IMG/VR virus record: IMGVR_UViG_3300035521_000126
Location: 1 to 64,000 of that record
Direction: 5' to 3' (one strand)
Length of the DNA stretch: 64,000 nt
Source of the DNA: an uncultured virus (IMG/VR IMGVR_UViG_3300035521_000126)
Lineage: Duplodnaviria; Heunggongvirae; Uroviricota; Caudoviricetes
Below the pieces are notes generated by a model. The model ran no database searches, was not told where the DNA came from, and worked only from the letters and a program-made list of their open reading frames with translations. Each line of letters starts with the position of its first letter. Position 1 is the first letter of the stretch. A program made the position numbers and the translations under genes. Shown here in pieces: positions 1 to 64,000 of the stretch.

Positions 1-2
1 TG

Positions 3-914
3 GCTGGTTTGAGCTTTGCTGCGACTTCCGTTTCTCCTGAAATGATGTCCTCTAACCCTATGCTACGTTGGGCTTCTTTCGCTGTTGTTAATTCCATGAT
101 TGATATGATTGTTCCTGAAGTTCTGGATAAGTCTATCGGTCTGTATACCGAGCAGCGTTATGGCAATTACGGTGATGACTTTAGCTTTACCGTCGAGCCT
201 AACGACCTGTTCTATGTGTCTAAGGCTGGCCGCGATATGCGTACCACCGAGTTCCAGAAGGCTTTCGTTGGTCAGACCACGATTGTTCCTGAAAATCGTG
301 CTATTACGGTTGCTGTGAACTTCTATAAGGTGCTGTGCGGCAAGGAATCCCTCGCCAAGTTCGTGATGAAGGCTATTCTGTCTCTGGAAGCTCAGATTAC
401 CAAGGAAGTCTTTATTGCTTTCAATACTGCTATGGGCGAAATTCCTACTACTGCTGCGGACGATAATCTGCACATCACTGGCTGGGCGCAGGACTCTGCC
501 GTTCGTCTGGCTCAGACTGTTTCTGCTTACAATAATGGCGCAGACCCCATTTTCCTCGGCACTAAGCTGGCGCTGAATAAGGCTCTGCCCGCCAACTCTA
601 ACTATCGTTACGACATCCAGAGCGACTATGTGCGCGTTGGTTACATCCGTAACTTCATGGGCTATGACGCTATGGAGATGAAGCAGGTTGCTGATTGGAA
701 GAATCCTCATAAGCTGATTCTGGACGATAAGCGTATCTATGTCATTTCGCCGTCTACTCAGAAGCCTGTCAAGCTGTGCTATGAGGGCGCTTCTCGTACC
801 ACGAACATGGACTTCGCGGAATCTGCCGACCTGACCAGTTCGACCACCATCCAGAAGTCTTATGGTATTGGTATTGCTACCAACGCTCTGGTTGGCGTTA
901 TTGACCTCGCGTAA
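3..914 (+). CDS. Major capsid protein (5'-truncated by window edge)
   Basis: Frame is open from the window start; strongly biased high-expression codon usage; followed by a terminator and head/neck-type genes. Product inferred from position and size. Confidence 0.65.
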   Translation, partial: AGLSFAATSVSPEMMSSNPMLRWASFAVVNSMIDMIVPEVLDKSIGLYTEQRYGNYGDDFSFTVEPNDLFYVSKAGRDMRTTEFQKAFVGQTTIVPENRAITVAVNFYKVLCGKESLAKFVMKAILSLEAQITKEVFIAFNTAMGEIPTTAADDNLHITGWAQDSAVRLAQTVSAYNNGADPIFLGTKLALNKALPANSNYRYDIQSDYVRVGYIRNFMGYDAMEMKQVADWKNPHKLILDDKRIYVISPSTQKPVKLCYEGASRTTNMDFAESADLTSSTTIQKSYGIGIATNALVGVIDLA

Positions 915-945
915 TTGATTCTTTTTAGAATTTAATATATAAATT

Positions 946-973
946 TAGGGTATGGTATTTTTACCATACCCTA
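946..973 (+). terminator. Hairpin/terminator after capsid gene
   Basis: TAGGGTATGGTA-TTTT-TACCATACCCTA perfect 12-bp stem. Confidence 0.6.
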
Positions 974-1002
974 TTATTTATTGGGAATAAAGGAGTAAAG
1001 CA

Positions 1003-1686
1003 ATGTCTACTACAAATGAACAAATTAATGAATTAAAAAAAGAAATATCTGAAATGCAAAAGTCGCAAGCCGAAATTAATAAGCAGCTATTAGAAGCGCT
1101 TGGTAATTTAAGCACTATAATGTCTATTGCTGGTACTACAAAAGAACCAGAACCCATTAAAGAAACTGCTAATAACGTAAAATTCAAGCAGAAGAGTTAC
1201 GACAACACTTTGGAACAACCTAAGAGTGACGAACTAATTAGAATCGTTTCAATTTGTAAGGGAGAATTGAATCTGGTGGTTGACGGAAACCTCGCTATTA
1301 GATTAGAGAAGTTTGGCGACATTAAGCCCGTTCTGTATTCTCAGCTTGTAACTATTGTAAACCAGAATCGTCATTTTGCTGAAGCTGGTTTATTCTATAT
1401 CTTAGATGATAGAGCTGTTTATTATTTAGGATTAAGCGAGTATTATAAGAAAATTATACCAATTGAGACCATTGAGGGTATTGGAAATTATTCTGACGAT
1501 GATATTAAGCAAATTGTATCTGTCATGAATGATTCTCAAAAGGAAGTTCTTTGTAAAGTGCTTGCTGATAAGATTTATGCAAACGAAAATATTGACCGTA
1601 ACAAGGTTGAACTTGTTAGTAAAGTATGCAATATAGATATACAAGGAAAAGTACGGGAAATGCAAGAAATGGCTGAAATAATGTAA
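1003..1686 (+). CDS. Hypothetical protein (head module)
   Basis: 227-aa ORF with AAGGAG RBS. Confidence 0.75.
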   Translation: MSTTNEQINELKKEISEMQKSQAEINKQLLEALGNLSTIMSIAGTTKEPEPIKETANNVKFKQKSYDNTLEQPKSDELIRIVSICKGELNLVVDGNLAIRLEKFGDIKPVLYSQLVTIVNQNRHFAEAGLFYILDDRAVYYLGLSEYYKKIIPIETIEGIGNYSDDDIKQIVSVMNDSQKEVLCKVLADKIYANENIDRNKVELVSKVCNIDIQGKVREMQEMAEIM

Positions 1687-1694
1687 AATGAAAG

Positions 1695-2159
1695 GTGATA
1701 TATGTGAATACAGATTTTGAAGAGGTATATCATCTGTTTCTAAGTTCTATACAGGATTATAATTTAAAAAGACTTTTTGATACCGAAATAGATATAGCCG
1801 AGGATATGCTTTACACTTTACTTATGAGAAGTATTCCCAAATTCTATAACTGTCAAAAAGATATTAAGAAACTTGATTATAACAACCATCAGTTCTTGTG
1901 CGAGTTAGACATTGAAGAAAAGAATATTTTGTCCGAATTAATGGTATCTTCTTGGTTAGATTGGGTCGTTAATGATATTACTCAGATGAATATGCACTTA
2001 AATGATAATGATTTTAAACATTTTTCTGAGGAATCCAATTTAAAACAAAAATCAGAATACTCTGACCGTGTTCGTGAAAAAGTAAGTCAAGATATTGTTA
2101 ATTACGGATTATATAAAACAGATTTTAGCAAATGGGCGGTAGGTGATTACGGTGTTTGA
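1695..2159 (+). CDS. Putative head-tail adaptor/completion protein
   Basis: About 150-aa helical ORF downstream of capsid; function from position only. Confidence 0.5.
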   Translation: MIYVNTDFEEVYHLFLSSIQDYNLKRLFDTEIDIAEDMLYTLLMRSIPKFYNCQKDIKKLDYNNHQFLCELDIEEKNILSELMVSSWLDWVVNDITQMNMHLNDNDFKHFSEESNLKQKSEYSDRVREKVSQDIVNYGLYKTDFSKWAVGDYGV

Positions 2160-2481
2160 AGAAAAAGTAAATACTTTGGATTATGATAGCATCCAATATT
2201 ACCTTGACCATTGTATTAATAGAATTTTTGCTATTTTGGGAATTTACGAAGATTGTAATAAAAGAGGGGACATGAAGGATTTCCATATCTATTTAAGTAG
2301 ACTTGTAACAGAATTTTCTGGACTACAAGATTTATTTAAGTTGGATATTTTAATTTCACTAATTGGTATTCTCCAAGGTATGAATATCAATGAAGATATT
2401 AAACATTCAGAGGTGAAATCGCTTGTATTCCACTGCATATCTCTGATAAAGAGAGGTGCAAAAGAAAATGGCGTATTATGA
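2143..2481 (+). CDS. Hypothetical protein
   Basis: 112-aa ORF overlapping both neighbours. Confidence 0.65.
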   Translation: MITVFEEKVNTLDYDSIQYYLDHCINRIFAILGIYEDCNKRGDMKDFHIYLSRLVTEFSGLQDLFKLDILISLIGILQGMNINEDIKHSEVKSLVFHCISLIKRGAKENGVL

Positions 2482-3847
2482 TTCTTTTGTTAAGGTAAAT
2501 AAGTCTGCAAGTGTTAAGTGGAAAGATGATTTTCAGGCTCTTGCTAATAAAGAGTTTGAAGATTCTCCTACTTATCAGACGGACATAGAAGAAGAAGTAG
2601 AATTCGGTACTTTAATATTTGAACCAATAGAAGCTAGACTTACCAGCTTAATTGACCCTCATAGTGGCCTAAGAATTGCTGGTGATTTTGCAAAATTGAT
2701 TTTTAAGGACGGAGACTATAAGCCTCCGCTTGGTACTAGATATAGATTTGATGATAATATATGGATAGTTTACTCCATAGCTAATCAAAGAGCAGTAACT
2801 TCTCATGTTTATATTAGAAGATGTAATAACACATTAAGTAGCCAAGATGAATATGGTAATATCCATAGAGAGCCTTGTTATATAGATTACAATTTAAATG
2901 AAACTCAATTAAGTGCAAATGAATTACTTGACGTCCCTTCCGGGCGTTTGAATGTTTATTGTCAACTTAATCAATGGACTAAAGATATAGATGTAGACAA
3001 TAGATATATATTTGGAGAAGATGTATATAGAGTTAGATACAGAAGCAAGTACGACAGAAGAAACACATTTGATAATGATAGCTGTAAATTATTAACATTT
3101 TATGTAAATCAGGATAATAAAGCTACTGATGATAATTTTGAATTACAAGTAGCTAATTTTAAAGATTATAAATACTCCATTGAATGTATTGATAGTGTTG
3201 ATAATGTTGTTGGTACAACTGTCCAGTTATATCCAACTGTACTAAAAGATGGAGAAGAAGTAACAGAAGAAGTCTTTTATCAAACTTCCAATAGTAATAT
3301 TGTTACTGTTAGTAAAACGGGTGAATGTACTTTTATTTCTGAGGGCGAAACGACCATTACTATTCGTATGAAGAATTTTCCTGTATGTAAAAAAGTTATA
3401 CAGATTGTAATTCCTCAAGAAGAAACTGGTGAAACTGAAGAAACAGAAATTACTGATACTACGAAGAAAGCAGCAAAGAAGAAGTCAATTACACAAGTTG
3501 TTACAAAGAATCCTGCTGTATATATTTATCCTAATGTTAATAAGATTAAGTTAAATAATTCTATTGAATACAAGATTATTGGGGATTATGATTTCAATAT
3601 CTCTGTTGAAACCACATTACCCAATAAATATTATAAATTTAATTATTTAGGAGATAACAGGTTTATTATTAAAAATATGAAACCGTCTAGCACTCCTATT
3701 TATGTCGTTTATTATTCAGGAAATGATAGACCAAGTATTATTGATAAATATATCAGTCATGAACTAGAGTTTACCGATAATTATTGTTCTGAGCAAGACG
3801 GAATAGTATTTGGCATATATAAGATTGAATTAGGAGGGATAGTATAA
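2468..3847 (+). CDS. Putative neck/head-closure protein with Ig-like (Big_2-type) domain
   Basis: Motif FYQTSNSNIVTVSKTGECTFISEGETTITI is typical of bacterial Ig-like domains; ATG at 2468. Confidence 0.6.
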   Translation: MAYYDSFVKVNKSASVKWKDDFQALANKEFEDSPTYQTDIEEEVEFGTLIFEPIEARLTSLIDPHSGLRIAGDFAKLIFKDGDYKPPLGTRYRFDDNIWIVYSIANQRAVTSHVYIRRCNNTLSSQDEYGNIHREPCYIDYNLNETQLSANELLDVPSGRLNVYCQLNQWTKDIDVDNRYIFGEDVYRVRYRSKYDRRNTFDNDSCKLLTFYVNQDNKATDDNFELQVANFKDYKYSIECIDSVDNVVGTTVQLYPTVLKDGEEVTEEVFYQTSNSNIVTVSKTGECTFISEGETTITIRMKNFPVCKKVIQIVIPQEETGETEETEITDTTKKAAKKKSITQVVTKNPAVYIYPNVNKIKLNNSIEYKIIGDYDFNISVETTLPNKYYKFNYLGDNRFIIKNMKPSSTPIYVVYYSGNDRPSIIDKYISHELEFTDNYCSEQDGIVFGIYKIELGGIV

Positions 3848-4440
3848 TGGCTTATTACGAAGAATTATCTCCAATTTTAAACAGTATTATTGGAGAAAGA
3901 TTTCTAAGAAATCAAGAGTTATGTAAACTATTATACTGTCATGCTCCAAATTGTGATTCTTAGAATTCTGAAAAATGTGAAGATTGTGAATTACTAAAAG
4001 ACACAAGTAAATTATTTATGACATATATTTATCCAATGCCTAAAATGCCAGATACAAAAACCGACAAGGAATGCTATATTTGTGCATATTTTAATGGCGG
4101 CTACGAACCAGATAAAAATACTGGCGTGAGAAACGTCGTTCTTACAATAGACATTGTTTGTCATATAGATTTCTGGATGGTCGATGGTAATTATAGAGTG
4201 TATGAAATCATGCACCAAATAGATAAAATGTTGAATAATCAACTTACTGATTTGCCGATTTTAAATAAGCCTTATTTAAGAGGTTTTCAAGTTAGAACAT
4301 ATGAACAGTATTTTTATGGTGTTCAAATGTTGTATAATTTGCAAATCAACAGTAATATTGATTGTTCTCCAAATTCACTTAGTACAACGTTAAGGAAAGG
4401 CATGGTGTATGACCCTCAGTGGACAGATTGCAATTGCTGA
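3847..4440 (+). CDS. Putative tail terminator/completion protein (1 recoded TAG)
   Basis: ATG at 3847 overlaps the upstream TAA with a GGAGG RBS; TAG 3961-3963 is in frame with the 4018..4440 ORF. Confidence 0.7.
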
Positions 4441-5261
4441 GAGGTTGTCCATTAGAGCTTTCCGAAGGAGTATGTGTAAAACATCCTACGTTGGATGAAG
4501 TTATATCTTCGCCAAAATATTATGAATATTTGTCACTTATATTAACAACGTCTCTTGACGTTGCCGATGTATTGTGGTTTGAGCATAATATATGGTATGA
4601 GGATATAAAGAGTGAATGGAGCTTTTTTGTATAGAAATGTATTTCTGGAAATATTAGACATCCAATCGTTATTGATAACGATGGCAAGAAAACTATACAA
4701 AAAGATTGTGTTTTTGTTAATTCTCAATTTAGAGATGCGTTAAATTTCTTTCTTGGTTTAGAATGTGAATATATAGTATTTGTTGTTGAAAGTTCTGGTA
4801 CTCGTCAGGAAATATTCCAAACTGTAAAAACACAAGGAGAAAATTATATTCTTGATAAAGATACTTTTAGATTTACAGAGCATTATTACAATGAATTAAT
4901 ACAATATTTAAGACAAGTTAATTGGTTTAAACCAGACTATGATTTTACTCATGGTGGTACTAAGAAAGCTAAGAAATATATTCTAAATGAAAGATATAAG
5001 AAAAGAAAACACGTTGACGGAAGAAAAGACGATGAAGTCACTGTTGACTTATCAAGTATTGTTTCGTCATTAATAGCTCGTGGACAACCGTATAAGGATA
5101 TTTTTGATTATCCGATATACGTTATTTATAATTTATATCATCGACTTTCTAAGGTTGACGAGTATAAAAACACAATGCAAGCGCTTTATAGTGGTTGTAT
5201 TGATACGAAAAAGAATCCTATTAATTGGAATAAGATTAATTGGAGTTCTATAATAGAATAA
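4419..5261 (+). CDS. Hypothetical tail-module protein (1 recoded TAG)
   Basis: Frame stays open about 208 codons past TAG 4632-4634 to TAA 5259-5261, filling the gap before the tail tube gene. Confidence 0.75.
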
Positions 5262-5280
5262 TGAAATGGAGTGAATTTTT

Positions 5281-6120
5281 ATGGCATTAGCTACGCCTAA
5301 GAAATTTGCGATGCAACAGGTGTTTGAGATTTTGCTTAGACGGCCTCTGGATAAGAGCATCTATGCTTATCTGACCGACTGCAAGACCACTTCGCTGGAA
5401 AACAGTGTTGAAATGGTTTACCCCACTGGTGGCCGTGGCAACGTGTATATCGGCACTGGCTTTGCGCACAGCCGTAGAGCTACTTTCACTGTGGAAGTCG
5501 CAACTTTTAATACCGAAGTTATGGCAATTCAGAACGGTACGGAAATTGTCACTGATTCTCACGAGATTACCAACTATGAGATGATTGAGGCCACTGGTAC
5601 TGTTGAAAAGCCCGTGTTTAAGACCAGCAAGAAGGCTATTGGCACTACTTCGTCTGGCGAATCCAATGGCGACGAAATCAATTTCGTCTACATTCTGAAC
5701 AACGACGGCACTTATGGCGAAACCTATACTCAGGTTAAGGATAATCCTACTGGCAATCAGTTTACTTACAATGCGGAAACTCAGACTCTTACATTCGCGG
5801 AAGATTCTGGCCCGCTATATGAGGATAAGATTGCTTGCGCTTACACCTTTAAGACCGCTGACACTGCTCAGAAGATTACACTGAGTGTTGGCGCTACGCC
5901 TCCGACCGTGCTTGTTACCGCTTATGGTATTGCTCGTGACGTTTGCACTGGCGAACTGTTCCCCTGCGTGCTGGAAGGTCAGGCCGAAGTTGATGGCGAC
6001 TGGAGCTTTGATTTGAGCGCTGACGGCGATACGGTTGTTCAGAACTTCTCTATGGAGTTCGTGAAGCCTTGTCTGACCGAGAAGCTGTACGATTTCGTGA
6101 TTTATACGGACGAAGAGTAA
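5281..6120 (+). CDS. Major tail (tube) protein
   Basis: 279 aa, high-expression codon bias like the capsid gene, followed by a terminator, upstream of tape measure. Confidence 0.65.
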   Translation: MALATPKKFAMQQVFEILLRRPLDKSIYAYLTDCKTTSLENSVEMVYPTGGRGNVYIGTGFAHSRRATFTVEVATFNTEVMAIQNGTEIVTDSHEITNYEMIEATGTVEKPVFKTSKKAIGTTSSGESNGDEINFVYILNNDGTYGETYTQVKDNPTGNQFTYNAETQTLTFAEDSGPLYEDKIACAYTFKTADTAQKITLSVGATPPTVLVTAYGIARDVCTGELFPCVLEGQAEVDGDWSFDLSADGDTVVQNFSMEFVKPCLTEKLYDFVIYTDEE

Positions 6121-6140
6121 TCTTTGTCTTTTTAGTATAA

Positions 6141-6160
6141 GCCGGGGCATTAGCCCCGGC
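6141..6160 (+). terminator. GC-rich hairpin after tail tube gene
   Basis: GCCGGGGC-ATTA-GCCCCGGC. Confidence 0.6.
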
Positions 6161-6179
6161 AAATTTATTATTGATTATT

Positions 6180-6488
6180 ATGCCTTATCTTAATAGAAAA
6201 TGTAATTACTGCGGAAAGAAATATTATGTTTGCAAGTAGTGCGTTGGAGATAAGTCTTGGAAGAATATTTGTTGTTCAAGGGATTGTTTTAGAGCATATT
6301 TGAAGCAACAGCATAGAGAAATCAAACCCACTGTTATTTCAGAAGGTTCGTGTAACATAGAAGCACTTCTGAAAGACGGAACTACTATATATATAATTGG
6401 ATATGACTTAGAATTAAAAAAATTCGACTGTTCTGATGGAATTACCAGAACAGATAAAGATTTTGATAATTTAGACTTTATTAAATAA
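6180..6488 (+). CDS. Small Zn-finger protein (1 recoded TAG)
   Basis: MPYLNRKCNYCGKKYYVCK(TAG)CVGDKSWKNICCSRDC; TAG 6237-6239 lies inside a CxxC motif. Confidence 0.7.
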
Positions 6489-6795
6489 AGTGTATTGTCA
6501 AAATGACTTTATTAAATTAAGTAAATTGGTCAAATCCAATTATATTTTTTAGTGTTTCGGAGTATAAAATTACTGTTTTATTCATAAATGTGTATTCTCT
6601 TTTTTACGAAAATTAACTTTAATAAATAGACATCTTAAATTGACATTTTTCGTCAATATAAGTTTATCTTAAATTTGTTTAAGATTTAACTAGGTAAAAT
6701 ATCTCAGATTCGTTCTGAGATTTTTATAAGTTGAAACGTTCAACTTATTTATATCCGTGTTTTACTGATTTAATTATTGAAAAGGTGTGTTTATT

Positions 6796-7806
6796 ATGGA
6801 AATGAATTATGCTTCTAAAGGCGTTGCGGGTGCTGGTTTGGGTTTGGGTATGTAACAATGCCCTTAAACACCTTTGCTGTTTGACAAACGGGGTTATTAT
6901 TTTTTTACACGAATGGAGAAAAAATAATAGCTAACGAGGAAGGGTTACATGAAAGTTGAACTTAATCTCGTGGGAAGTCTGTATTTTATACAGAAACCTG
7001 TATCGACTAGCTTGGTTTACAAGCGTAGGGTAGATTTTGTCACTACTCGAAAAGGGTGTTGGCGACATTAAATATGTCGTTTAAGAAATAGTCAATGCTG
7101 ATAGAAATATCAGAACCACATGATTGCTGGCACAGCTTTAGGTGTCATCAACTCTGTTGGCGGTATGGGCGCACTGGCTGGTGTATTCGGTGGAAATAAC
7201 CACGGAAATACGTCTGCTGGTACTATTGAGGGTGCAGAAGCTCTCGGTTTAATGGCTGGCATGGCTATGAATCATGGTTATGGCTATGGTTATCCTGCTT
7301 CTGCTGCTCCTGCCGTTATTAACGAAGACCACTATGTAAACCGCTATGAATTAGGCTGTCAGGAAAAGTTTGAAAACGAGTTGTGCCAGAAGAATCTGGA
7401 ACTGGCTCAGAAGGACGCAGAACTTGCTCTGGCTGCTGCAAAAGAGAATACTCGCGGAGAAATGATTTCTCTGTATGAGCAGATTAAATCCGAAATGAAC
7501 ACTCAGAATGCTGCGAATAATGCACAGTTTGCTGCTATCAATCAGCAGCTAGGCCAACAGGCTGTTCAGAATCAGGCGAACAAAGATAGCTTCCAGCTTC
7601 TTCAGGAGCGTATGGACACTTGTGCCTCTGAACTGCATGGTGCTCTTGAACGCGAAGTACAAACTCGTAAGTGCAATGATAACCTCATTGTTACTTATAC
7701 GAATGCGACGTTCTATCCCAAGATGGTCGCTAATGTTACTACTGGCACTACCACTACGGCACAGGCTCTTTATAACCCGCTGCCCGCGTGCGACTGCAAT
7801 TGCTAA
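6796..7806 (+). CDS. Gly-rich N-terminus/coiled-coil protein, spliced (exons 6796-6849, 7123-7806)
   Basis: Joining the exons gives a continuous glycine-zipper-like segment MEMNYASKGVAGAGLGLG|IAGTALG. Confidence 0.75.
6850..7122 (+). ncRNA. Group I intron (273 nt, no ORF)
   Basis: P1 GGGU|AU...AUGCCC with U.G at the splice site; P7 GACUA/UAGUC (AAGAAATAGTC); terminal G7122; P10 CAAU/AUUG. Confidence 0.85.
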
Positions 7807-7922
7807 TTAACTGGCGTTAATTTTTAAATAATGTGTACGGTGTGCGTATTTAGGTGTATCGCACTTGAATTGCTTTCCTTAATAGTGAGCCGTATTTATT
7901 ATTTGAACAGGGGGAAATTGTA

Positions 7923-8267
7923 TTGGTTAGTATTGATTGTATTGGTAATGGTGTTGCTAAATTTGCAGACCGTGAAATTCTAAAGAATATTAATGGTTGG
8001 CAAAAAGTTGTTGTCGGTTCGGCAATCGCTCTCGCTATTAAGCGTGCTGGCAATATTGCTGCCTCATATAAAGACAACAAGGTTGTAAAGGCTCTTCAAA
8101 TTATGGATGATGATTGCAACATTGATATTGACGTACTTAGAGATGTTGTCAAAGAAAATGTCCCTAATTCTGGATTTGTTGTTACAGTCCCGATTCTTGG
8201 AGAATTAAAATTTCATAAGAGTGATGTAGACAACCTGTACGAAGATATAACCTCGTTTGTCAAGTAA
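7923..8267 (+). CDS. Hypothetical protein
   Basis: 114-aa ORF, TTG start. Confidence 0.7.
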   Translation: MVSIDCIGNGVAKFADREILKNINGWQKVVVGSAIALAIKRAGNIAASYKDNKVVKALQIMDDDCNIDIDVLRDVVKENVPNSGFVVTVPILGELKFHKSDVDNLYEDITSFVK

Positions 8268-8284
8268 ATAGTTAATGCGGAAGG

Positions 8285-8602
8285 TTGATTAACATGGTTG
8301 CAGATTCTTCTGAACTTGAACCAAAAGTGGTTCATCCTAAAGAAAAAGAAGCTACTTTGATGGATAAAGTATATGATAACTTTATCGACGAAGTTGGCGG
8401 TGTCACTGAATATTTAAATTTGGCAAAAGACTTTGATTATGATAATGACGATTATGTTTGTCAAGGACTTACATTAATTGCCAAGGACGAAGAATCTCAT
8501 GCCAGATTCTTATATGACGTATTAAAACGTCGGCATTATGAAATTCCAGAAAAAGATATTGAAAAATATCATGAAATGGAGAGAATGTTTCACAACTGGT
8601 GA
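8285..8602 (+). CDS. Ferritin-like four-helix protein (putative)
   Basis: DE...Y and DEESH (ExxH) motifs. Confidence 0.5.
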   Translation: MINMVADSSELEPKVVHPKEKEATLMDKVYDNFIDEVGGVTEYLNLAKDFDYDNDDYVCQGLTLIAKDEESHARFLYDVLKRRHYEIPEKDIEKYHEMERMFHNW

Positions 8603-8718
8603 GACACAAATTGGCTTCTTTGAAAAAGCTGACTATTTTTCTAAAAGAATAGATACTGTACTAAAATATTTTTCTTATGTTAGTAGAGTGTTTTAGTTTA
8701 TAATAAAAATATAATGTT

Positions 8719-8747
8719 GTCCCAGTGATGAACTGGGACTTCTTTTT
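8719..8747 (+). terminator. Rho-independent terminator
   Basis: GTCCCAGT-GATGA-ACTGGGAC-TTCTTTTT. Confidence 0.6.
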
Positions 8748-8773
8748 AAGTTTTAAAATTTAAGGAGAATTTA

Positions 8774-10312
8774 ATGATGACAAATTACAAGAAACTATTT
8801 TCTTTAATCGCTTCTATTGTAATTGCCACCAATATTACTCTCGGCGCATTTGCGGCATCCGTTGTAGATATTAATACTGGCAATGAAGTAAAATTTGATA
8901 CTGGAGAGCTACAAGAAGCTATTGATTATGCGCAGTCTCAAAGGATTGAAGACGGAGAAATTCACACAGTTACATTAACTACTGATGAAGTTTTAGACGA
9001 GTCATTAAAAATTACTGATAGTGTTATTTTAGATTTAAATGACAATACATTAACTGTTGACGAAAATGTTAATGATAATGTTATTGATATAGAATTAGAT
9101 AATGTTTCTGCGGTCATTATTGAAAATGGCACTATAAGTGGTGGAAATGATTATTATGGCGGTGGAATTCAAATCACCGATAATAATACCAGTGAAGATT
9201 CTACTGAAATTATTATTGATAATGTCACAATCACAAATAATTCTGCTGATTTTGGTGGAGGAATTTATGCTACTGGATTGTTGAATAATGGCAATGGAAA
9301 TATTACTATTATTGACAGTGAAATCTCTGGCAATACTGCTATTGAAAATGGTGGCGGTATTAATATTATTGATTTTGAAAATGTAATAATAAAAGATACA
9401 ATTATTTCTGACAACACAGTTGAAGGATTTGGTGTTGGCGGTGGAATTTCTGTCGATGGGGTTTCCAATCTTGTTATTGAAGATTCTAAGATTAATAACA
9501 ACACTGTTGATGGTCAATTCGGATATGGTGGAGGAATTTATACTACTGATGCTAATATCACAATTACTGGTAGTGAGGTTTCTGAAAATGAAGCTTCATG
9601 GGGCGGTGGCATTTTGGGATTTGTAAGTAATATCACATTAGATGATTCTGCTACAATTTCTAATAATGTTGCAACTAATTCAGGTGATGATATTTATATT
9701 ATCGCTAATAAATATTTTGAATCTACTATTACGTTGAATGCTCCTTCTGGAACTTTAAATTCTGATAATCAGAATATTGATGGTTGGTATGAAGATGGTG
9801 TAGACGCTTATAATCCATTACGTTGGAGCGAGTATATTGAGGAACTAGACAGCAATTATTATTCCAAGGAAGAAAATACTAAATTAGTTCTCAATAATGA
9901 TTTGGCCTTAAAAGCTGCCCACGGAGAAATTATAGAAGAAATTATTGACCCATCTGACGAAGATGATTCTAACCCTGAGTTACCCAAAAAGGAAGAAGAT
10001 TCTTTTGATGATGATGTAACCTATAAAGCTCCCCTCACCACAATTGATATTTCTTTGGATGTTGAAAAGCAGGACAAAGAAAACATAAAAGTAGTAGAAA
10101 CACGAGAAGAACCAATTGAAGAAATTGTTGAAGCAATTGAAGACACTAACGAGATTGAAATTATCGAAGAAGAAGTTCCAAAAACCGAGTTACCTGTTGA
10201 AATTGACGGCAGTATTCCTCGTACTGGTGACAACACATTTGTATGGGTTTGTCTAATTGTACTTTCCATCTCTGGCATATTTTTGTTTAGAACTAAAAAG
10301 AACGAAGAATGA
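8774..10312 (+). CDS. Sortase-anchored surface protein with right-handed beta-helix (GGGI) repeats
   Basis: N-terminal signal peptide (...GAFA), repeated N.A..GGGI motifs, acidic stalk, IPRTG sorting motif plus TM helix and RTKK tail. Confidence 0.8.
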   Translation: MMTNYKKLFSLIASIVIATNITLGAFAASVVDINTGNEVKFDTGELQEAIDYAQSQRIEDGEIHTVTLTTDEVLDESLKITDSVILDLNDNTLTVDENVNDNVIDIELDNVSAVIIENGTISGGNDYYGGGIQITDNNTSEDSTEIIIDNVTITNNSADFGGGIYATGLLNNGNGNITIIDSEISGNTAIENGGGINIIDFENVIIKDTIISDNTVEGFGVGGGISVDGVSNLVIEDSKINNNTVDGQFGYGGGIYTTDANITITGSEVSENEASWGGGILGFVSNITLDDSATISNNVATNSGDDIYIIANKYFESTITLNAPSGTLNSDNQNIDGWYEDGVDAYNPLRWSEYIEELDSNYYSKEENTKLVLNNDLALKAAHGEIIEEIIDPSDEDDSNPELPKKEEDSFDDDVTYKAPLTTIDISLDVEKQDKENIKVVETREEPIEEIVEAIEDTNEIEIIEEEVPKTELPVEIDGSIPRTGDNTFVWVCLIVLSISGIFLFRTKKNEE

Positions 10313-10400
10313 TAGAGTTGCCTACCATTTTATGGTAGGATTTTGTTATAAGCCCATAAGTATTTTGTATTTATGAGCTTATAATAGAAGGAGATATTTT

Positions 10401-10907
10401 ATGAACGACGGAAAAAGATTTGAATAGAACTTTGCCAATTCTGTTCCAGAACATATATATTTTATGAGGATAAAAGATAGCGCAAATAATTTTGGCAAAA
10501 CAAGCACTTCTAAATTTGCAACAGCCAATCCTTTTGATTGCTTTATATTTTACGAAGGGTATCTTATGCCATTAGAATTGAAGTCTACAAAAGGTACAAG
10601 TTTCAGTATTCAATCTGAAAATCTTGAAAAAGGAAAGGATATAAAATATCATCAGATAGTTGAACTCGCAAAATCAAATCAATTTTAGAACGTTATTTCT
10701 GGATTTGTTTTTGATTTTAGAATGTCCAACACATATTGGTTAAGCATTGATAATTTTTAGAAGTTTTTAAATAATACGACTAAAAAAAGTATTAATGAGA
10801 ATGACATTGTAAGATATGGCGGTATTTTAATAAATAAGAAAATAATGAGGGTAAATTACAAATATGATATACCTGAATTACTAAAAAGCATTTTAGAGGT
10901 GAATTAA
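10401..10907 (+). CDS. RecU-like Holliday junction resolvase (3 recoded TAG)
   Basis: GKRFE, PFDC, LELKST and HQ motifs; TAG at 10425, 10686 and 10758; AAGGAG RBS; TAA abuts the next ATG. Confidence 0.75.
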
Positions 10908-11936
10908 ATGGGTAGAGCAACTGTATATAATGATATATATTCAGAAGAAATATGGGAAAAAGTAAATATGGAAAACAAGGATTTACTAGATGACTTTGTT
11001 TCCTACAAAAGAAGTTCAGATAAGTCTCCGCAAACAATACATCAATACTATCAAATGATAAGATTGTTCTTTTGCTGGAATTATTCTAATAATAACAACA
11101 AGTCTTTTATTTTTCTTAAAAAGCGTGACTTGGTAAGATTTTTTAGCCAAGCTGTTGAAGAATGGCAATGGAGTCCAAATAGAATCCATACAGTCAAATC
11201 CGCGTTAAGTTCTTTAAGTAATTATATTGAAAATATCCTAGATGACGAATATCCTGATTTTAGAAATATTGTACAAAAAATTGAAGTTTCTGTAAAACAG
11301 CCGGTTAGAGAAAAAACAGTTCTAACACAAGAACAAATTGATGAATGTCTAAAAACTCTTGTATTTAGAAAGAAGTATCAAACTGCTTGTTATCTAGCAT
11401 TGGCGGTTGCTTCTGGCGCAAGAAAGTCTGAGTTGCTAAGATTTAAGGTAGATTATTTTAAAGACGAAAATATTAAGTTTGGATGTTTATATAAGACACC
11501 AGAACAAATTAAGACAAAAGGTAGAAGTAGTAAGGGTAAAATGCTTTATAAGTATGTGTTTAAGAATGATTTTAAACCATATTTTGATTTGTGGATGGAA
11601 GATAGAAAGAAAAAGGGCATTGAAAGTGAATGGCTCTTTGTTGTAAAAAATGGCAATGAGTACGTGCAAGCTAAAACCGGAAGCGCTGATAATTGGTGTA
11701 AAGAAATTAGTAATATTATTGGTGTTACTTTTTACAGTCACTCTGCACGACACGCTCTTTGTACTAAGTTAAGAGCGGCTAATTTACCAGACAAAATTAT
11801 ACAGGAATTTTTTGGCTGGTCGAGTCTAGAGCTAATTAATATTTACGATGACTCCAGTAGAGATGCAGATTTCGGAAAATACTTTACAGAAGATGGCATT
11901 GCCGAAATTGAACAAACTACTGTAAATGATATATAA
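10908..11936 (+). CDS. Tyrosine recombinase/integrase
   Basis: GARKSE (R), HSARH (HxxR), GW and C-terminal Y (NIYD); N-terminal SAM-like region. Confidence 0.85.
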   Translation: MGRATVYNDIYSEEIWEKVNMENKDLLDDFVSYKRSSDKSPQTIHQYYQMIRLFFCWNYSNNNNKSFIFLKKRDLVRFFSQAVEEWQWSPNRIHTVKSALSSLSNYIENILDDEYPDFRNIVQKIEVSVKQPVREKTVLTQEQIDECLKTLVFRKKYQTACYLALAVASGARKSELLRFKVDYFKDENIKFGCLYKTPEQIKTKGRSSKGKMLYKYVFKNDFKPYFDLWMEDRKKKGIESEWLFVVKNGNEYVQAKTGSADNWCKEISNIIGVTFYSHSARHALCTKLRAANLPDKIIQEFFGWSSLELINIYDDSSRDADFGKYFTEDGIAEIEQTTVNDI

Positions 11937-11959
11937 TTTGTGACAAAGGAGAGAAAACT

Positions 11960-12631
11960 ATGACATTTAATGATTTATATGATAAGTTAAACGCCTATTC
12001 TTTAAAACTGATGTCAAAAGATGATTTTCATAAATTTTTAGAAGAAAATCTAACAATTAATACTTATATTCCTGTCATTCAGAAATATGCTTTAGTTGGT
12101 ATTGTTGGGAAGATTTATAAAAATTCCGTTAAAGTTGAAGAAAACAGCGAGGATTTCTCTGCTGAATATATTTACATGAGATATGAAGTAATAAAGATGT
12201 TCAATCTTTTATTCAAATATATTGATATGGTTGTTCCTGTCGAAAAGCAGACATTAAAGGATTATGACCTTGTTATGGAATCTGGTCTATATGACTTTAT
12301 CGAATCAAGATGTCATAACGACTATCAATATCTCTCAAATATGTGCGATAAGATTTCCGGTGTAGACAATCTTCTTTTGGTACATGAATTTATTCATGAA
12401 ATTGGGGATAGATTTAGCGTTGAAAATATGAAAGAAATTCGTAAGGAACTTTCTAAGCTTGATATGCGTAAATTAAAATTATTAGAGAGTGTTGCACAGT
12501 TTAATGACCCGATTACAGCAGAAGTTGCAAATGCTCTAAAAGAAAAGACGCATGAAGAAGTTTTTGAAGCGCATAAAGAGGCGGCAGAAGAGAAGTCTGA
12601 GAATACTGAAACAAACATAGAAGAAAAGTAA
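11960..12631 (+). CDS. Hypothetical protein (possible tail assembly chaperone)
   Basis: 223-aa ORF with AAGGAG RBS upstream of tape measure. Confidence 0.6.
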   Translation: MTFNDLYDKLNAYSLKLMSKDDFHKFLEENLTINTYIPVIQKYALVGIVGKIYKNSVKVEENSEDFSAEYIYMRYEVIKMFNLLFKYIDMVVPVEKQTLKDYDLVMESGLYDFIESRCHNDYQYLSNMCDKISGVDNLLLVHEFIHEIGDRFSVENMKEIRKELSKLDMRKLKLLESVAQFNDPITAEVANALKEKTHEEVFEAHKEAAEEKSENTETNIEEK

Positions 12632-12641
12632 GTGATACCAA

Positions 12642-13241
12642 ATGGCTAAAAAGAGCAGCAAATTAAGCCGCAATTCATACCATACGTTGGGTAATACCAA
12701 TGCTTATAGAAAACTTACACAAAAGGTACAAGAAAAAGTTGATGAAGCGCAGAAAGAAATTGAAAATGCTCTAACTGATATTGGAAAGTAGACTGTAGAA
12801 AAAATAAAAGAATACGTTAAACGTTATTATTACAATGCTTATCCAGAAGGAGACAACTATAATCGACTTGGAGAAAATGGTGGATTTTTGGGTACAATTT
12901 CTTATGAAGTAAATGTTTCTAATTTTTCAGTTAAGATATATTGTGATTGGGGTTTGTTAGATATTCGTAATGAACCAGACCCGAAGTTTCCTCACCACTG
13001 GGAAAATGGTCAAGCATTTACTTATGGTTTATATGATTATATGATGTATGGTAGTTGGCCTTTTAGCCGTAGTAACCGAGTTATTCAAGCAGGATTTAGA
13101 GGCATTGACGAAGATATGACAAAAGAAATTAAAGATTTTCTTGACTGGTATGTTTCTGATTTGGTATCGGCACGATTAGAGAAACTAGGATTTAATGTTA
13201 GTGGTCTTAAACATAGTGCTTCTGTCTTGCGGTCTGATTAA
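12642..13241 (+). CDS. Hypothetical tail-module protein (1 recoded TAG)
   Basis: ATG 12642; TAG 12789-12791 in frame with the 12888..13241 ORF. Confidence 0.7.
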
Positions 13242-13260
13242 TTTTAAGGAGGTGGGTTAA

Positions 13261-16200
13261 ATGGCTGAAAACATAATGTTTAATATAGGTATTGGTATTG
13301 ATAACGAGGTTGACCAAGATTTAGCCGAAGTTACAAAACAAATACAAGAAGTTCTAAAAACAGATTTAAAGTTTAATATTGATGCAAGCAATATTGAAGA
13401 ATTGCAACAGCAATTGGCAAATCTTGGTGGAGAACTCAAGATAACGAGAGATTCTGTAACTGGACTTGCTACTGGATTTACTGCGACTGCTACTGCCATG
13501 AATGGTCAACTTGTTCAAGTAAGTGGCAGCTTTGATAATTTGCAAACTGGTGCAGATAAATATGTAGCTAAATTAAATAGTATGCGTGACCAAATTTCTG
13601 GTCAAACTTCCGAACAAAAGGCCATAACACAAATTCAGCAAGAATATATTAGTTTGTTATAGAAAGAAACTGATATTAAAGAAAAACTAGCTGTTGCGGT
13701 TCAAAATCAAGATACTCAACAAGTAAGTTCTTTGGCAAACCAGCTTAGTAAAACCGAGACATTAATAGACTATCATTCTCAGCAATTACAATAGCTACAA
13801 GGTATGTCAACTGCTACCAACACTCTTAATACGGCTTTTGAACGAATATATCAAACAGCTCAACAACTGGACGAAAGAAATAACAATGCTGATTCGTATT
13901 TGGGTTCTGATACAGCACAAAGAATTATTGATATATCAACAAATGCACAACAGCTAACAAATACTCTTTAGGAATATTATACTGTTCAACAACAGGTAAA
14001 TAATACTGCGCCCGGAGAGTATTATGATGTTCTAAATAATAAATTAACTCAATTAAAGCCGTCTTATGATGCTGTTAAAACCAGTATGGAAGCTTTGGGT
14101 GTTGTGTTTGCGAATGGTCAGGCTCAATATACTGGGACAGCAGAGGCAGTTCAACAATTAGTTGAAAGATATAACGAGTTAGAGCAACAACAAAAGGAAA
14201 ACCAAGCTTAGAAAAATCAAGCTGCTACATATAAAGAAATTACAGAGGCGGTTAAGGCTTATTATAAAGCGCTAACTGACGTTAAGAAATCTAATAGCGT
14301 AGAAGGCTCTGAAACATACAAAGTATTACAGCAAAATTTAACCGCTGCTGCCAATGCCACTGTAACACTTAATGGAAAAACAACTCAATTACAAGATGTA
14401 TTTTCTGCCCTTGGTATTACTATATCAAATTATGGTTCAAACTTTACTGCTGCATACAGTGGTAAAAGCCAAGAAATCCAAAAGATTGTTGATTTAATTA
14501 ATCAACAAAGTCAGGCTTACGCCAAGCTTAATGCTCAAAAAGCAGACCAAGCTTCTGATACTGCATTAATTGAAAGTGCCGTAGCGGCATATAAAAAGTA
14601 TAGAGACCAATTAGATGTTGTTTATAAATTAAAGAAAAGTGGGAACACTGACTTTACAAGCAACCTAAAAGAAGAAGAAGAACTCTTAAAGCAGCTTAAA
14701 ACTGCGTATGAACAAGAAGAACAAGCTCTTCTTAGTAACGGTCAAGAAGTACAGAAAAATACAACTTATAACCGTGATAAAAACCAAGTAACTAGAGACT
14801 CTATTCAGGCTCAAAAAGAGTTTGATTTAAGTTTAAATACAAATTCGCTACAAAATGCTATTGCCTAGACACTGCAATACACTATTAGCTTGCAGGGCTT
14901 AAAGACTGCAATTAAAGAAGTTATAGATACAACTCTTGATTTGAATGAATCAATGACGCAAATTCAGCTTGTTACCCAACAAAATAATGATGATGCCAAA
15001 GAATTAATCCAATCTTATTCAGAATTAGCCAAGAGTTTGGGTACTACAACTGCTGATATAGCTTCTGCAAGTGTTGAGTGGCTTCGGCAGGGTAACAGTA
15101 TTGAGGAAACTAATGACTTAATTCAAGCGTCTGCAACGCTACAAGTCATTGGTAATATGGAAGCGTCGGATTCCGTACAATCATTAACGGCTGCTATCAA
15201 CGGCTATGGATTAGAAGCTTCTGACGCAATGCAGATAGTAGACCAATTAACCACACTAGATTTGAAGTTCGCAGCTTCTTCCGGTGATATAGCGACAGCT
15301 CAACTATTAAGGGCTGGGTGTGCAGTAATGCACATAACAATAAATTCTTTTAACTGCGGGAACTTCCTTAGAGATTAACATACTAAAATATGATAGGGAT
15401 ATACATATTGGCGAGAATAATTACCTCGGTATAGTAAAAATTGTTAATATTGGATAATCCGCAACTAAGCACCAAGAACTGGTGAAAGCTCAACGACCAT
15501 CCCATAGGTTCTTTTTAGAACAACAGGAGTACGGCCAATCGTTAAGGTGGGTGAAAATCCCTTAAATGGAAATGGAGAATATCCTACTCTTAGGATAAAG
15601 ATATGGTCTTTTCTTATTAGAAATAATAAGGTGTTTGTTTGTATCATGGAGATAAAAATATAATAACATAGAAGAATACAAACAAATCAATGTGGAATAA
15701 CGCCCCACATTAAAAATTTATACTTTCTAAAGTTGCATCTGTAGCCTCACAATCCGGTGTTTCACTGGAAAAACTAGAATCAATTCTGGTTGTCACAGAA
15801 GACCAAACACAGCAATCGGCAGACACCATTAACAAAACAGTGGTGTATAAATCAATTCTAATATTTATGCGAAAATCCAGAGATGGATAACGCTTCGGAA
15901 GGTAAATTACCGCCGACAACGACTGAATGAATTGACCAAATTTATTTTGGATGCAACAGTCTGAACACATAATATAATCGAACAATGAAATATGTGAATA
16001 GAAGTCATTGGTAATCAGACCAATTAAAGAAGAACTTCTATCGCCTACTATAAAGTAGGTCATAAAAGTAACAGAATGTGGTAATGCTAAATGTTCTTGG
16101 CATGGCACATAGTAATATGTGCAATAATTAATCCCTTTAATTGCGGGAAACCCCTTAGAGATTAACATACTAAAATATAATAGGAATATTATATTGGCGA

Positions 16201-19200
16201 AAGTAACTATTTCGGTATAGTAAAAATTGTTAATATTGGGCAATCCGCAGCTAAGTGTTCAGAACGGACAAAAGTTCATCGACTATCCAATAGCTTTCAA
16301 ATAAGCAACAGGAGTACGGCCAATTGTTTAGGTGAGTGAGAATCTCTTAAATGGAAATGGGGGACATCCTATTATTTAGGATGAAGATATAGTCAAAACT
16401 TGTTAGAAATAATAAGAACTTATATTAAAAATATAAATCATTGAAAGAATCTTATTTTTAATATAGGTTGCATAAAAATAACGAACTTATGTTAATTAAT
16501 TGTGGAACAGTATTTTTGCCAGAATGTCGAAAATTGCTGCTGGTAAAGACCTTGAAGACACTGAAGTAACGCTAAAATTTTGGCGCATTGTGGTATAATA
16601 AATAAGCCGCAAATGAAAATTCTTTCTAATGATTTAGTATTTTATACTAATGCTTGAAAACCCAGTAGGATGGGCAACAAGGAAGAAGCGATAATTATTG
16701 CACTTTGAACGACTAAATGAAAGAACACCATCGTGATGGTGATGTGATAGTCTGAACTACCGTATATTCCTACATATAAGCGGTAGAGATTGGGTCAGTC
16801 GTAAAGACGGCTTAAAGAAGAACCCAGTCCTTATTCTTTTTAGAATAAAGTAACAAAATTGAAATGATGTCGATAAGGTCTTAACCAAAATGAATATTAG
16901 TCTAAAGGATGAACAGGGTCAAATTCGTGACCTTGACGATGTTCTTGACGAAGTTGCAGGTCGTTGGGACACCTTTACGACAAATGAAAAGAACCAAATT
17001 AGTACGGCTATCGCGGGCACACGACAAGCCAACTATTTTAAGGCCGCAATGGCCGACTGGGGAGAAGTTCTTGACGGTACGCAAATTGCATTAGACGCAA
17101 ATGGTACGGCCACAGAGCGTATGGGTATTTATACCGAATCCCTAGGAGGTAAAATTAAGACCTTAAAGGCTACTTGGGAAGAATTTGTAGCCGATTTAAA
17201 TTTGGACGATGTTATCTCTAATGTAATTAGTACAGCACAAAATCTATTAGAGATTTTTGATACTATAATAAATAAAAGCGGTGTTTTAAGTACCGTAATT
17301 AAAGGAGTTCTTGTTGCACAAGGACTAAATATTTTATCTGGCGCTGTTGTAAAGGTTCTTGGTACACTAACTGGTAGTGGTGGATTATTAAGCGGCCTTA
17401 TTAAACTTACTCAGATAGCCCCTGAACTTTCTGAATTTGCAAGTTCTATAAATAGCGTCGCTGACGCACAAACTGCTTGGGCTTTAATTACTGGTGACGG
17501 TATTTTAAAAATAATCCCAAATATACTCACTCTACTTGGTGGTTCTGGTGGTCTTGTTGCTATTCTTGGAACTCTTGCTGGTACTATTGCGATTGTGGTT
17601 GCGGCAGTTGCCGCATTTAAATATGCTTGGGAAAATTGGTTGCCTACGCAAGCAAATGCAAATCGGCAACTAGAAGAAGCACAAGAAGAATTAGAGAATA
17701 CCTAGTCAGAACTTAATGATGTAATATCAAAATTAGAAGATGTTCAATCTCAAATTGATGATTTAAATAGTAAAGATACTTTATCTATTACAGATAAAGA
17801 GCAATTAGATATATTAAAGAAGCAAAGTGAAGAACTTGAAATACAAAAGTCTACACTTGAAGAAATGGAAAGAATCAAGCAGCAAGGCGTTCTTGATGCC
17901 AATATAAATAATCAAAATACCAAGAGTAATTTGTTTAGCTTTAACTTAGAAGATGGCCTAACAATAAATACTGCATATAACAAGAGCTTAGAAGAGCTTA
18001 TATCTACATATAAGACATTGCAGATTGTTGTTGATAAAACTGGCGATTCACTTGGAACTTTTGAGATTTATGGTGATGAATTACAAGACAGATACGATAA
18101 AGCTAATGCGACCATAAATCAATATCTCCAAATGGAGCAATCTGGTTTATTAACCACTAAGTATTATACTCAAGCCCAACTTGATTCTTACCAAGAAGCT
18201 TATGATAACGCTATTAATATTCGTAATTAGATTCTTGAAATTTTAAATCCTGAACAATTTAAGAAGCTTAAAATTGAAGAAGCTCTTGACACAAGTGGTT
18301 TCAAGGGTATTGAAACAACAATTAACAACTTAAATATTAAGTTAAAAAATGGCGAAACAACATTTGAAGAATATTCCGAAGCTGTTCGTGCGGCATTAAC
18401 AAAATTAGCACAAAACGACGATTTTAAGAATCTTCTTGGTGATATATTTACAGAAGATGAATTAAATGACACAGAAGCTCTCGTAGAAGAACTTGTTGGG
18501 TATCTTGATGTACAAACTAATGCTATTGTTGATGATGTCACTGATACCCAAAATGAAATTGTCGAATCTTTTGAGGGCTATGCCGACGGAATTAAAGAAG
18601 TAGAATCTTCTTATGAAACATTAAAAGATGCAGTAGACAGTTACAATAGTAGTGGTACTATTACAGCTAAACAACTAGAAGAATTATTGGCACTTGACCA
18701 AGATTATTTAAATACTTTAAGTTATGAAAATGGTCAAATTAAGATAAATGGAGAGGCTATTAGTTCTTTAAAAGAGGAACAATTGGCTCTTTATAAACAA
18801 CAGCTTCTTACCGCTGCTTCTGCCGAGATTATGGCTCGTGCGCAGCAAGTAAATAACCAGATAGAAGAAGATTCTGTTACTGATGCTTATGAGCTAAGAG
18901 AAGCTAATTTCCAGTTAAAAAATGGACATATTGAAGCTGCAACAGGTGCTTCTGTACAAGCGACTGCCGAAGCAGATTTACAGACGCAATTAACTGGTGT
19001 TGCTGCTAGTGCTGGACTTACAACTGAGGCAATTCAAGACATTATAGATAAATACACTGCCTTGTATGCTTTCGGAGAAAATGTATCTGGTTCTTCTTCT
19101 AGCAGTAGTTCGACTAACGCTGCTAAAACTGCTTATGAACTAGAAAAATCCAGATATGAACTGCTTGAAAAAGAAGTAGAATTAGAGAAAGACAAATTAG

Positions 19201-21510
19201 AAGCCCAAAAAGATGGAGTGAAAGCAGAAGAAACTCTGCTTAAAAATAAAAAATCCGAATTAGAGCTTCAAAAACAAATCAAAGAACAACAACTTGACAC
19301 TATACAAGATTCCGAGGAAGATATTACTGATTTAATTGAGTATGTCGAAAAGATGCTTAAACAACAGTACGAAGACCTCAAAACGAATCTTAAAAAGGTA
19401 AAAGAGTATGTTACTACTTGGCGTGACGCATTGTCTGATGCAAAAGATAGTTATGACGATATTACGGCTGCTATCGAGAAGCAAATGAAAGCTCAAAAAG
19501 AGCAAAATGACAATGAAAAGGCTCTAAAAGAAAAAGCGGATGCTGTTTCTGACGTTCAGGAACAATTGGCTGCTATTCAGTATGATACTTCTTCTGATGC
19601 TGCTACTAAGCGCGTCGAGTTACTAAAAGAACTTAATGATGCACAAGAGGCACTGACAGAAGAAGCACAAGACCAAGCATATGATTCTGCTCTCGACCAA
19701 TTAGACGCTGCTCAACAAAAAATTGATGATATTTTCGACTTTATTGACGAAGCGTTGGAAGACGCAGAAGATGCTATTGACGATTACGTTGACTATATTT
19801 CTAATACTTTAGAATCTGAAGGCAATCTGTATAAAGAGGCGTTGGCAGAAGTTCAATCTGCAATTGACGGTAACAATGACGAATTATTGCAAAAGCTTTA
19901 TAAGTGGAACAGCGCGAAATGAATGCGCTGTATAAATCGGGTTATATGCTGGAACACCCTAAAGACTTTAATACTAAAAAGTAAAAATTTAAAGTATGTT
20001 ACAATGGGCAATCAGCAGGGAAGATAAGTTCACCCTCAACGACTATGGGAATATCCCACTAATATATAAGTAATTATATATTAGAACCCCGATAAGGCAT
20101 AAGCCGAATGATATAGTCTGAACTTCCATAGAAATATGGAGAATTGGGCAGAAATGACCCAATATTTTTGTGTTAGTATTTGAAAACAAAACTAATTTTA
20201 TTTTTTTAGTATAACACAAAAATTAACAAAATTGATATGGAGACAACATTGCTGAAACCATTACAAAAGCTTGGAACGACGCTCTTGATGCTGTTGAAAA
20301 ATATAAAGATGCAACTGGTGAAACTAATCTGCAAAATATCCGTGAAGGATTACAAATGCAGGACACCACTCTTAGCGCAGAAATTGCAGCATTTGACACA
20401 CAAATTGATGCCTTGCAAAATCAGATTGATGCCAAAGAAATAGAGATTGATGCTCTTGAAGTATTAATTGATGAAAAAGAAGCAGAAATTGACCAGATTA
20501 AAATGGCTCTTTCTCAGCTTGAAATTAACTACGATGCACAAACTGTCGCAAGTAATAATGCTACAAAAGCTACATGGGACGAAGTATATGCTCTTATTGG
20601 GCAAACTGCTGCTACTACTGATAATACTACTGCAACAGAAAATAATACCGACGCAACTAGCACCAATACAGATAAGACAGGCGACAATACTACTGCTGTT
20701 GAAAATAATACAACCAAGGTTGAAAACGCAACAGATAAGGTGGAGGATTTGTCTTATAGTACGGATGTTGCTTCTGATAAAGTTGACGCAGCAGCACAGT
20801 CTGCTGATGACGCTTCTGACGCACTGTCTGGCGCTGATAGCCTAGCCGATGCAGCTTCTACGACCAAGGACGCAATTAGCGACCTAGGAGAAGCCTCTGT
20901 TGTTGCGGCAGATAAACTTACTGGTGGAGATGGAACTGGTAGTTCTAGCGATTCTAGCGGCACTACAACGAGTTCTGAAACCAGTGGAATTTTAGACCTT
21001 ATTAGTTCTGGAGTTTCTTACTTTACTGGCGGAACAGACGCCGGAACTGTTATCGGTAATCTACTAGCAAGATATATTCCAAAACTGGTTAATACCGGCG
21101 TAAAATACGCAATTAAGAAAGTATCTTCTAACCATGATGGTACAAATTGCGTTGAAAAGAGTGATTCTCCACTTGATGACTTGTTAGGACTTGGCTCTGA
21201 CGAAACTGCTCGTGTGCTAAAAGTTGGAGAAACTGTTGTTCCTAACTACGCAAGTGATGTTAAGATTCAGCAAACCGATGAACCGTTTACTACTTCTATT
21301 GATTCTCCGAATGCTTCTAATATTTCTACTAATAATAGTGGAGACTTCAATCTTGACATGGGAGATTTGGATATTTCTGGAATTGATAGTGACGAGTTAA
21401 TGAACCAGTTAAAGAGCTTAAAGAAAGACTTCGCTGACGAGGTTTATTCTACTATTAATAAGCATATTAAAATCGGTGGATATAGAAACGTAAAAAATAG
21501 TTACATTTAA
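13261..21510 (+). CDS. Tape measure protein, about 2185 aa; exons 13261-15300, 15723-15829, 16079-16088, 16503-16573, 16862-19915, 20235-21510; 7 recoded TAG
   Basis: AAGGAGG RBS; TP901-like TMP core (ASVEWLRQG, ...GDIATA|LSKVAS...SADTI|GNA|WNSIFARM...L|NDVDKVL...AGTRQ); spliced length 6558 nt = 2186 codons; TAG at 13660, 13792, 13969, 14209, 14866, 17703, 18228. Confidence 0.85.
15301..15722 (+). ncRNA. Group I intron TMP-1 (422 nt)
   Basis: P1 CAGCU|C...GGGCUG with U.G; P4/P5 UGCGGGAA...AAUCCGCA; P7 GACCA/UGGUC (AAGATATGGTC); the frame-restoring 3' end is A15722, not G. Confidence 0.8.
15830..16078 (+). ncRNA. Group I intron TMP-2 (249 nt)
   Basis: P1 ACACCAU|U...AGUGGUGU with U.G; P7 GACUG/CAGUC; terminal G16078. 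Confidence 0.8.
16089..16502 (+). ncRNA. Group I intron TMP-3 (414 nt)
   Basis: P1 AUGCU|AA...UUGGCAU; P10 UGUUC/GAACA; P7 GACUA/UAGUC (AAGATATAGTC); terminal G16502. Confidence 0.88.
16574..16861 (+). ncRNA. Group I intron TMP-4 (288 nt)
   Basis: P1 CGCU|AAA...UUUGGCG; P7 GACUA/UAGUC; terminal G16861; CT+A restores the Leu codon. Confidence 0.82.
19916..20234 (+). ncRNA. Group I intron TMP-5 (319 nt)
   Basis: UGCUGGAA...AAUCAGCAGG (P4/P5); P7 GACUA/UAGUC (GATATAGTC); terminal G20234; P1 ACAGCGC/GCGCUGU; splicing restores WNSA-YGD. Confidence 0.8.
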
Positions 21511-21520
21511 TTAGGACACT

Positions 21521-21554
21521 AGCCCGCTTTGAAAGATAGGCGGGCTTTTATTTT
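21521..21554 (+). terminator. Rho-independent terminator after tape measure
   Basis: AGCCCGC...GCGGGCT-TTTATTTT. Confidence 0.65.
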
Positions 21555-21573
21555 ATAAAGGTGGTTGGATAGT

Positions 21574-22476
21574 ATGCCTGTAATGGGGTGTCCATTTATT
21601 TTTAATGAAATACCTTCCGAGGCATATAACGCCTCTTTAGTATTTTTGGAAGAACAATATACAAAACGTCCTTCTGGTGGACAAAAACAATTTACTACGG
21701 ATAATGTCAGAGGAAATTCAAGGGCAATTCTATTAGATGTTTCTCAAACAGAACCTTTGAGTTTCGGAATTGAAATTGTGTTTGATGAACCAGTAGATAT
21801 TCAAACTTTAACACAAGTTAAAAATTGGTTATGTTCTCCTTTGAAATATTGTAAACTTAGAATTTGTGCAGAGGGTTTTGAAAACTATTATTATAATTGT
21901 TATATAAACCTAGATAATGATTTGATTTATAATGGTGGTTATCGTGGAGTTACTGGTACAGTAACTTGTGATGCACCTTGGGCTTGGGAAAACGAACAAA
22001 CTATTGATTTAGAAATTGGGACATCGACTGTCCCTGCTGAAAATAGATTTTTAAATTACTCTCAGGACGCTAATCCGATGAAACCGATTATTTCATTCAC
22101 TGTGACAGAATCAAATTCAGATTCATTTTTAGCAATTGAAGATGTATTTGAGGATTCTAATGGGAATATTATATATGATAAAACTACAATGTTTGTTTCT
22201 ACCGAAAAGACATATACACAAAGGGATGGAACAACCATATCATATAAAAAACCTGACGGAAATAGTAATTTATATAAAAATGAAAAAATTTCTTTTGATA
22301 ATCAAACTGCGTTAATAACCTCTTCTGTTGATGCGTTTTTCAGAATTGGAAACTTTAACAAGGTATTTCTCCGAATTCCTCAAGGAGTAAATAAATTGTA
22401 TGTGTCAGGGTTAAATATATCTAATTTAAAAATGACTTATACTAATGCTAAGAGATTAGGTGGTGGTTGGTATTAA
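21574..22476 (+). CDS. Distal tail protein (Dit)-like
   Basis: Immediately after TMP; CDAPWAW and FLRIPQGVNKL motifs typical of siphophage Dit. Confidence 0.75.
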   Translation: MPVMGCPFIFNEIPSEAYNASLVFLEEQYTKRPSGGQKQFTTDNVRGNSRAILLDVSQTEPLSFGIEIVFDEPVDIQTLTQVKNWLCSPLKYCKLRICAEGFENYYYNCYINLDNDLIYNGGYRGVTGTVTCDAPWAWENEQTIDLEIGTSTVPAENRFLNYSQDANPMKPIISFTVTESNSDSFLAIEDVFEDSNGNIIYDKTTMFVSTEKTYTQRDGTTISYKKPDGNSNLYKNEKISFDNQTALITSSVDAFFRIGNFNKVFLRIPQGVNKLYVSGLNISNLKMTYTNAKRLGGGWY

Positions 22477-25400
22477 ACAGAACTTTGATTTTAATGGTTT
22501 ATATGACATTCCAGTGCTGGAATTATGTAATCCAGACAAAAGACAAATTGGCATTTTAACAAATGTAAAAAATTTAAAATTAAGTTTGAGATATAATAAT
22601 GTGTCTGAAATGTCTTTTACAGTTTATGCTAAAATAAACGACGTGGATTATCCATATTATGATTTAGTAAGAAAGATGCGATTAATTCATGTCGAAAATA
22701 TGGGATATTTTGTTATTTCAGAAGTGAATGAGCATTTTGAATATGACATTCCGTACAAGGAAGTATCTTGTTATTCAGCAGAATATATGCTGAATTATAA
22801 ACCAATAAATATTTGTACTACCACATTAACTTCAACCTCTAACGCAATTTACAGTAAAAGTTTTAAATTTTATGACGAAAGCTATCCTGATGACACGTTA
22901 ATGTATCAATTGTTTAATGGATTTTATGATTGGAAATTTGATGCAAGCGACCTCGACAAGGATTTAATGAATCAATATCGTTCTTTTAGTGATACTGGCG
23001 ACGGACTTTATGGATTTTTGCAGAATTATGTCGCTTCTGCATATGAATGCGTTTTTATTTATGATATTGAAAATTTCACTGTAAAAGCATATAAAACTTC
23101 TGAAATTGTGAATCAAACAGATATTCTTTTTACTTTTGATAATTTAATTAAAAGTGTTGATATGAAAGAATTATCTGATGATATTTGTACAGTATTATCT
23201 GTTTCTGGTTCTGACCAATTACCATTGTCTTTGATTAATCCTACTGGAACAAGTAATATTTACAATTTTAATTATTACCTACAAGATAAAGATGACGCTT
23301 GGATAGGTAAGAATGTTTATTCTAAAATGGATGATGGCTCTATAAGGCTGGACTCTAATGGAAATAAAGTATTACTAAAAGATTATGTATATGAATGGCA
23401 AGAAAAAATAAAGGAATTAATTTATAGTTCTGATAAAGAAGGTTCATATGCTCAATTACTTTCGGATAGAGCATATTTTAATTCTCAATATAATTTATTA
23501 TATGCGAAATATATTGAAGCTACATCAATTGCCAGTTATTTAACTGAGGCCATTTCTACGTTTAACGAAGAGGAAAAAACAACTAAAAAAACAGGGTGGA
23601 CAACCCTTGCAGTTGGTATTGGACTTGTAGCGATAGGTGTTGGGTTATTATGGCTTAGTGGTGGTGGTTCTAGTACATTGGTCGCTACTGGCACTACAAT
23701 ACTTACGAAAATGGGAGCAGATGCCGCTACAGCGGCAACCATTGCTTCTTATCTTCCTGCCGCTGCTGCAACTTCTGGCAAGTTAGTTTTAGCTAGTGCC
23801 AAAAAAGAAGTTGTGAGTGCTGTTTCATATCTGCCACAAACTCTTGCTATTCAAGCATCAAAAGAAGAATGCCAAAAAATGCTTGATACTGCCAATTCTA
23901 ATAGTGAATTGCTTTTTGGTGGGAATGGCAAAAATGGATATATTAAAAATCTTGATTATTCAACCGTAACAACCGCCGTTAGTGGCACTTCTTCTGTTGC
24001 TATTACAAGTGAAAATACCATGTATATTTGTGGTGATTCTTCTGGTGTAGAAAATCTATCTAAAAGAAAACCAGATTTAAATTCCGAAACAAGTATGCCA
24101 AAATATTATTCTATGAGCGTATTAAACCAAAAAATAGCTCAAATAGATGCCGAAATACAAAAATATATCACAACTTATGGGTATAATTATTATTTCTCCG
24201 AAGAAGATAGAAAAGTTCTTGAACCGTTCCTGATTCAAAGTGAATACACCGATGAAGCATTTACTGCCACAAGCGATGTTACAATTGACGATGATACTGA
24301 TTTAACTCAGTATATTACAACAACTCAAGGAGTAATAACTATCCAAGAATTTTTGTATAGAGAACAAGGATATTATTTTAATTTTTATACAGAATCTACA
24401 ACTAATTCTTGGAATGCAACTCCTGTAAAATTTATACAAGAAACCTTTAGAGATATTGTTGAAGCCAAAAATAATGATGAAGGTACTTATGTTTTAACAT
24501 ATAATGGAAAAACTTGGGATATGAGCGGTACTAAAGAATTTGCCGGAATGACGCTTGGAAAATCCATTGGCATACTGGATAATTCTTCTGCTGCTGGGTA
24601 TAGTTTTGTGAAAGAAGACAAAATTCTTGTAAAATTATTCAATCCAGACATAGAGATGGTTAATACAACAACTATTGCAATGCAACTTGCAGAACAAGCA
24701 TATAACGTGATAGACACAGTTAGTCAGCCAGCATTTTCTTTTAGTATGAATACATCTAATTTTGTATTTCAAAAAGAATTTGAACCTTGGTTAAGTCAAA
24801 TTGGATTTGGTAGTAAAAAAGACAGTAATAAATATCTTGGTTTTGGTACTGTTGTTAATGTCGAATTGGAAAACGGAGAAGTATTACAACCTTTCTTACA
24901 GGAAATTGATATTGATTATGAAGATTCGACCTCTATTGAAATGACATTTGGCAATAAATTTAATTTAGGGACTTCCGAATGGACACTTGGAGATTTGATA
25001 AGTGAAAATACTTCTACTATAAATAGAGTAAGTCGTGCGCTTATTGGAACTTCTTCTGGTGTTTCTAGTTCTGTTTCTTCTATTTCTAGTAACACTACAA
25101 GTACGCTTCAAGCTCTAAGTGGGACTTCTCAGCAAATTAGAGAAGAGCAAGCAAAAATGCTTACAAGTCTGGAAGAAAGCGACACGGCTATAAAAAATAA
25201 TTTGGCCGCTGCTACTACATAGGAAGCAATATTTAATAAACTTACAGGTGGAGACAGCGAGAAACAAGGTTTATATTTAGACACGAGCGACCCACAAATT
25301 TCTTCTGTAACAGGCGAAACTTACTACCCGTTATATATTGGAGCAGAATATATTAAAGCTGGTACTATGGAGTCCATGCGTTTTATTACTCCAATTCTGA

Positions 25401-26026
25401 CAAATGAAGACGGTAGTTCTTATTTGAATTTTGAGAATAACACACTAAAACTTGGTACTTTATATATAGATGAATATGGGATTGCAAGATTATATAATCC
25501 TGAAACTAATGAAGATACTAATATTATAGATAGCATAAACGCCACTGATACAACTCTTTCTAATTGGACTGCTGTTGACGGTAAAAGTATGAACGGAGAA
25601 AAGGTATATGGTAATTCAATTGGGTGGAGTCAATTATCTTCTGATTGTGTGTTCAAATATCTTGGAAGTAACGGAAGCTCTTCTTGGGGTGCTGGATGGT
25701 GGTATTTAACTCTTAGTGATTATAACGCTGTTTTAATCACGTTTGGCTCTGGTTCTACTGATGGCAATAATGTATCGCAACCTACAACGGCAATATGTGC
25801 AGTTGGTTCAAGTGGTTCAGTATTTGGTAGAATGTATCATGGGAAACTATTTGGTTCTAACCATCCTATTGGATATAGAACTTTTAGCGTCAATACGAAT
25901 GGGGTATATTTTAACGACCCAGCTTGGCATGGATTTGGCCTTGGTAAAACATGGCAAACAACAGATGAAACAAGAAAAGGTTTTGTTCCAAGAAAAATAT
26001 ATGGCATAAAATTTGGAAATAGTTAA
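22460..26026 (+). CDS. Tail tip/hub (Tal-like) minor structural protein (1 recoded TAG)
   Basis: The 920-aa ORF continues through TAG 25220-25222 (T-T-*-EAIFNKLTGG...QGLYL) into the 25367..26026 ORF in the same frame. Confidence 0.75.
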
Positions 26027-26059
26027 TAATATTCTTATTATAAAGAAGCAAGGGGTTTT

Positions 26060-26353
26060 ATGGATATTGTAAAATTTATAATTATAAATAAAGAGAATAA
26101 TAGATTACAACAAGGTACATATGCAATAAAAGAAGTTGTTCCATCAAATGCAATAATTGTTAATGAGTTGCCAAATAATGTAGAATATTGGGATGACTAT
26201 ATTTATGAAAATGACGAAATAATATATTCCCCAATAGAACGAAAATCTAATGATGAAAATTATATAAATTCTACTTCTCAAGATATTAATGACATTGATA
26301 AATTACAGGCACAGATTGCTTATACAGCAATGATAACTGGAACTTTAATTTGA
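26060..26353 (+). CDS. Small tail-associated protein
   Basis: 97 aa; C-terminus LQAQIAYTAMITGTLI is typical of genes preceding XkdX. Confidence 0.6.
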   Translation: MDIVKFIIINKENNRLQQGTYAIKEVVPSNAIIVNELPNNVEYWDDYIYENDEIIYSPIERKSNDENYINSTSQDINDIDKLQAQIAYTAMITGTLI

Positions 26354-26363
26354 GGCGTAAATT

Positions 26364-26492
26364 ATGAGTTTTTTTGACATTAAAAGATGGTATAATTTAA
26401 AATTATGGACAAAAGATATGGTTCACAAGGCAGTAGAATTAAACTATATTACAAAAGAGCAATATAAAGATATTATAAATGAAGAATATTAA
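26364..26492 (+). CDS. XkdX-family protein
   Basis: MSFFDIKRWYNLKLWTKDMVHKAVELNYITKEQYKDIINEEY (below the ORF-track cutoff). Confidence 0.75.
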   Translation: MSFFDIKRWYNLKLWTKDMVHKAVELNYITKEQYKDIINEEY

Positions 26493-26517
26493 AATCTTAA
26501 TATAAGGGAGTGATACT

Positions 26518-28266
26518 ATGGCCGATTTAAATTCAACACATATAAAATATGTTCTTGACAAAGATAATTAGTTGCATCAAATTGATTATAATTATTTGGC
26601 GAACCTCCCTGCTTCATTAAAAAATCCATTTTCATTAGATATTTTTGGACATGAATATGATGGTTCTTCTAAGCTTACAATAAATAAAGATATTGCAACA
26701 AATGACACACTTGGTTTTGTTATGCCAGAATTAAAAACAGATGACATGATTTCCCCTGTTGGTGTAGACAGTTCTGGCAAGTTATATTCAAAAGCTTTGT
26801 CAGTTAATGTTGATACATATATATCTTCAAGTAGCACAAATCCAGTACAAAATAAAGTTATATATAATTCTATTTAGGATTTACAAGATAGCATAGATAA
26901 AAAAATAAGTAAAACGGATTTTGAAAATGCGATTTCTTCTCTTAGGAATGCAGATACAGATATTTTAAATAAAATACAAGATATTGATTTAGAATATAAA
27001 AAATCTGACGAAGAAATATTATCTAATCTAAATAACTATAAAACATAGACAGATGAAACAATATCAAATGGTTTCAAAAATTATGACAGTAAATTTGAAC
27101 AGATTCAAGATGAAATTAATGATTAGAATAATAATTTTCAATCAGATATTGATTCTATTAAAGAAACTGTGTCGTTACAAATGTGGGTAGTAAAATTTAA
27201 TTCTTATTCTGACATGAGAAGTTACGTTCAAAATCAGGAAAATTTGTCTAACTTAAAAATTCCTACTATTTTTGTGATAGATGACGAAACCTCAAATACA
27301 TACTATTGGGACGGTTAGAGTATAAAACTTATGGCGGTCAAATCTGCTGATTTTAGTGGAAATTTCTTAACATATAATAATCCCAAGGGTAACGGCTACC
27401 TATCCATGAATCAATTAGACGAATATTCTGTTGGTAATTACTCCACTACTTTTGGGAGCGAAAACGCTTCAATTGGAATATTTAGTACGTCATTTGGAAC
27501 TGGAAATATTTCTTATGGTGATTATACAACTGTTTGCGGAGCGTATTCTTTATTAGATACAAACGGACTATTTTTAAATATTATTGGAAATGGAATTAGT
27601 GAATCCAAACGAAATAACGCATACTCTATTGATTTTGGCGGAAATTCAAAATATTCAGGAGACGTTATTGCTTATTCAAATGGAATTGAAAGAACTGCTT
27701 ATTGCAAAGTATCAAATGAATATTTAATCTATTAGGATTACACCTCTGAATTATATATAGATATAAATTGGGAAAAGTTTAAAGAAAATTTAGGAGAAAA
27801 CTCTAATACATACAGTTTTGTATATTATGATGGTGTATGGAACTTATTTGACAAATATGGGCTTATTAAAGAAAATGTTTTATATACTGATTATGGGATA
27901 GAAATAGTGTTTAATCCTTCTGAATCTGATATAGATTCCGGGGCAGACCCAAATACTCCAATAGAAAATATAATTGATTTTTCTGATAGAGATGTAATTT
28001 TTATAAATTATTCTAATAATAATTTAATTAGTTTAAAAGACGTAAATAGTAAATTAGAAACAAATACAATAGATTTATCCAACGAAATTGAATCAATAAA
28101 AACTGATATTTCCTCTATTAAAGAACAACATAAAACAGACATTGATACTATTCTTGAAGAAATTGAATCAATCAAAGAAAGATTAGATAAACTTGAGAAT
28201 CCAGATTCAGATAAAGATACTGATTCTGGCGAAGAATCTACTGATAAATCGAATACTAATAAATAA
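26518..28266 (+). CDS. Tail fibre-like protein with coiled coils and YadA-head-like repeats (6 recoded TAG)
   Basis: One frame links the 26572, 27331 and 27907 ORFs; TAG at 26569, 26875, 27046, 27124, 27316, 27733; G..S...G repeats. Confidence 0.7.
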
Positions 28267-28286
28267 ATAACAAAGGGGCGTTCAAT

Positions 28287-28661
28287 ATGAATGAAAATTT
28301 AGATTCTATTATAGAAAAATTAAGCAATCAAATTGAAGAAATTAAAATAGATTTTCAAAATAAAATTGAAGACATATATGATGCTTTAAATATAGTAGAA
28401 GAAGATTTAGAAAAAAGACCAGCTACATTTGTATTTGAAAATTATAAAGCTATGTGCGAATGGTTTTCTATTGAAGAAAATGTAAGAAGTCTTGATATTG
28501 GCGCTACCGTATATTTGATTCATGGACATACAAATTACTTTTGGGACGGAGAGATTTTAAAGAGTATTAAAGACCCTGATTCATACCCATATTATCCTCC
28601 GAATTATGTATATAAAACAAAATATGATATTGAAACCATTGAAAATACTGATGAAAATTGA
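28287..28661 (+). CDS. Hypothetical protein
   Basis: 124-aa ORF; shares a F..Y..M......N...L.I....YFWDG motif with the preceding gene. Confidence 0.65.
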   Translation: MNENLDSIIEKLSNQIEEIKIDFQNKIEDIYDALNIVEEDLEKRPATFVFENYKAMCEWFSIEENVRSLDIGATVYLIHGHTNYFWDGEILKSIKDPDSYPYYPPNYVYKTKYDIETIENTDEN

Positions 28662-28676
28662 TTGTGGTGATTTTTA

Positions 28677-29063
28677 TTGCAGAAAGAAGCAACTTTAATT
28701 GCCGCACAACAAATCCCTAAAATGCACATTATATAGGGTGATAGCCTTATGTTTGCTATACAATTCATTGATGCGAACTAGACTATAATAATTCCCAGTG
28801 CGTCAGATGAAGTTCAATGGTTTTTATATCCATTTAGAATTGATTCTGACCCAATATTAATGTATTCTAACAAGAATAATTCTGGATATAAAAACAATAT
28901 ATTTGTTGCTGATAATGGAGTAATATATATTAGTATAGATTCTGAAGATACAAAGTTATTAGATTCAGAAAAATATATTCAAATCCCAGTTTTGAAATAT
29001 GATAAAACTACATATGTAAAAGCATATGGCGAAATAAATGTTATAAAAGGAGTTGGCAATTAA
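28677..29063 (+). CDS. BppU-N-like baseplate protein (2 recoded TAG)
   Basis: TTG start; IPKMHII(TAG)GDS aligns with IPDIEFISGDT of 30485..30832; TAG at 28734 and 28779. Confidence 0.6.
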
Positions 29064-29581
29064 TGATTAATAAAGACTTTGCAAATACAATAAATTATAT
29101 CATATTTGGTCAGCAATCAGCCAACTCTATTTATAACTATTATTATATTGGAATATGTTCTGAAAAAATAGAAAATGGAATTATTAATTCTGAAATATTT
29201 CCACAAGACGGGAAAAGAATAAGAATACCAAATAGTGCAGATTATTTTCATGTTGAATATGATAATTCTTTAGGGTGTAGCGTCGTAAAAAATGTTAATG
29301 CTATTACTTTTAATTTGAACAAATCTACTGATACTAAAATAAACTCAATATTTGTTGCAACTTCACAAGACACCAAAGATGCTATTTTGTGGAAAAATCT
29401 GTCACAAACTAAAACTGTATCAAGTGGAAATAAATTTGTTATATTAGCAAATGCACTTGAATTTATTTTAGGAGGCCAAGCTTCTTCTGGTACTTCTGGT
29501 GGAGAATTAATTGTTGATGATAATGGATATTTAAGAAGTAGTTTATTTTCGGTAACAGACAGTGGAGAACTTGTATTGTGA
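29063..29581 (+). CDS. Baseplate/tail protein
   Basis: 172 aa; paralogous to 29830..30264. Confidence 0.65.
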   Translation: MINKDFANTINYIIFGQQSANSIYNYYYIGICSEKIENGIINSEIFPQDGKRIRIPNSADYFHVEYDNSLGCSVVKNVNAITFNLNKSTDTKINSIFVATSQDTKDAILWKNLSQTKTVSSGNKFVILANALEFILGGQASSGTSGGELIVDDNGYLRSSLFSVTDSGELVL

Positions 29582-29591
29582 CGGTGTAAAT

Positions 29592-29795
29592 ATGGATAGC
29601 AATACAAATGAATATATTATTGGATTACCAGATATTAACATTTCAAATTCAATTATTGGATATACTAATAAGAATTATAATATAATTCCGTATAGAATTT
29701 TTATACCAGAACTTAATAGACGTGCAACTGGTGCGGCTGATTTAAATTATTATTTTGATTTTTAGATAATTGAATCTTTATTATAGGAGAAATAA
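29592..29795 (+). CDS. Small hypothetical protein (2 TAG near C-terminus)
   Basis: ATG 29592; TAG 29763 and 29784; TAA 29793-29795. Confidence 0.5.
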
Positions 29796-29829
29796 CGCAA
29801 TAATCATTGTATGAAAGGGCGTGATGTGA

Positions 29830-30264
29830 ATGATTAGTTCTTCTCTTGCTAAACAAGTAAATCAATTGTTATTTGGTGGTAACTCACTAAGCGTTCCGGG
29901 GTATTGGTATCTTGGTCTAAGCACCTTTGAAATAGGCTCTGACGGAAGAGTAATAGAACCAGACCATGTTTCTACTGGTTATTCGCGTGTAAGAATTGCA
30001 AATACTACTGATAATTTTGAAACAGGTGTTTATTCTAATCCGACTACGAATAAGATTGTTTATTCTTAGAATAAAAATAAAATAGCAATTTCCAGTATTA
30101 CAAAAGGTAGCGCGGTTACAGTTAAAGCTGTATTTATATGTTCTACTCAAACTGGGACTAATGCAGACTTTTGGATTAATTTAACAAATCCTGTTACAAT
30201 TCAAGTTGGTAGTACAATGTATATAAATGCTGGCTCATTAAGATTTACTTTAGGTTCTTTGTAA
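29830..30264 (+). CDS. Baseplate/tail protein (1 recoded TAG)
   Basis: WYLGLST...EP...GYSRV motif; similarity to the 29063 paralogue continues past TAG 30067. Confidence 0.7.
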
Positions 30265-30276
30265 TGAGGTGGATAT

Positions 30277-30471
30277 ATGAGAGATTTTGAATATACACCT
30301 AAATTTACAGAGACTAATATAGGAATTCTCGGTAGAGTTTATCGTGACGGATATTTGTATTAGAATACAAAAGATGAACCATTTACAATAAATATCTCTA
30401 CTTTATATTTAAATTCTTATGTAACTGGCGAACTTGGTATTTGTTTTGGTATGGAAGTTAGTTTTTCATAA
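30277..30471 (+). CDS. Small hypothetical protein (1 recoded TAG)
   Basis: GAGGTG RBS, ATG 30277, TAG 30361, TAA 30469-30471. Confidence 0.55.
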
Positions 30472-30484
30472 GGAGGTGTAATTT

Positions 30485-30832
30485 ATGGGCAACTTCGTTT
30501 CAAAATATGTTACGCAGATTCCAGATATTGAATTCATCTCTGGTGATACAATTACCATACCGTTTAAGTTCACAGATGCTAATGGTACTGTGATTCAAAG
30601 TTATACACTTGTATGGAAATTATGTCCATATAATGATACAAAAAATACGGTAATAACAAAAACATTAACTGTTACAGGTGGTTCTGCTAATGTTGTTTTA
30701 TCTTCTGAAGATACTAAAAAATTAAAAGGAAAATATGTGCAGCAGCCTGTATTAAGATATACAAGTGGTGGGACTACGACAGACTATATTCGTGCTTACG
30801 GATATATTAATGTTATTGATAGTATAAATTAA
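30485..30832 (+). CDS. BppU-N-like baseplate protein
   Basis: 115-aa beta-rich ORF, AAGGAGG RBS, GDT...LSSEDTKKLKGKY motif. Confidence 0.6.
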   Translation: MGNFVSKYVTQIPDIEFISGDTITIPFKFTDANGTVIQSYTLVWKLCPYNDTKNTVITKTLTVTGGSANVVLSSEDTKKLKGKYVQQPVLRYTSGGTTTDYIRAYGYINVIDSIN

Positions 30833-30867
30833 TTTGAAAATTATTGAGACCCAAAGGTGGGATTTTT

Positions 30868-31062
30868 ATGTTTAATAATGACGAATATTCTGACATATTA
30901 AAAATTATTGAAATGCTAAACAATAATACTAATGAACAATTAGATAATAAGATTAGTAAATTTGATTTTGAGTACGCTGTTTCTATTTTAGAATTAAATA
31001 ATTTAAAGCTAGAAAAGAGAATAAAAGCACTAGAATCATTGTTAGACGTAAAAAGTAAATAA
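30868..31062 (+). CDS. Small coiled-coil protein
   Basis: 64-aa ORF ending LEKRIKALES... Confidence 0.5.
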   Translation: MFNNDEYSDILKIIEMLNNNTNEQLDNKISKFDFEYAVSILELNNLKLEKRIKALESLLDVKSK

Positions 31063-31512
31063 TTTAAGAAAGATAAAAACTAAGATAGATTGAAAATAAT
31101 TTAAATAGTTAAACAATTAATAAATCTATTTTGGCAAAAGCATTCTATTTTTATATAAAAACAATTGCGCTCTTATTTTTAGAATTACTAAATAATAAGA
31201 GATAATGGACTCTATGAAAGCGAAACCCTATGCCCCAGCAAAAATATCAACAGCGAACCTATACCACTAAATTAGCGACATATCCCAAGTTTTAAATGGG
31301 TATTGTTTTGTCTAGGTATAACAGCTATTATTTTAAATTTTGATACAATGGAGAGCAAATATCCTTTCAAATAAACCATATGCCAAAAATTAAGTTAATA
31401 ACCGAATATTAATTTACTAACAAAACAAATTATAAAGGAATAAGATTTTATGAATACAATTAACCTATTTAAAATGATTAAAGATATAAATAATTTAGTG
31501 GGAGGTTGCTAA

Positions 31513-32686
31513 ATGAAAACTACCAATCCAATGAATTATAATAATATCGGATTAGGATGGAATAATGGTGGGGGGGGGTAAAACCCTTTCGGATTGTTCC
31601 GTTGGCAGCACAGTTAAGTTAAAAATAAATGGCGTTAATACAGCATTTATTGTCATTCAACAAGGAAATCCAGATTCGGATGTATACGATGATACTTGTA
31701 ATGGAACTTGGCTTTTAATGAATAACTGCATGGAAATCCGTGCCATTTTTTCTAGTGGGGAAGATACCGGATATTATCCTAGTGAAATTGATACATATTT
31801 GAAAGAATATTATAAAAAATATTTTCCTTCTGATATTCAAAATTTCATATTGCCAGCTAGAGTTCCTTATACCACATATCAAGATGATAAAACTTCTGTT
31901 GTTTCTAAATCGGCAATGTCTTCCGATTATTATACTGGTTTATTTTTACTTAGCGGAGAAGAAGTTGGGTTTGAGTCTACTGACGATGATTATACTGCCG
32001 AAGGAGAACAACTTCCAGATGAAGGTAGTTGTCTAAGATATTTCGCAAGTGGCAATAGAAGTAACCGCAAGGCAACTTATGATGGAGAAAATACATAGTG
32101 GTGGCTTCGTTCCAAGACTGTATCTAAAACATATCTTTTTATTGATGCTGATGGACGAAGAAATGACGAATACTCCGAAAAAGAAAAAGGTATTAGGCCA
32201 GCGATTATTTTAAACTCGGCATTAAATGTTGATAGTAATGGAAATATAAAAGTACCAGATATTAAAGAGTGGCAAAAAAACATTTTGTTATCTGCGCATC
32301 CAATTGGAAGTTATTATTGGAGTAATAACAGCACAAATCCTATGACTCTTTTTGGTGGCATATGGGAACAAATAATTGATAAATTTGTTTATGCGGCTGG
32401 TACAAAAGAAGTCGATGAAACTGGTGGAGAAGAAGAACATACACTTACTGTGAGCGAGATGCCAAGTCATTATCATAGTAGGGTTTACAATACGAATGGA
32501 AATCAATATATACTTACTGGAAATAGTACTGGTAGCGCAAGTAATGGAGCGATGGTGAAAAATAACACCGATAATACTTCCTCTTCATATAGAGGGTATG
32601 TACAGACTAATAGTTCTGGCGGCAGCCAGCCGCATAATAATATGCCACCATATATTGTCGCCTACTGTTGGCGCAGAGTTGCTTAA
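31513..32686 (+). CDS. Fibre/receptor-type protein: WWLRS (DUF6273-like) domain plus tail-collar/baseplate-like C-terminus; G9 tract after codon 19; 1 recoded TAG
   Basis: TAG 32096 is directly followed by WWLRS...GIRPA and the frame joins 32285..32686 (HPIGS...GGEEEHTLT...HNNMPPY); ATG 31513 (GGAGG RBS) is out of frame across G9; alternative in-frame ATG at 31565. Confidence 0.7.
31570..31578 (+). repeat. G9 homopolymer tract
   Basis: Nine consecutive G in an AT-rich region at a gene 5' end. Confidence 0.9.
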
Positions 32687-32810
32687 AAGACTTTATAATA
32701 TAATTTTTTAAAGGTAGATAGATAATAAATATTGAAAAATGAATAGGGATAAACATCCCTTATTAAATATAATTTTTATAAAATAAACTATAAAGGGGTG
32801 TTTTAAAAAA

Positions 32811-35021
32811 TTGGCTGGAAAATATATCTTTGAAATTCAAGAAAGAACAATTGTTCCTGCTATAACAGATTAGGTTGCTGTTTATGACGATAACCTATCT
32901 CGTTATATTACATTTAAAATACCAGAAGTTATAGACGGAATTGATATAATTGATAAATTAATTATCATCCGTTATGTTAATGCTCTCGGTCAATTTGGTC
33001 AATTCTATTCGCAAGGTAGAGAGACTATTACTGAGGACGATGAAACATACGTATTATTCGATTGGGTTATTGAATCAAAAGTTACTGCCGCAAGTGGTTA
33101 TGTAACATATGACGTATCTGTTTATGATTCTAACTTTGATGGAATTAATACGGCAAGTGATATGTATATCTTGCATACACTTCCGACAAACTTAAAAGTT
33201 GAAAAAGGACTTCTGGAAGTTAGTCTTGAAGATGAAGACTACAATATGCTTTCTGAGCTTATTGACCAATTTAATGAGATAATTACACAACATTATCTTG
33301 AAGTCAAAAAATCAGAAGAAAACTCTAAGGCTTCCGAAGAGGCCGCTGCTTTAAGTGAATCTAATGCAAAAGCAAGTGAAAATGCTGCTGCTGAAAGCGA
33401 ATCTAATGCGGCGAGTAGCGAGAGTGCTGCCTCAAAGAGTGCAACTGATTCTGCCAATAGTGCAACAGCAAGTGCTAATAGCGCTACTGATTCTAAGAAT
33501 AGTGCTAGTGCTGCCTTGAGTAGTCAAAATGCAGCTAAGACCTCTGAAACAAACGCAAAGAATAGCGAAACTAATGCTAAAACTTCGGAAACCAATTCAA
33601 AGACTTCTGAAACAAACGCAAAAAACTCAGAAACTAACGCTAAGTCTAGTGAAACTAAGGCGGCAACTTCTGAAAGTAATGCGAAAACTTCTGAAAGTAA
33701 TGCGAAAACTTCTGAAAGTAATGCGAAAACTTCTGAAAGTAATGCTGCCGATTCCGCAAGTAATGCTGCTGATTCTGCAAGCGCTGCTGCTACAAGCGCA
33801 GGGAACGCAAAGACCTCTGAAACTAATGCTAAAAATTCAGAAACAAACGCCAAGACCAGTGAAACAAATGCAGGAAGTAGCGCTTCCGCTGCTTCTGCAA
33901 GTGCAGGAAATGCTTCTAGTAGTGCCAATGCGGCTTCTAAGAGTGCTTCCGCTGCTTCTACTAGCGAATCTAATGCGTCAACTTATGCTTCTAACGCTTC
34001 TACTTCCGCATCAAATGCTTCGACGTTTGCAAATACTGCTTCGGCAAAGGCTACCGATGCCTCCAATTCTGCTTCTGCTGCCTCTACAAGTGCTGGCGAA
34101 GCAGCTTCTAGTGCGTCCGCTGCAAAAACCAGCGAAGATAATGCCAAAACAAGCGAAGATAATGCAAAGAAGTCAGAAGAAAATGCAGCTACATCAGAAT
34201 CAAATGCTTCTGATAGTGAAACCAATGCCGCGACAAGTGCTACAACTGCGTCGAATAAAGCAAGTGACGCTGCTGCTTCTGCAACTAATGCTAAAAATTC
34301 TGAAACCAATGCTGCCACAAGTAAGAATGACGCGGCAACATATGCGTCAAATGCTTCTACAAGCGCAAGTGAAGCACAACAAAGTAATACAAACGCAGAA
34401 ACAAGTGCAAATAGAGCTGCCGATAAAGCAAGTGAAGCCGCCAATAGTGCAACTGCTGCCGCAAAATCTGCTGCTGATGCTTTAGAATACTTGAATCAAG
34501 TTAAAACTGTGAGTAGCGGAGCGCAAGGTTATTATGAAACACCGGAAAAACTAAAAGAAAGCGTTCCAGATGGCACTACTGGCTATTGGGCTATTGTAGG
34601 CTCTACCGATACAATTTGGGTTTGGGACGATGAAACCTCCGACTGGAAAGATAGTCATGATATGACTAAATTTACAGAATATTATACTATCACTCAAATT
34701 GACAGTAAATTAAAACAGGTACAGACAGATATTGATACAGCTAAGACAGAAACAAAATCGGTTTCTTATACAATTACTGTTCCTGCTAGTGGATGGACTG
34801 GAAGCTCCGCCCCGTATAGCAACACAGTCATTGTTGATGGTATTACCGCCGACACAGTTCTAAGTGATATTAGTCTTGCAAGTTCTAGTATCGGCGTGGC
34901 CTCTGCTGAAGCTGCCGCTCAAACTTGGTCGTATCTTGATACAAGTGCCGGAAGGGTCACTTTTTATAGTAGCACTATCCCCACTGCTGACTTTACAATA
35001 GTAGCAAGGGAGGTTAAGTAA
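32811..35021 (+). CDS. Long tail fibre with Ala/Ser-rich heptad repeats (1 recoded TAG)
   Basis: TTG start, TAG 32871, in frame with 33162..35021; AKTSETN-type repeats like side tail fibres. Confidence 0.8.
33665..33745 (+). repeat. 21-bp coding tandem repeat (about 3.9 copies)
   Basis: AACTTCTGAAAGTAATGCGAA units encoding TSESNAK. Confidence 0.9.
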
Positions 35022-35023
35022 TA

Positions 35024-35710
35024 ATGCACGTCACTAATATATATTTAAATAAATACAGAGCCATTGTAGAAAATAGTTCAAGAAGTTTAGACCTTGGCAC
35101 TAACGATAGTAAGGGTAATGAAAAATTAAATATAATTCGCGGAGATGGCTGGGAAGACTTAACAATAAAAATTACCTTTTGGCCTTCTCGTGTTGAAATG
35201 TATGTTCCAGATGATGGATTAGTAGATGTTCCACCAGAAGCTACTAATTTTGAATGTCCCCCATTTAGAGGTAAGGTTATTTTTAATGGAGTGTCAAATG
35301 GTCGTGTTATAAATACGACCGATTTGACCTATTCTGTTTCCCCTCATGTTCCCTCAAGGGGAGTAGATACTAGCTATCGTACTCCAAGTGTATGGGAACA
35401 GTGGGTTGATGACGCAAAATCTACAGTTGAATCTGCTGAATCTGCTGTGGAAGATGTTAATAATTCTATCGAAAATGTCAACATTTCAATTAAGGAAGTT
35501 GACAGACTAAAAGAGGAATACGAAGAATTAATAGCTAACACGCCTATTAATCCAGACTGGACACTAGACCACACAAAATTAACGCATCGTGATGCTGAAA
35601 ACCAACATCCGATTAGTGCCATTGAAGGTCTTGAAAAGCAATTGGACACTTATGTTACTTCAAGTAACACAATGTCTAATAGCGATATTGATAATCTTTT
35701 AGGATGGTGA
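35024..35710 (+). CDS. Fibre-base/baseplate-attachment protein
   Basis: 228 aa; DHTKLTHRDAENQHPISAIEGL motif common in phage fibres. Confidence 0.65.
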   Translation: MHVTNIYLNKYRAIVENSSRSLDLGTNDSKGNEKLNIIRGDGWEDLTIKITFWPSRVEMYVPDDGLVDVPPEATNFECPPFRGKVIFNGVSNGRVINTTDLTYSVSPHVPSRGVDTSYRTPSVWEQWVDDAKSTVESAESAVEDVNNSIENVNISIKEVDRLKEEYEELIANTPINPDWTLDHTKLTHRDAENQHPISAIEGLEKQLDTYVTSSNTMSNSDIDNLLGW

Positions 35711-35714
35711 TTAA

Positions 35715-36098
35715 ATGGCCGATAAATATGTTGATAAAGCTGGTCTTACTTATTTTTGGGGTAAAATAAAGACTTTACTTGCGGCAAAGGCAGATACTTC
35801 TTCTTTAAAAACAGTTGCAACAAGTGGTAGTTATAATGATTTAACAAATCGTCCAACTATTCCGTCTGTTGACGCTTCTTTAAGTAGTTCTAGCACTAAT
35901 GCCATCCAAAATAAAGCAGTTTATTCTGCATTATCTGGTAAACTTAGTACATCTGGTACTGCTGCAAGCGCAAGTAAGCTTGTTAATTCTATTACAATAA
36001 ATGGCACTGCTTTCGATGGAAGCCAAGCTATTTCAATAACAACTGAAAACACTGTTTACAGTGCAATTTCAAACGATACGATTGATGGATGTTTTTAA
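35715..36098 (+). CDS. Short fibre segment protein
   Basis: VATSGSYNDL, VDASLSSSSTNAIQNK and INGTAFDGS fibre motifs. Confidence 0.7.
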   Translation: MADKYVDKAGLTYFWGKIKTLLAAKADTSSLKTVATSGSYNDLTNRPTIPSVDASLSSSSTNAIQNKAVYSALSGKLSTSGTAASASKLVNSITINGTAFDGSQAISITTENTVYSAISNDTIDGCF

Positions 36099-36117
36099 AA
36101 TTTAAAAGGGTGATTAT

Positions 36118-37302
36118 ATGTCAAAATTTGTTGACCAAGAGGGTTTGCTTTACTTTTGGACAAAGCTAAAGACAATTCTGAGCGGCAAGGTTGATACTGT
36201 TGAAGGTAAGCAACTTTCGACTAACGATTATACCAACGACGAAAAGGATAAGCTATCTGGCATTGCTGCAAAGGCTGAAGTGAACCAGAATGCTTATTCG
36301 TATATTAGCGTTGGTTCTTCTAAGCTTTCTGCTGCTGGCAAGACCGATACGGTCACTATTGCTGCTGGTACAAATGTCACGCTAACTCCTGATACCACTA
36401 ATGGTAAGATTACCATTGCTGCTACTGATACTACGTATAGCAATGCTACCACCACTACTGCTGGTCTAATGAGTTCTACTGATAAGGCAAAGCTAGATAC
36501 TGTTGCTGAAAATGCTAACAACTATACTCTGCCTACTGCCTCTAAGACCCTCGGTGGTGTTAAGACTACTAGCGACGTGAATAGTGCCTCTGGTTATACT
36601 GCTTCTCCGATTATTGACGGAGTTGTATACTACAAGGACACGGATACTACCTATAATGATATGACTGGTGCAACTTCCTCTAAGGATGGTACTAATGGTC
36701 TAGTTCCAAAGCCTGTCGCTGGTAATCAGGACAAGTATCTGCGTGGAGACGGCACTTGGCAAACTCCTACCGATACCACTTATAGCGCTGTTACTACCAG
36801 CAAGGACGGTTTAATGATTGCTGCGGATAAGAGCAAGCTGGACGGTATTGCTGATAATGCTAACAACTATTCGCTCCCGACCGCTACTAGCTCTGTTATC
36901 GGTGGTGTTACCACTACTAGCACTGTAACTAGCACGACTGGTTATACTGCCTCTCCGATTATTGACGGAGTTGTGTACTACAAGGACACCAACACTACTT
37001 ACAATGCTGTTACCACCACCGCCAACGGTCTGATGACTTCTACCGATAAGGCGAAACTCGACGCTTTTGGTGCTGCCAGCACTTATGCTCTAAAGAGCGA
37101 CATTACGAATATGTACAAATATAAGGGTAGTGTTGCTACGACTTCTGACCTTCCCTCTGGTGCTACTACTGGCGACGTGTATAACGTCGAAGCCAGCGGT
37201 ATGAACTATGCTTGGGACGGTTCTACTTGGGATGCTTTAGGCGAAATTTTCACTATTGACAAAGTTACTAACAGTGAAATCGATACGATTATGGCCTCCT
37301 AA
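36118..37302 (+). CDS. Head/tail fibre protein with internal repeats
   Basis: Repeated GLMSSTDKAKLD and NANNY.LPTA...GYTASPIIDGVVYYKDT units; high-expression codon bias. Confidence 0.75.
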   Translation: MSKFVDQEGLLYFWTKLKTILSGKVDTVEGKQLSTNDYTNDEKDKLSGIAAKAEVNQNAYSYISVGSSKLSAAGKTDTVTIAAGTNVTLTPDTTNGKITIAATDTTYSNATTTTAGLMSSTDKAKLDTVAENANNYTLPTASKTLGGVKTTSDVNSASGYTASPIIDGVVYYKDTDTTYNDMTGATSSKDGTNGLVPKPVAGNQDKYLRGDGTWQTPTDTTYSAVTTSKDGLMIAADKSKLDGIADNANNYSLPTATSSVIGGVTTTSTVTSTTGYTASPIIDGVVYYKDTNTTYNAVTTTANGLMTSTDKAKLDAFGAASTYALKSDITNMYKYKGSVATTSDLPSGATTGDVYNVEASGMNYAWDGSTWDALGEIFTIDKVTNSEIDTIMAS

Positions 37303-37325
37303 AATTTTTAAGGAGGTTTTAACCT

Positions 37326-37673
37326 ATGGCATTTTTAGACGAAACAGGTTTGCAATATTTAGTTGATAAGATTAAAACTTTGGTTTCCGATAGTATTGCC
37401 ACTGCGACCACTAAAACTTATACAATTACAGTTCCATCTTCTGGATGGACTGGGAGTTCAGCACCGTACACAAATACGGTCACTGTATCTGGAATTACTG
37501 CCAGTACAGTTTTGAGTGATATTACATTAGCTAATGCTAGTGTTGGGGTGAGTGCTGCGGAAACCGCCGCTCAGACTTGGACTTATCTCGACACCAAGGC
37601 TGACAGCGTGGTTTTTTATAGTGATACGAAACCTACGGCTAATTTTACAATAATAGCCAGAGAAGTTAAATAA
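37326..37673 (+). CDS. Fibre-tip adaptor protein
   Basis: C-terminal 84 aa are a close paralogue of the C-terminus of 32811..35021. Confidence 0.7.
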   Translation: MAFLDETGLQYLVDKIKTLVSDSIATATTKTYTITVPSSGWTGSSAPYTNTVTVSGITASTVLSDITLANASVGVSAAETAAQTWTYLDTKADSVVFYSDTKPTANFTIIAREVK

Positions 37674-37831
37674 TTCTTCTCTTTTTAGAAAAAAATTAAA
37701 ATATATGTGTACATATTGTACGAATTTTAAGTGCTTTTTGTGCTTTTCTTTGTGCAATATGTACATCTTTTTTAACGATTTTTATAGATAAAAGTCAAAT
37801 TTTATAAAACTACGAATAAAAGGAGAACAAA

Positions 37832-38965
37832 ATGAGTAAAACAAATAATAGTATTAATATTAGCGGAGCATATTCTACTGTTTTGCAGCTAATTGCTGCT
37901 TCCCCTACATACTATAAACGTCCCTCTTTAATGACCCTAAATAAAACAACTGTAACCATCCCAGCTAATACACAAATTAATATTGGCGGCAATGGATATA
38001 TTAGTTTGAGTAATACTTCTTTAGCTTTATCTGCTGTTGCTACTGCTGCTAATCGTGCTGGTAAAAATATTTATGTCTACGCGTGTCAACCAAGTAGCGG
38101 CATTTCTCCAACATTTGTTCTATCAACAAGCAGCACAGTCCCAAGTGGTTATACTGCTACTACCAGTCGTAAAATTGGCGGATTTCATTGTCTTTGTGCG
38201 GCAGTTGGTACTATTAGTGGACACACGCTAAGTGGATATGCTACTGGTGACGCAATTCCAAATTCACAGTGGGACTTATTACATCGTCCTGTATCAGACC
38301 CGGAAGGAATGGTCTACGTTGAAGGAATTAGCAAATGGGTAGACATCTATTTGACAAGCTATAATGGTACAAAGCTTGCGAGTGTATATGGTGGCACAAT
38401 TGCAGACGGATATTCTTCTACGCCATTTCATGGAGAAAAGTTTGCCGAATATGCTGGATTATGTGGTAAGTCTCTATTAAATAGAGATGAATTTATGGTT
38501 GTAGCAAAAGGCAGTAATGAAGGTACAAATATTACTGGCTCTGCCGACCCCGGTACTACTGGTGGGCATACTGATACCGCAAGTCGCCGTATGATTTCTA
38601 ATTATGGCCTAGAAGATTGCTGTGGAGTTATGTGGCAATGGACAAACGATATTGCTATGTTTGGTAACAGTGCCGCTGCTACACTACCTTCCACTTCACA
38701 AACTTCTTCTACTGATGGCGCTCAATATCTAAATGGATTCTCATGGCAAACTGATGGTCGAAGCGTCTCTAATATTTATATTGATAGCACAGCAAGTCTA
38801 TACGGCAATTCTTACGGTGTTGTGGAGCGTGTCCGCGTCGGCGGTGCTTGGGGCGTCGGCTCGGCTTGCGGCTCTCGCGCAGTGCGTGGCCATGCCCTGT
38901 CTTCTTGCCGGGATTCCTATAGCGGCTGTCGCTTGGCCTCGGAGTCGAGGGTCGTTTGCCTATAA
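37832..38965 (+). CDS. DGR target protein, major tropism determinant (Mtd)-like, C-type lectin fold
   Basis: SRKIGGFH, MISNYGLEDCCGVMWQW and GGAW...CGSR...GCR motifs; C-terminal VR matches the TR. Confidence 0.9.
   Translation: MSKTNNSINISGAYSTVLQLIAASPTYYKRPSLMTLNKTTVTIPANTQINIGGNGYISLSNTSLALSAVATAANRAGKNIYVYACQPSSGISPTFVLSTSSTVPSGYTATTSRKIGGFHCLCAAVGTISGHTLSGYATGDAIPNSQWDLLHRPVSDPEGMVYVEGISKWVDIYLTSYNGTKLASVYGGTIADGYSSTPFHGEKFAEYAGLCGKSLLNRDEFMVVAKGSNEGTNITGSADPGTTGGHTDTASRRMISNYGLEDCCGVMWQWTNDIAMFGNSAAATLPSTSQTSSTDGAQYLNGFSWQTDGRSVSNIYIDSTASLYGNSYGVVERVRVGGAWGVGSACGSRAVRGHALSSCRDSYSGCRLASESRVVCL
38831..38942 (+). repeat. DGR variable repeat (VR)
   Basis: 112-nt ungapped match to 39097-39208; 20 mismatches, all opposite TR adenines. 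Confidence 0.95.
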
Positions 38966-38972
38966 GTAAAAA

Positions 38973-38990
38973 TTAACGATAAATCGTTAA
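38973..38990 (+). promoter_or_regulatory. DGR target-recognition hairpin (putative)
   Basis: TTAACGA-TAAA-TCGTTAA just downstream of the VR. Confidence 0.6.
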
Positions 38991-39096
38991 ATTCTAGTAA
39001 TTGACACAGAGAGGATTATCGTTTTTTATAAATTGAAAATAACTAAAATTTAATAAAGGATGTGGTAACAAACCTCGGCTTTTGTATTACTCGTGA

Positions 39097-39208
39097 GTCA
39101 ACGTCGGCGGTAATTGGAGCAACAGCTCGAATTGCGGCTCTCGCGCAGTGAATGGCAATAACCTGTCTTCTAACCGGAATTCCAATAACGGCTGTCGCTT
39201 GGCCTCGG
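39097..39208 (+). repeat. DGR template repeat (TR)
   Basis: AAC/AAT-rich copy of the VR between the target gene and RT. Confidence 0.95.
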
Positions 39209-39399
39209 CTACGGGGGACTAGGATAGTTCTACCCTAAAAACTTTCATAAAATATAATATTTCTGTATATTTTAGCCGAACCCTCGGCTGAATGCAAGAG
39301 CCATCCCTATTAAGGGAAAATACGCAAATGGGTTAATGTGGTGGATAGTAGGGAAACCGAAATTCATCACATTTATTTTTTTTAATAATAAAATGGAGA

Positions 39400-40437
39400 A
39401 TGTTTATGAAAAGATATAGTAATCTGTATCAAAAAATTATAGATAAAGAAAATTTAAGAACAGCATTTATGAAAGCCTCTATTGGCAAAAGACAAAGAAA
39501 ATCAGTTAAAAAAATTTTAGATAACTTAGACTATTATATAGACGATTTATATAATCAACTTGCAAACGGTACATATCATACATCATCATATCATACAAAA
39601 GTTATCTATGAACCGAAAGAACGATTGATTTACATTTTACCCTTTTATCCAGATAGAGTCGTTCATCATGCCATAATGAATATACTTGAACCAATTCTTG
39701 ACGGCCTCATGTATGAGCATAGTTACGCTTGTCGAAAGAACAAAGGACAACACGCCGGAAGCAAATATTGTATGGGGCTTGTAAAGAAAAATAAGTATTG
39801 CTTACAATGTGATATATCAAAATTTTATCCAAGTATAGACCATGCTATTTTAAAAGAAATTATAAGACACAAAATAAAAGATAAACAATTACTTGTTTTA
39901 CTTGATGAAATAATTGATAGTATACCTGGAGAAAAGAATACACCAATTGGCAATTATTTATCTCAATGGTTTGGAAATCTATATATGAACGAGTTAGATA
40001 CTTATGTAAAACAGGAATTAAAAGTAAAAGATTATATGAGATATTGTGACGATTTTGTTTTATTTTCAAACGACAAAACCGAATTAAAAGAATGGGCTGA
40101 CAAAATAGAAAATTTTGTTCACGAAAAATTAGACTTAAAATTAAGTAAAAAACGAGTTTATCCAACTTCTCAGGGAGTTGATTTTCTCGGTTATCGACAT
40201 TTTCCAGACTATATCTTGGTAAGAAAAAGAACTGCAAAAAGAATCAAAAAGCACATGAAAGAACTTGTTTATTTATGGCGTTCTGGCAGGATTACCCAAG
40301 AGAAAGCCCTATCGAAAATTGCAAGCGCAAAAGGGTGGTTAAAACACGCCCAAACATATAATTTAAAACTTGCAATGAAGATAGACGAAATAGAATTGGA
40401 AATACGAGCTAATCAACGTGGCAAAAATAATAAATAA
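39400..40437 (+). CDS. DGR reverse transcriptase
   Basis: CDISKFYPSI, PIGNYLSQ, RYCDDF and VDFLGY motifs; adjacent TR/VR. Confidence 0.95.
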   Translation: MFMKRYSNLYQKIIDKENLRTAFMKASIGKRQRKSVKKILDNLDYYIDDLYNQLANGTYHTSSYHTKVIYEPKERLIYILPFYPDRVVHHAIMNILEPILDGLMYEHSYACRKNKGQHAGSKYCMGLVKKNKYCLQCDISKFYPSIDHAILKEIIRHKIKDKQLLVLLDEIIDSIPGEKNTPIGNYLSQWFGNLYMNELDTYVKQELKVKDYMRYCDDFVLFSNDKTELKEWADKIENFVHEKLDLKLSKKRVYPTSQGVDFLGYRHFPDYILVRKRTAKRIKKHMKELVYLWRSGRITQEKALSKIASAKGWLKHAQTYNLKLAMKIDEIELEIRANQRGKNNK

Positions 40438-40604
40438 AACTCTGATTTTATGATTAATAAAACAACGTAACATCGTAAATTTTTACGACATATAATTTCA
40501 AAAATTAAAAATCTTTGTCTAAAAATCTTTATCTAAAATTTTTTCCATTATCTTTTCAAAAATCTTCAAATAATATACAATAAGAAATAAAAGGAGAATT
40601 AATT

Positions 40605-40898
40605 ATGGTAGGAATCCCCAAGTATTTAAATTCTAAAGATGATTATGAGTATGTGAGAGCAAATTACTCAGAAGAAATTTGGAGACCCCAGTATCAAAAT
40701 CTTCTTGATACAACCTATGATTGGTTTTTTTCAAATAAACTTGCTGATGACGAAGACGGTATCACTGATAATACCCATATTGTTATCGAAGATGAAGAAA
40801 CTCATGAAAAAAGTCAGTATGAATGGAGATTAAATCCAACTTGCAAATTACTCTCCATTGGTTATACAATCAATGAGGTTGAAAATATTCTAAAATAA
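40605..40898 (+). CDS. Hypothetical protein downstream of DGR RT
   Basis: 97 aa, AAGGAG RBS. Confidence 0.7.
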   Translation: MVGIPKYLNSKDDYEYVRANYSEEIWRPQYQNLLDTTYDWFFSNKLADDEDGITDNTHIVIEDEETHEKSQYEWRLNPTCKLLSIGYTINEVENILK

Positions 40899-40938
40899 AT
40901 TAAAATATGATTAACGCTTAAATTACGGTGATTATAAA

Positions 40939-41565
40939 ATGGTAAATAAATATTCTTTAAAAAAAGATGGAGAAACTTCTCTGTCTACTAATTTTAAAGT
41001 TAAAGAATTTGCTTGTAATGACGGCTCTGACGAAATCCTAATTGATAGTGATTTAGTCGAAGCATTACAAAAAATTCGTGATAAATTTGGCAAACCAGTT
41101 ACAATCAACTCAGCTTATAGAACTGTCACATACAACAAAAAGATAGGTGGCAGTACAAGTTCTTATCATACTAAAGGAATGGCCGTTGATATAAAAATAG
41201 CTGGTGTATCAGCAGTAGAAATTGCATATTATGCACAAGAAATTATTAATGGAGTTGGAGTTTATTATTATGGAACTTCCGACTTTGTTCACATTGATAC
41301 TAGAAAAAATATTAAACATTGGCTTTGCGCAAAGGCTGGCGCTTATGAATATTATGATACCGACCTTATGCCCGTATTAAAAAGAGGCCAAAACGTTAAT
41401 AAGACTACTGCTGTTAAGTTTCTACAAAAGAAACTAGGTTTAAATATTGATGGGCAGTTCGGAGCAAATACAGAAAAAGTTATAAAAGACTTCCAAAAGG
41501 CTAACGGTTTAACTGATGACGGAATTGTTGGTATGAATACGTGGAAAAAACTCTTTTGTAACTAA
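40939..41565 (+). CDS. Endolysin: peptidase M15A-like plus peptidoglycan-binding domain
   Basis: INSAYR, SYHTKGMAVD and FVHID motifs; DGQFG...FQ...DGIVG..TW PG-binding motif. Confidence 0.85.
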   Translation: MVNKYSLKKDGETSLSTNFKVKEFACNDGSDEILIDSDLVEALQKIRDKFGKPVTINSAYRTVTYNKKIGGSTSSYHTKGMAVDIKIAGVSAVEIAYYAQEIINGVGVYYYGTSDFVHIDTRKNIKHWLCAKAGAYEYYDTDLMPVLKRGQNVNKTTAVKFLQKKLGLNIDGQFGANTEKVIKDFQKANGLTDDGIVGMNTWKKLFCN

Positions 41566-41581
41566 AAAGGAGTGATTATTC

Positions 41582-42484
41582 ATGAAGAAATGTATCGACA
41601 TTTCAAAACATCAAACGGCATTTAATGCAACCACTTGTGCAAATTCTGGTGTATCAATTGTTCTAGGGCGTTTAGCTTACGGTACTACAAAAGATACTAA
41701 AGCAATCGAGTATATTAAATCGGCAAGAGATGCCGGATTAAAAATTGGTGGTTATGGATTTGCTACTTGGCATTATACAATTAAAAATGCCGGAGATTTA
41801 GATTTAGCGAGAAAGCTTATGAAAGAACAAGTCAATACTTGGATTGAGGTCGCCTTGGAAAGCAAATGCAATTCTTGGATTGGCATTGACCAAGAGCTAG
41901 AAAAAGGACAAGAAATGTCTTTTTCTATTGAAGACAATACCAATCTTCTTTTAGAAGCTGCTAAAATGATTGAAGACGCTGGACTTCACCCTTGTCTATA
42001 TGCTTCTGCTAGTTGGGTTAAACAATATGTTGATTTAGACAAATTTAAATATCCACTGTGGATTGCATATTATAAATGGAACAATACTAAAATGAGATTT
42101 GAAGATGCCGAAGTAACATTTCCTGCTGATTCCGGTACTTATGGTTCTTGGATGAACAAAAATAAAGACCAGATTTGTATGTGGCAATTTACTTCCGTCG
42201 GATATGCAGACGAGTATGGCTGTACGCAAGGGTCAAACAATGTTGATAAGGAATTTGTCTATTTTGAGCCTGAAATTGACACTAGGTATTTTGACAAATA
42301 TCTTGGAACTTCTGGCAGCATTGTTGATGCACTAATTGCAGTTGAAGCGCCTTCTTCTGGTTATCAATACAGAAAGAAGATTGCAGCAGCCAATAATATC
42401 AAAAATTATATTGGCAGCGCCTCTCAAAATAAATCTATGTTAGCATTACTAAAAAAAGGTCTTTTATTAAAGCCTATCGGATAA
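41582..42484 (+). CDS. Endolysin: GH25 muramidase
   Basis: IDISKHQ, IDQE, LWIAYY, MWQFTS motifs. Confidence 0.85.
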   Translation: MKKCIDISKHQTAFNATTCANSGVSIVLGRLAYGTTKDTKAIEYIKSARDAGLKIGGYGFATWHYTIKNAGDLDLARKLMKEQVNTWIEVALESKCNSWIGIDQELEKGQEMSFSIEDNTNLLLEAAKMIEDAGLHPCLYASASWVKQYVDLDKFKYPLWIAYYKWNNTKMRFEDAEVTFPADSGTYGSWMNKNKDQICMWQFTSVGYADEYGCTQGSNNVDKEFVYFEPEIDTRYFDKYLGTSGSIVDALIAVEAPSSGYQYRKKIAAANNIKNYIGSASQNKSMLALLKKGLLLKPIG

Positions 42485-42496
42485 GGGGAATTTATT

Positions 42497-42853
42497 ATGG
42501 ATATTACTTTAATTCTTAACGAACTTATTAAGATTATTTTTAGTGCCGCTGGTTGCATGGTCGTGTACGGCCTAAAACAGTACGCTATGCCTTGGTTACA
42601 GTCCAAGTTGACTGCTAATCAACTAAACAACATGAAGAGTATTCTTGTTGTGCTAATTAAGGCTGCACAACAGATGGAAGCCAATGGTGCTTTTGATGAA
42701 GTTGCAGACACAAATACTGCAAAAAGAGAATATGTTATCAAACAGGCAAAGGTTGAGTTTGAAAAGGTTGGCCTTACGTTTGATGAACAGACAATTGAAA
42801 CTACTCTTGAGGGTCTATTAAAGGACGCTAAAAATTCAATTACAATTGAATAA
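42497..42853 (+). CDS. Holin (LL-H-like)
   Basis: N-terminal TM helix, VxAAQQ...AKREYV pattern, follows the endolysins. Confidence 0.7.
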   Translation: MDITLILNELIKIIFSAAGCMVVYGLKQYAMPWLQSKLTANQLNNMKSILVVLIKAAQQMEANGAFDEVADTNTAKREYVIKQAKVEFEKVGLTFDEQTIETTLEGLLKDAKNSITIE

Positions 42854-42859
42854 TAATTT

Positions 42860-42898
42860 AAATGGGGAATATCCTTTTTGGATATTCCCCATTTTTTT
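42860..42898. terminator. Terminator between the convergent late (+) and early (-) regions
   Basis: AAATGGGGAATATCC-TTTTT-GGATATTCCCCATTT-TTTT, 15-bp stem. Confidence 0.85.
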
Positions 42899-42915
42899 GC
42901 GTTTAACTTTTTTAT

Positions 42916-43497
42916 TTAGGATTCTACGATATTTCCCATTCGGTCAAATTCAATATTGTTTTCTTTATTCCATAAATCAATATTTATTTTTAGCTTTTCT
43001 TGAATTTCCTCTTCAGTTGGCTTAGAATCAATTGGATTACAATAATCTACCTCAAAATCATTGCTATAAAACATAGCATCCAACACCGTTCTATAACAAC
43101 GCATATTCGGACAGTATCTTGGATTTCCAAAAATCTTCATATCATCGTCATTAAAAAACTTCATTAGCGCAGCACCAACTCCTGCTGAACGACTAACTCC
43201 TGCGTCGCATTGAACAATAATTCTTTCGTAATTCTCTCTAAAACATTTCAGAACAAAACTTCTAATATTCTCAGCATCATCTTTTGTAATGCCGCATTCA
43301 TATTTAGAATCTTCTTCGCAATCATCAAAGCATAAATACAAAACAGAAAATTTAATATTATTACTTTCTTTTTCAACCTTAGAAGTATCTAAAGCAGTGC
43401 TTGTATGACTTCTAATAGAAATTATTCCTGTATTTTGTTCAATGGGATATGTTAGCAAGACTTCTAATGCCAATTTGCTCATAACAAAAATTTCCAC
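42916..43497 (-). CDS. Protein-tyrosine/dual-specificity phosphatase-like protein
   Basis: VQCDAGVSRS (CX5R) active-site motif; upstream FDD. Confidence 0.75.
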   Translation of the reverse strand: MEIFVMSKLALEVLLTYPIEQNTGIISIRSHTSTALDTSKVEKESNNIKFSVLYLCFDDCEEDSKYECGITKDDAENIRSFVLKCFRENYERIIVQCDAGVSRSAGVGAALMKFFNDDDMKIFGNPRYCPNMRCYRTVLDAMFYSNDFEVDYCNPIDSKPTEEEIQEKLKINIDLWNKENNIEFDRMGNIVES

Positions 43498-43523
43498 TTA
43501 TGATACCTCCCTTTTGTCAAAAT

Positions 43524-43775
43524 TTACTTTTCTTCCTTATATTCATTAAGCATTTCTGCTATTGTTTTAACATAACCAAAATAATAATACGTGGCATATA
43601 TAGGCCAAAACATACACAATGACATAACCGTTTTAGTTCTAAAATAATTATTCTTGTCTTTAAAATAATTATACAAAGCGTTACTATTTACTGTATTTTC
43701 AGCAAAAGCTGCGCCGACCATAATGTACGCCCAAATTACTAAAATGGCAATAATTATTTTAATTACTATCGACAT
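43524..43775 (-). CDS. Small membrane protein
   Basis: Two hydrophobic segments. Confidence 0.55.
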   Translation of the reverse strand: MSIVIKIIIAILVIWAYIMVGAAFAENTVNSNALYNYFKDKNNYFRTKTVMSLCMFWPIYATYYYFGYVKTIAEMLNEYKEEK

Positions 43776-43911
43776 TTTCTTTTATTTCCTCTTTCTCGTT
43801 TAGCTCTTTAATTTCTGCGTCTTCTGCTTTCGCCGTTTCTGCTAAATTAGAAATCTTATCTTTTAAACTCTCAAATATCTTATTCTGTACAAAACGCATA
43901 TTATCCTCCAT

Positions 43912-44520
43912 TTAGTATTCTTTATACAATCTGTATTTGCAGTTCTCTAATAATTTATCTTTAGGAACAATAACATTTATTGGTTGTTCTGGAAGTATAT
44001 CTTCACTATATACAATTTTCACGCCATTTTCTAAATACAAATATCTTTTTCTTCTATTATAAGATTGAAAAATTTTCCACTTTTCAACATTCTCTTGCTT
44101 AGTTATTTCAAGAAGCTCCTTGTTATTATAACCAATAATGTTATGTATAGCTTCTTTTGAAATAATTATACATTCTAAAGAAGACAAATTATATATATCA
44201 TTTGTTTTAGAACGAGGATATATCAAAGCATAATAATCATTTATCATGTTGCTTTTTACAAACCATCCAAGTCTGTTCTTATATCTTACCTCAAAAGAAT
44301 AAGTGGACAAGTCTCTTGTGAGATATTTAATTGCAGCCTTTTCATCTATACATAGTTCTTCTTTGTTTTGGTCGATTAATACCAAATCTATCCCATGAAT
44401 TTGTTCAAATCTATCATCTATTCTTCTAATATAAAATCCAGAATCAGCGTAAAGTTTATCCATCTCTTTGGCAATAATTTCTTCTCCAAGAGAATCGTTT
44501 GCCCTGTCTGATATATACAT
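43912..44520 (-). CDS. Hypothetical protein, possible PD-(D/E)xK fold
   Basis: GIDL...IDEKA pattern; GGAGG RBS before ATG 44520. Confidence 0.55.
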   Translation of the reverse strand: MYISDRANDSLGEEIIAKEMDKLYADSGFYIRRIDDRFEQIHGIDLVLIDQNKEELCIDEKAAIKYLTRDLSTYSFEVRYKNRLGWFVKSNMINDYYALIYPRSKTNDIYNLSSLECIIISKEAIHNIIGYNNKELLEITKQENVEKWKIFQSYNRRKRYLYLENGVKIVYSEDILPEQPINVIVPKDKLLENCKYRLYKEY

Positions 44521-44694
44521 TGGCTCACACCTCCGTATCAAAGTCTATGAATGTTCCATCTTCATTAAATAATACTTTTAACTTAGGGCTACCATTTGTT
44601 TTTAGAATTTCTATGCCATTTTCAAAATGTGATATATTATATACCAAATCTAATCCCATACTTCGCAAGAATATAAGCCATAATTCAAAATCAT

Positions 44695-45444
44695 TCAAGC
44701 CAAACTCTCCTTTAGCTTAGAATATTTGTCTTTAACCTCTACTGCTTTACCACAGGACATTCCACCCTCTGTACACGTACCACATACACAATTCGGGCCA
44801 GATTTCGCGAAAATATGAGGCGCAATAGGACAAACGAGCTTTAACATTTCGTCGGCCAAATTGCGAATTTCAAGCTGTGCTCTGTTACAACAACGCATAC
44901 TAAAGAAATGATTTAATTCTCTCGCATTCATTGTTAAAACGAGAGAAGTCTGAGTGGCTTCTGGTAAAACATATCGAGCGTCTTCCTGCGCCTTTTTTTG
45001 TGCGTCTCGTTCATTCATACCGTTTTCAATATACTCACGAACGAGTTCATTTTTCAATTCTTTATAGTAGAATAACGCAGAAGCAGTAGCTTCATTAAAA
45101 ATTTCATGGGTTGTGCCATTATTTTTGATTGCTTCTGGTTCAACAAATTCAGTAGAATCCATTGATACATAACGTTGGCTACGAACACTCATACTTGCCA
45201 AACGATGTCTTGATAGCTGCGCCAAAAGCGACCTAGAAACTCCACTAATAGAAAATGTGAATACGGCCATTTCAGTAGGTGAAGCATGACCTAAATTACT
45301 CAGTCTATCAAGAAATGTCCCCACTTTTTCGTCTGTTAGTCCCTCCATAAGTTTATCAGGGTCATAAGAGGAATAACATTCCTTTGCAGCACAAGCAACA
45401 ACTTTTTCAGGTTCAGGGGTGTAAGCTAATAGTTTAACAGTCAT
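44695..45444 (-). CDS. thyX: FAD-dependent thymidylate synthase
   Basis: RHRLASMSVRSQRY ThyX motif; EDARYVLP; MNAREL. Confidence 0.93.
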   Translation of the reverse strand: MTVKLLAYTPEPEKVVACAAKECYSSYDPDKLMEGLTDEKVGTFLDRLSNLGHASPTEMAVFTFSISGVSRSLLAQLSRHRLASMSVRSQRYVSMDSTEFVEPEAIKNNGTTHEIFNEATASALFYYKELKNELVREYIENGMNERDAQKKAQEDARYVLPEATQTSLVLTMNARELNHFFSMRCCNRAQLEIRNLADEMLKLVCPIAPHIFAKSGPNCVCGTCTEGGMSCGKAVEVKDKYSKLKESLA

Positions 45445-45455
45445 ATTTTTCTCCT

Positions 45456-45674
45456 TTAAGAATTGCGACATCTAGCGTAGATTTCTTCGCATATCATATT
45501 ATATTGAGCTGTGATAATCTTGAACACCTTATCATACGGATTAATAAACTTAATCTCGTCATAATAATAGGCCATCAGAGGATAAAGGTCATCTTCTGAC
45601 ATTTCATGAATTTCTTCGTCAGTATAAATTGTATAAGTATGCTTTGTATTATTTGTATATTCGATATTATCCAT
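45456..45674 (-). CDS. Hypothetical protein
   Basis: 72-aa ORF coupled to neighbours. Confidence 0.55.
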   Translation of the reverse strand: MDNIEYTNNTKHTYTIYTDEEIHEMSEDDLYPLMAYYYDEIKFINPYDKVFKIITAQYNMICEEIYARCRNS

Positions 45675-46305
45675 CTAATTTATTCCTCTTGTTCACTTCG
45701 TTACAAGCCAATCTTAGAATTTCAATACGCTTCATATCGTCCAAAGTATTTGCCAGATACGTAATTGTTCTAGGCGTATAATTCATGTAGTCCTTCATAC
45801 ACCCTACATTAATTATATTTCCTAAGTTACAACAATCAGAATCCGCCCACATTTGAGTTCGCCACTTAGATAAATAAATATCCTCAGTCGTTACATGAAC
45901 ATGACCACAAAGCATAATTACATCAGGATTATTAGAGTGCTTATAGAGATTAATAGGATAATGACACAAAATTACACTCTTATCGCCATCTGTAATCTCC
46001 TTATAAGGTTTAATATCATTCACCCTATTTTTAATTGCAGAAGGGTAAGAATGCAAGTCATGATTACCCTGAATCAGCACCTTATTCCCATTTAGCGCAT
46101 CTAACAACCGACACCATTCAGCAATATCTTTGCTCCAACAAAAATCTCCTAAATGATAAACCGTGTCTTCATTAGAAACTACGTCATTCCAACGCTTGAT
46201 AATCTCCTGTTCCATCTCTTCTGTACCAGAAAATGGCCGAGAATCAAAGCGAATTACATTCTTGTGACCAAAATGTAAATCACTTATGTAAAAATTTTTC
46301 CCCAT
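45667..46305 (-). CDS. Calcineurin-like metallophosphoesterase
   Basis: SDLHFGH, LGDF, GNHD, CGHVH motifs. Confidence 0.88.
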   Translation of the reverse strand: MGKNFYISDLHFGHKNVIRFDSRPFSGTEEMEQEIIKRWNDVVSNEDTVYHLGDFCWSKDIAEWCRLLDALNGNKVLIQGNHDLHSYPSAIKNRVNDIKPYKEITDGDKSVILCHYPINLYKHSNNPDVIMLCGHVHVTTEDIYLSKWRTQMWADSDCCNLGNIINVGCMKDYMNYTPRTITYLANTLDDMKRIEILRLACNEVNKRNKLDG

Positions 46306-46478
46306 ATTATTCTCCCTTATTATTGTTCAAAGCTTCTTCCTCTATGCGAGAAATTGTTCCAGAAACTTTTAAGCAACAAGCTGTAATGAAAAGAACGAAT
46401 GCGATAGACCAGCCAATAATTGATGCAATTAAACTAACCATGCTCTCACCTCGTTATATAATATTTTGTCCTAATATA

Positions 46479-46507
46479 ATTATATCACAAAAGCTAAGAT
46501 TTGTCAA
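46479..46507 (-). promoter_or_regulatory. Consensus sigma-70/sigma-A promoter
   Basis: TTGACA-N17-TATAAT with extended -10 TG. Confidence 0.8.
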
Positions 46508-46539
46508 GTGCTTTTGTGATATTTTTCAAAAATATTTAA

Positions 46540-46974
46540 TTACTTTATATAGGTAGAATTTGAATTGCCCAATCCCATTCTGTGCATAGCCGTGTAATAT
46601 TCTTCCGTTTTCCCATCTTCCTCTATCTGAACACCAAGGTTCTGAGTGATTTGAGCCATAATAGCGTCGTAGATTTCCTTAGATTCAGGCGAGAGGACTT
46701 TTCTTTGCTTATTTTGAGCCTCATAAATCTGTTTCTGCAAACAGTACTCCTCTAATTCCCACAGCTTGTTCATAATCTTTTGCTTACAAATGTTTACTCC
46801 AACATTTTCATCATAATTATCAGGAAATACACTGGCACTGGAAGCGGTCAAAACAAAGCCATTTTTGAGTTTTACAGTCATTACAGTACACTTATCAAAC
46901 TCGGTAGTCCAAGTGACTTCTGCCTCATTATAGAGGGTATCAATATCATTTTGAGTAACACTATCTTTTAGCAT
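46540..46974 (-). CDS. Gp49-family (N4 gp49/Sf6 gp66-like) protein
   Basis: LKNGFVLTASSASV.P.NYDENVG..IC......LWELEEY pattern. Confidence 0.7.
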   Translation of the reverse strand: MLKDSVTQNDIDTLYNEAEVTWTTEFDKCTVMTVKLKNGFVLTASSASVFPDNYDENVGVNICKQKIMNKLWELEEYCLQKQIYEAQNKQRKVLSPESKEIYDAIMAQITQNLGVQIEEDGKTEEYYTAMHRMGLGNSNSTYIK

Positions 46975-47001
46975 ATTTATTCTCCTTTATTCTTAGGGCT
47001 A

Positions 47002-47787
47002 TTACTTGCCAGTAGAACCGAATCCACCAGTTCTTTCAGCAGTAGTATTATCGTCATCGGTCACAAAATATTGAACGAAGATTCCCTGCATATATCTATC
47101 GCCAGCATTAATTCGCACGTTATCCTTTTCTAAGTTTTCAATACGAATCTTAGCCATCATATGCCCCTCATTATCGGCATTGTAGTAATCCAATTTGTTA
47201 CCCTAAAGGCTTTTTATCCTCTAGTTCTTATGATTTCTCATAAAGTTCAGCATATATTTTCAATTCCAAAGAATTGCCGGACACTCGTGGAGAAATTATA
47301 TTTGTTCATTCTCTATGCGTTACGGTGCTTATAAACCTGTTCGATATTTTATAAGTTACCTCGGTATTACCATGTCAATTTTGATTTAGGCTTCACCGAT
47401 TTTGCCCAGTTTAGAGACGCCAATTACATATTAAAACATATATAATATGTTTTAATAAAATTAAAGTCTAGCGTCTACTAATCCTAAAGTATTTGAGAGC
47501 CGCATATAGTGCTTCATTCCAAGTCCAGACCGGGGCATTAGCAACAATGCCTTATCAGAATCCATAGTAACGCGAACGCCAGTAGGAATGGTGATTTCAG
47601 TCATGCTATCGAGTGACATACTAAAGGGTGCATAGAAGTCATATCCTGCACTACACGCAGTAGACCGAGTAGGAAGTTTCAGATTATCATAGAACTCTTT
47701 AATATCTGTTTCTGATACTTCATCACCGAAAATCTTAATATAATCCTTCTTAAACTGTTCATAAGAAACTTTTTCAAACTTAATCAT
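47002..47787 (-). CDS. dut: dUTPase, spliced (exons 47787-47470, 47190-47002; 168 aa)
   Basis: SAGYDF, PRSGLG, GLVDA|DYY (motif III restored by splicing), GDRYMQ, RTGGFGSTG. Confidence 0.92.
47191..47469 (-). ncRNA. Group I intron in dut (279 nt, no ORF)
   Basis: P1 AGACGCU|...GGCGUCU with U.G; AAUCGGUGAA/AAUACCGAGG (P4/P5); P7 GCAUA/UAUGC; terminal G before the GAT codon. Confidence 0.85.
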
Positions 47788-47788
47788 T

Positions 47789-48307
47789 TTATTCCTCCAC
47801 AAGTTCACCATTAATACCATGTAAATATCTTACAAATGATACTGCTTTTTTGTCTAATGATTCTAAATCAGAATTATTATTTAGGACAAAATCATAGTGG
47901 GCATATCCTTCGACAAATCTATCAGAATCATTGCTTATTTCGCTGTCGTTATTTGGTCTACGTACAATGAGTGTATAAGCCTTATATTTATTTACAATCC
48001 GAGAAATATCATTTGATTCACGAATATGAATAAACATAATTTCTTCTTCACTGTTTTTAAATTCTTGAATTGCTTCTTCCGTTTTCCTAAACGGAATATC
48101 ATCAAATCTAGTTAATAATTCTTTTAATCTACTAAGAAAAAGTCTGGATTTATCTGTTTTGTTTCCGTCCCATCCTGCAAATTTAGCAACTTCTTTCACA
48201 AAATCAACAGAAGAAAAATTCTTTACTTTTGCATATTTTCCGACATATTCTGCAAAAGTGTCTTTACCACTTTTAGGCAATCCGTTAATTACGATAATAA
48301 CTTTTAT
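47789..48307 (-). CDS. P-loop nucleotide kinase-like protein
   Basis: INGLPKSGKDT Walker A; AGGAGG RBS suggests an ATA start at 48307. Confidence 0.7.
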   Translation of the reverse strand: MKVIIVINGLPKSGKDTFAEYVGKYAKVKNFSSVDFVKEVAKFAGWDGNKTDKSRLFLSRLKELLTRFDDIPFRKTEEAIQEFKNSEEEIMFIHIRESNDISRIVNKYKAYTLIVRRPNNDSEISNDSDRFVEGYAHYDFVLNNNSDLESLDKKAVSFVRYLHGINGELVEE

Positions 48308-48322
48308 AAGAATCGCCTCCTT

Positions 48323-48559
48323 TTATTCCTCTACAACAATCAAATCATCATTATAGAACAACCATTTAACTTCAGAAGGGTCTTCTTCAAGTGTATATAA
48401 AACACCAGTAATCTTGCCAGAAATTTCTTCTCTTGCAGTGAATGTTTTATCTTTTGCATAGTTCAAAAATTTAATATATTTCTTAGAGAAACTTCTTTTT
48501 CTATTTAGAATCTTTCCAATATCAATTTTGACTTTCTTTCCATCAATATTCGTCTCCAT
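48323..48559 (-). CDS. Hypothetical protein
   Basis: 78-aa ORF with GGAGG RBS. Confidence 0.6.
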   Translation of the reverse strand: METNIDGKKVKIDIGKILNRKRSFSKKYIKFLNYAKDKTFTAREEISGKITGVLYTLEEDPSEVKWLFYNDDLIVVEE

Positions 48560-49310
48560 TTAATTCCTCCATTCGTTCCCTAATTCTATCCTGTGCAATA
48601 CCAAAATATGCTTCATCTAATTCAATACCAATAAAGTTTCTTTTAGTATTTAGACAAGCAATACCAGTAGAACCACTTCCCATTGTATTGTCAAGAACCG
48701 TATCGTTCTCATTTGTATACGTCCTAATAAGATATTCTAATAAGTCTATTGGCTTTTGAGTTGGATGATAGCAATTTCTGCCGTGATTTACATTAGAATA
48801 TTCCAGAACTGTTTTGGGATAGAATAATCCACCATTTGATTCGTGAACATAATTCTTTTTCTCGCCAGTTTTCTGGAATACCCCATTAGACCTGTCATGG
48901 TTATTTCTTTGAATTTTAGCACCAGTAAACTCGCCATCTGTACGCATTTGGGGATTGTACGTTGGGAGTTTCTTATAAAACACAACAATATCTTCCGTCC
49001 AATTCATAAATTGCTTTTTGGCATTAAACACATTCGTTGGGCGCGTTTTCAACCACGTCAATTTTTGTCTATACATTTCCAAATTACTTAGGATAAGATT
49101 GCTGGTAAATGGCTCAGTACCAAATAGAACAATTGCACCATTTTCTTTTATAATTCTATTATACTGTATCCACAAAGATTCAAATGGAATTATCATGTCC
49201 CATTTACATTTTGTAGTACCATATGGTAAGTCACAAAGAATCATATCAATAGAGCCATTTGGAATATCTTGCATTGCCTTTAAACAATCGTCGTTTATTA
49301 AATTAATCAT
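48543..49310 (-). CDS. N4/N6 DNA methyltransferase (beta class)
   Basis: DLPY, HPTQKP, VLDNTMGSGSTG. Confidence 0.9.
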   Translation of the reverse strand: MINLINDDCLKAMQDIPNGSIDMILCDLPYGTTKCKWDMIIPFESLWIQYNRIIKENGAIVLFGTEPFTSNLILSNLEMYRQKLTWLKTRPTNVFNAKKQFMNWTEDIVVFYKKLPTYNPQMRTDGEFTGAKIQRNNHDRSNGVFQKTGEKKNYVHESNGGLFYPKTVLEYSNVNHGRNCYHPTQKPIDLLEYLIRTYTNENDTVLDNTMGSGSTGIACLNTKRNFIGIELDEAYFGIAQDRIRERMEELNGDEY

Positions 49311-50088
49311 TGTTTAACGTCTCCATACAACTTTCAATTTTCTTTTGTGCAATATCAAAATATTCTTTATTAATTTCACAGCCAATGAAATTTCTACCAT
49401 TTAATACGGCCATTTTACCAGTTGTTCCACTTCCCATGAATGGGTCAAACACCATATCATTTGGATTGCTCCACGAAATAATATGGCCTTCCGCTAGTTT
49501 TTCTGGAAATACAGCAGGATGTTCTCCACCCTTTTCAGGTGGGATATACCACCAATTATTTCTTTTAGAAAATGGAGAAGAAGCTTTTCGCTTTTCAATC
49601 TTAAAAGTCCCATCTTTATTTCTTCTGCCAATTCCACTTTTGTCAATACCATAAGACTTATTTATTTTGTCTTTAATTAAATTTGTGGTTTTTGGCCTAC
49701 CCTTTGAGAAAACAAACATATATTCAAAATTCTGTGTATAGCATTTGTTGCTTCCAATTGCGCCGCCACCATCTTTAACCCAAATCATTGTGTCGTGTAA
49801 ATTAAACCCGCACTTCATAAAGAATAAAGCTTGTTTAAAAGAAGTTCCAGTCTCACTCCCATTAACTGTTGCATCATTTACAACCCACACAACACAGCCG
49901 CCACTTTTCGTAACTCGATAGAGTTCTTTAATAATATTTTCGCAAATTTCTGAATTAAAATACTCCAAGCTCCCATTATAATCTCTCAGATTGTCATATG
50001 GCGGCGAGGTAACTGTCAAGTCAATAAATTCATCTGGAAAAGTTTTTATTGTTTCCAAACAATCTTTGTTAATTAAATTAATCTCCAT
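49303..50088 (-). CDS. N4/N6 DNA methyltransferase (beta class, SPPY; possibly m4C)
   Basis: TSPPY, HPAVFP, FDPFMGSGTTG. Confidence 0.9.
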   Translation of the reverse strand: MEINLINKDCLETIKTFPDEFIDLTVTSPPYDNLRDYNGSLEYFNSEICENIIKELYRVTKSGGCVVWVVNDATVNGSETGTSFKQALFFMKCGFNLHDTMIWVKDGGGAIGSNKCYTQNFEYMFVFSKGRPKTTNLIKDKINKSYGIDKSGIGRRNKDGTFKIEKRKASSPFSKRNNWWYIPPEKGGEHPAVFPEKLAEGHIISWSNPNDMVFDPFMGSGTTGKMAVLNGRNFIGCEINKEYFDIAQKKIESCMETLNND

Positions 50089-50818
50089 TTAATTCCTCCA
50101 TACGCTTCTCAATTTTATCTTGGGCTATTCCAAAATAATTTTCATCAAGTTCTATTCCGATAAAATCTCTATTAGTATTCAGACAGGCAATTCCTGTATT
50201 TCCAGTTCCCATACAATTATCAAGAACGACTTCGCCCTCGTTGGTATAAGTCTTAATAAGATATTCTAAAAGGTCAACTGGCTTTTCTGTCGGATGAATC
50301 CTCATACTCGGAGGCGGCTTTTGAAATGACAAAATAGAAGAAGGATATTTCATATCGCCAACAGTCTGTACAGAAGAATAATCTCCGTAGTTATTATTAT
50401 TTTTAGGAGACTTACCAATTATCGTTCCTTTTGAATGACATGGAACGCCTTTGACTTTTTGAGGATTGTATGTCGGTTGACTCTTGTAGAACACCATAAT
50501 GTCCTCATGTTGTCTAAGAGGCTGTCTATTTGCGTTCAAGAACCCAGACTTTAATTGCTTATCCCAAATTAAATTATATCTGTGCATTTTCTCATTTGAC
50601 AGCATCATTTTCGCAGTAAATTTATCCTGTCCAAACAAAAGAATTGCTCCGTTACTTTTAATGATGCGATTATATTGTTTCCACAATTTATCAGGGTCAA
50701 TAACGGCATCCCATTTATTTCTAGTAATCCCATAAGGGAGGTCGCACAAAATCATATCAATAGATTGGTCTGGAATATTTTGCATTAATTCCAGACAATC
50801 TCCACACCACAAATTCAT
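50078..50818 (-). CDS. N4/N6 DNA methyltransferase (beta class)
   Basis: DLPY, HPTEKP, VLDNCMGTGNTG. Confidence 0.9.
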   Translation of the reverse strand: MNLWCGDCLELMQNIPDQSIDMILCDLPYGITRNKWDAVIDPDKLWKQYNRIIKSNGAILLFGQDKFTAKMMLSNEKMHRYNLIWDKQLKSGFLNANRQPLRQHEDIMVFYKSQPTYNPQKVKGVPCHSKGTIIGKSPKNNNNYGDYSSVQTVGDMKYPSSILSFQKPPPSMRIHPTEKPVDLLEYLIKTYTNEGEVVLDNCMGTGNTGIACLNTNRDFIGIELDENYFGIAQDKIEKRMEELNGD

Positions 50819-50863
50819 AACTTCCTCCTAAAATAATATTGCATAAAATTGCCATTTTGTTTG

Positions 50864-53800
50864 TCACAGAACCAACTCATAAGCATTAATATAGAAGTAG
50901 CCTTTTCTATTTTTACTCCAATTTTTAATGTTTATAATGTCATTTTCATTAAACTTTTCTTTTTTATAAACACTATATGGGACTGTATAACTCGATTTCT
51001 TACCAGAACCAATAGATTGTGCTTCTATTGCAACAGCCCACGGAGTATTGTCTTCTTTTGACTTTAAAGTTCTCTTTTCAAGAACTATGACTTTAGGTCT
51101 ATCCTCTTGTTTTCCAGTTTTAAGAGAAATATAGCCCATGTATTCTTTCTCGTCCTGAATTTTCATCTTATAATGAAAATCCGTGACATTCTGACAACGA
51201 ATATATTCTTCGCATTCTAAAAGAATATTATCACAATTCAATTTATTAAACTGTTTTTCGGTTTCATTCGCATTTCTTGCAATAATGCTATAAAGAGTTT
51301 GGTCTGTGATTTTATCCTTGTTTATTTGTTTTGAATTGCCTTGTTTGAAGAACACAAAATTATTATAAATCAGCATCAACTCTCTTGCGTTCCCAAATTC
51401 ACTAAAATAATCAAGCTTAATAAGAATCCCAAGTTGCCTTGCATCTATTCCTGTTGTTTGAACCGCCTTTAATACGTCGGTAAAATTATTAAAGGTCATA
51501 TCACGCAATTCATATAAAGCATCAGAAACGGCGGCATTCATGTATTTGATACTGCTAGTTCCTTTATAAATGCAATTAGTATCTTCATCAAAGAAATATT
51601 CAGCCTTAGAATATCTGAATTTGGGAGAATTGATTTTTATACCAATTTTTTCCGCATATTGAGTTGCATCATTTGTTTTATCAACGTCGCCATTCCACGC
51701 ATTTAAACAAGATGTTAAATATTGTAAAGGATAATAATATCGTAACCACGCACATTCGTAAGAAATACAGGAATATGAGTAGTCGTGCCCACGTCCAAAA
51801 GCATATCTTGTGGCATCCAAAATACACTGCAAAAACGGTTCAATTATTTCGTCAGATTGCTCTTGTGTCAAATTGTATTTTATTTTGGCGTTTTTTTCAA
51901 ATCCTTCTTTTATTTTAGGAAGTTGTTTTCTCGTCCCTTTCTTCTTTGCAACACACTTTCTAAGAGCATCTGATTCCAAGAATGAATATCCGCAAAATTT
52001 CTGTACAAATTCCATTTGCGTCTCTTGAAGAATTGGATAGCCCATTTCTGCCGCCAAAACATCATCTATGTCTTTTATTCCTGTTTTCCTTACATTGCCT
52101 TCGGTAACAATTGGATAGACGTTTTTACCACACGGTCGAATAAGAGCATTAATATATGCCATCAAATCAAATTTTGTCATATTTGGCACATTTTCTTTAA
52201 TTTTTGCCCAAATTTTGGGGGAGTACATTTTTGACGCAGTTCTTTGTCCATAATTACTATTCATTTGGAAAATCAAAGAAGTGTCTTCTCTTATCGAATC
52301 CCAAACATTATCATCGTCAAATGTAAGATTTCTTGGAGATATTCTTTCAATTCCAGCAAGTTTACAAGAATCATTTACAATTTGGACAGTATCTAATTGG
52401 AGAATATCTTCTTTTACGAATCCAAGCGCATCCAATTGCTTCATGTCCAAACAGCATACTTGATATGGATTTCCACTTAACATACAAGTACCAAGTTCTG
52501 TAATTATATCATGGTCTGTTACAAGAATTCCAGAGGGGTGAGTTCCTACGCTAACGATAGTGCCAATTACAATATCAACATATTTGAAAAGCTCTGGATA
52601 TTTTTCTCGCCATTCATCATCAATTACGGTTTCCTTATTTTCATCGTCATTGATTTCATGAACTGCTTTTGCAATTTCATCAACTTCTACTAACGACATA
52701 TTTAATCCACGGCCAATATCTCTAATCGCTCCGCGTAATGCAATTGTGTTAAATGTGATAATTTGTGCTGTTTGAACTTTCTCTAGTCCCAAATGACCAT
52801 CAAGCATAAATTTTTTAATTTTTTCACTTGAACTTGGAGGCCAGTCTGTATCAACATCCGGGGCTGAATATTTATCTTTATCAAGAAAACGCCAGAAATA
52901 AAAACCATACTTTAATGGATTGACATCTGTAACACCTAACATATATAAAGCAAGAGAAGAAACCGCACTACCACGTCCCGGCCCGACAAAAATTCCGTTA
53001 CTATTTGCCCACTGAATAATATAATCAATTAATAGAATATAGTCAACAGAATTAAGCGCGATAAACGTGTTAAATTCCAAATCAATTCTTTGCACGACTT
53101 CTTCCCTAGAAAATCCTTCATTCACAATTTTTTGAATTGCTTCTTCGGAATAAAGTTTGTTATAAAGAACTTCTTCTGGATTTTCATAAACTTTAGGAAA
53201 CTTAAAGGATTTATCAAGTTCAAACGGCTCAATCATATCGGCCATAACATTTGTATTCTCAATAGCAGTCAAAAAAGTTTCTTCGTCTAAAACGCCCTGT
53301 ATTCTAAAAGAAGAAACTAGCTCTTCGTATGTTTTAAATGTTAAATCCCAACCATCTTCTCCATCAAAATATACATTTTTGCCATTCTGCAATGCTTGGC
53401 GACCAATTTCATGTTCTTTGTTCAGGCAGTGCGTATCTGTTGCTGCAATTAACCGTATGCCAGTTTGTTTGCTAAGTTCATACATTTTTAAATTATATTC
53501 TTTTTGCGAATATGTATTATGATGTTGAATTTCAAGAAAACATCTGTTAGAATTATTCTTTAGAAAATCAATGAATCTCTTTTGTAATTCTTCGCTCCCT
53601 CTTCCCAAAATAGAAGCAATGCAAGCGGTACAAATAATAATATTATCACTTGTTTCAACAAGTTCGTCAAATGTAATGCGTGGATTATAATAATAATGTC
53701 CATCTTCGCGATTAAATGCGGCACTAGAAAGAGCATTTAGTTCTTTTACTCCCTCATAGTTTTTTGCAATTAAAACACAGTGATAATTGTCACGAACTTG

Positions 53801-54064
53801 TTTTGGCGTATCGCCTACATTCACAAATAATTTTTCTGTAACATAAAATTCCTGTGCATGAATATACTTCATACCAGCAGATTCTATGGCTTCTTTTTTT
53901 GCAGTCCACGACGCAATAGAACCGTGTTCTGAAAACGCGAGTGCAGTCATGCCGCATTCCTTTGCCTTTTGTATGTATTGTTCATACGTAGTAATAGAAT
54001 CAATATTTGTAACAATGTTTGACAACATTGTATGACAATGATAGACTGTGTAATTTTTGTTCAT
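50864..54064 (-). CDS. dnaE: DNA polymerase III alpha subunit (family C)
   Basis: PHP domain (HCHT, SEHG, TDTH), GPGRGSA, PDVDTD, GTHPSG. Confidence 0.92.
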   Translation of the reverse strand: MNKNYTVYHCHTMLSNIVTNIDSITTYEQYIQKAKECGMTALAFSEHGSIASWTAKKEAIESAGMKYIHAQEFYVTEKLFVNVGDTPKQVRDNYHCVLIAKNYEGVKELNALSSAAFNREDGHYYYNPRITFDELVETSDNIIICTACIASILGRGSEELQKRFIDFLKNNSNRCFLEIQHHNTYSQKEYNLKMYELSKQTGIRLIAATDTHCLNKEHEIGRQALQNGKNVYFDGEDGWDLTFKTYEELVSSFRIQGVLDEETFLTAIENTNVMADMIEPFELDKSFKFPKVYENPEEVLYNKLYSEEAIQKIVNEGFSREEVVQRIDLEFNTFIALNSVDYILLIDYIIQWANSNGIFVGPGRGSAVSSLALYMLGVTDVNPLKYGFYFWRFLDKDKYSAPDVDTDWPPSSSEKIKKFMLDGHLGLEKVQTAQIITFNTIALRGAIRDIGRGLNMSLVEVDEIAKAVHEINDDENKETVIDDEWREKYPELFKYVDIVIGTIVSVGTHPSGILVTDHDIITELGTCMLSGNPYQVCCLDMKQLDALGFVKEDILQLDTVQIVNDSCKLAGIERISPRNLTFDDDNVWDSIREDTSLIFQMNSNYGQRTASKMYSPKIWAKIKENVPNMTKFDLMAYINALIRPCGKNVYPIVTEGNVRKTGIKDIDDVLAAEMGYPILQETQMEFVQKFCGYSFLESDALRKCVAKKKGTRKQLPKIKEGFEKNAKIKYNLTQEQSDEIIEPFLQCILDATRYAFGRGHDYSYSCISYECAWLRYYYPLQYLTSCLNAWNGDVDKTNDATQYAEKIGIKINSPKFRYSKAEYFFDEDTNCIYKGTSSIKYMNAAVSDALYELRDMTFNNFTDVLKAVQTTGIDARQLGILIKLDYFSEFGNARELMLIYNNFVFFKQGNSKQINKDKITDQTLYSIIARNANETEKQFNKLNCDNILLECEEYIRCQNVTDFHYKMKIQDEKEYMGYISLKTGKQEDRPKVIVLEKRTLKSKEDNTPWAVAIEAQSIGSGKKSSYTVPYSVYKKEKFNENDIINIKNWSKNRKGYFYINAYELVL

Positions 54065-55023
54065 TTCAATTTCTCCAAAATCTTATATTGCACAACATCT
54101 AAATCATTTGGGATATTTTTTAGAATAATTTGGTTTATTTTGTCACTATCTTCTCGACCAAATCCGATATATCTGATGTCTTTTCTAGGCCGACAATTTA
54201 TTCCAAATTCATTTTTTAGATATTCAACAAATAATTCTTTCTCTTCTTTTGAAAATGACGCAATACATATATCCCAAAAGTTTGATTTTGAATTATATCC
54301 ATCATCCAAAAAAAATATGGCCAATTCAAATTCATTTAAGCCAGAAATAATTTCCGATTTCGACATACTTCTAATTTCTTTCAAACAATCAAGTTCTCTT
54401 GTAGCAACTCTATATTGGTCTTGGCAAACATATTCTTTGCCGTTTATTTTTATTGTTTTACCTGTAACATATCTTGGAGTGACGTTGCACAAATTTTTTA
54501 ATATATCGTATTTCCAAAATAAATAATCTTTTTGATTAACAGCATGATTAACTATAAAAATCGGAGAATTTTCTCTTTTGTCTATATGCCCGTCTCCAAG
54601 CATAGAAGCCAAAATAAGCTCTCTTTGAGTTTCATTTAATTTAGTATTTTTCTTTATAAACCCCTTTGTGAGATGATGTTTTTCTGTACACCATTTTTCA
54701 ATTACACGGTAAGAACATCCAGCTTCTTCTGCCATTTCATGTGGATTTTTACCTTCCACTATTCTTTTTTGATAGCACCAATCATAATTTTGATATATTG
54801 CTTTATAACGAGGGTCATTTTTGGCATATGCATAGTTTAGTTCAAATCCATATTTTTCTTTGTTTCTGCTTATAAAATCAGTGTATACACCCAAGTATTT
54901 ACACAATTCTATATCTCCTGTGAAATATTTGCTATTATCATTAATCCACCGAACGAGTTCTTCGTCAATGACCCAATATCCGCATTTATCTTTAACCAAA
55001 TTGGGTTTTTCAATAGAATCCAT
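54061..55023 (-). CDS. Free-standing LAGLIDADG homing endonuclease-like protein with N-terminal HTH-like region
   Basis: LILASMLGDGHI and LAIFFLDDG motifs. Confidence 0.8.
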   Translation of the reverse strand: MDSIEKPNLVKDKCGYWVIDEELVRWINDNSKYFTGDIELCKYLGVYTDFISRNKEKYGFELNYAYAKNDPRYKAIYQNYDWCYQKRIVEGKNPHEMAEEAGCSYRVIEKWCTEKHHLTKGFIKKNTKLNETQRELILASMLGDGHIDKRENSPIFIVNHAVNQKDYLFWKYDILKNLCNVTPRYVTGKTIKINGKEYVCQDQYRVATRELDCLKEIRSMSKSEIISGLNEFELAIFFLDDGYNSKSNFWDICIASFSKEEKELFVEYLKNEFGINCRPRKDIRYIGFGREDSDKINQIILKNIPNDLDVVQYKILEKLK

Positions 55024-55053
55024 ACCGTCACCTCTATGCTATTTTACATATCT

Positions 55054-55082
55054 ATTATAACACAAAAATCCGCTTTTGTCAA
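55054..55082 (-). promoter_or_regulatory. Consensus promoter overlapping a terminator hairpin
   Basis: TTGACA-N17-TATAAT; the -35 lies across the loop of AATCCGCTT-GACAA-AAGCGGATT-TTT. Confidence 0.75.
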
Positions 55083-55120
55083 GCGGATTGGGAAAATTTT
55101 TATATTATTTTTTATTAGAA

Positions 55121-57103
55121 TCAATACGGACAATGCTCTGTCATCTGTTCATAAGAAAGCAATCTGTCACCAATGATTTTGCCACCATTTGCGAACGTAA
55201 TACCGTCATAATTGATACTTCTATCATCCCAAGAATACCGTCGCATTTTGGCGATATTGTTATCAAATAGCCTACGAGTTGCCCTGTCATAATACAGGCC
55301 AACAGTAGCACCCTTTGTGCCGAGTGTTCTATCCTTAAAAACCATTAACTGGCGGTCAAATCCATCGTCAACTAGCGGCTGCAATCTTGCTTTATCAAGG
55401 CCAAAAATTCTATCAGCCATATTTACAAATGAACTTGAACCCAAAATTGAATACTCGTTCAAGGTTTCTCCAACAGCAAGCTTTCTAGGATGGGCAACAA
55501 TATGAACCTCTACCTGATTTTTCTTACAGAAATGAATCAGCTTATTAATGAAATCAACTTGTTTACCAGTAATTTCTTCGTTTGTCTGACCTTTGAAGTT
55601 CATGCACATCCAGTTATCAATAACAAAAACTTTTGCTCCACGCTTACGGTATGTATATTCCATTGTGTCAAAAACATCATCTGCGCTGGATAAAAGCAGA
55701 TTATCGTATACAAAGACTCTATTTCGATAATATTCTTTTATAGCCTGAATTGCTTGCGGAGTAACTTTATAATAATTAAATCCATTAGGAGAGGTGTATT
55801 CAATTGTATGGTATCGACCAGCAGCCTGTGAAATAATCCAATTCAACATCTGAGCACAACTAAGTTCTGCGTTAAACCAATAAACCTTTTCTCCACGGTC
55901 AATGGCTTCAAGAACACAAGATTGTGAAAGAATAGTAGATTTACCAACGCCAGTCAATGCCGTCCAGATATTTAATGTGCCGTCAACAAATCCATAAATT
56001 TCTCTATCAAAAGAACTAATTCCAGAGGGAATATAACCAGTTTTTTCAATATCAAATTCTTCTGCGTCCATCAGGTCAACAATGTTTTCCAAAGGAATCT
56101 CTTCTGCGTTGTTAATCATTGCAAGAACTCGGCTTGCGCCGCATCCTAATAAGCAATTATTAGCATCGGTTTTACGGATAACCGATTCTGTAAATTGATG
56201 GTAATATTTTTCAACAGCGTCTTCGTCTTCGCTCAAAGGCTTAACAATTTTACAACGATATTCTCCAAGGCGCGGAAGAACCTTTTTCGTGCCAGCATCA
56301 CCAGCATTGTCGTTGTCAAACCAAAGAGTAATTTCTTCAAACTGTTCTAACCAAGAATAATTAAATCTAATCCAGTTATCATCATCAGCACCGCCGGGAA
56401 TAGATACGACATTGGTATATCCTGCTTCAATACAAGCTAAACAGTCATTATAACCCTCAACGATAAGTAGTGGTTTTGTCACGTCAACTTTGTCCATATT
56501 ATAAAGAGAATGACAAGAACTCGCATTTTTCTGCCAGAACATCTTTGGTTCATCTGCCCTTAACGCATGAGACGGACGATATTTAACGCCAATAATTTTG
56601 CCATCTAAATCACGAAGTTGATAAGCGACATTATTATAAGCATCCATTCGGAGGTCTACATACTGCATAGTTTTTTCCGAAATACCACGCTTTATCATAT
56701 AAGCCTTGGCAGTACCATCAATCTTTCTAATTTCTTCTTTAGGATAAACATAATTTTTAAGCCAATTATCCTTATCATCATCTTTGGGATTAAATAATTT
56801 AGGATTATACTCAATCTTTGCTAAATCAAGCATTCTGCGAACCGCTTTCATATACGATTCGTCGTTTTTAATCATGAAGTAATCAATAAGTCCAAATGTC
56901 TTTCCAGTAGAGAAATCCTTAAAATAATACTCCTTTTTATTCCACATCATAGATGGGGTATTATCATTTACATTAAAAATAGACTTCGCACTACCTTTTT
57001 CTGGACTCCAATTCTCAAGAGGATAGCCAGTGGCAATTATCTCAGCGGCAGTATCACCGAGAACTTCTTTTGCTTCTTTAATTTTGTCAAAAAGTTCACT
57101 CAC
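55121..57103 (-). CDS. DNA primase-helicase (TOPRIM plus SF4 helicase)
   Basis: IVEGYND and FDNDNAG (TOPRIM); TALTGVGKST; VIDN; VAHPRK. Confidence 0.9.
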   Translation of the reverse strand: MSELFDKIKEAKEVLGDTAAEIIATGYPLENWSPEKGSAKSIFNVNDNTPSMMWNKKEYYFKDFSTGKTFGLIDYFMIKNDESYMKAVRRMLDLAKIEYNPKLFNPKDDDKDNWLKNYVYPKEEIRKIDGTAKAYMIKRGISEKTMQYVDLRMDAYNNVAYQLRDLDGKIIGVKYRPSHALRADEPKMFWQKNASSCHSLYNMDKVDVTKPLLIVEGYNDCLACIEAGYTNVVSIPGGADDDNWIRFNYSWLEQFEEITLWFDNDNAGDAGTKKVLPRLGEYRCKIVKPLSEDEDAVEKYYHQFTESVIRKTDANNCLLGCGASRVLAMINNAEEIPLENIVDLMDAEEFDIEKTGYIPSGISSFDREIYGFVDGTLNIWTALTGVGKSTILSQSCVLEAIDRGEKVYWFNAELSCAQMLNWIISQAAGRYHTIEYTSPNGFNYYKVTPQAIQAIKEYYRNRVFVYDNLLLSSADDVFDTMEYTYRKRGAKVFVIDNWMCMNFKGQTNEEITGKQVDFINKLIHFCKKNQVEVHIVAHPRKLAVGETLNEYSILGSSSFVNMADRIFGLDKARLQPLVDDGFDRQLMVFKDRTLGTKGATVGLYYDRATRRLFDNNIAKMRRYSWDDRSINYDGITFANGGKIIGDRLLSYEQMTEHCPY

Positions 57104-57104
57104 T

Positions 57105-57779
57105 TTATATACCCCTTAATCTATTATTAGCTGTATTAAAATACTCTTCGTTAATCTCACAACCTATAAACTCTCTATTTAATTCTATTGCTGCAACTCC
57201 TGTGCTACCAGAACCCATAAATGGGTCAAATACAATTTCTCCTTCATTACTACTATTAATAATAAAGTTCTTCAAAATAAATACGGGTTTACAGGTTGGA
57301 TGATTAAACTGATGCTTGTCTTTTACATTTAATTTAGTAATATAATACGTGGATTTAGTTGTATAATTACCATAAATTCTAACTCCACGTTCTCTGAAAA
57401 ATAAGATAAACTCTTTATCTGTAATATATTTATTTCCACAATTGGGGATTGGGTTGCTTTTAATCCAATCAATTATATTCCAATTACAACCCTTTTCTTT
57501 TACAAAATAATCAAGTAATGGAATAATTTGTTTTTGACTACAAAATATATAACAGTTTATTTTCTTCATTACCCTGCACATTTCATCCAAGGTTTCACGA
57601 GAGAATCCATTTTTCATTTTAATAAGCTCTTTTACATAACGCTTATCAGATTTTTTATACATTCCTCTGCCGTCTGTATAAATTTCGTATGGAGGGTCTG
57701 TGACAATTAAATCAATGCAATTATCAGGAAGATTTTTCATATATTCTAAACAATCATTATTATATATTTTAAACCCCAT
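57105..57779 (-). CDS. N4/N6 DNA methyltransferase (beta class)
   Basis: TDPPY, HPTCKP, FDPFMGSGSTG. Confidence 0.9.
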   Translation of the reverse strand: MGFKIYNNDCLEYMKNLPDNCIDLIVTDPPYEIYTDGRGMYKKSDKRYVKELIKMKNGFSRETLDEMCRVMKKINCYIFCSQKQIIPLLDYFVKEKGCNWNIIDWIKSNPIPNCGNKYITDKEFILFFRERGVRIYGNYTTKSTYYITKLNVKDKHQFNHPTCKPVFILKNFIINSSNEGEIVFDPFMGSGSTGVAAIELNREFIGCEINEEYFNTANNRLRGI

Positions 57780-57788
57780 AATTGCTCC

Positions 57789-58556
57789 TTAATCTTGACA
57801 TTTATATTTACAACTGTGTCTTATACCACAGAAATTATAACAAAACCAATCAAATTGATTATTATTTTCTTCTAAGATTGGAGCAAACACAAACTCTGAT
57901 TGAATTGTATTTATTCTATCTTCTGCCCAATCCATAACTTCATTTAACCTATCTAGGTCAAAATCAACCCAAGTCCATTTATTTATTCTAAACATAAAGA
58001 ACGCCATTTTCTTAGGATATTCGCCATAGAGTTGTTTTACTGCATACGCATAAAAGTATAACTGCTTTTCATACTCTAAACGTTCAGCCTTAGACTTCCA
58101 ATTTCCTTTGCTTTTATAATCCACAACAATTAGTCCGTCTTGGTCTTTATATTTAGCTATCAAGTCAATACGTCCATTAATTCTGAATTTATTCTCATAC
58201 ACTAAATCAAAATCTTGTTCCGCATCGACAACATCAAAATCAAATCCTTCAAAATTCTGAAAAAATTCTAATCCTTTATTATAGTAATTTTCTGAGAAAT
58301 CTTTGTAAAAATTTTCTGTCATATACATAGTAAAATCAGAAGAAATGTTTTCCCAATAATGGTCTATGTAATAATCTAATAATTCAGAAAGTTGAAGTTC
58401 CCCTTTGTTCCATTTTTCAAGAATCATATGAACGTAAGTACCGAATTCACTTGTTCCATGACTTTCTTCTGGCAAAGTTTTGTCATAATAGTGCATATAA
58501 TAATAATACTTACAATTTCCAAATGACTTTAATTTAGAAAATGAATATGTTTCCAA
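57789..58556 (-). CDS. PD-(D/E)xK exonuclease (RecB/Cas4-like)
   Basis: SFSKL...C, GTYVH, GRIDL, VDYKS, QLYFY and a C-terminal Cys cluster. Confidence 0.85.
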   Translation of the reverse strand: METYSFSKLKSFGNCKYYYYMHYYDKTLPEESHGTSEFGTYVHMILEKWNKGELQLSELLDYYIDHYWENISSDFTMYMTENFYKDFSENYYNKGLEFFQNFEGFDFDVVDAEQDFDLVYENKFRINGRIDLIAKYKDQDGLIVVDYKSKGNWKSKAERLEYEKQLYFYAYAVKQLYGEYPKKMAFFMFRINKWTWVDFDLDRLNEVMDWAEDRINTIQSEFVFAPILEENNNQFDWFCYNFCGIRHSCKYKCQD

Positions 58557-58566
58557 ATAACCACCG

Positions 58567-59319
58567 TCAATTCTCTAACTCTTTCAACCTATTTTTTGCG
58601 ATATTAAAGTATTCTTCATCTAATTCCATACCGATAAAATTTCTATTAGTATTTAAACAAGCAACTCCTGTACTTCCACTTCCCATACAGTTGTCCAAAA
58701 CAACATCCCCCTCATTAGAATATGTCTTAATTAAATATTCTAATAAGGCAACTGGTTTCTGTGTTGGATGCAATTTTTCTTTATCTAAATTGAATTTTTG
58801 AATAGAACGAGGGTATCTAACTCCTTCATTTACGGTAATAACTTGTTCAATTTTAGAACGGACTACACTATTTCCTGTGTCCATTTTTTGCTTGCCACTT
58901 TTTTGCGTGTAAGACTCCCCAACTTCCATTTGTGGATTGTATATCATATTTCCTTTTTTAGAATATGAAGTAGCCATTTTACCAAATATCATAATATCTT
59001 CATGTACTTTTGCTGGTTGATACTTAAAATTCAAAAAATTCGCCCCACTTGGTTTTTCCCATTTCCAATCGTATTTGTACATCTTAATATTGCTAATTCT
59101 AAGATAAGAAGAAAATGGTTCACAACCGAACAATACAATGGCTCTATCATCTTTGATAATACGGTTATATTGTTCCCATAATTTGTCAAATGGAATAACA
59201 ACATCCCATTTACAGGCGCTTGTACCATATGGCAAATCACATAAAATCATATCAATGGACTTATCTGGAATATTTTTCATTAATTCAAGGCAATCACCAT
59301 TATAAATTTTATAACTCAT
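58567..59319 (-). CDS. N4/N6 DNA methyltransferase (beta class)
   Basis: DLPY, HPTQKP, VLDNCMGSGSTG; AGGAG RBS before ATG 59319. Confidence 0.9.
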   Translation of the reverse strand: MSYKIYNGDCLELMKNIPDKSIDMILCDLPYGTSACKWDVVIPFDKLWEQYNRIIKDDRAIVLFGCEPFSSYLRISNIKMYKYDWKWEKPSGANFLNFKYQPAKVHEDIMIFGKMATSYSKKGNMIYNPQMEVGESYTQKSGKQKMDTGNSVVRSKIEQVITVNEGVRYPRSIQKFNLDKEKLHPTQKPVALLEYLIKTYSNEGDVVLDNCMGSGSTGVACLNTNRNFIGMELDEEYFNIAKNRLKELEN

Positions 59320-59331
59320 ACTGTCTCCTAA

Positions 59332-59364
59332 TAAAAATAAAGGGCTGGGCGTTACCGCCCGCCC
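59332..59364 (-). terminator. Rho-independent terminator after ssb
   Basis: GGGCGGGCG-GTAA-CGCCCAGCCC followed by a U-rich tract on the minus strand. Confidence 0.6.
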
Positions 59365-59401
59365 CAATTAGCTTAAAGCATTATAAGCTATATTTTGTTC
59401 C

Positions 59402-59836
59402 TTAGAACGGAAGGTCGGAAGCGTTGTCAACAGGTGCATGAGTGCTATTCGTATAAGTACGAGCAGCAGGAGCAGAAGTGACAGTAGAACCGTCAGCAGC
59501 TCTCGGCTCAACAAACTCCGCATTGTCAACAACAACCACAACATCACGCAGCTTTGCAGGAACACCATTGGAATCGACGAACTTCTTACTGTCGAATTCA
59601 TTCACCTGTAAATGACCTTGAATTGCAACGCGATTGCCCTTATGAAAATACTTCGCAAGAAACTCAGCAGTAGCACCAAATGCAGTAAAGTTCACCCAGT
59701 CAGTGACGGTATTATCGCTATTGCGACTGCGACGGTCATGCGCCAGAGAAAAACTTGCGACAGAAGTTTCACCAGCAGTACGCAGTTCAATATCATTGCC
59801 GAGACGGCCAATAAAAGTTACATTATTACTAATCAT
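59402..59836 (-). CDS. ssb: Single-stranded DNA-binding protein
   Basis: NNVTFIGRL, FSLA, KG..VAIQG.L and C-terminal DLPF. Confidence 0.92.
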   Translation of the reverse strand: MISNNVTFIGRLGNDIELRTAGETSVASFSLAHDRRSRNSDNTVTDWVNFTAFGATAEFLAKYFHKGNRVAIQGHLQVNEFDSKKFVDSNGVPAKLRDVVVVVDNAEFVEPRAADGSTVTSAPAARTYTNSTHAPVDNASDLPF

Positions 59837-59855
59837 ATTTTAATCTCCTAATCAA

Positions 59856-60896
59856 TTACTCAGCGAGTGAATTAAACTCGTTATAGATAGCTGTAAGAAC
59901 GTCCATGTCCTTAATCTCGCGGATATTAGGTGTTCCATCAGGATTCAAACTACGAACGATATTTGCAGCCTGTACACCGCTAACCTTGCCGCCCTTTACA
60001 AGAGCATTTCCAAGAGAAGCAACCTGTTCTGCGAAATCAGCAATTTCAACAGCAGATGCAACATTACTGGTTTTTGGAGCTTCACTTGCAGCGGTCATAA
60101 TAGGAGCTTCTGTTTTCTTCTCAACAGCACCACCAGCCAACCAGTTAGCAAGTTCGATACCGAGTTGCGGAGTAATTAAGAAATATTTATTATTATTCTT
60201 TGAATACTGTTCAATCACGCCAGAACGGTCTTTGGAAACCTCTGCCATATGATTAACATCCAAATCCAAGAACATAGACAGCTCATACTCAAATCCGTCA
60301 CGAATTTGAGGCGCTAGACCAACCTTACGAATGGTGGTATGCCCCTTTTCGTCCTTTTCCTGAACATATTCAGTCTTGGAACGAACAGTCACAATCATGT
60401 GCATATCAGTCTGCAAGATTGCATCAACAAACTTGTTCCACTGCGGAGTAATATCTCGCCATGAAGTATATCCATTACCAGTTCGCTTTGCGATATTACT
60501 TTGTTGCTCAAGCAACCCATTTTTGCCCATCCAAATATGCGAAGCACTATCCAGAACGCAAACCTCAATATCATTGTCCTTCGCAAGCTCAATAGCTTCA
60601 ATATACTTATCGGCAGTAAACGGAGGCTGGAGAGAAATCACATTATACTCTCCAATTTTAATTCTACTTTCAGGAACAGTCATACCCACATAAAGCTCGG
60701 CAGAACCGTTCTCGGTATCAATAACACAAATAGAACCCCAAATATCTTCTTCAGACCAATCAGGGTGTTCACCCTTTACAATGCCGTAAGCAAGAATAAG
60801 TGAACTCAAAGTTTTTCCACCGCCACTAGGAGCGGAAATGCCAATCTTCAACTTAACTCGCTTACGCTGGGCGCGCTTAAATTGTAATGAACCCAT
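59856..60896 (-). CDS. AAA_24/Sak4-like ATPase
   Basis: APSGGGKT, IDTENGS, LDSASH, FEYE motifs; next to ssb. Confidence 0.8.
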   Translation of the reverse strand: MGSLQFKRAQRKRVKLKIGISAPSGGGKTLSSLILAYGIVKGEHPDWSEEDIWGSICVIDTENGSAELYVGMTVPESRIKIGEYNVISLQPPFTADKYIEAIELAKDNDIEVCVLDSASHIWMGKNGLLEQQSNIAKRTGNGYTSWRDITPQWNKFVDAILQTDMHMIVTVRSKTEYVQEKDEKGHTTIRKVGLAPQIRDGFEYELSMFLDLDVNHMAEVSKDRSGVIEQYSKNNNKYFLITPQLGIELANWLAGGAVEKKTEAPIMTAASEAPKTSNVASAVEIADFAEQVASLGNALVKGGKVSGVQAANIVRSLNPDGTPNIREIKDMDVLTAIYNEFNSLAE

Positions 60897-60957
60897 AATT
60901 TTCTCCTTTGCTAGTTATTATATTTTACAATCACATAAAATATTATAAACTTTGGAA

Positions 60958-61281
60958 TTACTTGAACAGACTTGCAACGTGGTCATTGTACTCCTGTTCC
61001 ATTTCTGCAATCCGCTGATTATGCAGAGCGACAAGATTCTCTTCAGCCTCTTTCTGGTTTTCACACCATGCAATCAGCTTATTTAGAGAACTAATTGCAG
61101 CCTTGTGGGAATCTCGCTTCGCCATCTTTTCGCGAATCTTGTACTTCCGAGTAGCAAGGTCAATACCTACGTTCTCGTCAAAGTTGTCCTCATTGCAAAC
61201 TGCAATTGCCTTAATCTTACGGCCAGCAATAGAGCCAGTAGCAATAACACGATTGTTGTCCTTCAAAACCTTAATACGCAT
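60958..61281 (-). CDS. Hypothetical protein
   Basis: 107-aa ORF under its own promoter. Confidence 0.7.
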   Translation of the reverse strand: MRIKVLKDNNRVIATGSIAGRKIKAIAVCNEDNFDENVGIDLATRKYKIREKMAKRDSHKAAISSLNKLIAWCENQKEAEENLVALHNQRIAEMEQEYNDHVASLFK

Positions 61282-61333
61282 AATCTAATACCTCTCTTTA
61301 AATTTATTTTGTATTTGGATTTCTTACAGTGTC

Positions 61334-61362
61334 ATTATACCACAATTTTTTCTGTTTGTCAA
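61334..61362 (-). promoter_or_regulatory. Consensus sigma-70/sigma-A promoter
   Basis: TTGACA-N17-TATAAT with extended -10 TG. Confidence 0.8.
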
Positions 61363-61395
61363 GTAAAATTTTCAAATTTCTAAAAATATTTTTGA

Positions 61396-62001
61396 CTATA
61401 TTCGGCTACGCCGACATTCTAGTTTAAATTCGATTGCCATTTTTTCCAAAACGCTTTCGACAGCTTTAAAAATTCCATTCTCTGAAAAATGAACTTCGTA
61501 TTTATCAGAGAGACTAATAATTTCCTTTGTTGCATTGTCATACGATAATCCAGCATTCTTGCGTTTCTTTACGTTGCCCTCTCCCATAGCATATATGTAA
61601 ATCATGTCATTTTTATTACTTGATTTACTTTTGGCGTATTTCAGCATCATAATTCCAGCAAGAATATTTGTTTTAGGATTATAAAGTTCACTGGCACTTG
61701 TTAAAACTCCGTTCTTCTTTAAGAAATTAATTACGTCAGAAGAAGTCGAAATTTGCATTAGGCCAACGTATTTAGTACCAACATTGTCTTTAAATCTTGA
61801 TTCGTGATAAATAATAGCGATAACAACAGAATACGGAATATCATGTTCTTCGCATAAATTATTTGTATAAGTAATAAGTTCATTATCCCATTGCTCATAC
61901 AATTCTAAATAATCATCTAAGTTGGATTGTGCATATGCACACGGCAATAATGCACTAATTAAAATAATAAATGAAATAAAAATGCAAACAATTTTTTTCA
62001 T
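61396..62001 (-). CDS. Secreted lytic transglycosylase (SLT-like)
   Basis: Signal peptide; AIIYHES, GLMQI, NILAG. Ends at TAG; read-through would add only 8 aa. Confidence 0.8.
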   Translation of the reverse strand: MKKIVCIFISFIILISALLPCAYAQSNLDDYLELYEQWDNELITYTNNLCEEHDIPYSVVIAIIYHESRFKDNVGTKYVGLMQISTSSDVINFLKKNGVLTSASELYNPKTNILAGIMMLKYAKSKSSNKNDMIYIYAMGEGNVKKRKNAGLSYDNATKEIISLSDKYEVHFSENGIFKAVESVLEKMAIEFKLECRRSRI

Positions 62002-62119
62002 GCTAACACCTCATAATCGGTGTTGGTACTAAATCCTTGTCTGTAATGGGACTTTCACCCACATATACTAAGTGAAATCAATTTTGTATATTAATTTCCA
62101 GTATTTAGACAAAAAATAA

Positions 62120-62160
62120 TGCCGTCTTTCCGGCTGTCAACACATCTTTTTAGAAGTGTT
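62120..62160 (-). ncRNA. Possible C4-antisense-like structured RNA
   Basis: Hairpin AACAC...GTGTT, then GACA-GCCG-GAAAGA-CGGC; family assignment from memory only. Confidence 0.35.
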
Positions 62161-62205
62161 TTGTAAATTAACAATTATACATGAATATAACTGTAATTAG
62201 CTAAA

Positions 62206-62421
62206 TCAAAAAACTTTGTCGATTGTCTTACCCTCATTGTTTAACAGGTAAGCCTTATCATGGATTGCGAGTACAATGCCCTTATCTTCCCTCATATCAA
62301 CACAGATACACTCGGAATCCTTATCATAGTAGGTGGAACAATTATTCAGGCCGTCAATATAATTCCAACGGTCAAACGATTCACCATTCTTTTCAACTCT
62401 TGTCAAATACTTTAAAATCAT
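62206..62421 (-). CDS. Hypothetical protein
   Basis: 71 aa ending AYLLNNEGKTIDKVF. Confidence 0.65.
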   Translation of the reverse strand: MILKYLTRVEKNGESFDRWNYIDGLNNCSTYYDKDSECICVDMREDKGIVLAIHDKAYLLNNEGKTIDKVF

Positions 62422-62475
62422 TTTGCCCTCTCTCTTTCTATTAGAATTTGATTTAATGACTACATTTTGTAGTCA

Positions 62476-62562
62476 TGGTACGGCAGCTCGGAATCGAACC
62501 GAGAAAGGTGTAAACCATGACAGTTTAGAAGACTGTTCCTGTGTCCATTGAGGCACTACCGC
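62476..62562 (-). tRNA. tRNA with TCT anticodon (Arg), long variable arm, encoded CCA
   Basis: GCGGTAG/CTGCCGT acceptor; ACAGT-CTTCTAA-ACTGT anticodon arm; CTCGG-TTCGATT-CCGAG T arm; ACCA end; 87 nt. Confidence 0.8.
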
Positions 62563-62652
62563 ATATAAAAGTGGACGAAACCTTTTAACTCGTCCATTAA
62601 TAATAGTTTTAGAGGATGCACACCCAACATAATCTATTAGAATGTACACAAT

Positions 62653-62769
62653 TGGCACTTGGGGTTGGATTTGAACCAACAGTCTACGCCTTGATAATGG
62701 AAGACTTTCTTGCTGTTACCGCCTAATAGACAGCATTTTCGTCGCTTTAACCAATTAAGCTACCCAAGT
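62653..62769 (-). ncRNA. tRNA-like RNA (117 nt) with an expanded, non-canonical anticodon arm
   Basis: Perfect acceptor ACTTGGG/CCCAAGT-G-CCA; D arm GCTT/AAGC; T arm GTTGG-TTCAAAT-CCAAC; about 50 nt enclosed by ACG/CGT in place of the anticodon loop. Confidence 0.8.
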
Positions 62770-62778
62770 ATAATATTT

Positions 62779-62834
62779 AGACGCTATTTTCGTTTGAAAC
62801 CAAAAACAAACCAAAATAATTGCTGTAAGCGTCT
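62779..62834 (-). ncRNA. Small stem/large-loop RNA motif (skipping-rope-like)
   Basis: AGACGCT-TACAGCAA...GAAAAT-AGCGTCT; 7-bp terminal stem; family name from memory. Confidence 0.55.
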
Positions 62835-63036
62835 GTTTAAGATTCATAATGGTTTAATTTTAAATAACAATCCACGTTTTATGTAATAACATGGGGAAGA
62901 GAGCAACTACTTTGCAATCTTCTATGTAAAAAAGACTAAATTCAATTATTATAAATACACTATTAAATTTGCCTCACCACCCAAAAGACATCATTTATTA
63001 GTAATTATATAATGTTTGAATCGTCTTTCTATCTAT

Positions 63037-63065
63037 ATTATAGCACAAAATTTTAATTTTGTCAA
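63037..63065 (-). promoter_or_regulatory. Consensus promoter upstream of the ncRNA/tRNA cluster
   Basis: TTGACA-N17-TATAAT with extended -10 TG. Confidence 0.8.
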
Positions 63066-63094
63066 GTGTTTTTTTAAAAAATTCTAAAAAATTT

Positions 63095-63565
63095 TTAATC
63101 TTCCTGATGCCGAGGTTTTAAAACCATGATTTTATGAGTTTCAAAATACCTGTTAAACTCGTCTCCATTACATAAAGTCATGACCTCAGATAGCTTATCC
63201 TTCGTCGCTTTAAAAGCCTCTTCAGGTGTAAAAAATTCACTAACTGCATTTTCATTTTCATCTATATTACGAAGCATGAAATAAACAGGAGAACATTCCT
63301 CATTAAAATCACCGGTAATAGCACAAAACCAATTATTGCTTTCTTTCAAACGTTTAATTGAATATTCCAAATAACCGTCTTTATTAAAAATTGTTTCTTT
63401 TAAAATTCTAAGAAACAATTTCAGAAGATTACTTGTCTTATCCTCAATTTCGCCATAATAACCCGGCCATAACGGTTGAAAATAAAAATTTCCAACTTCA
63501 TCCATAAGAACATCTACTTCAAGGTCTTCGTAACCGTCATAGCATAAATTTCCGATAATTTGCAC
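63095..63565 (-). CDS. Hypothetical protein
   Basis: 156-aa ORF, GAGG RBS, GTG start. Confidence 0.6.
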   Translation of the reverse strand: MQIIGNLCYDGYEDLEVDVLMDEVGNFYFQPLWPGYYGEIEDKTSNLLKLFLRILKETIFNKDGYLEYSIKRLKESNNWFCAITGDFNEECSPVYFMLRNIDENENAVSEFFTPEEAFKATKDKLSEVMTLCNGDEFNRYFETHKIMVLKPRHQED

Positions 63566-63600
63566 TATTAATTACCTCAAATCAAATAATCCAACTCGAT

Positions 63601-64000
63601 TTATTCATAAATCATAAAGTCTTTCCCATAAATTGAATTGCACATATCAAATACGCGCCCCATACCCAAACCAGATTCACTAGGCATCCAAATTTGTTTT
63701 GGATTCCAAATATCTTTATTGGTATTTAAAGAATCATATTGTGGGTTGTCTACCCATTGACCTCCATTAATACAATAATCATATTGTTTTGGGTGCGTCC
63801 AAGCCAATCTCTGAAAACGTGTTTCGCCCTTTTCAAGATGTAAACCATAAGCACAAAAAATACATCCTGTTCTAGTACAACCAGTGCATAAAAATTTTCC
63901 AGATTTTTCGTCTTTTATGATTTCACCATAAACAGAACAAATTTGAAGCCCATATTTTACAATATATTCAAATATATCCTGTTCTGTCCAAAACGACAAA
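63601..64000 (-). CDS. PAPS-reductase-family protein, C-terminal part (truncated by window)
   Basis: FWTEQDI..Y, TG..RTGCIFC motifs. Confidence 0.7.
   Translation of the reverse strand, partial: LSFWTEQDIFEYIVKYGLQICSVYGEIIKDEKSGKFLCTGCTRTGCIFCAYGLHLEKGETRFQRLAWTHPKQYDYCINGGQWVDNPQYDSLNTNKDIWNPKQIWMPSESGLGMGRVFDMCNSIYGKDFMIYE

Follow-up and report, generated by a model that had tools for sequence, protein, structure and literature searches.

Can a tape measure protein (TMP) gene be cut into six pieces, one of them only 10 nt long, and still be read as a single gene, and are the sequences that interrupt it kept to time or limit TMP production or are they selfish elements? The locus lies in the window (the whole stretch of DNA that was analysed, 64,000 nt) and belongs to a TAG-recoded tailed phage represented by one 72-kb contig. 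The reading in which we have high confidence is that this gene has been invaded five times by selfish, mobile group I introns that fall into three sequence types (I1 to I5; Table 1). The five-intron TMP gene represents a familiar kind of invasion by selfish introns taken to an extreme, not a new mechanism.

Table 1. Coordinates of the TMP gene, its exons and its introns in the window.
Feature	Position	Strand	Length and supporting evidence
Tape measure protein (TMP) gene	13261..21510	+	six exons, five introns
Exon 1	13261..15300	+	680 codons; most phmmer matches stop at query residue 680
Intron 1 (I1), class A (IA-like)	15301..15722	+	422 nt; RF00028 65.6 bits, 15267-15630
Exon 2	15723..15829	+	107 nt; P0002 residues 576-613 start at 15723 (tblastn)
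Intron 2 (I2), class B	15830..16078	+	249 nt; model R1 82.4 bits
Exon 3, micro-exon TGGTAATGCT	16079..16088	+	10 nt; completes Ile codon, encodes G-N-A
Intron 3 (I3), class A	16089..16502	+	414 nt; RF00028 69.4 bits, 16089-16416
Exon 4	16503..16573	+	71 nt; tblastn HSPs begin at 16503 in 3/6 homologues
Intron 4 (I4), class B	16574..16861	+	288 nt; RF00028 17.6 bits, E 0.73, 16563-16786
Exon 5	16862..19915	+	frame table; 3' end at 19909, 19912, 19915 or 19918, each in frame
Intron 5 (I5), third IA-like type	about 19916..20234	+	~319 nt; RF00028 49.4 bits, 19876-20141
Exon 6	20235..21510	+	to TAA stop; P0002 residues 1677-2073 match 20230-21504 (tblastn); frame table

The gene was identified as TMP from its first exon and its surroundings. 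With TAG read as sense, a 705-aa frame (13261..15378) matches the Pfam family PF10145 (PhageMin_Tail; E = 1e-11), scoring 45.5 bits in exon 1 against a curated cut-off of 33.2, and the gene sits in the tail module, with a minor tail protein gene (phrog_6211) downstream at 22445-26026. The match covers only profile positions 2-99 of 201, so the domain breaks off at the first insert; its remainder lies in exons 2-5, as judged by collinearity with homologues. Four of the five introns fall inside this conserved PhageMin_Tail core, where the three short exons (107 + 10 + 71 nt) total 188 nt, and a coordinate check returned the same exon sizes as the first-pass annotation had given. Excision of the five inserts (1692 nt of the 8250-nt gene) leaves 6558 nt of exon sequence with no frameshift, no internal TAA or TGA and seven TAG codons, five in exon 1 and two in exon 5. 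The earlier count of seven TAG codons was thus reproduced and the single frame upheld, although the accompanying figure of 2186 codons holds only if exon 5 ends at 19918: the count ranges from 2183 to 2186 with the 5' border of I5, and is 2185 with the preferred end at 19915. In-frame TAG codons are enriched in + strand late genes; a search of the contig for a suppressor tRNA found none.

The borders were compared with homologues. The spliced product aligned with the uninterrupted 2074-aa homologue P0002 in one blastp HSP across all five junctions (1874 columns, 38% identity, 1039 bits; residues 379-2184 versus 280-2073), and a second homologue, P0003, spans junctions 1-4 uninterrupted at 49% identity; the alignment to intron-less TMP homologues proposed in the first-pass annotation is therefore collinear over every junction. 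At the end of exon 1, tblastn HSPs stop at 15300 in four of six long homologues and at 15324 in the other two, and the alignment resumes at 15723, the 3' border of I1, in all six. The micro-exon had been predicted to supply I-G-N-A, with the proviso that homologues lacking GNA at that position would count against it. Homologues at this site read I-G-[NRE]-[AS], also G-[NREK]-[AS], and the DNA of contig L007, which is intron-less at sites 1-3, runs through the micro-exon codons without interruption (E-T-I-G-R-A-W-N-S), so the prediction stood. Together with a joined contig from an RNA library (below), these comparisons show that the 10-nt exon is real.

Evidence that the inserts are group I introns was drawn chiefly from covariance models. 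Against the Rfam model RF00028 (gathering score, 50 bits), I1 and I3 scored above the cut-off, I5 lay just below it (49.4 bits; E = 2e-10), I4 reached 17.6 bits, and I2 gave no match; the group I model search called for by the first-pass annotation thus found four of the five inserts, two of them above the cut-off. The Rfam model finds neither I2 nor the copy of I4 in contig L004. Introns homologous to I4 are present at its TMP site in L004/L021, L007/L032 and L009/L019. A second covariance model, R1, built from three I4-type introns (window, L007 and L021) with I2 excluded, matched I2 over its full length (82.4 bits, E = 4.9e-20; next non-intron match, at most 20 bits). In the class B alignment A3 (six rows, aligned by fitting to the model; rows L009 and L030 are non-homologous in their 5' halves), 95.9% of 246 cells pair, compared with 39-44% when partners are slid, and both sides have changed in 30 of 49 pairs; none of 500 shuffles reached the observed values. 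For I2, the covariation falls in P3, P7, P8 and P9, and I2, I4 and I5 share their J6/7-P7 and J8/7-P7 motifs. Three sequence types can be told apart: I1 and I3 form class A, I2 and I4 form class B, and I5 is the third. The two class A introns share ∼80% identity with one another and with two further introns of the sister genome. From RF00028, R1 and collinearity we conclude, in agreement with the first-pass annotation, that the TMP gene contains five group I introns.

Splice-site pairings in four of the five introns are consistent with this assignment. P1 ends in a U.G pair at the 5' splice site of I1 (CAGCU/GGCUG, 5 exon bp), I2 (ACACCAU/GUGGUGU, 7 bp), I3 (AUGCU/GGCAU, 5 exon bp) and I4 (CGCU(AA)/(UU)GGCG, 4 exon bp), I5 being the exception, and a terminal G is present in all but I1 (in I5, if its 3' border is 20234). 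In a chance control, 129 of 1610 exon U positions (8%) formed a nearby U.G-closed helix of at least 5 bp, so P1 pairing alone is weak evidence; the main weight is carried by covariance-model scores, collinearity, the intron-less allele and the joined contig. Between the paralogous introns I1 and I3, the guide follows the exon (CAGCU/GGCUG versus AUGCU/GGCAU). As had been proposed, P1 of I3 is formed by the final 5 nt of the micro-exon, AUGCU, which pair with GGCAU at 16099. The micro-exon would then serve two ribozymes, since these 5 nt are the I3 P1 partner and its first 2 nt could pair beside the I2 guide (P10).

Two introns depart from the canonical bases. The final base of I1 is A15722, and there is no G anywhere in 15703-15731, so that the intron is without the conserved terminal guanosine; its G-binding pair in P7 is unchanged relative to a 94%-identical paralogue that ends in G. 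The same 3' end occurs in contig L001, from another sample. In I5, a P1 hairpin (19909-19916/19924-19931) lacks the U.G pair, and related introns elsewhere share a homologous hairpin. There is no U within 19910-19919, which makes a canonical U.G impossible at the 5' site; the pair there could be C-G, G.U or A-U, and the spacing of the homologue motif [WY]-N-x-[KE]-Y-G favours an exon 5 end at 19915. The 3' end of I5 (...AACAAAAUUG) has a tail identical to that of I4, with its terminal G at 20234. I5 is likewise found in contigs L001, L002 and L114, independent assemblies from other samples.

To these comparisons a gut metatranscriptome adds one contig (367 nt, depth 5) in which exon 2, GGTAATGCT, exon 4 and exon 5 are joined. 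It contains the last 38 nt of exon 2, the whole of exon 4 and 246 nt of exon 5; the joint 15830 to 16503 has GGTAATGCT in its middle, I2 is absent, and a second joint runs from 16573 to 16862. That precise removal of the inserts restores the frame is therefore seen in the reading frame itself, in the P0002 HSP, in L001 and in this contig. The 246-nt exon 5 part differs from the window at six letters, whereas six of the seven other contigs listed from the same run show no difference and one a single difference, and L001 is identical to the window in this region. The joined contig may thus derive from another strain, possibly one without introns I2-I4. The joined form was also sought in DNA: searches of viral contigs gave only intron-bearing close relatives, and two metagenome scans found nothing. 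RNA libraries can contain DNA.

The joined contig is compatible with splicing, though no proof of it. Each of the five introns would fold into a group I core whose internal guide forms P1 with the final bases of the exon upstream, and each would excise itself by guanosine-dependent self-splicing, through two transesterifications, the five events yielding one mRNA of about 2185 codons that would also require seven TAG codons to be read as an amino acid. Self-splicing, the order of splicing and the ability of I1 and I5 to cope with their non-canonical bases are steps that we infer.

Whether the inserts are introns at all deserves consideration, as gene callers report many short TMP fragments on relatives and many of the 150 homologue clusters end inside the TMP core; the locus could on these grounds be taken for separate ORFs or assembly errors, with incidental ribozyme matches. 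That reading is already contradicted and we find it scarcely credible: two Rfam matches exceed the curated threshold and covariation supports the fold, the 107-, 10- and 71-nt pieces lack start codons and match a homologue residue by residue, I4 is missing to the base from the near-identical L001, the joined contig includes the micro-exon, and independent contigs have the same intron layout. The fragmentation is what the intron-split layout produces when TMP genes pass through gene callers. An allele in partial decay, in which I2-I4 splice while I1 and/or I5 do so poorly or not at all, full-length TMP is scarce or missing and the genome is defective or helper-dependent, is less easily dismissed but still improbable. 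It would suit the A at the end of I1 and the absence of a U at the I5 5' site, the lack of RNA-library contigs over the E1/E2 and E5/E6 junctions, and the status of I1 in the window as a derivative that lost the endonuclease gene carried by the L001 copy. Yet the same I1 3' end and the same I5 recur in independent samples, the flanking exons are open, collinear and conserved, and the full exon sequence shows no frameshift and no TAA or TGA stop.

The first-pass annotation had suggested that splicing and TAG read-through could time or dose tail assembly. On that view, selection would have kept the intron cluster because five splicing steps and the read-through delay or limit TMP synthesis. TMP is required in few copies per virion, two introns with non-canonical splice-site bases should splice more slowly, and the in-frame TAG codons cluster in late genes of the + strand, all of which would accord with such a gate; in its available text, the preprint of Borges et al. 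(10.1101/2021.08.26.457843) also proposes that recoding gates late-gene translation. The pattern of turnover among relatives argues against it. L001 lacks I4 and has two further class A introns, at window sites between 15084 and 15085 and between 15192 and 15193, that the window lacks, giving seven TMP intron sites over two near-identical genomes, and exon identity is 91-100% between genomes of differing intron content. The L001 copy of I1 carries a 1259-nt insert with a 442-aa ORF that matches a homing endonuclease (phrog_12131; E = 3.4e-50); no homing-endonuclease ORF was found in the five introns of the window. P0002, P0003 and (at sites 1-3) L007 are uninterrupted. Since intron content varies among near-identical genomes, selfish mobile introns fit better than regulation, and the suggested control was not sustained; we consider a gate unlikely. 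A narrower version, in which I1 and I5 splice slowly or need a late phage or host factor and so, together with TAG suppression, set a low dose or late timing of TMP, while skipping at the 10-nt exon gives a truncated N-terminal product with its own function, is speculative and just as doubtful. The invasion by selfish introns, very probable in our view, is supported by what was observed: cores of ribozyme type, borders of I2, I3 and I4 fixed to the base, collinearity with homologues, and presence or absence between strains. We regard the introns as selfish elements that have accumulated in one conserved homing region rather than as a built-in regulator.

Several consequences follow from a gene of this kind. 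Searches of the literature on phage introns and small exons turned up neither a micro-exon in a phage nor a phage gene carrying five group I introns, and this TMP gene would be the most intron-dense phage gene in the literature searched. It illustrates the extent to which selfish introns can crowd into a conserved homing region, how two unrelated ribozymes can share one 10-nt exon, and how a single lineage of introns redirects its guide to new positions inside one gene. With I1 ending in A and I5 lacking a U.G pair, the locus also offers natural cases for testing how splice sites are chosen. In practice, recoded gut phages have to be annotated with the correct genetic code together with intron-aware gene models.

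The orf142 gene of Staphylococcus phage Twort reportedly contains three group I introns and undergoes exon skipping, as Landthaler and Shub are said to have described in 1999. It would thus be another phage gene with several group I introns (three versus five here), and skipping between neighbouring introns would be a known risk relevant to the micro-exon. A close counterpart is in TMP genes of Bacillus cereus-group prophages, for which the available text of Tourasse and Kolsto (2008; PMC2504315) describes the group I introns TMP-IVS1, IVS2 and IVS3; the general view in the first-pass annotation that phage group I introns occur mainly in DNA-metabolism genes was therefore incomplete, as TMP introns at three sites were already on record. 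As far as that text goes, the two systems share the host gene, IA-type introns at several sites per gene, ∼80%-identical homologous introns that differ mainly in P1 and whose guides have each adapted to their own site, copies that lack a complete endonuclease gene, and a patchy distribution among related phages. They differ in that the Bacillus prophages have, in the same text, three sites overall and at most two introns per gene, whereas the uncultured TAG-recoded phage studied here has five in one gene (seven sites over two genomes), four of them within 188 coding nt and around a 10-nt exon. In the Bastillevirinae, 45 group I introns in 37 genes of four gene families (about one per gene, compared with five here) are described in the text available of PMC11878797, with splicing shown in vitro and by nanopore RNA reads and one gene alternatively spliced; the word "tape" is absent from the full text of that paper. 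Recoded gut phages, like the phage studied here, have in-frame TAG codons in TMP and other late and structural genes, and some of their genes are broken up by mobile introns; in the portions available, Borges et al. (10.1101/2021.08.26.457843) treat introns only in passing, with an early-gene intron endonuclease and fragmented terminases. For the micro-exon, a likeness is seen with organelle mini-exons: in Ophiostoma rnl, according to the accessible text of PMC12308204, a 1-nt exon lies between two group II introns, likewise a tiny exon left by adjacent self-splicing introns and missed by gene callers, although that case is mitochondrial and involves group II introns whereas the present one is in a phage and involves group I.

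The tape measure protein (TMP) gene at 13261-21510 (+) is split by five group I-type introns (I1 to I5) into six exons (E1 to E6), the third a micro-exon of 10 nt; this structure, claimed by the first-pass annotation, was upheld by ribozyme models, collinearity with homologues and a near-identical sister genome. In translation table 11 the region was a succession of short plus-strand frames, and taking TAG as sense gave three long ones (13261..15378, 16890..19922 and 20356..21510), the first matching Pfam PF10145 (phage minor tail/tape measure) over the first half of the profile only (positions 2-99 of 201). A minor tail protein gene lies downstream (22445-26026), and an integrase-family ORF (phrog_1, E 6e-30; 10908-11936, +) lies ~1.3 kb upstream in the plus-strand block. 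A 177-aa ORF on the minus strand (15710..16243) was dismissed as probably spurious since it matched neither Pfam nor PHROG. The window is the initial 64 kb of a 72,104-bp contig whose plus-strand late genes commonly contain in-frame TAG. The spliced TMP has seven (residues 134, 178, 237, 317, 536, 1024 and 1199); the aligned homologue residues are mixed (residue 536: Q 20, R 20, K 13, N 12), so glutamine is only the customary guess. Despite TAG being read as sense, ARAGORN found no suppressor tRNA (CUA anticodon) in the 72,104-bp contig. A tRNA-like gene at 62656-62769 (−; RF00005, 50.3 bits) carries a 40-51-nt insert in its anticodon arm and was detected by ARAGORN in intron mode only, with an odd anticodon assigned.

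Exons and P1 helices of the TMP gene, and additional elements of the sister contig L001
Feature	Coordinates	Strand	Length	Detail
E1	13261-15300	+	2040 nt	
E2	15723-15829	+	107 nt	
E3	16079-16088	+	10 nt	
E4	16503-16573	+	71 nt	
E5	16862 to about 19915	+	about 3054 nt	
E6	20235-21510	+	1276 nt	
I1 P1				CAGCU/GGCUG, U.G at cleavage site
I2 P1				ACACCAU/GUGGUGU, U.G at cleavage site
I3 P1				AUGCU/GGCAU, U.G at cleavage site
I4 P1				CGCU/GGCG, U.G at cleavage site
L001 extra introns	L001:11827-12232 and 12342-12714			
L001 insert within I1	L001:13233-14491		1259 nt	442-aa ORF inside

Rfam RF00028 matched 16089-16416 and 15267-15630 at 69.4 and 65.6 bits (cut-off 50); 19876-20141 fell just short (49.4 bits, E 2e-10), and 16563-16786 scored 17.6 bits (E 0.73). 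There were no other RF00028 matches in the 64 kb at E 0.01, and the fifth insert (15830-16078) had no Rfam match. This insert, I2, was hit at 15846-15998 (82.4 bits, E 4.9e-20) over the full model length by R1, a covariance model built solely from the cores of I4 and its counterparts in viral contigs L007 and L021; the top R1 match outside I4 and I2 scored 20 bits. Scanning with a 16-nt I4 core motif gave 43 loci, 7 with a matching 3′ strand of P7 and 36 unrelated. Covariation was assessed in six introns aligned by fitting to the model, P7 being included as a pseudoknot: although the alignment is biased towards the model and two rows (L009 and L030) consist in their 5′ halves of endonuclease-gene sequence and not of intron core, 95.9% of 246 cells pair (39-44% with partners slid), both sides changed in 30 of 49 pairs, and these values were reached in 0 of 500 shuffles. 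For I5, of a third type, 9 of 90 loci from a 17-mer scan of its region match over at least 137 nt.

An exon 1 query against 1.84 billion proteins (phmmer) gave 3,763 matches at E ≤0.001, and most of the best 150 stop at query residue 680, the final E1 codon. With six long homologues (tblastn), HSPs end at 15300 in four and continue to 15324 in the remaining two; they start at 15723 in all six, at 16503 in three and at 16863 in four. The spliced product, joined by script from coordinates, aligned to P0002, an uninterrupted 2074-aa homologue, in one blastp HSP spanning all five junctions (residues 379-2184 versus 280-2073; 1,874 columns, 38% identity, 1,039 bits), and to a second homologue, P0003, across junctions 1-4 at 49% identity. 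Where pieces two and three of the tblastn alignment meet, P0002 has the residues ...ETI-GRA-WNS..., corresponding to ...DTI, the micro-exon's G-N-A and WNS in the window; further homologues have G-N-S, G-E-S or G-N-A in this place. L007, from a different TAG-recoded, P0002-like phage, encodes E-T-I-G-R-A-W-N-S in uninterrupted codons and has an I4-type intron at the identical site 4. Its TMP gene also contains an in-frame TAG (L007:1-283), which makes this a second lineage combining TAG recoding with introns in TMP. A search for loci of the homologue P0009 found nothing. Twelve of 150 TMP clusters (P0020, P0028, P0031, P0042, P0057, P0059, P0064, P0087, P0095, P0112, P0124 and P0135) stop 4 codons beyond the I2-site codon (...TI-RR-I/S-I-stop). 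Interruption by an intron was rejected as their explanation on the DNA of L005, where one extra base without an intron (L005:4720-4760) is followed by TMP in the +1 frame (GESFKTIF...) and no Rfam intron was found at the frame-change site; such stops mean either that TMP is split or that a +1 frame change is conserved. Reading E2 on into I2 (15830-15895) yields ...KSILIFMRK... and then a stop, with a weak tblastn alignment (E 0.004-5.6) to F-K-T-I-L-A-R-M-G-K of the homologues. That stretch is truly encoded by E4, and the resemblance is probably chance.

At the splice borders, the exon strand of I3 P1 does consist of the micro-exon's final 5 nt, as the first-pass annotation had it. P1 pairing by itself is weak evidence, because a helix closed by U.G is possible at 129 of 1,610 exon U positions (8%). 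G is the last base of I2 to I5, and the 3′ tail AACAAAAUUG is common to I4 and I5. The final base of I1 is A15722, and G is absent throughout 15703-15731; other 3′ sites using a nearby G, judged manually by reading frame, break the frame, meet TAA or lose the conserved L-S-K-V-A. I1 of L001 has the same 3′ end, while a 94%-identical paralogue has a terminal G with P7 unchanged. At the 5′ end of I5, U is absent in 19910-19919 and P1 is a hairpin (19909-16/19924-31); in related introns elsewhere the homologous hairpin is closed at the base by U.G. U-ending sites at 19885, 19888 and 19897 were rejected, as each would delete a conserved L-x-x-[WY]-N stretch. Four in-frame 5′ sites are left (19909, 19912, 19915 and 19918), of which 19915 is favoured by the spacing [WY]-N-x-[KE]-Y-G in five homologues with HSPs on both sides. 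The earlier length of 2186 codons holds if E5 ends at 19918; the preferred end gives 2185.

Part of the stretch is contained in a public gut metatranscriptome (X1), kept as contigs, which were compared with 13200-21600; cover excludes the E1/E2 and E5/E6 junctions and is almost nil for I4. One contig of 367 nt (depth 5.03) runs through E2, E3, E4 and E5 without I2, I3 and I4, with joints at 15830->16503, where GGTAATGCT stands between both sides, and at 16573->16862, from which it continues to 17107. These joints fix the six borders of I2 to I4 to the base. A twintron, with I2 inside I3 and the 10 nt intronic, was rejected because the joined contig retains the 10 nt and the frame requires them. 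In its E5 part the joined contig departs from the window at 6 letters; of the other seven contigs listed, six show no departure and one shows a single one, and L001 is identical to the window in this part. The joined contig thus derives from a third variant. DNA carry-over is possible in RNA libraries, and I2 and I3 sequence also occurs in X1 (depth about 2). For these reasons the joined contig is not proof of splicing. The joined form was sought in DNA as well: viral-contig searches gave only intron-bearing close relatives, and two metagenome-contig scans gave nothing. Spliced mRNA is probably what the joined contig represents.

Intron content varies between close relatives. L001 (IMG/VR, 102,894 nt) is 91-99% identical to the window exons, lacks exactly 16574-16861 (I4), and has two additional RF00028-positive TMP introns of class A (the class of I1 and I3; I2 and I4 form class B) at window sites 15084/15085 and 15192/15193, bringing the intron sites of the two genomes to seven. 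The ORF within its I1 belongs to homing-endonuclease families (phrog_12131, E 3.4e-50; Pfam DUF7487). I4 has counterparts of its type at its own TMP site in L004/L021, L007/L032 and L009/L019, and in L030 an I4-type intron lies one codon away from site 3. The second extra L001 intron is 94% identical to I1 with an identical guide, and the first one is about 80-83% identical to I1 and I3, as these two are to each other; these identities and guides indicate that one intron lineage spread inside the TMP gene through guide change. Class A sites 15084, 15192 and 15300 follow one another at an exact 108-nt interval (36 codons), and ...GCU precedes most of the seven sites in the two genomes, with I2 (...CAU) and I5 as exceptions. 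Repetition within the TMP core could account for the spacing and GCU, as could a guide preference of the intron lineage.

The proposal that splicing and TAG read-through act as a timing or dose control on tail assembly is not derivable from any observation. Intron content that differs between genomes, together with the endonuclease gene, suggests that a conserved target has been crowded by selfish mobile introns. TMP may withstand this burden because each virion requires few copies of it. TMP genes with group I introns were already on record (PMC2504315), and Tourasse and Kolsto describe there the same spread by guide change for TMP-IVS1 and IVS2; very small exons flanked by self-splicing introns have precedents in organelles (PMC12308204). 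The novel points here are how densely the introns are packed, the occurrence in a phage gene of an exon of 10 nt, and two unusual splice sites.
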